The position numbers and the translations under genes are program-made. The notes under the pieces are model-generated. The model ran no database searches and was not told the DNA's origin. It worked only from the letters and a program-made list of their open reading frames with translations. DNA of 56,172 nt, the filler included, from Catajapyx aquilonaris (lineage: Eukaryota): the NCBI GenBank assembly GCA_000934665.2. It is 2 parts of 2 records of this genome, joined end to end, with 100 filler letters (N's around TTAATTAATTAA, not from the genome) between each part and the next. Parts side by side here need not be neighbours in the genome. Positions count along the whole stretch, not along the records: positions 1 to 28,497 come from KZ539277.1; 1 more part is not named here. The stretch is one strand, 5' to 3'. Of the stretch, positions 1-56,172 are shown piece after piece (position 1 is the first letter of the stretch; each line of letters opens with the position of its first letter).

Positions 1-35
1 TTTCTTCCTTCGCACCCACCCCAACCCAAGGTGAT

Positions 36-322
36 AAATGAGGAACAGAAAGAGTTGACCCCCTGAAGAAGCCACGCCTCTGGGAGGGACAAAGGTTCCC
101 TTCTTGGTTCGGCCTAGTCGTGCCAGAGGGAAACTAATCGCACCACATCTTTGCTCCATCAGAGGTTCAGTCACGGCAAATGAGGAACAGAAAGAGTTGA
201 CCCCCTGAAGAAGCCACGCCTCTGGGAGGGACAAAGGTTCCCTTCTTGGTTCGGCCTAGTCGTGCCAGAGGGAAACTAATCGCACCACATCTTTGCTCCA
301 TCAGAGGTTCAGTCACGGCAAA
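36..322. repeat. Exact tandem duplication of a 142-bp unit (36-177, 178-319)
   Basis: AAATGAGGAACAGAAAGAG...TCACGGC occurs twice with period 142 and no mismatch seen. Confidence 0.9.
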
Positions 323-1000
323 GTCACATGCTCTCAGTTATTAGCTCTTGGTGTGATGCATTTAAACTTATTGTCCCATCAGTTAATAAAGCAAGACATG
401 CATTACTCTCTAAACTAGGTCAAAGCAATATATTGCACAATTACAAGAATGACTGTTTTATAATAATCTGCGCATCACACACTAATCATCTGCAAAGTGG
501 CCTTAATTACTTTGTCATGTTCCGCCAGCTAAAATTACAATATGAACAGCACCCATACCCATCCAATGTGAAAGATTCCCATCACTACACGCACATGCAC
601 AGAGCTGCACCTTCATTTAAGCACATTTTAAATACTATGTGCTGTGCTTAATTAGGTAATCATGTGGCACCTACACTATGACGTATTGTAAGATTACATT
701 CTTTGAATGTAATTAAGGCCCACACAAGGTCAAAATGACATTTGAGGCATGCCATCTGTGTCATTACTGACATACAAAGTGCAGATCACTGTGTTACTAT
801 CACATTACAATTGTCCCCTCTAAAAAAGTACAACATATGGCATTCAAGGTCATTTGCTGGCATCCTATTTAAATCTCATTACTGGTACAGTGCAGGTCAT
901 ATTAGCAGTCCCTAAATGTTTACTTAGTTGCCACGTAACGCCAGTGCTGTCATTGCCATGAAATAAACATTTTGGGACTCCTAGTATGTCCAGCACTGTA

Positions 1001-1162
1001 CAGTACTGGCCAATAATCGAGGCAACGACTAGCGACATTTTTCCGAAGCGGCAGAAGAAGGAATCGAAGATAAGCATGCTTCAAGCCGGGCGAGCATGAT
1101 TCCTTCTTCTGCCGCTTCGGGAAAATGTCGCTAGTCGTTTCCTCGATTATTGGCCAGTACTG
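1001..1162. mobile_element. Tc1/mariner-type hairpin MITE, copy 1 (162 bp)
   Basis: Long TIRs begin CAGTACTGGCCAATAATCGAGG, with TA on both sides (999-1000, 1163-1164). Related copy at 19823-19981. Confidence 0.9.
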
Positions 1163-1380
1163 TACCATACATTTTCCTCTCAAAATTGCTGGCAATTAAA
1201 AAGCCATCGTGGTGGTTTTGATTTTGTGAAATAGTTCTGATTACATGACTGTACCTCAGTGCATGTTGCATAATTACAATTCACAGTACAGCCCATGGGT
1301 TTTTCTCCCAACCATAATCCAATGAATTACTCACATGCACGTAAGGAATAATAATTGCACTCAAAAAGTACATACGGTAC

Positions 1381-2439
1381 CTCATCTTTCTCCTTTTCCA
1401 TGTGTCAGCCTCAAGTTTGTGGTTTAGCTCCACACAGGCCACCTGCGAAAAGTACAAAATTCAGAAAATAGACACGACCATCTGCCAACTGATTAGATCA
1501 CCCCCTCTTTTTTAAATTTTTTTTTCACAATCTCAGCTTTGAACCACAGATTGACCTTGGCCCTTTTGCTGCGAAACGTCATTTTTCGCACGCATGTCCA
1601 ATCATCAGAGGCTTATTTCTATGACACCTTGCGTAGGGTGTGCACAAGTCGTGTAATGAACAAGTAAAACGACTGGCACCAATGCAATAAAAAGTGAGCA
1701 AAATTGCGCTATAACGGATGGGGTCATGCAAGCTAATATTTGTGATAACCATTTCAAAAATAACCGCTTAATGCCCGCAAAATATCTTGAACCCGGACAT
1801 TTCAATGGCAACAGGTGTTTTCGACTGACTGAACAATGCCAAGGTCGCGAAATGCCCGGGGTAAATGACGTGAGAATCGATTCTTTGCAGTCTGACAAAC
1901 ACGATGAATTATTTCGTTGGCCTTACCCCTTTGATGTGCGCGTATTATGATCCTGTCCGTGTACAGATCCTTTCACCGTGCATCTCTACGAAATAGTGGG
2001 TCACCAGGTTATGGAATGGACGTGCGAAAAACGGCTGGTATTTCCGCCTGCAAAATTCACGTGAAACAACAAATGACGCGCAAACGTAAAAACGCGGAAA
2101 ACTCAACAAAAAAAAAATTACAAAAAAAACCCGGCACTGCCGCCAGTCAATTTCCCAAACGCCTGATGCAATTACTGTTGTTCTCCTCACACGTTGCGGC
2201 CGAAAACATGTATTTATTCAGCAGCAGCTCTTTTAAAGGCCAGTAGTTGCTTGATTAAAACTTTAATGCTTAATTACCAGCAGATTCATTACGACAGATT
2301 TGTTCCGAAATGTAACACCTTTTCTCCTGCATACATGTGTCATGTATGTATACTGCCCTATATGTTAGTTTCTGGTGGTGCAAAAAGGGCGACATACCTG
2401 GGAGCATGACCCCTCGAGCAGTGTTGTGCGAGCAACGCC
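1381..2439 (-). CDS. Probable 5' exons of an unidentified gene continuing off the left edge (possible start MEKEKDE at 1401)
   Basis: Two segments have canonical minus-strand splice sites: 2439-2398 (ttgcag|...ag|gtatgt) and 1442-1381 (ttttcgcag|...gag|gtaccg). The second ends acacATG GAA AAG GAG AAA GAT GAG in phase 0. No homology recognised. Confidence 0.35.
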
Positions 2440-3082
2440 CTGCAACACGGAAGCAACATTTGCGTGCATCGAACCTAAACACACATTCACGGTCTCACGT
2501 CTCACACCCTTCCTCTGACTGTGATCAGGCCATCTTTAAATCGGGCGTTGCCAACTCGAACAAATCAACAAACCAGCACTGGGGTCAAGCTTGACCTGTC
2601 ACTCGGAGGGTGACCTAACAGACGAGAAAATAGAGGAATTAAAATACGAGATCGATAAGTATTCGAGCGGAACCGTATTTGATGCCAGTTATTTACGGTG
2701 GGATTGAATTCTGAGTGATTGGCAACACTGGAGGGAGAACAGCAAACAAGTGAGGGTCGTGGAGCGTGTTAAATTTCTGCACGTGATGATTTTTTAACTG
2801 CGTTTTTGACCGTGGTTTTTGCAGGTAATGTGGGTTGAAGTGGTGTTTTTTTGACTTAATTAATGGGGGGCGCAGGTGGTGATGATGGCCGGGCAGCAAA
2901 ATGCCAAATGCTATTAGGGAGGAAGAAACTGGTGAAGAGCACATGTTAGGCCTAGCCATAGAGTGGTCATATACTAGGTAATATTCAATGTAATGGTTAC
3001 ATTTTACGTACAGATAATGTGCATGCTTTAGTAGTAAGCATTAAGGAACAGACTAAGTGAATTATTAGGGAGGAAAGAGTAA

Positions 3083-3241
3083 AGGTGCGTTTACATGTAA
3101 GCAATTTGGTCGCGTGATGTCGTCGCTGAGCAATGGGCTAAAATCGATTGTTACCATGATTGTTACTTTAGCCCCAAACAATTGGATTCATCGCTCTGCA
3201 ATGACATTGCGCGATCAAATCACTCACATGTAAACGCACCT
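3083..3241. mobile_element. PIF/Harbinger-like MITE
   Basis: TIR AGGTGCGTTTACATGT...ACATGTAAACGCACCT, flanked by TAA / TTA, with an imperfectly palindromic interior. Confidence 0.7.
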
Positions 3242-3485
3242 TTACATAGAAGTGTAAGCTCAGCACAGTTGGTATGTGAATAGTTTGGTGAATAGGCATC
3301 CAGTGATGTGCGGACATTTTGTCTGCAACTTTACTTAATTTTGGTTCCCCCAAAGTGACTCCGGATATAAGAGCCAGCTTGAAAGGCTGGTCTCAGCATA
3401 CTTCCATATAATTATGGCATGTGTATTTGGATATAGGATACTAATTTATATGGTCCCTTGAAGCCTCTTATATCCAGAGTCTGCT

Positions 3486-3820
3486 CAGGGAGACGGAGTG
3501 GCGCCGCGGTAACGCGCGCGCCCACGGAAGTTAAGGTCCCGGGTTCAATCCCCACCCGGGGTTCCCACCTTCTTTCGTGCAGAGTTGGGCCATCTCTGGC
3601 TTCGTTTCGGGTGGCAATTTCCGATAGACTAAGCCACCCGGGGGAGTTCACAAAATGACCACTACTCGACAGCGCACACGCACTTTGCACATCCCCTCCT
3701 AATTACCTTGGAGCATACTAACAAGATTAAATCTTGACTCGCTCCAAAAATAATCCCGATGGTGGTAATCCACCCCCCATGTGTAGATATGGGGCAAAAA
3801 AAAAAAAAAAAAAAAAAAAA
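3486..3820 (+). mobile_element. tRNA-derived SINE family 1, full length with poly(A) tail
   Basis: A-box-like GTGGCGCCGCGG, B-box GGTTCAATCCC and poly(A) at 3796-3820. 14-bp TSD ATCCAGAGTCTGCT (3472-3485, 3821-3834). Near-identical copy at 8563-8898. Confidence 0.92.
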
Positions 3821-5204
3821 ATCCAGAGTCTGCTGTAACATAATGATAATAAAGTCTAATAATTAAACATTGTAAAAACATAATTCAGGTAGTGGAGGCA
3901 GTACAGAATTCAGTAGGTTATAAGTTGTAATTGAAAATTCAAGCATTTATTGCATATTGCCATGAGGGCACTTGCATTTTTTTGTTTGCAAACTTTTTTG
4001 TGGTGTAATTGGTGCCAATTGTGGCAAACCATTGTACTCTTTCAGTACTTCCTGCTGGTGCAGAGCAAATACTGTCAATTATCATTAATGGATCTCAAAG
4101 TCTTGAGGTCAAGGTGTAATAGTTTTTTCATCGTCTGTCAATTTTGAGACCTAATTATTTAGGCGGTGTTGCAACATTTTGAGTCAATTATCCATATTAG
4201 GTATGGTTAGGGAAGAATGACTATTCCTTAGAAGCAATAGTAACTCACCCTGAAAATTTGCATACTGCATTTTTCTATTATGTTTCCTATTATCATTCAA
4301 AAGTAGGCTTTGGTATTGATAAGTTTTAATACAGCCTAGCACATATAAACTAGTACTTGTCTTGAATCAGCCCTTATGCATTATATCATGCCTGAATGCC
4401 CTTTATGGCAATAATCTGCCAAATCTTAAATATGTTACGATATTAATGGTGTCATCAGATGTTGAATTTTAACAACTGTCTACAGAAAATTGATTCTTTG
4501 ATCAAGTCCCAGGAAAAGTTTGACAACCATTGCACTCATGATGTGGTTTAATGATACTATACAGTATGTTGGTGTCTCTGCCAGAGTGGGAAGTGAGCTA
4601 GTTATTGTGCTTGCTTAATTGTGACAAGGCCTCAGGTGTCTCAGGCACTTTTACTACTGTAGTGTAATTATTGTGGTTAATTATCAGTAAGAGTTATACA
4701 TGGAGTTACAGGTATTTATGACATAATGGATGCAAAATGATCACTTTTTTGTCATACTTACTGCTTCCTCTCCATTCACCTGTATGAAAAAATTGTGCCA
4801 TTTTTACCTGTGCTGATAACTGACGGTAATTTCACTTGATGCGGATGAACAGAAACACCCCGTGTTAATGCAGCATTACTTGGTCACGTAATGAGGGATG
4901 CCAGCAGCAGGGAGTCTGCCACTCACTGACATAATCTTATGAATACCACGCTTGTCTGTTATTGCCTGCCTGGCCGTGAAGCTGAAACCTTGATGTCACG
5001 TTGTAGCCTTCACGTGCGACCATGTGAAAAGTGGGTGTAAATGAGCTTGACTTCCTGAGATGTGCAGGACAATGGATGAAAATTGAAATCCAATTGTGCA
5101 CGGCCTGCAAATACTCTTAGAGTAATTATGATATGCTCATAAAATGATTTTGATATCTGCCGTTATCTGTAATGTCATTGCAAGTTTTCTTTTTCTATTT
5201 GTAG

Positions 5205-8200
5205 GTTACACACAATGGCAGAAACTGTGCACCAGAGTGACCAATGGGATGAGGTTCTGAAGCAATATTACGACACTATGGAGACTGAAGGTACGATATT
5301 CTTAGGCTTTTTGAGTCGAATTCCTTTTTCTGATTCCTTAAGGATTCAAAGTAGGGTGACTCAAAGACTTTGTTCAAAGTTATGGAGCTGATAAGAGGGA
5401 ACAATAACAAACACCTGCGACCTAAAGATGGCCTCAAGTACTGAGATAGTGGGCTTAAAATCAAAGCTATAAAATACCCTGGCACACATGCACCCTTTTG
5501 TGAGGTATGGCCTTCATAATAGGTATATGTACAGTATTTTTAAAAGACGTGCCTGTGACAGAAAATATACAGTTTTGTGGTTAACATCACTGTTTCTTAG
5601 TTTCATATTGCTCCTATGACACCGGTACAGTTTTTTTTCCGTAAATGATCGGTCATCCGAACACCCCATTGGCAGACTCTGTTCGGATAATCGATGCTCC
5701 AATGTATATGTGTATGACTTTGCTATAAATGACAATCATAACTTTGCAAGTTAAATGCTATCACTGACAAGTAGGTGATGATGGATGGGTCAGTCACTTG
5801 TGAGGTTATTGGAATTACAATGGTATCTCTCTACTTCAACATGAGTAGGCCATAGTGAACTTCATAATCTTAATACACTCTACAGTACAATAACATTGGA
5901 GTTGAGATGTCACCAGTTTTTACAACAACTCGGAGCTCTTGACCCAGTCTGTCTTCATCTTTTTGTCTGTGATAGTACTTGCCACCCCAGTGCAACTCCG
6001 TTTTTTTCACATAGGTTTCCCCCTCCGACCTCCGTAAAGGTCGAGTGGCATATCGTAGTTAGGTAGGGTGCCGCTAGGCTTTAGTGCCAGCCCTTGACCC
6101 GTTCCTTCGGTTACTTTAGTCAAGTCGGCACAGCGAATCTGGTGGCGGAACGCGGTGGACCAAGACTCCCAAACCGCCCATTCAAAATCTAGTAGGCATG
6201 GTCCGTTCTGGTCCGTTCGTTCCCCCTCCGTTTCCCCCTCCGTTCTCAATTAATAGTAATAATTGTTGTTGCAGTGAGGGGTGTCACTCCATGCACTCAC
6301 GGTAAGAAGCCGTCGTGTGGGACTTGAGAGATCCGTGCGATAAGGGGGCTAGTTTCCAGACCTGCATATATATATATACAAAAACTCCTCAGCCTTGGTA
6401 CTTGCAGTGCCAAAGGATATTAGTACTTACCTTAAATGGACTCCTTAGTTTAGTCAGGAAGAATCTTGACCCCTGGAGATATGTGTGCACCTTGCTACCT
6501 GGCCATGCAATAGTGTAAATACTGTGTGCTGATAAGCTTAACACTTCTCACATTGATACACCTGTGACCTTTAAGTCTGAGACTGTTTTGTAATGAGTAA
6601 AAAAGGGAAGTGATTGACCTGCTTCATTGTATGTTCATCTGGGATTATTCTTATTTATAGTAAGCCATTAGCCAATCTACTACTAAGGATGTCCCCCCAT
6701 AGGAGCCCTGCTCCAGGCCGGGGTAATCAAATAAATAAATAAATAAATAAATAAATACTACTAAGGTCAAGTGGTATTTGCATGAAAATGAAGGTCACAA
6801 TTAATTTATGATATTAGTATTCTGACTTTAAAAAATATTTCTGTTGCTGTAAAGAAGAAACTGCCCACCCACTGAATTGTGTTTCCTGTGATGGAAAATA
6901 TTTAACTGCTTTTGCAGCATTGCACCTTTCCTCTTAACTCTTTCGCCCCCAGCCACCTAGAATCTAGGCGATGAGAACTCGACCACGCAGTACCAGCTAT
7001 ACCGCCATCGCCTGGTTTTACGCTTAGCCGTGCGCTGAAGATTCTAACAAGATATTATACAAATAATAACAGATATACTTACCCGTTCATGGAAAACACT
7101 ATGAATGTGTTGAAAACAATCTTCCTCCCATAGAAATCCCTAAATTAATTTCGATAAATATTTCTGTAAAACTCGAAATTAGAGTAGTACTGGACAACTG
7201 TTAGGCTGATTTAATTACGAAATACTTTAAAATATATGGAGTAACAATCTTGAGAAGTGTGCCAGATGAATTTGCTGAAATCGTCATACTTTTCGAGAAA
7301 TAAGTAAATTTGGGAGTTATTCGAAGTGACCGGCAAGTCGCAGAAAAGTATTAATTTATTTCTCAGAAAGTACAATGATTTCAACAAAGTCTTCTGGCAT
7401 GGTTCTCAAGATTGTTATTGCATATACAGGGTGTCCCTAAATGATTGTCAACATTTGAAAGTTGTATAATTTCTATTAGTTGCGGTGTGCAATGACAAGA
7501 CAGACATAGAACGAAAGAGGACATTTGGGAGTTTTTATTGCACACCGAAAAGTTGGTTCCGCACTTTGCCACGAGGCACACAGGGCCACTCCACAAAATG
7601 GTGTCTCCCGAACAGAAAACGTTCCATGTCCTGCAGTTTGCAAAGCTTGGTTCGCTAGTTACTGTTCAGCAGGCATTCCGGCGACAGTACGGACGACGTT
7701 ACGCCCCTCCATACAATAATTCAACGGTGGTTCCAGAAGTTTCAGACGACGGGATGCCTTTGCATTGGCAAGGATCGGCGGATCGGACATGCCGGTCAGC
7801 AAGATCTGGTTTTTCTCCAGTGGCCGCCAAGGTCTCCCGACCTCACCCCATGTGACTTTTTCCTCTGGGGGTATATGTAAAGGACCAGGTTTTCGTACCA
7901 CGGCTACCTACCAGCCTGTGTGAGTTGAAACGCAGGATTGTTGCTGCTGTGGAATCAATCACACCAGACATGCTGGCCTGTGTAGAGAATTAGACTATCG
8001 TGTCGTGTGACGAAAGGTGCTCATATTGAGCACTTGTAGTGCGTGCAATAAAAACTCCCTAATGTCCTCTTTCGTTCTATGTCTGTCTTGTCATTGCACA
8101 CCGCAACTAATAGAAATTAAACAACTTTCAAATGTTGACAATCATTTAGGGACACCCTGTATTTTAACGTATTTCATAATTAAATCAGCCTAAAAATTGG

Positions 8201-8560
8201 CCAGTAGTACTTGGATTTTCATCTTTTACACTGATCTTTTTGTAAATTAATTTACGGACTTATAGCCAAGGAAAATGGTTTCCAATACATACGTTGTGTT
8301 TTGCATGAACGGGTAAGTATAACTGTTACTATTTGTAAAATAGCTTCCCCTTACCTTCAGAGTACTTGTAAGTTGAACAGGAGGGAAAATCTAAGCAGAA
8401 ATGTAGTGGGTATACTGTGCGGTGATCTTTTTGGAAATTAATTTATGGACTTCTATGCAAGTAACATTGGTTCCAACACATGCATTGTGTAATAATGGAT
8501 ACTCCGTGATAGGCCTCCTAGGGCCTCATAGGGGATCATCTTTTCATGAGCCATCTTTAA

Positions 8561-8600
<40 letters not shown>

Positions 8601-10975
8601 NNNNNNNNNNNNNNNNNNNNNNNNNNNNNNNNNNNNNNNNNNNNNNNNNNNNNNNNNNNNNNNNNNNNNNNCTCCAAGGGTGGGTGGGAGGGGATGTGCA
8701 AAGTGCAAGTGCAATGTCTCTAATCGTCATTTTGTGAACTCCCCCGGGTGGCTTAGTCTGTCGGAAATTGCCACCCGAAACGAAGCCAGAGATGGCCCAA
8801 CTCTGCACGAAAGAAGGTGGGAACCCCGGGTGGGGATTGAACCCGGGACCTTAACTTCCGTGGGCGCGCGCGTTACCGCGGCGCCACTCCGTCTCCCCAA
8901 CCATCTTTAATCATTGTCTGTGCTGTGATAGATTTTGATAGGTTTGGGAGGAAACGGGAGAACCCCAAGAAAACCCACGCAAACTCGATCCACATAAGTA
9001 TCCTCCGTCCGACCCGGGGATCGAACTCGGGACCTCAGAGGTGGAAGGCTGTGGCACTAACCACTCTGCCACCATGTCGCCCTCCTAACACATGCATTGT
9101 GTAGACCAGGGGTGGGCAAACTTTTTTCTCCGTGGGCCACACAGAGATTTAAAAAAAAATTGAAGGGCTGCATCTAACAAAAGAAATTTCAACTTATTAA
9201 AATGTTTACAATTATATATCCATCGTTTTAAATGAACTTCCATTAATTGCATAAATTATCATTAAATTCTCTGAAAACGGTAAAATTAGCTAAATATATC
9301 AATGAAAATGGCCTGTATAAATAAAAAAAACAATATTTTTGTGAATTTAAAAGGATTAAAAAGAAAGGCACAGGCATATAATTTTGCAATTTTAATTTTT
9401 CAACATTTTCAGGAATACCGAAATTTTTGCACGGGCCGTAGTTTGCCCACCCCTGGTGTAGACTGTAGAGCATGAATGTAAAAGTATAGCTGTTATTATT
9501 TGTAAAATAGCTTGTCCTTATTTTCAGGTGGAACGGAAGTAAAAAGAATCTAGTCAATGGCGGTATAGCTGGTACCTGGCGGTTAAGTTCTCATTGCCTA
9601 GATTCTAGTTGGCTGGGGCCAAAGGGATTAAGCAGAGATATTTTTAAAGGTTCAGAGTCAGGGTGATGTGAGTACACAGTGTCAGTCCAAATGCCACGTC
9701 AGTCTCCTGCCAGGGAACTTGCTGGCCCAAAAGAAGTTTTGTAAAACTCTCCTTCAGCAAAGGAGCGTGGTTTACATAAATTGAATATGAATCAGTCTTT
9801 ATTTAAGTTTGGTCATTTATCGTATGTTTATAGAAACGGTTTGCCATTGACCTTTTTTTGCCTCCTAATTAATACAGGCTCTTTTTCACTTTGCAGGCAA
9901 GTCTCCTCGATTGCTTGTATGTGGCGGGAAGGGCGTGGGCAAGTCCACCTGCCTTCGCTGGCTAACAAACTGCCTGGTGTCTTCAGGCCATCAGGTGCTG
10001 TTCATAGACTTGGATCCAGGCCAATCAGAATTTACTCCACCGGGATTCATCTCGGCACACGTGGTAACAGATCCAGTTGACTATCTTGCATCTGCATCTG
10101 ACCAAAAAGTAGCACTCAGGATGTATCACGTTGGCATTGATGTTGCTCGTGACCCAAAGCACTACATCCGGAGTGTCATCAACCTGACAGGGTGGGCCGG
10201 CTCAGAACTCCACCAGAAGCCATGGTTGATCAACACTATGGGATTTTCACGTGGGCTTGGAGTAGATCTCATGCTGGATATTATACGTGAAGTGATGCCG
10301 ACCACAGTGGTGCAAATTAATGGGATCAATGAGCGGGAGAATTTCCCGCGACAATTTACACCATCGTATGTCTCCAGAGTGACACGGGGTTGGCTTTCGC
10401 AACCGGGCAAAGACGCATCACACTTCTTTACACCTGTGGAAGCTGCCCCACTTCAACTTCGCAAGCATGTAAAACCACCTGTGGTTCGACGTGAAATGGC
10501 ACTCCTAAAGTATTTAAAAGGATGTGAGCAACCCTACTCAGTGAACCTAGCTACGCTGAGTGTGTATGTTCCTCCACCACAGCCATCCCCATCGCTAATC
10601 CTTTCTGCACTGAATGGAAGTGTAGTTGCTCTGTTCAGTCTCCCAAAATCAGGTCCTAGACTTATCCCAAGTGACACATCAATGCCTACCATCTTGCTTC
10701 AACAACCTCATTCTCCTAGCTTGGGTTTGGGCATGGTTGTAGGAATTGATCCTGATGGCCGGCAACTGTTTTTGCAGACACCACTCCCATTCGAGCAGCT
10801 GAAGACAGTGGATTGTATGTCAGTTTCTGTGCAAACTCCAATTCCACGCAGTTTGTGGATGCAGGGAGCAGAGCGAGGGGGTGGATCCAAAGTTTTTCCA
10901 TACCTGGCAGTTAGCAGTGAGGCAAAAATGCTGAGCAAGCCAACAAGGAAGAGGTATCCTTCCAAGGCTTTCTAA
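5205..10975 (+). CDS. NOL9: Polynucleotide 5'-hydroxyl-kinase NOL9/Grc3 (Clp1-family P-loop kinase); exons 5205-5290 and 9897-10975, further 5' exons unresolved
   Basis: Walker A GGKGVGKST, Walker B and downstream DLDPGQSEFTPPG, INTMGF and C-terminal GLGMVVGID..LFLQTP are typical of NOL9. The phase-1 GT-AG intron 5291-9896 joins ...METE-GKSPRLLVCG in frame. Confidence 0.92.
6689..6755 (+). mobile_element. Severely 5'-truncated non-LTR retroposon with (AAAT)n tail
   Basis: About 40 bp of unique sequence plus an AAAT repeat tail, between 11-bp direct repeats TACTACTAAGG (6678-6688, 6756-6766). Confidence 0.75.
7427..8159 (+). mobile_element. Internally deleted Tc1/mariner-superfamily transposon (rosa/DD41D-like) with ~115-bp TIRs
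   Basis: TIR CAGGGTGTCCCTAAATGATTGTCAAC... and TA TSD. Transposase relics: N-terminal MVSPEQKTFHVLQF..VQQAFRRQY and a frameshifted C-terminal WPPRSP/LTPCDFFLWG motif. Confidence 0.88.
8492..9086 (-). mobile_element. tRNA-derived SINE family 2 (V-SINE-like), interrupted by a family-1 SINE
   Basis: 17-bp TSD AACACATGCATTGTGTA (8475-8491, 9087-9103). B-box GAGTTCGATCCCC on the minus strand. Homologous to 22927-23187 and 26686-26961. Confidence 0.88.
8563..8898 (-). mobile_element. tRNA-derived SINE family 1, copy 2 (contains assembly gap 8601-8671)
   Basis: Reverse complement of the 3486 element, with a poly(T) tail at 8563-8600 and TSD CCATCTTTAATC (8551-8562, 8901-8912). Confidence 0.9.
9107..9455. 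mobile_element. hAT-superfamily MITE
   Basis: TIR CAGGGGTGGGCAAAC...GTTTGCCCACCCCTG and perfect 8-bp TSD GTGTAGAC (9099-9106, 9456-9463). Confidence 0.92.
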
Positions 10976-11452
10976 GAAGATTAATTGTAATCATTAAGTG
11001 ATTTTTATATTGCATTTACGGGGTGATGGAACACTGACATTGCAAGGAAAGGAACATGAAGTGACTGGACCATTTGGAATTTACTGATTTGTCTTTAACA
11101 AAGGTTGAACTAAGGGCTGTATAAAAGCACAGCTATTTCCCCTCCAACCATTTTACCTGGTTAAGTGTTACTTTACATGATAATTACTGATGTACAGTAA
11201 CTACACCATAAGAGTTCCTCCATAGGTAGAGCTTCAATCAATCTGTCATGCCCAATGGGGAAGATGCAATCCATGCCTTCAGAGGAACTCTTATCGTGCA
11301 TTGCGCTGCGGATGAACTAGCTGTAGTTGAGCCGAAACAGCTGTGTACCCTATTATCGATCATGTACTGTACTTGGGAATCCAAATGGACTTGCAGGTTT
11401 ACTGAATTGCTCAAGATATTTTGTGTTACTTATCATGCTATTTTTACAATTT

Positions 11453-11458
11453 AATAAA
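11453..11458 (+). terminator. Probable NOL9 polyadenylation signal AATAAA
   Basis: First AATAAA seen after the NOL9 stop, followed by GT-rich sequence. Confidence 0.5.
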
Positions 11459-11533
11459 ACGTGAGTAAATGTGATGACTGTGTACATGGGTTAATGTATA
11501 AACAAATTGAACCCAACAGTAATTTTACATAAC

Positions 11534-11539
11534 TTTATT
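11534..11539 (-). terminator. Probable P450 polyadenylation signal AATAAA
   Basis: TTTATT on the + strand, about 430 bp downstream of the P450 stop. Confidence 0.45.
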
Positions 11540-11968
11540 CAGGCCTGTAATTGACACATCTATTCTTCTGTATTATGAAAGAAAACTAACTAATGGAATA
11601 AGGTCAAATGTTGCTTGTCTGGCTCAATTATGCTACATGTAGGCAGAAAAGTAGCACTTGACCTTTGCACATTTCAATTATGTTTTTTTTTGTAGGATTA
11701 CAGTATTGCGCTTGGTTAGACAGCTGTGAAAATTTTTCTGTTAGAACCATGTGCTGCAATGGCATATTACCATATTTAAATGCATCCTGGCCTTTTTCAT
11801 GCTGATCTATGTTAATAGTACAGTACAATCTACATTGTAAGTGATGCCAGAAATCGTTACTAATTTTTAAACATTTCCCCTGCATTGGAGAGAATGCAGG
11901 TTACAAAGAATTTTGATGCTGATTACCATAATAACCAGGAATATATTTACTTGATTGAATGCACCAGA

Positions 11969-14900
11969 TCACTGCTTCCTGCATGTAACCATAAGACGAT
12001 ATGGGGGTGGATAAATGAGTATTCCATAAGAGCAGTTCTCGAGGGAAGGTTGTTCATCGCCTGGCAGTGCAAAGTTGAATCTGTGCAATAGCATTGATGT
12101 GAACAAAAACAACTCATTCCTAGCCAGAACTTCTCCGATGCATGACCTCTTGCCTGCAAGTAATATATCGAGAATCAAGGCCATGCCATTAGCAGTTAAT
12201 ATTTCATTATCAAATGCCACTATGGGATAACAAATGTCAGTTACCTGAGCCAAAGATAAGGTAGGCATCCTGGCGTGTTAGTTGGCCGTTCTCATCCAAG
12301 AATCTTTCCGGTTTGAATTCTTCTGGTTTGTCCCAGTAACGTGGGTCTTTAAGCACTGAATAGATATTTGCCATAACTATAGTTCCTTTGGGGATGTGAA
12401 ACCCTCTAAATTCTGTAATCAGCCATGAATTGTATAGTCAATTCCACTCTCAAGGCAGCTTCACAAACTCGGCGTTGCAAAAGCGGGGCGTGTGGGCCTT
12501 CCGCTCATCGCACACAGAAAGTCCACCCGGTTGGACGCCAGCGCAACGCCCGCGCTCGGTCATCGCACGCAGCATTTGTGATTAGCCCTTCGCAAATTTT
12601 CCGCACTCCGCACGCCCCGCTCGCGCAAATCCGAGTTTGTAAAACGGGAATTTCGCAACGGTTTCGCAACGCCGAGTTTGTGAAGCAGCCTTTGCACACT
12701 TGGAATCAAAATTAATGTCAACTGCTATTACCAATATCTGTAGTTGTTGCATGAAGATCTCCGGCTGGTGCGTATGCTGGATAACGCATGGCTTCCAATA
12801 TGAATGCTTCCAAATAGCACAAGCTGTCATAAAATATAATTTGATTAGTGACATCTTATATTCCAAACAATATGAAGACCTCGGGGGAAGAACGATCAAG
12901 GTCCACTTTTCGTCTTTTTTGACAGAAGATAGTTTCACTAGTGTAGAATATGATGGTTTGGTCGTGGTTGTGGAGTAATGATCATAGGTCACCATGGAAG
13001 GCCACGAAAGTGGGATTTACAATGGAGCCTCATGGGCCTTCGAAATTTGAAATTGGAATATCTGTTTCACTTGAGGTGGCCCTTGATCGTTCTTCCCCCG
13101 AGGTCTTCATATGAACTACTAGCTGCGATATCCGTTCTTCGTACGGGGAAAAAAAGGATTCAGATTTATACAGAGATCTTTCCAGGCATTATTAAATGCA
13201 ACTGCTCATTCCCTTGCATATGCAGGCAATGGAAGGGTGTAAAAATTCTGGTTTGTTCTTGAATGATGATAATGCTTGGAAACAATGGAGCGTTCTCCGA
13301 TGCTGTCAAGCACAGTGTTTGAGATATACTGCATTTACTGAAAAGTGGCACGAGACCTAGGTATTCGGTGATCGGATGCGGCAGGGGGAAGCTCCCTCCA
13401 AACCCAATAAATAATTAATTTTCGGCATTTAGACTTGAAAAAGTGCAGTTTTCGGACTTCTTACTCAATCACATGCAGGTTTAGCATCAGTGTGAAAATT
13501 TTTCAGTGCTCTCAGAGGTGTGGAAGTGTGTTAGGTAGCCTGGACATAATATGGACGAACCTTCTCATTTATATATAGAGAATAGAGATGCTTTTAAAGA
13601 ATGAACCTTTTTCTGTGACTTATGCTAGGAGGAGATGCTGGATCACTGCCAATCACATCATCAATTTCTTTCTGAATCCTCTTCTGTATGTCTGGATAAG
13701 TTGCCAAGAAGTAAAAAATCCACAGAAGGGCTGAGGCAGTTGCTTCAGTCCCAGCACCAAACAAGTCCATGACAGTTGCATTCAGGGATCGCACTGATAG
13801 AAGTACATATTAATATGCATATTGTATTTGCTTATCAATCTTGAGGAAAGTACGAGGGCTGTATTAAAATTATTTACAATTTATTTTTTTTCCACAAATA
13901 CAGTGCCCGTACAGGTTGGCAGAGAGTCACACATTATCGAGAGAATCCTCCTGGACCTGAATGAACAGGAGTCATCAGTATGGCAACCTTTCCAGCCCCT
14001 CCAGGAACCATTTTTTGAAGGTTCGGCGCACCCTCTCCCGGAAAACTGCTTACAGTCAACAATGTCCTCGACATTGCATCAGTGAAGGTGTTTTTTTTCA
14101 TGGATCTGAACAGGTGAAAGTCACTGGGGGCCAAGCCAGGTGAGTGCAGCAGGTGTGGAAGCACCCAAACCCAGGTCCATGAAAAAAAAAACCTTTGCCA
14201 ACACCATTTTGAAGACACTGTTGTTTACGTTGTTGTTTGTGCACAGTTGTCCGGTAGTGGGTGCATTGCACTTCCAAAAAGTGGTTCCTGGAGGGCCTGG
14301 AGAGGTCGACACACCTGTGTTGGTAGTGCATTCGGCTCCTGGAGGATTCTATCTAATAATGTTTGACTATCTGCCGACCTGTATGGGGACTGTATTTGTG
14401 GCAAAAAAATTAATTGTAAATCATTTTAGTATGGCCCTCGTATTTATAATATTATGTTATTTGAAACTAGTTTTTTTTTCTATGAATCATACCTCCTTTT
14501 TCCCCATAAAAACTAGATTTTGGGTCTGTAGTCTTCTTAATCTCATCAATGTATACATCAGTGAAGTCACGTGGATTGCCTTCCTGCATTGTTTCCTGGT
14601 GTTCCCGAATAGTATCCAGGGCAAAGTTATTGACATTTCCCATGGCCTTCGTCATTCGATTCCATCCAGTCAGAGTTGGAAACATTTTGTATATATGGGC
14701 TGCATGGTAAACCATCCCTGTTAAAGGCTGAACTGCAAATGCACTGGCACGAGTAGACGACTTGTGAATTCATAATCCAATGCTAAAATATTTCAATTGC
14801 TTGAATGAGCACTAACCTCATCAGATCTGCTATCAACTTTTTCAAACGAGAGTCTTCTTGGTCGAATCTCTCTGATGTTACAATGCTCCAGAGTGAATTC

Positions 14901-15928
14901 ATGATTGGCAAATCAAAGAATCGAGTTCCGCACATGTCCACGATGCCCCCTGCCTGTTTGTCCAACATATCGCAAGCCACTTTTGCCTAATAATATTACA
15001 ATGATGGTGTGGAACAGGGTAATGCAAAACCAAGTGACAGTTCACAAATATGAAGTTGCAATTAGCAAAATGTACAGTACCTCTCGTGCAATATGTGATT
15101 CCATTGAGGTGCTGCCAAATCCAAGGCCCTTGAGTTGACGTGTTGAAAACTTCCTTTGCTCGCTCCAGTCATTTCCCGAGGTAAATACAAGCCCATGAAT
15201 TTGGTCTGTCCCTGCACCCGCCATGGCCTTGTAGATATCAAGTGGTGGACGATCATTGAATGCATCATCTTTCCATGCCTCTTTGATGTCCTTCAAGTTA
15301 TTTAACACTACCATCCTGTGGAAAATCATTGCAGTATTCACAAGTTGTACTGGGATTTATTAGTGATGATGAGCTAATAACCTGTGACAGCCGAGAGGAA
15401 CACTGAAAACCTCTCCATACTTCCATGCCAGCTGGCGTAGTGTTTCGTATGGATTCTTGCCTAAAAATGGGATGTAACCCACATGCGGCAAACCCCATGG
15501 ACCTGAAAGCAGGAATATTGTACTGTAGATGTATAAGTACGGTTTCTCAATGTAATGCAGCAAATACAGGGCACCTCAAAAATAACCTTACTGGTAAAAA
15601 TGTCTGACCAGGATAGTTAAATAAATAAATAAAATGAACTAATGAACGTATCAGTAGTATTATATTAAATCCAAGGTTACAAACACACAGATCTGACCAG
15701 CACTCCGTGAACTTCATTATGAGGAAAATGACAGGGGAGCAATATAATAGTCATCAGACATTCAGCATTTATGTTAGTAGCAAATGCTAATCCATAAATC
15801 TCTTGTAATTTTTCTGCCCTATTGTTGCACAAACCTGGCGGGAATCCTTTAGGAGCCCGGTTGACCAGCAGGGCGACGCTGACCAGGAGAATGACCAGAA
15901 GCAGCAGGCACTCTGACACCCCCACCAT
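11969..15928 (-). CDS. Microsomal cytochrome P450, CYP2 clan, 500 aa, 9 exons: 15928-15835, 15502-15382, 15315-15081, 14986-14817, 14743-14493, 13793-13607, 12823-12732, 12412-12245, 12153-11969
   Basis: N-terminal TM anchor with PPGPWGLP hinge, C-helix WSEQRKF, I-helix [11 protein letters not shown]-helix EAMR, PERF and heme motif FGSGKRSCIG. All eight introns are GT-AG with consistent phases; exons sum to 1503 nt. Confidence 0.96.
12453..12691. mobile_element. Harbinger-like MITE in P450 intron 7
   Basis: TIR AGGCAGCTTCACAAACTCGGCGTTGC / GCAACGCCGAGTTTGTGAAGCAGCCT and a CpG-rich interior. TSD unclear. Confidence 0.7.
12874..13108. mobile_element. MITE with 4-bp TSD (Sola-like), copy 1
   Basis: TIR GAAGACCTCGGGGGAAGAACGATCAAGG with ATAT on both sides. 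Copy 2 at 22428-23486 has an AAGT TSD. Confidence 0.8.
13853..14440. mobile_element. Mariner-derived non-autonomous element with long inverted arms (P450 intron 5)
   Basis: TA-CGAGGGC...GCCCTCG-TA termini. Minus-strand relic [17 protein letters not shown]; both arms resemble the transposase 3' end. Confidence 0.82.
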
Positions 15929-16179
15929 CCCGGCGCTTCTATCAGTTCGCTTCTATTGCGAAGTACATTTTCAGATCCCTCACGCATTAATTCAAGGCCT
16001 TCTCGCCGCATACGGACTTTGAACCATGTGCGTTATGTAATTATATCAATACCGTTTCGTGAACCGTATCCATCAGCTTCAAGTTTCGGCCGATAGTTGT
16101 CGCGATTTTTCAAACATGGCGGATCATTATTGGTTGGATAAATTTTGTAACATTATTGAGTTGTTTTAAGGCTTGATCC
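15929..16179. promoter_or_regulatory. Compact divergent promoter region between the P450 and RMC1
   Basis: Start codons are only 251 bp apart. The interval is CpG-rich and contains an AACATGGCGG motif. Confidence 0.6.
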
Positions 16180-19100
16180 ATGGCTGCAGGGGCACAGGAA
16201 GGGCGAGAAGGGGCCAAGGGAGAGGAAGAGGACGGCTACCTGCAGCTCTGCCCCTCCCCAGTCAGGTTCCAGCCATTCAGCCAGCTTGTGAATGTTTTCT
16301 TTGACCACGCCAACAAGCAGGTGCTGATGGGTTTATTAGTTACTAATTATATTTAGTTAATCAACATACCACTGAGACCTCTGTAAATTATGCATTTATT
16401 TTATGGTGTTTCAGATATTTGCGGTTCGCTCGGGTGGTGCGACTGGTGTTGTTGTGAAGGGTCCGCAGGATTGCAACAATGTGTCCTTTCGATTGGAGGA
16501 CAAAGGACCAGTCATGTCCATCAAGTTCTCCCCAGACCAGCAGATTCTGGCAGTGCAGCGGTGTAAAGTGTCGGTGGTGAGAATGAGCATTGGTCAAACT
16601 TGAAAATTGAGTTTGATGTACAGAAACCAGCCTTGGAAATGTGTAGGAAGCATGCAGCACAGCTAACGTGTTTATTTTGCAGGAATTCATAAATTTTTCC
16701 GGAGGGAACCCAGACACCAAAGAGTATTCGCAGTCATGTAAGGGAAAGAATACAGCAATCCTGGGATTCGTGTGGACGGCTGTGAATGAAATTGTGTACG
16801 TGACTGACCATGGACTGGAAATGTACCAAGTAAGTGAACCTTTCACTTCACCCTGTGTAAATACGACTGAAGCATTAGAGAGAGTAAATTTATTACCATA
16901 AGTTATACTGAATTTTTATTGCATTCTCTCTAAAGGTTGTACCTGAGAAGCGTGTGATGAAAGCCACCAAAACATATGCCGCCACTGTCAGATGGTTTGT
17001 ATTTTGCCCTGAAATCAATATCCTCATGCTGTCCATAGGCAGTGTGGGAAATGTGCTTCAGCCATGTCAGTTCAAACTCAACAACATTTACAAACTCAAC
17101 AAGTTTGAAGGTAAGGATTTAATTCACTCTTAGGTTACCGTGAAGCATTTGTGTATTCAAGTGTAAGATTGTAAATGACTTGGAGGAGATGACAAAACAT
17201 TCTGCAGCAAGTCATGAACTAGTTCTTGCTAAAATATGTTCTGTTTATGTAATCATATGTTTCCAAATTGCTTCCTTGTGTGAATATTTGCATTTCAGTT
17301 GACCTTCCGACAGTGCCACCAGAAACAAACAAAGCAAAAGTGGTGTTGCAAGAAAGAGATGTTACACTGGCAACTTTATATGGCCAAATGAGTGCACTAG
17401 TCCTTCGACATCAGTCAAAAGTGGTAGGCGGATCAGGAGCAGACATTATTGTGTACAACCTACAAAAGTAAGTTGGTCGATGGCTTTTTAAAATGCAGAA
17501 TTAAGGACAGAGCATTCATTTTCCTGCAGGGAAGGTAGTGATAGACGCAGCCACATACTGAAGCTGGACACCAGCGGTCGCTTTGCAGTGAATGTAGTAG
17601 ATAATCTGATCCTAGTGCATCACCAAGGGTCAAAAGTAAGTCATGTGTAGTGTCATACTAGATGAGTTTGAAGTTTTGCAAATTAGGCCAAACGCAATCA
17701 GGCTTCCATCTGGAATAATTAACCCCTTTGCTACCAGCTAGGCCGAAAACCCCTCGATTTTCCCTTACGCCTACTCTGAAGATACGGACAAGATATTTTT
17801 AAAATAATAACAGCTACATTTACCCATTCATGGAAAACACTATGTGTTTGAACAATTTTACTACTCTAGAAGTCCCTAAATTAATTTCCGAAAAGACCGC
17901 CTCAAAAACTCGAAATGAGAGTCCTACCGGCCAACTGTTAGGCTGATTTAATTGTGAAATATGCTAAAATATACAGAACAACAACCTTGAGAACCATGCC
18001 AGAGGAATTTGTTGAAATCGTGGTAGTTTGCGAGAAATAAATTAATACTTATTTGTGGCTTTTTGACACTTTGGAAAACTCCCAAATTGAATTGGAGTTT
18101 TCTGAAGTGCCAGTAAGCCGCAAGTAAGTTATTTATTTATTTCTCGCAAAGTACCAAGATTTCAGCAAATTGCTCTGGAACGGTTCTCAATGTTGTTGTT
18201 CTGTATATTTTAGCGAATTTCATAATTAAATCAGCCTAACAGTTGGCCGGTAGGACTCTCATTTCGAGTTTTTGAGGCGGTCTTTTCGGAAATTAATTTA
18301 GGGACTTCTTGAGAAGCAAAATTGCTCCCAACAGATAGTGTTTTCCATGAATGGGTAAATGTAGCTGTTATTATTTGTAAAATATCTTGTCTGTATCTTC
18401 AGAATAGGTATAAGGGAAAATCAAGGCGTTTTCGGCCTAGCTGGTAGCAAAGGGGTTAATGCTTTTGTTTACAAGTGACTACAGCCAACACTGCTGGTTT
18501 ACTCTGGCTCAGAGTTCCTAGTGACTTGTAAACAGATAATAAGTTTAGGTCTCAGAAAACTGTTATCCAGTTCTGTTTGGGTACTGACAGCTGAAAACAG
18601 TCATAGACTGAATGGATTCACTGGCCTGAAGGCCTCGATGGCTCCATGTGATTAATATGATTTTGATAGATACTTTGTTGTACTTGTAGACATCCATGGT
18701 GTTTGACATCAGCCTTCCTGGAGAGTCAGATGGCTACCTCACCTATCACCATCCCATCACAGTTGCTCTCTCCATAAAGCCTTTCAGGCTCAGGATTACA
18801 CCAGTTCCTATGCAAGGAGTTACTGACCCAGTGGAAGTTGACTGCGAGTTGTGTATCCTTTTAATTTCGATTGTACATGCATTTAGTTCTGAGGGTATCT
18901 GATATAGACAATTGTAAGCTCAATTTATTCTTAATATACACTGCAAAATTGAAGTATGGAAGTACAATAGAACCCTGATTATCTGTCACCCACGGAACTG
19001 GGTCTTTGTTGGATAACAAAAGAGGTCTGATAAGCTGAGGAGCAAAGGAAAACACGACAAGAAGCATACAAAATAATGAAATGATGTACAATATTATGCT

Positions 19101-22100
19101 TTTCTAAGAAATAGTGAAGTATTTATCTTTTACATACACACACACTGGTGTTTAAAATTTACCTAAGGCAATACAAAACAAATGATTAGTAGGCCTACAT
19201 TACAGTATTTGATAAGAAAACATACGAGGGGTGTTCCTCAAGTTCGCGCCTTTGGGTTGAAGGCAATGAGAGAAATGTTTCAAATTGCACCCATGTATTA
19301 GTCCTTCTCTCTATATGAAGCCTGCAAAGCCGCACATTTTTCCCAGCGATGCACGACTTGTGGGACACCATTATTGCCAAAATCAACACTTTGCGCTTGA
19401 AAAAAGTTTTCGATCTTGGTAAGGCTAAGGAATTGTTGGCGATGTTCCTCTCCGAAGATGGCGATTTTTTCAACCGGCTCATCATCAAGGACGAATGTTG
19501 GGTGTACCACTACGACCTAGAGACCAAATTACAGAACAAGCAATGGAAACACTAAAAACTCTCCACCGCCGCAGAAGGCCAGAATGCAGCCATCTGGAGA
19601 GGTTATGCCCAGTGTGTCTTTTGGGATTCCCGTAGATTTTATCACAACTCATTAGGCATGAAAAGGTCAGACCATCACAGGGCAGTATTATCAAGACCTC
19701 CTGTAAAAGCTGCATCACCAGATCAAGCGGAAGAGACGAGGAATGGTGACGCAAGGTGTGCACGACAATGCACCTGCTCATTCTGCCCATGCAACTGTGG
19801 CACTTGCTGGCCAGTTGGGGTACAGTGTTGGACATTAATCGAGGCATAGTGCTAGCAACATTTTCCGAAGCGGCAGAAGAAGGAATCTTGCTTGCCCGGC
19901 TTGCAGTATCCTTATCTTCGATTCCTTCTGCCGCTTGGGAAAATGTCGCTAGCAACATGCCTCGATTAATGTCCAACACTGTACAATATTCTGCCCCATC
20001 CGCCGTATTCCCCGGACCTTGCCCCTGGAACCTTCTTCCTCTTTTGCCACTTGAAGCAACCACTGTATTGGAAGCATTTTGAAAGTGACGAGGGGGTGAT
20101 CACAGAAGTTGAAAACAATTTTCATGCGCAAAGTGTCGACTTCTACAATGATCGTGTCCCTTCAAGTCGTGCATCGCTGGGCAAAATGGACTAATACGAG
20201 GGTCGTTTGGAAATGATCCGCACTCGATTTTTTTTGGCCACTACATGTACCTGCAGAGGCTGAATCACACTTGGGCTGCCTCAATGTATTCTCCACCGAG
20301 GTCGATGCACCGCTGCCACCTTCCTGGCAACTTCATGATCGTCTCACGGAACCAGTCTTTTGGTGCCCTCAAGCTGCATTGGCAAATCTTCATCCACGGA
20401 GGGGTTCCTTCATCTCGTCGAAAAGTCCATAGTCAGAAGGTGCCAGGTCCGGGGAATAGGGTGGGTGTGACAACACAGTGTAACCTAGCTCGAGCAGTGT
20501 TTGTGTCGTTGTGCGGCTTGTGTGAGGCCGCGCGTTGTCGTGCAGGAGCAACACCTTTCGTGCCCATTTCCCCTTGCGCCGTTTCTGAATCCTCCGACGC
20601 AGACGACGCAGCAGGATGCAGTAGGCAGCACTGTTCACTGTGGACCCCTGCTCCAGCCAGTCCAGCAGAAGAATTCCCTGTGCATCCCAGAACACTGTTC
20701 CCATCCGCTTTCCGGCTGACGGGGCTGCCTTGAACTTCTTCGGCCTCGGACTGCCAACGTGTTTCCATTGCATCGACTGGCGTTTTGTCTCCGGTGTGTG
20801 GTAGTGGAACCAAGATTCGTCCCCAGTGACGAGTCTTGCAAAAAACCCTGTGGGTTCTGCATCATGAATTTCCAGTAACTGTCAGCACCTCTGGACTCGC
20901 ACCTCTTTCTGCTGCGGGGTGAGATCACGCGGAACCCAATGCGCGCACACTTTTTTTAAAGCAAGATCCTCATGAATGATGACATGCAGGGTGGCCCGAC
21001 CTAGGCCAGTGTCAAGTTCCAGTTCATCGAATGTGATTCGACGATTTTCCATAATCAAGTCGTTAACCTTCCCCACCATGACAGCTGTCCGAGAAGTCGA
21101 CGGTCTGCCTGCACTAACCCCTTTTTCCACTGTGGCATGGCCTGCCTTGAATGCCTGGATCCAGTCGTAAACTGTTCTGCGGCCTGGAGCCAGCACTTCT
21201 CCACACACAGCCACAAGACGGTGGTGAATGTCCGCTGCTGTCACACCTTCTTTCCACAAGAACCAGGCTGTCCACCGTTGGCCGTGATGGTCGCCCTCCA
21301 TCTTGTCCACGCCAGTCTACACCCTCCCGCGTTTCAAGTGGCACTGTTGCTGACCTGATGCGGTGATTATGACAAACTTTTTACAGAGTGTAGGGTACAG
21401 TGGCCCCCACTGTTGAGATAAATGCCAACTTCGTGCAGCCACGTATGCTGCGACAATAAATCGAGTGCGGATCATTTCCGAACGACCCTCGTACATGTGT
21501 ACAATTGGAATCGTTTCTCTTATTTCCTTCAACCCAAAGGTGCGAACTTTATGAACTCCCCTCGTACATTTATTGCTGGAGTGGGACGGTTGGATAATCC
21601 GAGGTCAGAAAAATAGGGTTGTACGGTAGGTGAAGAAGTTGTGGATAGTTGACTCTCAATAACTACCTGAAAGCGAAGCAATAATAATCAGGCCCATATG
21701 CATTTCACAGGGTTGTAGCTTCTCTGAAACTGATTGTTGGGACTAACATTCTTTAAAATCTTCCCTTGCCACCTGTTGAATTGAGAACTGTGCTGCTTGA
21801 AATCGGTTTGATTGTGAAATAGGCTAATTGTAAACATTTTCATGATCATAACCTCTGTCCTTAACATATATTACAGACTCATCAAATTGGGTTGTATTCC
21901 AACCAAACATTGTCATTGACGCAAAGATGGGCTGCTTCTGGACTCTTGAATTACAGCTGGCTCCGTTCACCACCCTGATCCCTGACAAGTGTCGTCTGGT
22001 GGACTTTCTGTTGCAGAGGCGCTTGGGAAAGCCTGTTGTGTTGAGTGTCCTGAAATCGATGCTGGAACCCACTGGTGGACACAGCAACCAGCAGAGCATG

Positions 22101-24114
22101 GTCACAATTGCAAAAGTATTTGACAGGCTTAATGATGTCTACAGGAGCTTCTTGGAGGTGGAGATGCAAAGTCAGGTATGACTGATTTTTGGAGCCTTCT
22201 TTGAGAGAATTATTGACAATCAAAATGAGTACTACAGGGTTCTTTGTTGTGATGTGACAGTACTGTGAGTTACGAGTAAAAAAACACACATGTATGCATG
22301 CCATTGTCACTAGAACCAATCAAGAAGAGAAATATTTTTTGTAATTTTGTTGCGTCTCATCGTGAGTACCTCCCAGACTCCACTTCTACATTGGAGTAAA
22401 TCCCCAACTGTGTTGTTGATCTTAAGTGAATACCTCGGGGGAAGAATGATCGAGGCCATTTTTTGTCAAAAATGAGTTACATATCTCAGAAGATACAGGG
22501 TGATTCTCTTGAATGGAAGCCCAAACGTTCTTCAATAACTTTTTAACTATGGTATGGTTCCCAATGAAAATTGACATGTACTTACCGTGTATCATGCCAA
22601 ACAAGGTCTGACTAAAGAATATACCAAAAGTCGTCCCCTCCAGCATCCAAGAATTTTTTAATCCGAGTCTGCATATTGCCGAAGACCCCTGCAGGTTGAA
22701 GGCGGCGATCCCGTCCATTCCCACCCGCCCACCTGCTTAGCGAGAGAGCATATCAAGGCAACGGGCCCGTTGCCTTGAGATGCCAAGTAGGCGGACCGGC
22801 GGGGATGTGTGCAATCCCCGCCGGGAATCAGCAGGAGTCTTCGGCAATATCCAGACTCGCATTAAAAAATTGTTGGATGCTGGAGGGGACGACTTTTGGT
22901 ATACACTATTCGTTAGTCAGACCTTGATCGACACGGTGGCGGAGTGGTTAGCGCTGCAGCCTTCCACCTCTAAGGTCCCGAGTTCGATCCCCGGGTCGGA
23001 CAGAGGATACTTATGTGGATAGAGTTTCGATGGGTTCTCTCCGTGTTCGCGTGGGTTTCCTCAGGGTTCTCCCGTTTCCTCCCACTATCAAAATCCATCA
23101 CAGCGCAGGCAATGATTAAAGACGGTTAATAAAAAAGATGATCCCCTAAAAAGCCCAAGGAGGCTTATCACCCGGTATCCATTATTATAGTCAGACCTTG
23201 TTTGGCATGATACAAGGTAAGTATATGTCAATTTCATCGGGAACCATACCATAGTTAAAAAGTTATTGAGGAATGTTTGGGTTTCCATTCGAGAGAATCA
23301 CCCTGTAGTTTCACTAGTGTAGAATATGATGGTTTGGTCGTGGTTGTGGAGTAATGATAATAGGTCTCTATGGAAGGCCCCGAAAGTGGGATTTACAATG
23401 GAGCCTTATGGGCCTTCGAAATTTAAAATTGGATTATCTCAGTTTCACCTGAGGTGGACCTTGGTTGTTCTTCCCCCGAGGTCTTCAAGTATTTTCCACT
23501 GCAATGTAATACTTTTGAGCATGGTCTTTGATTGTAAAAAGTGGTGGATTACTCTGTTGCTGTAACTAAATAACTTCTACATGATTAATATTCCAGATGG
23601 CAATGCCAGCTTCAGTGACATCGGTGTCTCCAAAGCCAGCGTCTACCAAGGCGCATGTGATAATTGATCAGTCAGACATGTACACCAACATTTTCTCCCA
23701 GTTTGTCACCAGCAAGGAAGTTGGAAACACCTTCATTCTGGCTGTACTGATCGAGTACATCAGGTCACTCAACCAATTCCAGATACCAGTCCAGCACTAC
23801 TTCTATGAGCTTGTGATCAATGCATTGGTCAACCAAAAGGCTTTCTATCAGCTGCATCAGTTCCTCCAGTATCACGTTGTCGGTGATTCGAAGCCTCTGG
23901 TAACCCTGTTGCATTTTTGTTGTGTTAGAGCTAAATGAATGATTTTGTGTTCATTATGTGGCATTGCATTTTAGGCCTGCCTCCTGCTTTCTTTGGAGGG
24001 TATATATCCTGCTGCTCATCAATTGGCCCTGGATATGCTGAAGCGTCTCTCAACAGCTAATGAAGAAATAATAGAGGTCTTGCTTTCCAAACAGCAAATT
24101 TTACCTTCACTAAG
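16180..24114 (+). CDS. RMC1: Regulator of MON1-CCZ1 complex (C18orf8/Mic1/Bulli), 3'-partial; exons 16180-16320, 16415-16576, 16683-16829, 16936-17110, 17299-17467, 17530-17635, 18690-18852, 21877-22175, 23597-23899, 23975-24114
   Basis: The spliced translation has VFFDHANKQIFAVRSGGATGVVVKGP, SGRFAVNVVDNLILVHHQ, LYSSNWVVFQP, EYIRSLNQFQIPVQHY, LHQFLQYHVVGDSKPLACLLLSLE and QLALDMLKRL. These match RMC1 as recalled; 601 codons in frame. Confidence 0.96.
17723..18455. mobile_element. piggyBac-like fold-back MITE (733 bp, almost wholly palindromic)
   Basis: TTAA TSD (17719-17722, 18456-18459). TIR CCCCTTTGCTACCAGCTAGGCCGAAAAC extends into inverted arms of more than 300 bp. Confidence 0.9.
19823..19981. 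mobile_element. Tc1/mariner-type hairpin MITE, copy 2 (opposite orientation), inserted in the mariner A transposase
   Basis: TIR CAGTGTTGGACATTAATCGAGG; the TA TSD splits the Tyr codon of LGY-NILPHPP. Confidence 0.9.
20197..21491 (-). mobile_element. Full-length mariner (DD34D) element B, 1295 bp
   Basis: TIR of about 33 bp, CGAGGGTCGTTYGGAAATGATCCGCACTCGATTT, with TA TSD (20195-20196, 21492-21493). Confidence 0.95.
20265..21301 (-). pseudogene. Mariner transposase, frameshifted
   Basis: HTH region, WVPRDL, TGDESW, HDNARPH and YSPDLAPSD are all present but split over several frames (breaks near 20882 and 20390). Confidence 0.9.
22624..22899. mobile_element. Palindromic MITE (TA or TATA target)
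   Basis: Inverted arms of about 70 bp starting CCAAAAGTCGTCCCCTCCAGCATCCAA, flanked by TATA on both sides. Confidence 0.85.
22927..23187 (+). mobile_element. tRNA-derived SINE family 2 (V-SINE-like), full length
   Basis: A-box GTGGCGGAGTGG, B-box GAGTTCGATCCC, central GTGGGTTTCCTCAGGGTTCTCCCGTTTCCTCCCAC and an ATT tail. 13-bp TSD TAGTCAGACCTTG. Confidence 0.92.
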
Positions 24115-24260
24115 GTAATTGCTTTTCTTGACACAATTACATATTGTACAAATAGTGTGATAAATTATAAGTTTTAACTGTTGGAATAATACAACTTTGA
24201 TACAAAAATTTTTGGCCCCCTGCAAATTCTACTGAGGGGATGATGAAAAATAGAGCATAA

Positions 24261-24698
24261 AGGTCTGTTCCCAAAGACGCTTTTTTATGCAACATCCGTG
24301 CTGTGGCAGCGTGTCCGCCACGGCAGGGAGGGACCAGTTGCATCGGTTGGGAATGCTACAGTGGCTGTGATAGCATGATGTAATTGTTGCATTCCATGCC
24401 CGGAATGCTAAAGGCATTCTACAGTGAAAGGAGAGAGGCTCCCGACTACTGCCGACCAATCAGATCGCAGGTCGAGGTCAAGTGATCGGTTTTAGGTGAC
24501 ATTAACAGTTCAAATTCGAATTTTCCTGGCCCCCAGCCAAACATTTTAAATACCACGTCTCATCATGGTTTTCTTGTTACAGCATAATGTCAACAATTGT
24601 GTTTGGGAACGGGTTCACTTTACCTAGCTGTAAGCGTCAATGAGGTGACACTTTTACAGCATGATTTTGTGTAAAAAACCTTCTCTGGGAACAGGCCT
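24261..24698. mobile_element. Diverged Harbinger-like MITE
   Basis: Imperfect TIRs AGGTCTGTTCCCAAAGACGCTTTTTT / AAAAAACCTTCTCTGGGAACAGGCCT. Confidence 0.55.
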
Positions 24699-24956
24699 TG
24701 AAAAAAGTGTGAGTGAAGTTGGAGTGGCACATTTTATGGAAATAGTACATGGAGCAAGGGGAGAAGCATGGGAGGATGATATTTTTTTATTTGGATCTTT
24801 ATCTGAAGAGATCACACATGGCTTGCTTCAAAATATTCCCCACCACACAATTTGTGTCAAAAAAGTTCGTACAGGTTTCCCTGTCCCGCCCTGTTTGAGA
24901 AATGCAACACAAAATTCACAAGTCATATTGCATCAGCCAGTCCAGTGGCTGGATAT

Positions 24957-25500
24957 ATGAGGGTTAGTCAAAACAATTGCGACTGTATTTTTATGTGAGA
25001 AAGAGAATTAACTTAGTTCACCACTCATGGTGAGTGGCATCTTGTAAAACATGTCTTGGAGTATTAGAACACAAATTCCTGTTTAAATTTTCCGAGATCC
25101 CAGGCCACAGTGACAGCGAGCTCATCAACTGTTATGCAGTGATCTTCCTGGGCAATCCCTGGAAAAGCGTTAATGATCTCAGGTCTCAGAACTCAGATGC
25201 AAACTTGTCTCTTTGAAAGCTGACTGCCAACCCTCCCTGAATGCTTTGTACCATTAGAATGCTGTAGAACACTTCTTCACAATGTGCCTCTCTTAGCATG
25301 TCATATGCCTCTGTTGCTGTTTTATATAAACAGAAGCAAAACCTCAAAGCTGGGTATTGTTCCTCATGGCTGACATCCATCATGACACTGGCAGAGCAGA
25401 GGCGAAAATGAACTTCACCTTTTACAATGGGGAAGTAGCCTTGGTCTGGGATTTGGGATTTTTGTTCATAACTAGCTAGCCCATGCCTGTAAACATACAT
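24957..25500 (-). mobile_element. Degenerate mariner relic
   Basis: Minus-strand MDVSHEEQYPALRFCFCLYKTATEAYDMLREAH resembles a mariner N-terminal HTH. TA-TGAGGG end at about 24957; right boundary approximate. Confidence 0.65.
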
Positions 25501-26164
25501 TCCACCACTCTGTTGCATCAAAATGACATTACAGGATAAATTACGGCACATTTAAAAGTGCCTTCAAAATTGGCGGGAAAAACGCCGCAGCCGGGTGGTG
25601 CCAATCGAAATGGTACACTGATATGCCTGGTTGACTGCGAGATATGAGGAATTTGACTTTGAATTAACCGCGGACACGACGGAAAGCATTCGCAAGGCGG
25701 CTGTAGGCCATCGAGGTGGAGAAAGAGGGGGCCTTCATGTGCCGAATTCGGGTGACAGATAATTCCTACCTGTTGGCACCACTGTCAGCCCAGAAGCGAT
25801 TTGAGCGACCTGGAATAAATACGCGCCCCGGCCGCTATCTTGCTCACGGAATGGGATGGTTGCTAACAACAGCGAAGCATTTTACAACAATGACGGGGCG
25901 CGTTCTATAACACCATTTTTGTGTTCATTTCACTTCGCGTGACGTCGACATTTTCTAGGGAAACAGTGACGTCACCATTTCCCTACATAAAAACCCCAAT
26001 TGCTCCGGAACTGAAACTGATATCTTAAAACGGAATATGCCAAAAAAATCCAAAAATATGGGCGAATTTATTATGTAGTTTCCAAAATGAAGGCTACTTC
26101 CCCATTGTCCCCACGACAGGGTCGGTTGTAACACTGTGTCTTGTCTAGGAAAAACATTTATAAA

Positions 26165-26676
26165 TACAGACGTTGAATCCGGATATAACATGACTTCAAG
26201 GGACCAAGGAAATCAGTTTGTTATAAGCGAGGTCTGTTATAGCCAAATCACCACTTTTTCAACGAATACGAAAAGTTTTCTGCTTTCCACATATTTATAA
26301 TGCACACTACTGCATACTGATTAATGTAACTACTCACAAACATGCCAAATTAGCTCACCTATAACTTAGGCAGGACCATAAAAAAATCGGTCATTTTCTT
26401 CTGCCATCTCATCCTTGCCAAATATACCAGAAAGAATTATTTTGACCTTTTCGGCAAGTGTTCTAACAGTGACAGATGGCTCCAGTATGCAGTTATTTCC
26501 TCGTGTGGGAAAGGAAGCTGATGAGTAATCAAAAACAGCATATTTTTCACTGAGGGGCCAAAAAATGGTCTGTTATAGCCGAGATGAGGTGAAATTCGTA
26601 TGTTATATCAGGAGTAAAATACACAGGGCCTTGTGGAAGTATGGCAGGACCAGCCTTTCGTCTGTTATAACCGAAA
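26165..26676. mobile_element. pogo/Tigger-like MITE relic
   Basis: Begins GTTGAATCCGGATATAAC, shared with 27318, and has repeated GTCTGTTATA motifs. Right end is interrupted by a SINE. Confidence 0.5.
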
Positions 26677-26685
26677 GTAATCATA

Positions 26686-26961
26686 TAATAATAATAATAA
26701 TAATGGATACCCCGTGATAGGCCTCCTTGGGCCTCTTAGGGGATCATCTTTTCGTGAACCGTCTTTAATCATTGCCTGCTCTGTGATGGATTTTGATTGT
26801 GGGAGGTAACAGGAGAACCCCGAGAAAACTCACGCGAACGCAGAGAGAACCCATCAAAACGCTCTTCACATAAGTATATCCTCTGTCTGACCCGGGGATC
26901 GAACTCGGGACCTCAGAGGTGGAAGGCTGAGGTGCTAACCACTATGCCACCGTGTCGCCCC
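26686..26961 (-). mobile_element. tRNA-derived SINE family 2 (V-SINE-like), copy 3
   Basis: Reverse-complement homolog of 22927-23187 with a (TAA)n tail. Confidence 0.9.
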
Positions 26962-27317
26962 CATCCTATGTATTTGTATAGTGGTTATTATGAAAATGTT
27001 GAATTTGTCCTTTTGTCAAATCTACGATGAATTGTGCAAACTTCAGCACAGTTTAATATTGGGCTTCACAATGGGCAACAACATCAACATTATTTTAGGG
27101 GCGGTAACCCCTAAGTAAGACCGTAGCACAGCATTTAAAAAACGAATTTTTCCAATACTTGTTCTTGTTGTTATTACGTTTTTTAAATTCTCCCTAACTC
27201 AAGTTCTGCTGCAGGTAAGGCTTTCAAATTTTGAACACAGATCCCCGCCGTCATGAAGACATTCCTACCATTTACAGATAAACTGAATTCCTCTTCAGAA
27301 CGCCGTTGTACTTATTA

Positions 27318-28320
27318 CAGTTGAATCCGGATATAACAGCCTCGGGCATAACAGACTTTTGGTTATAAAGACCAGTTCCGGCATGCTTCCATAAGCCTTG
27401 TGTATTTTGACGTGAACACGTCTTTAAAATCGGGTCCGTATAGAGGGGGGCATGCAGGCAAACTCCAGCATTACAGAAAAGTGTTACAGTCAGGGCCCCG
27501 CCAGGGGCCCCATGGCAGGGCTAAATTCAGATCCGCATAGGGGGGCATGGAGGCAAACTCGAGCGTTACAGAAAAGCGTTACTGTATATTGCAGGGCTAT
27601 TCAACTGGCGGACCGCGACGCAATTTTGTCCGGACCGCGACAATATACAGGACAGTTTGAAATAGCATGATAAATTACTAATTCATGACTTTTTTGGAAA
27701 ACGTGCTACCAATTTCATCAAATACACATCCATTCAAATCTCCCATGCATTCACTTAAGCTCGTGTGACCTTGTACCCCCCAGAAAAATTTTGCCTGCGG
27801 CGGGCTCATTCCCCGCCCTTTGCGGCTAGTTCACCTTGTACATACGAAATGGCCCCCCCTCCGAAATACTTCTGCCTATGCGCCTGTACAGGACATCATA
27901 AAAGGCGAAAATGTCTTAATATGCCCTGTCTTGATAGGCCCTTCTACCCTTGCTGCACATGTTTCTATTTTCGAATATTATGAACCCTGTGGGNGGGGGG
28001 GGGGGGGGGGGGTCTGGACCTTCAATGGCCCAGGAAAGGTAAATACTGGACCTCGTCATAAACTAGTTGAATACCCATGGTATATTATATCCGAGTCTAC
28101 TATATCCGAAGTGGCTAAATTCGGGGGCATGGAGGCAAACTCGGGCGTTACAATCTATTATATCCGAGTCTACTACATCCGAGTCTACTACATCCGAGTC
28201 TACTATATGCAAAGTGGCTAAATTCGGATCCGCATAGGGGGCATGGAGGCAAGCTCGAGCTTTACAGAAAAGCGTTACAGTCGGGTCCCCTGTCACGGCC
28301 TGACTGTAACGCTTTTCTGT
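27318..28320. mobile_element. pogo/Tigger-like composite element with internal direct repeats
   Basis: Starts TA-CAGTTGAATCCGGATATAAC. Four copies of GGGGGCATG(G/C)AGGCAA, and 15-bp tandem TAYATCCGAGTCTAC repeats at about 28086-28207. Right boundary uncertain. Confidence 0.5.
27592..28079. mobile_element. hAT-like MITE
   Basis: TIR CAGGGCTATTCAACT / AGTTGAATACCCATG and 8-bp TSD GTATATTG / GTATATTA. Confidence 0.7.
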
Positions 28321-28497
28321 AGTCTGGACACATGCATGTGTCCAGACTTTAGGGTCACCATGCACCATTTGAGAATTTTGGGGGACGTAAGTGTTGAATA
28401 AAAAAAATTAATTTTAAATCATCGATGATTCCAAAATTTTCACGTTGGTGTTCAGACTTCAATACTCATTTATAAATAATCACTTCACTCCCCCCCC

Positions 28498-28597
28498 NNN
28501 NNNNNNNNNNNNNNNNNNNNNNNNNNNNNNNNNNNNNNNNNTTAATTAATTAANNNNNNNNNNNNNNNNNNNNNNNNNNNNNNNNNNNNNNNNNNNN
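28498..28597. other. Assembly gap (with a 12-bp TTAA-repeat island)
   Basis: N runs at 28498-28541 and 28554-28597. Other gaps at 8601-8671 and 37541-37594. Confidence 0.98.
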
Positions 28598-31500
28598 GTC
28601 CTAGTTGACGCAATTCACCCAGCTTTAATAGAGCTGGTTAAATCTCCCCTCCGTTTTCCATTTAATTTAACGTCCTTTTAGGAAACGAGCCTTTTTCCTC
28701 CGTCCCCAGTTTCTCCCCCCATTTTCGAATGTCTTTTTGAAGGCATAGCTGACGCATGTCGAGGATTGTAGTGGGCCCATCCAGCATCCACCTCATCCCT
28801 GGGCATTCGCTCGGATTCCCCCTGGTCCAGTGCTGTGTCAAGCCCCGTTGCCCAGGCGCACAAGTGCAGAAGCACTCCGAGGGTTATACAGCCATCAGCT
28901 CTTATTATACGTAGGCACGCCTTTCACCTTTTCCGCAGAGCATTTCGAGGAAATATTGATAGCTGGATCAGCCTCCAGCCCGAGCTTTGGAAGCATATGC
29001 TGGATTTAATCAAAATATAAGTACATTCCTACATATGACAAACTGTTCATTTTCTTCATGAATTTTTAGCGATTTTGCCCCCCCCCCCTCCCTTTCCCGA
29101 GAATACAGGGCTTATCATGGACTAGAAAATGCAATTTTTTCATATAGCCCAATATTGTGTACACTGTAAAAGCTCAACTCGGAAACATTTTCGCATTGAA
29201 TGAGCTCTAATTATCTTGCAGCAGTGTAATCCTGTCCATCGGATAGTGGAATAATGCATCACAACCCTCAACAATGCCACTTGATGAAAACGCAATCTAC
29301 ATCCGGACTAATTACCTGCTTATTCCTGGCATACGTTCACAGTTCTGGCCATACTAATTCATGGGGGATACAATAATGAGTTTGATTATCAATAATACAT
29401 AGCGGGGCCCTCTCTTGCACCCCCCCCCCTTCCAAATTCAATCGATACATTGCAGTCACGGTCAGCAGGCTCAATCACATGCCTGCTAATTACTGTTGCT
29501 TTTCGTTCCAGCTTCCTGCCAGCGTGCACAATTCTTTGTTTCGTCGCCGGGGACACCCTGGGCCTCATAAAGAGTGGCTTTAATGAGCGATCGCATTTGT
29601 ATCACGCGTTTAACCGCTGTTTTTACAAGGGCCGTGGGTTGTATTAAACATCAATTAAATATTGTTTGTTGTCGCATTAGCTCGGCGATGGGAAAAAATG
29701 TGTCCTGTATTGATTATCGCTGAGTGCTCGTTGGTTATTGCATGTAGAACAACTCGCCCTACATATTTTGGACAAGGGTCCTTTGGGCCGCATTGTTTCG
29801 GTTCATTTTTGAGGGCAATTACAGCAAAACGTCTGCGCAAAATGCGGTAGAGAGCGAGAGATGCAGCAACTGTTGGAAAGTGGTTGATGGGGTTAACAAT
29901 CGGTATTCAGTCGTGGCGCGGATGAGACGAGTGAACTGGTGTTTGCGTCGTTATTTTTCCGACTGAGGGAGCTACAGTATCCGGTTAAATGACGCTAACT
30001 TTGAGAAATCCTGTGTGGCCCGTGAGTAATGCGCCCGTCCTCTATTAGTCTTCTTTGTGAAGCAGCAGTCGGTTTGTACAGTTCTCCATGGGCATACAGT
30101 ACCCGCGTATACTGTAACCTACCCTCCCTGTATGCAGCCGCAGCTTTTCGTAGACCCAGTATAATCCTCAAGTGCAAGTCTTCCAGCGGGATTATGCAGG
30201 ACGTAACTAGTACCAACCGCCAGGTAATCCGGCTGCCATGTTGTACCCGCCATTGTTGCCCTTGTGCTAAATGAGAAAGTAGGCCTCGACACCACATGGA
30301 CTTATTTCCAGCTGTCAAATTGCATGATCTCAAGTAGGTCAGTATCACAAAAATGCGTTGCAGCCTTTTCTCCTCCTAAAAGAGGGGACACCAGAGGCGT
30401 GTGAGCCTTAAATCCTGCGAGTGTTGTCAGAATGTAAATATTTGCGTAGGGATGAAATTATTGCCGGGCATAAAGTTAAGCACGGGTGAGTAATTACACG
30501 GGTGCTTTTATCTGGCACAGGGTACACGCAGCATGACACGTTGGAGTCGACTTCAGTGCCACGATTAACAGTGTCCAACGTTCACAATAAAAGTAGGCTA
30601 ATGAGACCATTACAAAGGCGCGTGGATTGAGTATAGCCTATTATTCAGCTTACGACTATGACCCTTATTTACTTCTTTTTATGACATGTCAAATTATACA
30701 ACGATTACGCACTAAATCTTAGGTTGATTAGAATTAGCAATTTCCGACTGGGAGCAATAAAGCCCGGATTTTCTGCTCGGTGAAATTATAAAACGGCGAT
30801 TACGCATGGTTGCGCTTTTAATTTGATGTTTCCCAACTGTACGCTTTATTTTGAACGCGCCGAAATAATATTGCTATTGAAACATTGGCGAGTGAACCCA
30901 TACAGTTATGAGGGAGGGGTCAAAACTTTGTCATTAATCGATGGGTCGGGAAAAATTATGGCATTTAAAACCATAGGTCGCCCATGGTGCACTCCCACAG
31001 TGAAAGTGTTTTCCTGTTACGCGATGCCATGTAAATTGGGTAGAAATAATGCAGCAGCAGAACCCATAAACGTGTCAGTTTGGAAATTCATAATTAATTT
31101 CGAAACTGCTATTTTACCTTCGCAATCATGCACTGACTGTTGACGATGCAGAAAATTGCTGTTGATACCCGTGCGAAACTACAAGATTAGTTCTGATGTC
31201 ACCTGAATATTTTTGTGCGTGCAAAAAAGGAGGGTTTTCTCTGGTATAACCGGGCTCGTAGATTAATAGTCGGCGGGCGCAATAGCAATTGGCGGCAATT
31301 ATCGCCGCGTTCCTGAGTCACCCGGGAGCATACAAGGGATAGCAGGGATATTAATCCCATTTTGATGATGGCAGACCGCAGATGTGTTGTGGCCGCCAAA
31401 TTTATTGGCGAGTGATGCCTGCTACCCTCCCCACATAACAGATATAAATGCCTATTTGATTGCCAGAGGTACAATAATCCGTTTCTCTTTGTTCGCCCCC

Positions 31501-34500
31501 GGTACCTACCAATTTTTGTTGTTGTTGTACCTCCCCCTCCCCTCCCCCCCCCCTCTAGTTTTTTTTATGACTGACCTAACATGGGCGCAGTCTCATTTCG
31601 TTCCCATCATTCCCGAGTGTGGACATCATGATGGCGTTGTAAAACGTTGCTGGGGGGCACATCTTCGTCATCTCTAATTAGCTCGCAACATGAACATCCT
31701 CGCTGGCACAAATGGCGGCGGGAGACACGGAGCTGGGGGAAAACTTCTTTGAAAGAAAAAAAAAAGTTCCGAGCTTGGTTTTTGCCCGCGGTTGAATTAC
31801 TCGTGTCTTTATTGGGCCGAAAATGGAGCGTAAAAGGCGAGGGCTATCTGTTGTCGCTTTTGCTGACGGCCATGTGACGGGAAGCTGAAGTTATGCGGGG
31901 AAGCTGTGGAACTGATTTGGAGAGAGGGCGTGTTTTTTCAAAGTCTCTTGATGTTTCGGGGTCCTCAGAAAAAGTGTAGGGACGATTTACTATGCCGAGG
32001 CGGCGACAGTGGCGGTTCGACGCGGCCACTCTGCACACTAGAGCTATTAGTTCAGTGCTCAGCCTATTCGAGGCGCCACACGTGATATTTTAAACTTTTT
32101 ATATGGAATTATTGAAAGAAACTTTTAGGCCTCTCTGTACCATCACTTGATAACTTTACCTCAGATATCCATTTACAAAGCGGAAGAATATGAGTGATGT
32201 TTCATTTCTATTCAAGCCAGTGCAGTGTGTTTTCAAGTCCAAATAAATGCGACTGTCACTTTGTGCAGGGAATCAAGCTGTTGATGTAGCGTCAAGCTTC
32301 TTACGACGTTTCCCTCCCTTCTTCAAAGCAGTCTAAAATCCTTCCGAGAAAGAAGTCATTTTTTGACGCACGTTTAATTTCAAAGAGATTTTGTAAATGT
32401 CTGGCTGTTCACTTCATTAAATCAAAAGTCTGCCACCGCCATAGAAACCGATGCAATTAAATGCAGCGAATTATACTCGACTGATTCCAGTTTTCATTGA
32501 CTTGGCCAATTTTTAGGAGCCAGCACATTTTTGCAGAAAAATCTATAAGAAGTCAGGTTTTTGACGACGATTCAGTGTTGTCGCTTCGTGCCGTCTGTTT
32601 GAGTTTTGAATATTAATTTATTCCCAACATGTTTTCCGTCAATATTTTGCTCATCGCATTTTGTTTCACACACCGGTGCAGTATTTCCACTTGCCCACGT
32701 GGCTAACCAGCACATAAATTCATTTTGCTTTAGTAGTCGTGAATAATTTTGCAACCCTGCACTCTCGCCAGTCGGGCTAGTCGGCCGTGAGAGGAAGGAA
32801 AATTTTCCTCTCCATCTCGTCCATAAGTAACGGAGCAAGTATACTAAATATTTGAAAGTTGGAAATTATCCGGGCGAAAATCCGGTCTTACGTTAACCAG
32901 CCGGTTGAGATTAGAGAAAACTGTGAATATTGCAGTCGGGTGCCATAAAGTTTTCAGAAGCGATACTGGAATTCGGAAAGTAGAATTGGTTCAGCATCTC
33001 ACCCTTCGAAAATAAATTCTCGATAAGTTATATAAAATAGTTTTCATAATGTGATTATGATGTATCCAAAATGTAACACATTTTATCTATAACCTACAAC
33101 TCTTTAAAATTAAACTTTGTTAGACTACTTATTTCCATATCGCTGAAGGAATGTTGATATTCTCAACTCATAATGCAGCATTTCGTCTCATGTTATTTTG
33201 ATCTGTTACATTAAATTTTTCCCTTCGTGAGACCTTTGAATTCCTATAATATTCTGATCCTGTTGTTATATTTATAATGTAAATGCTAGCATTACACTAT
33301 ATAGGCACATTTATTTTGCTCAATAAATCAGATTAAAATTAAAGGGAAGAAAGTTGCATACACCTTGGCAAATTGCCAATATTGCATTAATCTTAGAAAT
33401 TGTGTCCTAAATGAGTATACACGACACGTCAAATCATTTTGGCCTCCTATAACAATTCCGGTTATTCAGTATTTAGAGATACTGATTGCGTCTCGTTAGC
33501 AGCGTGATCTTACGCTTCAAGAAACACCCAAGTTTTGGACACAATCATTTTCTCTCCTGACCTACATCCCGCTCCAAAAAAGGGGACCTGGGTCGCACTC
33601 TTATCGAAATTAATTAAGCTTTCTCCAAACGGCCCGTTGGCGCGAGACCAAAACCTGTCCGACCTACTCACCATACTAAATCCAACCCTTTACAATGTGT
33701 TTCGTAATTATCGAGTATCATATTTTATGCCTCCGTGCACTTCTCTGAATAAACAGAGTTAGTTTCTGCAGCCCTCTTAACTTTGCCCTCTAGGTTCTAT
33801 ACCCACCAAAATCCCGGTCGGTGCTAATATTTTTGCGGGTGTGCATATCTGCATAATACTCGTGATGTACGACCGGTTTGAATAGGAGCCGATTTTGTAA
33901 AACAGAGTCATGTGTCTTACCTCCAAGTCCGAATTAAAAAGGCGGAGGTGATGAATGACTCGCATTGAGCGGCAGGGTTATGAAAATCAGGAGTTAATGG
34001 GGCTGGAGTTTGCATGGAGGTAATGGCTGCTTCCACACCTTTCTCGCGAAATCACGATAATCATCATAAAGGTCGGGTTGATAAATTGGCTCCGTTTGTG
34101 ATTAAATCCCGTCCGGCTTGGATAGCCAAAGTTTGCAATTTTTGAGGGCGAAATTTTATTTACCTCTGGCTGATTATCGCTTTTTCTCTCCAGCTTCAGG
34201 GGGGCCGTAGCTCCCAATTTTTGCAGAATTTTAATCACGTTTGAAAAGGCGGAAGAGCTTTTGTTGCCGAGCCGGAATTATAAAAACAGGGCTTATGAAA
34301 GTAAATAAGTCTTCAGGGTGTCGCTTCGTCTCCGATTGTCTCGGCTCTCGGAACGACGAGTTGAGCATGAGAAATGAGGCGGTAAAACCCCTCTCTGTGA
34401 CGGTTGTGGAATACATTTAAGGACTACTTCTCTCCGCCTTGGTTACCGTCTCAAAGTAGCTCACTCTTCAGGGGGAAGTTCATTAGAATTTATTGACTCC

Positions 34501-37500
34501 AAAGTGCCGACCATTTTTTTTGCCTGATTTGTGTCCTGCGCTGGCTTCAGGATTGATTTGCATCTAAATGCAACAAATTAATAATTATCGCGGATTTTAG
34601 CAAAGCTGGTTGTTGTGTGCAACGTGTTTTTAAAATAATCCAGGCACAAATTAGCGAGTGATTTACTAGTGTCCGGTGCTATAAATTTCTTGTGTTTAAA
34701 ATGGTGGAAGTAATCCGACTGCTGCTTTATAAATGCTATTACTGTCGCTAAGGGTTCAGAAAAAAATGAACCGCTCGTTTGTGTGGGGGCATGAAATACT
34801 TCAGTTTTAAGCCGACTGTACGGCCCCGCCTAATACGTTTCCAATAGCCGGACTTCTTCGGCCATTAATTCACGCACCGTGGGTGTGGGCCTCTACCCAA
34901 CTGTGATTGTTAATCGCGCATCCGGAATCCTACCCAATAACGAGTCTGGCCTCAACGGCGAGCGGCCAAATTAACGCCGGGGTAAATCAGTTATTCCGAG
35001 TGGTTGGGAGGCTGGTAATTTGTATTCGGAGGTTTTCCTCTGCAGGAGAATAAGGTTTCCTGGCCCTCATCTTGCTGGCTAAAAGACTAACCCCACATGT
35101 TACATAAAACTGGTTGAAGTCAGCACGTGCCATGTGTGTACATACTTATCACTATATAAAGGGTAGCTAATTTGATACCGATTGTCCCTTTCTGACCGGG
35201 GGCGTTATCTCGGTGGGGGAGAAAAAGGCAAATGCCTCATACATTACCAATGACGTGAAATCGTTCGGGCTTTTATCTGCGCCTTTTATCCTCTGTTTAC
35301 AAGTGAAACCAAACAAGGGAGCGATGGCTATCAGTCGCAAGGGGTCGAACCCCTCCAAAACCCCGAACCCAGGGTTTCGAAGAGGAAGAAAAATTCGCAT
35401 CATTAGCCAACACAGTATGTAGCCAGGCTTGTTTTTAAAGAAATCTATAGGCCTATTACTTTGTAAGAATATACGTTGTGTGCAATCACGCTATTAGTCA
35501 AGTTTGTTTAATCCGTCCTCGGTGCATTGGTAGTTGACAAGTCTTGTAAAATTGAACCGGCCGCTCCATTTGCGTTAGATTCGTTAAATTTTTAACTTCT
35601 GCCCCTGCGTGTTTTAAAAAAATCCGGTCCCGGATTCACCCTGCCCTGTAAAAGAAAATCCCGGAAGCGTCCGCCTAATGACCGGTTCCCAACAAGGTCT
35701 GTCCCCCCCTGCACTTGTAATTGGTAACCGAACCCAACCCTCCCAGCTTGATCCTCGTAAGCCTCAGCTTCAGTCATCTTGTCAAACGACCCGTTTTTCC
35801 TTTACCAGAATGCTTTTGGGGTCCCTTCAGCCGGGCACAGGTCACCAGAGTGAAAAGAGAGCGGTAAGCACAGTCGCAATACCGGAGGCCCATATTACGT
35901 CGAGCCAGAGGAGCGTGAAATTAGACATAGTGCGTCTCAGCTGGCAGCCATTACATGGGCCAGTAGCCTATATAACCTCCGGAGAGAAAAAGGGCAGGGG
36001 CCTACCCATCAATAATGCTCTGTGTGCGGCGAGTAAATTATCAATCTCCGGCAAAGTGGGATGTTCTGTATTTGGATTGACGCAAGATGTGCTCTGCAGA
36101 TAGCCGGCAATTCATTCGGAAAACGGACGTGTACTACAGTACGACCTCCATTTTCAAAAGGCGAAAGCTGTGTCAGCAATAGTATCGCTTGTTATTACTA
36201 TCCCGCTTATTTTACAGGGTTATGTTGGAGCAACTCCCGAAATAAATTAGCGGGTATGACAAGCAATATTGGCCAGCAGTTATTTCCGTTCCATTTACGA
36301 AGTGTTTATCTAAAAATTTTTGCGTGTGCGTCGCTACAGGCCGTGTGTGTTCCACTTTTCACGGGGATGAAATACGTAAACATGTCGGTTCTGTTTAGAT
36401 GGGTCAGATACATCTGCCAGGTGCAATTTGAGAGAGAGTATTCGATGACAATGGTTTTGTGCGCGTGGGAGGTAAACCATTTTCCCACAAGTTTTTTTTG
36501 CGCCGTTTAAAATGAGGTTTTGTGGCGAACCCGGCAATTTTTACATATTATTATTTTTTGCATGAAATGGGCAAACAGGAGAAATCCAGCCCTTTTGTAC
36601 GTGATAGTGAAGCCATTGTTGACTCGGGGCTTCAGCAGGCTTTAAAAATTTGCACTGCATGTTGAACTGAGAAAATCCTAACCTAATGGTGCGTGTTGAA
36701 GGTTGTCTGAATCGGAAGGAGAGTGTAAGGTCTCACAGCATGTGGAAAACCCAGCTCCGTTTCCTATGGCGGTGGAATACCCGCGGTCCTATCGACTGCA
36801 GCAGGGTTAGATTGCACGGACACCAATGATAAACGCGGGCCGAAGCTTTTTCTAGCCCGGGCTCATTCTCTATAGAGGAGAGCTGATAACGTACATAAGT
36901 GGGGGGGGGGGGGGGATATGGCCATGTTTCCTGTCGTTTAGCCGCAGCCCTGGCTGCCAACAATGGCATTTAGGGTCTTGAATTCGGGGGGACTTACAAA
37001 ACACAGGCACGATTCTAGGGCTGGTAATGACCTCGGAGGAGAAAGAAAGGATATTGGGCGTACCTTCAGATTAGATTCGGGTCTAATTGACTTCAGTTTC
37101 TCATGATGAATGTAAAAGGCGAACATTTCTCAACCTATCATTTGTTCCAAACATGAGCTATTGAATTACAAGCAATCATGTTTACCACCATACCGTTTGC
37201 AAACCCGCCACACCCTCCCTTGCATCCCAATTCAACACCAGTCAATCTCTCCGGACCATTCACTGCCAGAGTGTCTGAGTCGGTCGGATAGAAGCGGAAA
37301 AAAAGTCAGTTTGCCCTGATGCGTCCATTGCAACCAATCCCAGCAGGTAGCGTGCAATAGCATTAGCAGCCTGTGGCAGATGCCTGCACCCGCACTATCT
37401 CCCCATCCACAAAAAAACCCCTGGACCCAACCCCCATCCCCCCCGCGTTTACAATAATTCGAACCAGTCAGCGTGGCCTTAACTATAAAAATATTCGACG

Positions 37501-40500
37501 CATTGCCGCGACCGCTGTTGAATGATAATTTTACCCCCCCNNNNNNNNNNNNNNNNNNNNNNNNNNNNNNNNNNNNNNNNNNNNNNNNNNNNNNCTCCAC
37601 CCCCACCCATCCCCCCCGGTTCTTTGCATACGCAATTTGTAGGGCGCATAGCGAAAGGCACATTTGTGTTTGGTGCCCAGATGTGCGGACTTTATCAACT
37701 TTACAGCGTCCGCGTCAGGGGCCGGGGAAACGGGCAACGTGCCGGCGTTTACAAGGGATTTTAGCCGAATTTTTACCGCCACCTTCCACAGCATCCCCCC
37801 TGGTCCAAAATCCTGCCTCATCTCTTCTTACATCTCATATTTTTAGAGGGGGGGGGAGGGGTGACGGCATATGTGGCAACCCTTGTTTCGCCAGACTGCT
37901 ACAGACATGTCGGAATTCTCAATGAGTCAGAACTGTCGATGCATAATAGCCAAGAAAATGTTTGTCACCAGTTGTCCACCGGGTGCTCCGTGTATCGTAT
38001 ATAGGATGCGCCTAATTTCATAACCGGGACCTCTCTTTTGTTCCTCATGCGCTTAGCCAAATGAGCCTTTTATGTCGATAATTGCAGGGGATTAGTATGC
38101 AAGCGAGTTGTGGCTTCCCCGAATATAAAAAAGGGGATGCCCAATGTGAGCATATTAATGATTGCACTCCTTTTTCTTCCGAGGTGCAATGTTTTGAGCG
38201 TTTACTGCATTTTTTCGAGAGCGTGAGCCGTGTATTAATTAGATGAAATCCCGGAATACTGTTTGCCGATGTGAATTTTGCATGCTGTTTTTCAGCTTTG
38301 CTCAAGGGAATCCAGGGGGTAGGATTTTTTTATCCGGGTACCGCGTGAATTCATTTGATTATCTGTCCGGTATTCAACTAGCATAATCCGTTTAGTCATT
38401 TGTATCGAGAAGTCTGCCAGCGTCACTTGTCTCGCCTCTACGTACACACACACAACGTGATTAGCCGCGGCTGTTGGAACCGTTTGCATTAAAATGCGGG
38501 GCTGTTTTAAAGTATTTAAGGCTTGCCGATTGAGCCAATAGGTGTAAATGGCCCGCCTTGAAACGGACCAATACTATCGACAGATTGCATGTAAAATCCG
38601 ATTGTTTGCACCAGTTTTTTTTCTGGAAATTTTTTTCGTATGTATCGAACCCGGTAGGTCGATTAAGGAACATAACGGACCGGCCCTGTCATTCTTAAAG
38701 ATGAAATTGGCTCCCAGTATTTTACTGTCTCCCAAAGTATTCAATAGCCACCCATTGACGCCCCAATTTGCAAAAATTGGCACTTTTCTTTCGAGGAAGT
38801 GAGGGGGACACCATCTTGATTCTCCAGCTCTTTCGGATGGCAACAGCAGGTGCGCTTCTTTGGCGCCATTTTGACAGTGAGTAGCACGGAGGGAAAAGAA
38901 AAGAAGAAAGTAAGGACGAGCTAACTTTGGCCATTTTTTTCCTGGGGGGCCATCCTCCGGATCACAAAAAGCCATCCCGCACACTTGCCTAAGCCTCCCC
39001 TGCCCCGAGTTGTAAAATTCACTGTTCTTACCCCCTCCCAATAAATTCAATATTTGACCACCTGGAAAGGTTAAGTTTGGGAAGGAAAGAAAAAATGTAT
39101 ATAGGAGGTGCTGGGAGGAATGGGGTGGCGACGATGCTTTTTAGCCGAGGTGCCGTCGATTGCCAACGAGGTGGAGGATAGGGTGGAGGCGGAGAGGGTT
39201 TTTGGGCGAGAAAGGTGGTGGCAAGCACCCGCATACAAATGGCGCTTGTGGAAGCGGAGGATGAGCCGGAAGGTTTCATCATGGCTTGACTTCCGATTCA
39301 CCCCCCTCCCCTTCCCCTTAACCGTCGCTGAGGAAAAAAGAAACCGGGTCTTGGAAACATCCGCTGCTTATTATACCCAGGGTTTTGCCCTGTTTTCATC
39401 GTGATTGGGGGCTGCTTGATTTTATGGAGCTTACTTTATTTTGTAGGGTGATAATGACGTGTGAAAGGTGTACGGTGTGACAGAGTAAGTAGTGCTAGTT
39501 TTTCGGACATTATGCAGTGGATAAAACGTTAAATTTTGATGCAAACGTGACGGGCTTTCACTATGCATAGTCCATTTTTGTCTTTAGGTCGTTTTGGTTT
39601 GAATATTATGCCAATCACCAAAAAAGGCAAGAAAGTCTATATGTAACACTTCTGAACACAGCATCAAAGCACACAGTAGGTTAAAAACATTGACTCATAA
39701 TAAATAACCGGCTAATTGTAAATCATAACATCAAAGTTGCGAGAAAACAGCATGGTTTTGTCACCTCCGCAAATATCACAGCGAGAATTTGGCACAAAGT
39801 GAATGTTGATGGCAGGACGCGTCAATCTCCCAGCAATAAATGATATACTATCCCTGTTGGCAGCTGAAAACCCCTTACTGCGGCCATCAAGCCACACAAG
39901 TGGCCCTATTTCCAAGAGTTCCTCCGAGGATTTTTTCCCCCCCTTCCTACTTTTCTTTTTTTTTAAGGAAAAAGAGACGCCTCGAAAGTGGGAGGTGGGG
40001 GTTGAAAAAAAAGAGGCGGGGGAGGTGAGCAACTCGTTCACACGACAAGGTTTTGTTTGACGCCTTAGAAAAGCCGCGGGAAATGACAGCGCCTCCTCTG
40101 GGTTGACACTCTTTTCTCTCGTCCCTAGGTAGGCCAGAGGAGGCGTCGGAGGAAAAACTGGCGCCAGGGCGTGACGAGGAACCCAAATCTCCTCCCGATG
40201 GTGCTCCCAGACTTCATTTCCTCCCTGGTAACACCTAGGCAAAAGAAGTATGAGCCCGAGAAAAGTGTTGGTTGGTGATCGCGGTAACTTAACGGGTGGG
40301 AGGGGGAGAAGATGTAAGTGATCGCGAGGCCATTTTCCCAAGAAGAAGGACGATCCTTGGGAAAACGAAGCCTCCGGATAGGTTTAAGATGCAAAGGCAT
40401 TAATGAAAATTCTGGTCCGGTGGTTTTCTTAGTGGGGAGGAACACCACATCTGCGGGTTTCCTAGGGGGTAGGTGCTCATTACAAGGCTGTAGACTCCGG

Positions 40501-43500
40501 GCCAAGAGTGCACGGTCCATGTCTTGACTTCTAATACCGAGGGAGGAAAAGAGTGATTTAAAGGGTTGCCTAAAAGTGTCACCGAACTTGTGAAATGGGG
40601 CAGGAATATTCAGATGGTTTACCATGCTATCTTCGCCTGGTGGCAGTTTCTCCAACAAAAGGTCAGCCAGTTTGACCGGGCCCACTTTACCATTAATTTC
40701 TCAACGTTCATTAAACGTGTATGTGGAGTACTTTGTGTTAGAGAAGCGATTCAGGCGGAGTCGATTACCTGAGTCTGCAGTGCCCACAGACAATGCGGAA
40801 ATTGGCACTAATTTGTTCCATTTCCTCCACAGCTGCACTGCTAGTCGTCTCATGTTCGATTACTCCGTGCCCGGTGAGTACAATCATAACATTATCAAAC
40901 TGAAGACAAAGGGAATCAGGAAATAACAGCCGCTTCATAATCGTATTGTTGCACCGTTTATGTAAGAGGAAAGGGCAAGTAATCTGATATTTTTTAACCT
41001 GCACTGAGTTAGAAAGCAGCCGACTTTTGCAGAGCGAGGTACTAATACTATATGCATGAACCCTCGGGGCCAGCTATCCTCTTTCATCTCTCGCACAGCA
41101 AGTTGCGTGTTCTACTAATAACGTCGGGTTTAAAATTAGAAAAGTACCCAGTAGGGAAGCGTCTTTCAAGCCACTGCATTGTAGATTACTGTCACCTGCT
41201 ACTTGCCCTCCCCCGGTTTCCGTTGGCGACCCGAAGGGAAATTGCAACGTTCCCTGTAATACACCAGAGCCAAGTCGTGACAAACAGAGAAAAATTAGAC
41301 TCTCGTGTGTCCGCTTCATGTTTTATCTATTCAATCCAGGTCACACCAACCGTTTAAACCGCAGTTAAGAGCTAACAGTTAACCAGGGAATCCCCGTCAA
41401 AAAAAATGGCGGTCGGCAACATGACTGTTCTGGATGGATTTTTGGGTATACGGACTACAAAAAAGCGAGAGAGAGAAATTTGTCAGGATAGAATCAGGTT
41501 TCAGCTTCGCAAATTCAATCAGAGCTTTTTTTTTGAAGGGTGGTGGGTAGAGCGGGTATTATTTCCACCCCAGTGTCTCGTGGGCTTCAGACGAGCTTAG
41601 CCCGGCGTGAAAAATGATGCGACCAACATTACGACCAACATTCTTCACTCGACTTGCTTTAAAACAGGCCCACACCAAATACCCGTCGATCTGAGAGAAA
41701 GCTGTGTCTTGATCCCTTCATGTGAGTCGGTAGCAGAGACGAAAATCACATACTTGGAAATTTTAAAGCCCCCGACTGGAGGCTTTAAGGGGATGAAGGG
41801 GCGGAGGAAGCTGAGGTTCCAACCCTAAGCCTTTGTCTCATCTGCCTGAAACTGCTTCTAACTTTCGCTAGTCCCGAGTCTTTTGCGTGATCTTTTCGAG
41901 GAAATGGATGTTCTCGAGCGTCTTTTCCTACCTCCCCCCCCTCCAACGGTACGAATCTCGAGACCTGCTTTTCAAGGATTTCGAACTAATCTGTCACACT
42001 GTCAACGTTTCTACGCTGCGACGGGGATTTTTTTGTAACTTTCAAACCGCAAGGATCTCTTGACGGATTTCGATAAAACTTGTATTTATTTTTTTAGGTA
42101 AGAACTGAAACTTGAGAAGATGGTTAGGGCAGAGGGGGGCTGAATTTTTCATTTCCTTCTCATTGGGAGGGCGTCTTACTCTAAATGGAAATGTAATGTA
42201 GCTGTTATATAGCTCCAAAAATAATTGCCTCGGAAAAGTTATACTTTCCATGTTTTACAAGAGTATTGATTATTCACTGCAGTGTCCAAGAAAGCTCGCA
42301 AATTTTCGTAATTATGTGGCTTCTCTCAGTGTCATGGCCCCTTTTTTAACCACCTGCCCAGCCCCAAATTAACATCCCCGCGGCATATTTCAAGTGCAAC
42401 AATGTGAATGTGTCCCATAACTCAGCCTGCTTCACAAAGGTCTTCTTTTGTGTCTAGGCTACTTTTGCACTTTGCGATTTTCTGTGCAACACCAGCAAGC
42501 TCTCTCTCTTTTTTTCCCTCCTTATTCAGCGCCTTTTCCTTGCAATTTCAGGTCGGTGCCTCTCAAGGCTCTTACAGTAGTCCAGAGGTCCTAAGAATAA
42601 ATAAAGTCCTAGAAAAAAAAAACTGAAAAAGGAGGCTCGTTAGCTGGGTATTTCATATAGACACCCGAAGTTTCAAAATCCTTTTCGCGTGTGTTCTTTT
42701 TGGAGACAACAACGTCATTCTCCCTGGCTCCTTATTAATTAAATTTTCCCTTTTCCTTCCCTTCTCCTTCCCCTTTTCTCTCTCTACACATTTCCCGTGT
42801 GTCCTCAAGCGCGACTCTCCATTTTGCCAGCGACTGCATTCTCCTAGCTTCAACCCTCGATGTGAATAAATTAAAACGGTTACCCCTTCAGAATCTCTGA
42901 GAATTATGTGCAGAATAGCTGCTTATAGGCTTCGAAGTAGTTGCTGAGGGAAAAGCCAAGGCAATGTGGGCTTGATTATATGGCGCAAAAAAAATTGTAC
43001 TTGTGCGTAGGCCTCTGACTTCAGCAAAGTGGGTGGTGGGTGAGTGGGGTGGTATAAGGGATAGAATTTGCAAGCGGATCGCCCGTCGTAAATTTCTTTC
43101 TCATACTTTCCTGCCCGGGATAATATTCCGGTTATGGATCCCCCCCCTTTACGATGACATTCAACTTTGGCAAACTCGAGCCATCCCAGTCCCCCCCAGT
43201 CCCCTACTTCGAAAGGTTCCAAAATGGCGGACGAGTGTTGTGTGTGGCGCCACTGCTCCTCGTAAACAGACCCATCCTGGCTATAGGGTTAGACTCCGAA
43301 CAACACCATCGGGGTAATTAGGCAATTAGTGACACCTGTACGGAGAGTTGATTACAAAAAATGTATGAAGCCGTCCACGCTATAAATATAAGCAATATAT
43401 TTGAGTAGGTCATTATCGAAACCAGGCTATAGCTTCTTCAGGTCGAACACTTTTTTGAAAAAGAAAACAGGAATTTCATATTTTGTGAGTCTTTTACTGC

Positions 43501-46500
43501 CCAGATCTAATCCTAATGGGAGGTGGACCAATATATTGTGAAAACGTTCTATATATTGTAAATAGGAATTGAGCGTTGAGCAACCAGGAATAAAGATGAC
43601 ACCATGAGACAGCCTGGTTTTGATAATGACATTTTTTGTCAACCGATTTTTTAATATACAAATGTTTGAGTCCAGTTCAAGCGTATGCAGGCGGTTGTAA
43701 TATAACCTAATGAGGCTTAGGAGTAATGCTGATTGTTCCCGAAACCCAGCGGATGGCGGTGGGTTTTGCTGCACAAATATAATTCCTGGGGCCTAACCTG
43801 GCTCTGATGTGCAGGTGAGAATGCGGTGCGATTATTCAACTTCACTCGTCGTGTTTGAGTAGTCTGCATCATTACCAGGCCGCAGTACACAAACAGGCCG
43901 GAATTTGTCTGTTTCATCGTCGACCTCGGTTAATTAAGGAGGTACGGAGAGGAGGGGGGATAATTAATTGCGGACCGAGGGGGGATAGGGAGAAAGATTT
44001 GAGCTTGAAAGTAAGCCATTTTCGAGGGGGGGGGGGAGGTAACGAGGTCGAAATCGGTTTTCGTCGAACTGGACCGAAATTGATGACGTGGGGACGTTAC
44101 ATTAAGGCTACAGTATGGGTGTGAAGTACTTACTTCGTGAATAGTGCATGGTCGCCCCCCTTTTAAACCTGTCCTTTAGCGTGGTTAGAAGGGGCTAAAA
44201 ATAATAACCTAGTTGTTGATTCATGTGAAAGTTGAGCTTAACTGTTTTCTCAGATGTTGGGAAATTTTGGACACAAATTCTGTTGCCTAACTTTGCATGC
44301 GATTTCAATCAATGAATCTGGCTGGGGATTCTAATCTAATCACTATAGTTTTTTGCCGTCATAATGAGCTGTAACTGTGTAGTTTCGAAACTTGGACCAC
44401 CCGGCTTGAGTCACGCTAATCTGATTCCGTTCCTATACAACAATGCAGTGTAATTTTGTCACATGGCTGTCAGAGGGTTGTTACTCCCTCCCCGACAGTG
44501 AATCCCGAGGGTTTCTCCCCCCCAACATTAAACAACTTTGCGTGCGGTCATGCACACACATACAAAAAATGTAAATACCTGCAAATGCACGTGACACGTA
44601 TCATATTTGCAAACTTTGAAAAGGGGGAGGGGGAGTGCACTCAATATTTCTATTCATACGATCACGTGCAGTATTTATATGATTGTTTTATATGCAAATG
44701 TGCAGTGGGTGGGCCGAGTGCGTCATGCTGACATGTGTACATTTCCTCTCCCATGCACACTGCACTTATTTCAGTGACTATATACGTACAATGCGCTGGC
44801 ACAAGCCCAACTATTAAATTATGCACTGATGTGTAACCTAGGCAGCAGGCTTCTAAATTGCATTATCGTCTTAGAATCACTGTGGGAAACCTGGGTGGTC
44901 CTTTGTAACACGTGTACAGAGTACCTGCTGCGTATACAGTGTTCACAGCTCATATTTGAATATGATTGCTAGCGATATACGCCTGCTTGGCGTAGTAATG
45001 AGCAACGTTGTACGCTCGACGTATCTGAACAAAAGCCGTATAGATATACATACACAAAGAACCGTCCGTAATTCTAGGCGGGGATGGAATCAACATCATT
45101 GCTCAGTACAGTATTTCATACAGTACATTTCAAAGAGCATGTAGTGGCCTGCTTTTTAAAGATGAAAGTAACGAGATACAAGCACGGTAATTAGCAGAGG
45201 CTGTACATTGTGGGGGAATAGGTGCACCGACAAAGAACCAGCGTTGACAGGTGCGAATTAAAGCATTTCGGCTTCAAAAATGTCACCAAGTTAAAAGCGG
45301 CAAGTGTCACTTTATATTACTTCGAGGTTTCAAGCTCCTAAAATGCAAAGAGCATCTCGGCGATGTCAAATAGACGACAAGATGTTTCAGCTTCAACTCC
45401 CGAAGGATCGAAAAAGAGTCTGGGTTTCAAGTCAAGCAATACATAAAATTTCTTCCCTTACTGTCTCTCGGTTGTTAGCGTCAATTTCACCCTCCCTATG
45501 GCGCATTTCGTTGATGAAAACCCCCCGGAAAATAAATTGCCAGCCGGAATGACAACGCACAATTAAATGTGAAGATTTCTCCAGGAAAGAGCTTGAATGT
45601 TGATTGTTTTAGTCTAATCCCCAGAGTGATTTTGTAATGTAAGATTGCTTTTGACTTTTTTTTCTCTCTCTTTCCGAAAATCTGCTTACATAATGGACTG
45701 GCATGCGTCTTTCTCCTGCACCATTCTAGATTTTTTTCCCTGTGGATATGCCGGCGGGAAATGTCCTCTCACGACTTTGCCGCCATCCTTCCGGTCACAC
45801 CGAAAAGCTGGGAAAAGAACAAAGGGAGTCCAAAAGGGAGGCGGACAGCGCCATCTATTCAGTGGGCAAAACAAGGAGCCTTCCTGTCGACCCAAACAGC
45901 TGGCTATTATTCCTCCGAACGCTTCCGCCCGTCACAGCATCATTGAGGACCATCGTTTGGAGCCTTCAGGAAATTGCTGGAGTTACGACCCTTTCTCACT
46001 ATGGCTGGAAATAACCAACCAGGAGGGGAGGGAATAATATCGATCTCACACGACTTCAAAACTCTTCACGATTTCCTCACCATTGGATCCCAAATTTAAT
46101 TCGGGGGACCACAAACTTGTCCTTTACATCGTAAGAGTTTGGTCCACTTTTTTTTGACAGAATATATGTTGCGTCTAACTGGCAAAAAAATGCGGCAGTG
46201 ACACGCTCAGAAATTCCATGCTCAAAGGTAATGACTTAATTGGAATGCCGTGTAAGCTAATGACGCTTGGATAATCGAATTTTTGGCCGCACAACGATAG
46301 TGTTTCGAGTCGGCTAACAACTTTGATTCCGTTTGGCGAAAAACGCCGGACGCTTTGTCGTCGGCAGATTTACACCCGAGTGTGCAAGCTGAACCGTAAA
46401 AAACTGTTATCTACCCAACCCTTGTCACCAAACATTCCAGGCCTGTACATTCCATCCAAGCACCTTGACTGTAATACCGTAATTAAGGCGAGCTAGTCCG

Positions 46501-49500
46501 CCGGTTTCCTCAGTTTGTCGGTGTGAATCGAGTTATCCCGAAGCGCAGAGAGCTCCAAACGCACACATAATTATTAACGCTCCAGACCCTTCAATGGTGC
46601 TCCAAGAGTTCGATATCCGTGAGACCACCTGGAGGAATCCCCCTGATCTGTTTTCTCCCCTTTCTCTTCTCCTTTCCAACCGGCTTGCTAACATCCTCCT
46701 CTAGGGCTTGCAGGCGAAGCACCCTTGTCTTATGATTGTGCTTGCCTTTTGAACTTGGATGGGTATAGTGTACAGATCAGTGCACTAGAATGTACTCTCC
46801 AGGCCAAAATGTGGATACCAGGCGGATCATTTTGTAGTAGTAAAATAATCATATACAAATGACATGTAATCTTCAGGAGAAAGTCACATTTGCAAGTCAT
46901 TTCTTATAGTTAGGTTGGATGACAATTTTTTTTCTCTTCAGTTTTTTTTCAGGACAGTTTTGTAGGGATTGGAATGGCCTACCTGTGCGGAGTGGAAGGC
47001 GATTGAGAGGTAGCTCTCTGCAGGATCAACTGTCCGATTGAAGTGGTGTGTGGTCAGCTGAGGTTGGGCTCGTTGCCCTGATTGGGTGTTGGCTTTTTGT
47101 ACTCCGGGGCTTATTTTAGGGGAGGGCTAATTTCGAGCTTACCTCAAACACCGGGGGCCATCCGACTAATTGCTCTGGGGTGGTGGGTGGATTCCCCCTT
47201 ATTTGTGATAGGTGTAATAATGCCAGTCCTGACACACAAGCAGCCAAGCAGTTACTTTGATGGTCGGGGCAGTCTCTATATATAAAATGTTTGGGAGTTT
47301 ATCAGTTCTGTCTGATGGAAATGTTCACCTTGCGTAAATGGCAGTTTCTGCACAAGAGTGACGTTGCCTGCCGCGGACGAATCGATTCGCCGATTCGTAT
47401 ACACAGAGCTTCTCGAGGCACGCGAATCTTCCCAGTTTTAATTTTCTGCAGAATACTGTAACGACAGTCGGGTTATTAATAAGGGTAAGGTATGAGACGC
47501 TGAAATATTGGATGTTTTATAAGCGTTTATCCTCATTATAAGGAGATCAAGCTCTTATTCGCGAATATCAAATGAGGGAAAATTTGCATAAATGCTGAAG
47601 TGCCATTAACATTTTTATTTCCTGAGAAAGTTCCAGTTGTATTATAAACGCTGGAAAGGGGCAGATATGAGATGTAATTAACTCCATGTAATAATATTTT
47701 ATTCCAATTTGCGTTACAATTTTTTTTGTGCTGCTATCCAGGCTTGATGGATGCTGGCAGTAAATAACCGGTATGACCCCATCTAATACAGTATAACGCG
47801 TGAAAAATTGCCGATATTATCCAGGCGACGTTTTTAGTTCCGCGGAGTTGAAACTTCAAAAATATACATATCACAAAATGTGAGGGAGCAAAATGTGCCC
47901 GATTGCGGATGACGTACAGTAATGCTACCGGTTATCAAAAAAAAAAGCTGCATTGCGTTGTAACGAAGGGTGCAATAACCATTGGCAAAAAGAGCACCTC
48001 TTTTCGATTCGAGCGCTAGACTGACCCTAATTTTTGCCCGTCAAGGGGTGGCGAATAGAAAAAAAAACTCATAGCAAAGCGAGTCTCGTCAGAGCCAGTA
48101 CAATAATCCGATTTTATTCCCTTTGACTTTACCACCCACCAGGGAAGCTAATTTGTTTCAATTGGATTTGATCCTCCCATAATAGCGAAATTGCCCTAAT
48201 CTCCTAAAAGCAAGGGTTTTCAGGGAATTTAGCAGCATGGAAATTCTAGCCACTTCGCAGATCCTGCAAGTGATTCTAGGTTAATAGATTTCAGAACCTG
48301 GTTTGTGTGTAGGGTGTAATGCCACCCCCTACCATTTTTGCAAAAACGTAAATCCGGAATCAGTGATACTCAGCAATTAATTATGGGAAGCGTCCCAGCT
48401 TGTAAGCTTTTTACTCCTTTTTTGCGGATTGCAAATTCCATTAAGCATTCCGGAGATATCGATTTTAATATGTCACTATGCACTATAAGCTGCAATTTTG
48501 TCGTGATAAAAAACACTAGAACAGCTCTAATTGCAGGAAATGTGCACCGGAATTGAACAGGTGCTAGTACTTTGAATCTTTTTTCACCTGCATGAAAGTG
48601 TGGTTTACCCAGCACTACTGCAGCGAGACACGCAAAATGCTAAATTATACACCCCTCGAGGCACATACGCATTGTTTTAACCCGTTTTTTTCGCGATATT
48701 TTGCCCCCCTAGTTAATTAATCGAATCTGGCAGTTAAGCGAGTCAAATATGCGCCCGATGCCATGAAGAATTAAGGAGGCTTAGTCGCATGTTCCGGAAA
48801 AATGCTGTTTGGGGGGCAGGGTGTAATTATTTGATTTAAACAACGCCATGTCGCCACCAGTAATGGACAAATCTAGTTTGTAATTCCAGGTCTGCCTGGA
48901 GAATTTTTGCTGATAAACCACGTGCCAATATTTTCTGTTCTTCTTTATATTTAACTGCTATCTAGCGATTTGTGTAAAATAGTTAACGGTTCGAATGATA
49001 GCCCCACGATATAAATCGACAACAAAGATACAAAATATCATTTGTAAGTAGAAGTGTTGCGTCATGCAAGGATGAAAATTGATCCAATTGGAAGGGTACA
49101 TTTTTTGCACGAGGCGTTGGACCACCTTGTGTTTATTATTTAGAGCTGCGTATCCTGACACGATGTAACGAGTGCCTTGAAGCGTGAGCAAACATGCCGT
49201 GCTCCAAATGACAGAAAGCACTTGATTAATAAAACAACCTGCAAGGATTGGCGCCATGACACGTAGGGATAATATTATCACTCATGCAAACTTTTCATCG
49301 CCACAATTAGTGTTTTCCACGGCGCCAAGCGTGGCAGCAGTGTCACGATACACGGTTAATTTCAACCGGGGGTCACATAGTCCAACCGAGAAAATCGTTT
49401 CTGAAGTGCACTTGGTGGAGAACATCATGTAGGTCAAATTAATTTAGCCCCCAAAAGTGTTTACCTTGGACAAGTAATTTGCGAACTCTTACGCAACTGT

Positions 49501-52240
49501 TGGATTGGTATGTAAATCCAGCCGCTTTTTTGCAACTCCAGGAAATCCCGGACTATTTATCAACTCGGTGACATTCAAAAGGTGGCTGAAAATTTTCATT
49601 GGGACCTTGCATAGGAAACGGAATCCAATCCAAAACGATCCGAGCTAGTCCCCAGACACTTTCCACCCAAGAGTTTGTGCTCCACCTTCGTTTCCGGATT
49701 CGATAAGACCAATGGCTTCTCTCCTTTTGCTCCGGCTCTCTCGGGCTGTGCCGTACGGCACTCCGGAATAATGAATCATGTACCGGCCGATAACACCGAG
49801 TTCCATTAAACCAGGACAAAATTTTCTGCTCCTCCAAGCTCAAGTGTTGGAAATAGGAGGGATTTAGGCCCTCCTCCGAAATGTGTCGGGGGGGAAAAAA
49901 AGATTGAATGAAATTGGAGGAGAGATTAAGATAGTGCTAAAAGTGCAGATGGCCCGCATAATTTGAGCATATCTGCACACCCAAAGAGTGCGAAAATCCT
50001 ATCAACACGGTGCGTTTTAATTGAAATATTTAAGAGGCCTCCGGACCTAGTTTGGTTATCGGGAATCAAACATGCAAGTTCCAATATTTATGTGAGCTTT
50101 TGGTCAGTCTACCCCCCCTCTGTTCCCCCCTTTCCCCCCCCCCCCCATTTTATTGAAATCTGGGATCGATAACCGGTATTTTCCGCTACATCGCCTCGAA
50201 TTGCCTTTTTATGGTATTGAACAGCAGCATCGTTTTCTTGGGCGCGGCAGCAGGGTTGGTTGGCAGCTTTCTTCCTCCTCCGGATTTCCCCGGGATAACA
50301 TGACAGGATCCGAATCGGAGCGCGTCAGACTCGATCTCAAACATACCCTTCGCGTCTTGATTCCCGGGACGTGAAATCCAGACGCATGGTCCCAAGATAT
50401 CCGGCGCGACATTAAAGAAACTCGGCCTTCCCAGTCTGACGACAGCCGAGTTTCCGCCTTAAGCCGATTATGCATCCGGACTATATTTGGTCAGGTCTCC
50501 CTTCTGGGAAAGGACTATATATATATTTTGTGATAAAATTTGTGATCGCATTTTTGGAGGGTTATGTATGCACCAATTTTGTGCAATGTACCGGTGGCTA
50601 AAACCGAGCTTTGCGCCTTTTTTCTACTGAAAGTCCGGTTTGAAAAAGGTCACGCAATTTCTGCTGGGGGACGCTTCTGGAGATTACCCGAAATTAACGG
50701 GTGACAACAGGCGCCCAGGAATGGTGATAATTTTTTGCAGCCTCTTCCCTCCTCTTCCCCACCCAGTACCCAGGACTTTAACCCGACTTTTGGCTCTGAA
50801 TGGGCCTGTGAGTGGAGCTCATCCGACCATGTGCAATCTGCAGTAAAAGGCCGCACTGCTTTTCCTGAGATTCCACTAGACTCCAGCACGCGTTACCTTC
50901 ATTCCTCCCTTACTACTATTCAAAGGCACCGCACCTTCTGACCGCAATTTGCGCCTCTCCTCTCGCCTTATTACATCGCGTCGCTAGCCAAGAAGAGAAC
51001 CCAACACCGTCCCATGCTTACAACTGCACTACTCCCCAAAAAATATTTTAAAAGTTGATGTATATGCAGTATACATATCCGCGGATATAGAAAAATAAAA
51101 TTCAGCCTGTATAGTATAAATAAAAGGCACAATTTACACATCGAGGTAATGAGCCATGACATCAATCGTAGCGAATAATCGTGTTGAATAAAATTTTCAT
51201 TTGGAGCAAATTACAAGCTATGATGATATTCCTAATGGCCCGAAATGGAAGCTAATTGTAATAAATGGCCGCATCTGTCAGCGCGCTTAAAGTTTGGCCT
51301 ACTGGCTGTTAAATTATGTGTAGGATAATATAGATAGTATAGGTTAACATTTACATGTCCGGCCCATGGCTGGTATAAACAGCAGTGTTTAAATCTGATC
51401 AATTTCTTACGGGGATTAATATCATTTGGGACTAGCTACTTGGTAAGAATTAATAGTTGATACGCAGAGGAACCTAGTCGATTAAACTAATCCCATGAGA
51501 AGTAAGGCCCGACCTTCGAGTGGATTGGTTCCTGCTACGTTGGCAAAATCTAATCCATTGCAAGCATGCAAAGTCCTATCCTTTTCCGGCGCTGCCAGAG
51601 ATTTTCTCATGTTGTTGTCAGGTGAAAACTCGGAACATGCAAATCAGCGTGAACAAGCGGCAGCGCGTTGTTAGCCGCGGATGATTTTCAAAACGCACAT
51701 TGTTGCCGTTGCAACCATGTTTTTTCCCCCTGTCTGCCAGGAAGGGGGGTGGGTCCGATAATTAAATGGATAATTAGTAGAAAGGTCAGGGACGGAATAC
51801 ATCGGCCGCCGCATTATGCTCAGTAAAATCAGCATTTGAGGCCAGTTCCACGCGTTGTGCTGCCATTATGATGAGTGCCATAATTTTTTAAAGCTCTACG
51901 TTCGCCCTAATAGCACCCATCCCAAAAAAACTGGGCCTCATCCCCTACTAACTAATTTTTTGAAATCTATTTTTACCGGTGCTCAGGTGAACTTTTCACA
52001 CAATTCCCTATGGCTTGCTATGGTTTCAGGTGCGCGACAGTAAGTCGATAACTTTTTTTTGTGTGTGTATATCCCCAGGTCCCTATACTCTACTCTTTTC
52101 TGTGGACAACTGCGATATTGAACGCGTCCTCTTTTGTCCCTTATTGCGTTACAGTGTCCCGGGGAACACCTGTGAACAAGCAGCAAAACTGCACTCTACA
52201 ATAATTAGGCACATGTTTAGTTTTTCGGGGGCCAACTCAC

Positions 52241-52310
52241 CTCGTGCTGGAACTGGCCGAAGTTGTGCCAACACCAAGAGCAGCATGCACAGCTGCATTC
52301 GGTGACCCAT
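52241..52310 (-). CDS. Putative first coding exon of a secreted or membrane protein (signal peptide MGHRMQLCMLLLVLAQLRPVPAR)
   Basis: Kozak accATGg, hydrophobic core and a consensus phase-1 donor AG|GTGAGT. Upstream acceptor cttcttttag (exon starts 52406) and a further donor G|GTGAGT at 52551. Confidence 0.6.
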
Positions 52311-52621
52311 GGTGTTTTTTTCCTTTCCTTTTTTTGGGAAAAAAGGGGGTGAGGGATGGGTTAGAGTTCCGGGTTGTCTCACGCCATCACCGACAACTCG
52401 GGGCTTCTAAAAGAAGAAGCGGTGGTCACTCACTCCCGAATTTTGTCAGCTTTTAAAATTGTCACATTTACCTGGCTGCTATCCGATGCATTCCACGCGT
52501 TACATGGTCCTTAGTTAAAGGTTGTGTGTTTAGGTCCGGTACCGCACTCACCGTGGTCCCGACCACGAACTAACCTGGCTCAAGAGCATGCCGGGACTGT
52601 CCATGGTCCCCGGTTGTGGGG

Positions 52622-52805
52622 CTTCTCTCTCTCTCTATTTCACGATCGTCTCTCTCTCTCTCTCTGGCTTCTCTCTCTCCCTCCCCCCTCTCTCTCTCTC
52701 GAAATCGCACCCCACCACTCTCTCTCTCTCTCCCCTCTCCCTCCCTCCCTCTCTCTCATGGCCCCCTCCAACCAACTCTCTCTGGATCTGTGCAACACAA
52801 CTGCG
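52622..52805 (-). promoter_or_regulatory. (GA)n-rich 5' region with an Inr-like GCAGTT, probable promoter/5'UTR of the signal-peptide gene
   Basis: Imperfect (CT)n microsatellite at 52622-52757 and GCAGTT at about 52804-52799 on the minus strand. Confidence 0.45.
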
Positions 52806-55800
52806 CCTGACAACGGCGCCGATCGCCAAAACTCCACCTCCTCCATTCCGCGTGTGGGGCAGACTAACCTACAATCCACATTTGGAAGCCGTGTTTTAGC
52901 TACGTGCTCGGATCCACTGATTTTTTTTTTTTTTGGGGGGGGGGCAGATAAAAAAGATGGGTTTCAATAAGGAAATGGGGAAAGGTCAATATTGCGTATC
53001 GTGCGTGCAGGAGTCATACACAGAATTGACATGCTTATGTGTAAATGATATTGGAGGAATTATATACATTAAAAATAGATGTTGGGTGATATTGTTGTCG
53101 ATATTGGTATTTTTCAGGAGTGAAATTTCTGGCGCCTGATTAGCAGGCGTTGTGCAGTGCAAAAGAAGCTGAATGGTTGCCTAGCAGGTCAGGATGAATA
53201 ATTTTCCCTTCAGACTTTTCCGTCGGGCAATAAGAGGCAGAGAGAAAGATATTCAACAGCTTATAATTATTGCACAGTAATTAAAATTTATAGTTACGTA
53301 TTTTTCTTTTTTTACATTGTCGCGATAGAGCGCTGCGCAAAATGTTCAAATGACCACAAAAATTAATTACTGAAATGGTGATTGCAGTTTTGGCATTATC
53401 TGGAGTGAATGAAACGAGAGTTTCATCATTTACTCACAAATCTATTTTCATGTTTGAGAAAACATTAGGCTGAAATTTTTCTCACTGTACATTACGCAAT
53501 CATAAAAGACACTGGAGCATGCGAGGAATTTTATAGATTAAAATGTGCACATGACATGATGCTACCTCTTCCGGAACATACATTTTTAATTATAAAATTA
53601 TTATCAGTCACATGCTCTATTTTCATTCATGATTGTGTATACTGGACAAAAAGTTACAAGATTATGAAACAAATTATTTTTCAAACATCAAATCTTTAAT
53701 TGATTAAATACTTTTTATGGTTTTCCATGGACATGCTAAAAAGGTAGCCGCCATTTTTTGACCAATTTGTGTAGCCTACTTGTAGTACTGTATTTATGAC
53801 ATACCGGTGTGCACAGAGCTAGTAGGCTATATATCGAGATATTTTCGCTGACCACTACAATTTTTTACAATTGATTTTTTAAGCATAGCCACTATTTAGA
53901 TTGACAGTGAGGTATTCACTCCTTAGGGCGCATTGTTAATATTGACCCACATTGACTGAATAAGCCCAGCAGGTAATAACTGTAAAAGGATGAGAATTTT
54001 TATCAATATTATCGTTTCAACGTACGGAAGGGGAAGTGTGTTTATGCTCTATTAACAGGTACAACATTCATCACAAAAATTTCCACGCCAGTGACTGGGT
54101 TTACCTACTGTAATATTATTCTCTCCATCAGGTATACACACAATTTCACCAAATGTGTGGTCGGATGTATTGTAAATATTAACTACGGGTTGCAAGGGTC
54201 TGCGAACCGTAATATAGTACAGTATTTGAGTCATTTTTATGGCAAAATTTGCAGCAACTGATTGTGATGATATGTGTAGAATAAAACTAATTTTATTCGG
54301 TTACTGTTATAAGACGTACACATAGTAATAATTAGTTTCGTGATGTAATTTGACAACAAGGTATATAACCACGAACTATTCATCTCTCTCTTGCAATAAT
54401 TACAGCAATATTACATGCGCAATTAAAATATGAAAACAATTAGGCGAACAATGCATAGTGGTTCAGATTACCTGGTCATGCTGTGTATAATGATGAGATC
54501 CTTTAATTTTTTATTAAGCACGAGCATAATTGTAGCTGTAAATGTATAAAAAAATACTCCTGTCGCATTTATAAACATCGGGCTCTGGTGAACTCGCACG
54601 GCAGTGTTGATACATGTACTGTACCCTGCCATGAAACAAACAATTGTGTTGTCAGGCCGCCGACCCTGCCTAGTTTTAAAATTAGTGTTGTTTCTCTGCT
54701 GGCGCACTCTACTTTTTACTGCATGGCGCAATGCAAAACATCAAAAAAAAATTTTTATATAAATGTGGGCTCTGGCTAATCACTCCTTTTTCTGCTCATC
54801 ACCACCCTAATTTTTTGAGGCCAAACCAAAAGCAAGGCTATTTGTTGTGATTTTTATTTTCTCGAAAAAAAGGGGGGAGATCGGTTTCCTGACCAGTTTT
54901 AAAACGAGTTGCCGAATCCGATCTCCCCTCAGCTTGTTTCTCGCCAACGTCCCCATACATCGGCGATACGGTCTCTTTTTCTGCCTTGCAGCTGGATTGC
55001 AGTTTTTCCACCACCACCACCCACCCTCACCTAACCCCCTCTTCCACCCCCCAACATCCCCGGCTTTTCAATCTGTTTTCCAATACCTAGCACGCATGAG
55101 GACCGGGAGTAATTCATTCTAGCCATCCCCATGAATAGCCTAGATGCAAGTCGTTAGCAAGGGCTTCGGCTCTTTGAAGCTACCCTATTACCCTGTGCAA
55201 CACACGTCCTCTCCTACCTCTGCCCCCCCCCCCTCATCACACTAACCCCCCACTCTTTTTTTCCAAACTGAACTCCCCCCCACACACACACCCATCCTCA
55301 CGTGTTCGTGCGTGCGAGCTTTATTCTTACCTAGTGAGGACACTACGTTCGAGTTGTCATTAGATTGCCAGTCATTAAACAGGAATAAGAGTAAAGGCCG
55401 TAGTGATCGATTTTCAACAGGTTATCAACACCATAAATAGGTGTAAAATCAGTCATACCTTCAGGTCAGGACTGAAGTGTCATACTATAGGAGACATCAT
55501 CTGCTCTACTATTAGCGCTAATATTATCTCAGTAACAAGTCTGCGGAGAGCGTAATCTCTTGCAGTAAAATGATACCGCGCCCTCGTAAATCATTCAATA
55601 ACTATGTCCGTATTGTTTCAATTACATTTCGGTAGCGTCCAAATTGGCAGTTGCATTATTTGGGTCATTGCAGTGAGTGCAGTGTCCTCCTAGAACTTGT
55701 CAACGTTTTTTCTCCCATGTACTGTATGCCTGCAGTACATTTATGGGGGGAAGTAGCAGAGGCGTGATTACTTGGAGCAAGCTTGTAAATATTACTAGGG

Positions 55801-56172
55801 GCTTGTTCTTGTGCCAATGTAAATTCCTGGGCAACGCACTACGAAAAGTTTGCCAGCCAGAAGAACTGCTCGTCGTATTTTTTTCCTATTTTACTTACTA
55901 TTTAAATCGAGGTTGTGAAATAGGACGCTAACCCTGCACGCGAATTTTTAAAAGTTGCAAATGTAAATGTGGCCCGGTTTATTTATTACTTGCTTCTTGG
56001 GTTGGCAGATATCATAACTTCTCCACAAGTCCGTGCCAGTGTTTTTTCCTACTCCACAGACGGTGGAATGTTATTGTACTTGCCCAACTGCATGGTAATT
56101 CGCTCACCCTGAACATTTGCACCATAGATGAGCAGAAACCCACCAATGCGCGAAATTATTGAAGACACAATG

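Follow-up and report, generated by a model that had tools for sequence, protein, structure and literature searches.

Does the RMC1 gene of Catajapyx aquilonaris contain an intron that is removed by the minor spliceosome and, if so, is it the same intron that is found in mammals? The window analysed here (the whole stretch of DNA, 56,172 nt with filler included) had been examined previously by a sequence-only reading, which placed a U12-type intron of this gene at 18853..21876 and regarded its position as ancient. The results described below favour, at a probability of about 0.93, a constitutive U12-type RMC1 intron that was inherited from the common ancestor of insects and mammals.

The RMC1 Gene

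RMC1 takes part in maturing the recycling compartments of the cell. Also known as C18orf8 and, in Drosophila, as Bulli, it is described as the third subunit of the Mon1-Ccz1 activator of Rab7 (PDB 9l0d, 8c7g, 8jbe; PMC10235969, PMC10193976). The gene is present once in the genome, and coding exons 1 to 10 span 16180..24114 on the plus strand, giving 601 codons that are free of stops. The coding exon that follows exon 10 is on another contig (C5831) and is without a match in the window. Only the joins between exons 6/7, 7/8 and 8/9 were observed in a transcript contig, the rest being modelled. The exons are as follows.

16180-16320, 16415-16576, 16683-16829, 16936-17110 and 17299-17467 (+): exons 1 to 5; model from homologues and tblastn
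17530-17635 (+): exon 6; model from homologues and tblastn
18690..18852 (+): exon 7, 163 nt; spliced contig with 0 differences, and tblastn
21877..22175 (+): exon 8, 299 nt; spliced contig with 0 differences, and homologues
23597-23899 and 23975-24114 (+): exons 9 and 10; model from homologues and tblastn

A search with exon 8 retrieved RMC1/C18orf8 proteins, the best of which (61–67% identity) were entries from cockroach, cricket, stick-insect and mayfly, which marks the animal as insect-like; exon 9 matches the Pfam domain RMC1_C above cut-off. Homology across the length of the protein, together with this domain, places it in the RMC1/Bulli family. The RMC1 protein of a close relative (P0003) aligns along its length with both solved RMC1/Bulli chains, and no unusual feature was found in the protein encoded here.

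A Transcript Contig Spans Intron 7

The junction proposed by the sequence-only reading, 18852 to 21877, was confirmed by a 2,116-nt contig from one public run, which joins these two bases exactly and covers exons 7 and 8 with 0 differences; the intron coordinates were exact. The contig omits precisely 3,024 bases with GT..AG ends, the cut is unambiguous, and the sequence extends into exons 6 and 9. Since the exact intron is skipped and exon 6 and exon 9 sequence continues, the contig represents a spliced product. This support comes from one contig of one run, of unrecorded library type, that may share the organism or sample with the genome assembly, and assembled contigs conceal rare splice forms. 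Among the uncovered parts of the contig-matched stretch, the interior of the intron is the only one that is bridged by a contig.

Intron 7 interrupts the codon of Tyr355 (numbering of the model) between its first and second bases, and the join reads CELY/SSNW. When the 29 donor/acceptor pairs near both ends that keep the frame and bring in no stop were scored against 23 homologues, this junction came first; the other 28, one of them an AT-AC version displaced by 2 nt, had lower scores, and the contig fixes the cut. Retention of the intron would lead to a stop 16 codons further on. The join gives LYSSNW, for which the sequence-only reading had named a conserved LYSSxW; as most invertebrate homologues carry LYSPNW and human carries LYSSSW, the conserved form is LYSxxW.

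U12-Type Signals at Both Ends of the Intron

The intron and its splice signals are listed below; donor, branch box and AG are all where they had been predicted, the measured distance from branch box to AG being 9 nt (estimated earlier as about 10).

18853..21876 (+): RMC1 intron 7, U12-type, GT-AG, 3,024 nt, phase 1; from motifs, spliced contig and homologues
18853..18862 (+): U12 5′ splice site, GTATCCTTTT; 8/8 match to RTATCCTT at +1..+8; predicted pairing with the 5′ end of the animal's own U11 and with the AAGGAGA box of U6atac
21858..21865 (+): U12 branch box, TCCTTAAC; 8/8 match to the consensus TCCTTRAC; sole CCTTRAC on the plus strand of the intron; predicted pairing with U12 leaving one bulged A
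21866..21876 (+): AT-rich spacer, short, followed by the 3′ splice site (ending CAG), without polypyrimidine tract; from sequence

The branch A is likely to be 21864, with 21863 as the alternative; the former is 12 nt from the intron end, where the final bases, TACAG, finish at 21876. At positions -11..-4 the pyrimidine fraction is 0.50, the lowest among the nine introns of the gene and below the 0.62–0.88 of the other eight, so that intron 7 is without a pyrimidine tract between branch box and AG, in line with the earlier description. The bases directly upstream of the branch box are pyrimidine-rich.

Taken singly, neither octamer exceeds chance in the window (RTATCCTT, 5 matches against 3.6 expected; branch octamer, 1 against 4.0), and the evidence lies in their joint occurrence, the one at the donor end and the other at the acceptor end of a single intron. 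On both strands of the window, just 3 of 6,204 GT sites read GTATCCTT, and 1 of 6,288 AG sites has a branch box at the right distance; under a mononucleotide model, the chance of both U12 signals is about 1.5e-7 per intron. Intron 7 shows no mismatch to either octamer, while the other eight modelled introns, which look U2-type, have 2–5 mismatches to the donor and 2–4 to the branch box. An RTATCCTT at 10954 was not taken as a donor, as it falls within coding sequence, at the end of a NOL9-like frame. Further matches at 6413 and 37047, both on the minus strand, were not treated as donors.

The donor 12-mer of intron 7 (-3..+9) has 17 exact counterparts in the mouse/human table curated in PMC6717393, with scores of 93.7–95.6 out of 100; the rule for minor introns given there combines a donor score above 50 with a margin over the major-type score, and it is the minor-donor score alone that is applied here. 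Likeness extends to the GT-AG U12 introns of non-dipteran insects, as described in PMC3291851, which share the RTATCCTT donor, a TCCTTAAC branch box 12–15 nt from the intron end (the typical range for the insect branch A) and the missing pyrimidine tract. The same survey reports 71 minor introns in 70 insect genes, 56 of them GT-AG, with up to 63 in honeybee; dozens are retained by non-dipteran insects, while loss and conversion have taken place in Diptera.

An intron with U12-like motifs might still be removed, alone or partly, by the major (U2) spliceosome. Intron 7 does end in GT-AG, and at this position three fly-like relatives read C-K, as GTAAG would give, implying that the site can switch type. 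The donor, however, shares no more than GTA with the U2 consensus, a pyrimidine tract is missing, and the two U12 boxes fit their consensus at every base; moreover, the mammalian RMC1 intron depends on minor components according to the data of PMC11347168. Removal by the major machinery is accordingly judged to be extremely improbable.

Minor-Spliceosome Components and Predicted Pairing

Searches of the genome recovered all four minor-spliceosome RNA genes (U12, 98.2 bits; U11, 95.2 bits, in two identical copies; U6atac, 85 bits; U4atac, 66.1 bits). Each is full length, scores over the Rfam cut-off and has intact pairing boxes. A PDCD7 gene (E 1.2e-19), which we take to encode the U11 59K protein, is present, as is a PF18036 gene, presumably linked to the 25K protein. 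The genome search for CCDC84/CENATAC was uninformative, its controls being as blank as the search itself.

Intron 7 forms the strongest predicted duplexes with the animal's own U6atac (-7.3 kcal/mol; other introns -3.4 or weaker) and with its own U12 (-6.6 kcal/mol; others -5.4 or weaker). With U11, intron 9 slightly outscores intron 7 (-8.5 versus -7.9 kcal/mol), so this energy was not relied on by itself to tell the introns apart. Motifs, predicted pairing to the endogenous U11, U12 and U6atac, and the junction contig all support the U12 type that the sequence-only reading had assigned. It had also proposed a functional minor spliceosome: the four snRNA genes and PDCD7 are indeed there and, from these genes and the spliced junction, we infer that the minor spliceosome is functional in this animal and that it is the minor machinery that cuts intron 7.

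In minor splicing, the U11/U12 particle binds donor and branch box together, the former through U11 and the latter through U12, and U4atac delivers U6atac, which displaces U11. At intron 7, the particle would engage the donor via U11 jointly with the branch box via U12, and U6atac, brought by U4atac, would take the place of U11 at the donor. The bulged branch A would then attack the G that opens the intron, with the AG 12 nt downstream serving as acceptor in spite of the missing pyrimidine tract. Removal of the intron would join T to AC, forming the Tyr of CELYSSNW.

The Intron Position in Related Proteins

The proteins of relatives were sorted by their state at the intron 7 site (56 proteins, six of them classed by eye). 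In 31 the L-Y pair is intact, while 15 read C-I-L (two of the searches used a C-I-L-containing query, and 13 of the 15 entries are closely related) and three read C-K. Of the remainder, three are joined deep into the next exon, two are otherwise broken and two stop short of the site. C-I-L is the translation of T/GTATCCT, that is, of a U12-like donor that has been read through, after which the residues diverge; it fixes the donor only partly, the donor being known here from proteins alone. In random sequence, I followed by L would arise by chance in less than 1% of cases.

The three C-K entries, which are fly-like, fit GTAAG, a U2-like donor, and share a GPGLAP motif with the Drosophila RMC1/Bulli chain. 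These two features suggest that, in flies, the intron at this very codon became U2-type, in agreement with the dipteran conversion described in PMC3291851. The position is common to stick-insect, cockroach and fly-like entries.

It had been anticipated that gene predictors would mis-model RMC1 at this intron, and public proteins of relatives are in fact broken at the site, though these models hold other errors. Among the 13 named polyneopteran entries, seven are broken at the junction (five from Timema, and one each from Blattella germanica and Gryllus bimaculatus) and six are intact; as the broken models carry other errors too, 7/13 is no measured excess at intron 7. The public proteins thus present three states at the one site, U12-like (stick-insect, cockroach), U2-like (fly-like) and broken models, which is of use for correcting RMC1 annotations and provides a small example of U12-to-U2 conversion.

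Comparison with the Mammalian RMC1 Intron

The sequence-only reading named vertebrate C18orf8 as a minor-intron gene, in agreement with the published human/mouse table (PMC6717393), where each mammalian RMC1 gene is listed with one minor intron. Both are GT-AG, the human intron being 254 nt in length (chr18:23524175-23524428; donor TCT/GTATCCTTT) and the mouse intron 185 nt (chr18:12184024-12184208; donor TCT/GTATCCTCA). Table S6 of PMC11347168 also classes both as minor, with a response to perturbation of the minor spliceosome in 3/9 human and 1/6 mouse data sets, and Table S8 of the same paper has an orthology column for the gene in which insects may already figure. A full-text literature search for RMC1 or C18orf8 as a 'minor intron' gene gave no match, and a search for RMC1/C18orf8 together with U12 gave matches that were on other topics by title and abstract; nothing was found in the supplements of PMC6800510 and PMC4066798 (each minus one file), PMC7367187, PMC7507305 and PMC2831892.

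Intron 7 and the mammalian introns share the gene, the GT-AG subtype, the donor core (GTATCCTTT in human), a compatible exon end and a U12 branch box. They differ in the match of that box, which is full consensus here as against TTTCCTATAACA in human (score 63.7) and TTTCCTTTAACA in mouse (score 80.7), and in length, which nested transposons have raised in intron 7 to 12–16 times the mammalian values.

In the human protein, Leu335-Tyr336 align with the intron 7 site, and the exon bases TCT fit a Leu335 codon ending in TC followed by the first T of Tyr336. Since TCT fits many codons of the human protein, we infer the shared position rather than observe it, and the human minor intron likely lies in the same codon as intron 7. 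Codon 336 of human RMC1 presumably contains a phase 1 exon boundary, at c.1006. A U12-type intron 7 that is nevertheless a different intron from the mammalian one, at a different codon, would be compatible with a TCT match that is not unique to Leu335-Tyr336. It would have to be squared with the single minor intron of each mammalian gene, both of them preceded by TCT and fitting Leu335-Tyr336, with the presumed human boundary, and with the occurrence of this position in stick-insect and cockroach entries as well as in fly-like ones, and we consider it very unlikely. The claim of an ancient position is well supported within insects, and its human part is probable on the grounds just given. Intron 7 is one more transcript-supported, insect-like example of an intron already catalogued in mammals, which in itself matters little.

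Nested Transposons and a Second U12-Like Donor Motif

Approximately 2,340 of the 3,024 bases of intron 7 belong to three nested elements inserted at TA sites, and the intron would be about 680 nt in length without them.

19225..21564 (+): outer element, mariner-like and decayed; bounded by TA on either side; terminal inverted repeats ~190 bp long, 71% identity
19823..19981 (+): multicopy MITE-like hairpin element, 159 bp, inserted into a TA of the outer element; GTATCCTTA at 19906
20197..21491 (-): inner mariner, within the right-hand repeat of the outer element; bounded by TA on either side; inverted repeats of 44 nt; Pfam Transposase_1, E 9.5e-20

The transposase remnants of the outer element were recognised from motifs judged by eye, and two fragments are without a Pfam match; the transposase of the inner mariner is broken by stops. 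The three insertions probably expanded the intron from ~0.7 kb to 3 kb, sparing both ends.

The GTATCCTTA at 19906 is a second U12-like donor motif, in sense orientation, and its use would lengthen exon 7 through a stop. Conceivably, it and the true donor contend for one branch site, so that an unproductive message lowers RMC1 output. The motif is upstream of the only branch box in the intron, is mostly unpaired in the hairpin loop of the minimum-energy fold (partly paired in the centroid fold), and is represented 43 times among the curated introns of PMC6717393. On the other hand, it is absent from the four joints listed for transcript contigs, which is weak evidence because contigs drop rare forms, and, given many repeat families, chance alone would be expected to put an octamer of this kind in one of them. 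Exon definition, which promotes donors near an upstream acceptor, favours the true donor, whose upstream acceptor is 163 nt away. That a hairpin transposon with a ready-made U12 donor competes inside a minor intron, sending part of the message to decay, is thus a long shot. If true, it would amount to a transposon rewiring minor splicing; it is the only surprising reading at this locus, and there is no sign of its use in these data. A narrow literature search for U12-type introns with cryptic splice sites from transposons or MITEs found none, and cannot show that the idea is unpublished.

A U12/U2 twintron or recursive splicing was rejected on a search for a second U12 branch box and for a ratchet site, as the intron holds one CCTTRAC only, and at 19906 an AG and a GT share one G and do not form an AG/GT ratchet.

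The hairpin element has a predicted fold of -110 kcal/mol (z -15). It is multicopy, from 40 candidates scored of an initial 1,487, and among the 30 best copies retrieved, 25 carry RTATCCTT, that of intron 7 included.

The intron 7 junction in related RMC1 proteins

The tyrosine codon split by intron 7 of RMC1 (18852/21877) is the point at which seven public insect RMC1 models are broken (P0008, P0015, P0025, P0045, P0046, P0050 and P0056). The breaks coincide exactly with the junction and differ in manner among these entries. Three fly-like RMC1/Bulli entries (P0039, P0041 and P0043) read C-K at this codon, which, from the protein sequences, suggests that the intron has been converted to a U2-type donor.

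Repeats within the RMC1 introns

Introns 6, 7 and 8 of RMC1 carry the following elements:
17718–18460, intron 6, near-palindromic element of about 740 bp with TTAA at each end
19225–21564, intron 7, TA-site elements nested three deep in one intron (a mariner inside a mariner-like element, plus the hairpin element)
19823–19981, intron 7, multicopy hairpin element, with TA within GTAC sites as its target
22427–23487, intron 8, several nested inverted-repeat elements

In most of the hairpin element copies fetched, the loop region contains a motif resembling a U12 donor. A 10-base word of this element (19909–19918) is also found in the 5′ end of the genome's own U4atac gene (L005), probably by chance. 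Sequence resembling the intron 6 near-palindrome is also present near 6940–7400 and 8160–8450, and part of the intron 8 region is matched by another contig, C5831.

Neighbouring genes and the 3′ end of RMC1

Two other genes were located in the window:
9869–10975, NOL9-like protein, a long single exon encoding a CLP1 P-loop and C-terminal domain
11900–15960, minus strand, cytochrome P450 gene (Pfam p450 match in all four of the fragments tested)

RMC1 and the cytochrome P450 gene are arranged head to head, with apparently about 250 bp between their starts. The RMC1 coding exon following exon 10 lies on contig C5831 (G000:C5831:4290-4484, L012) and has no match in the remainder of the window (24115 onward), so the 3′ end of the gene is split or misordered in the assembly. 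The U11 snRNA gene is present as two identical copies (L002 and L003), located on separate contigs with differing flanks.
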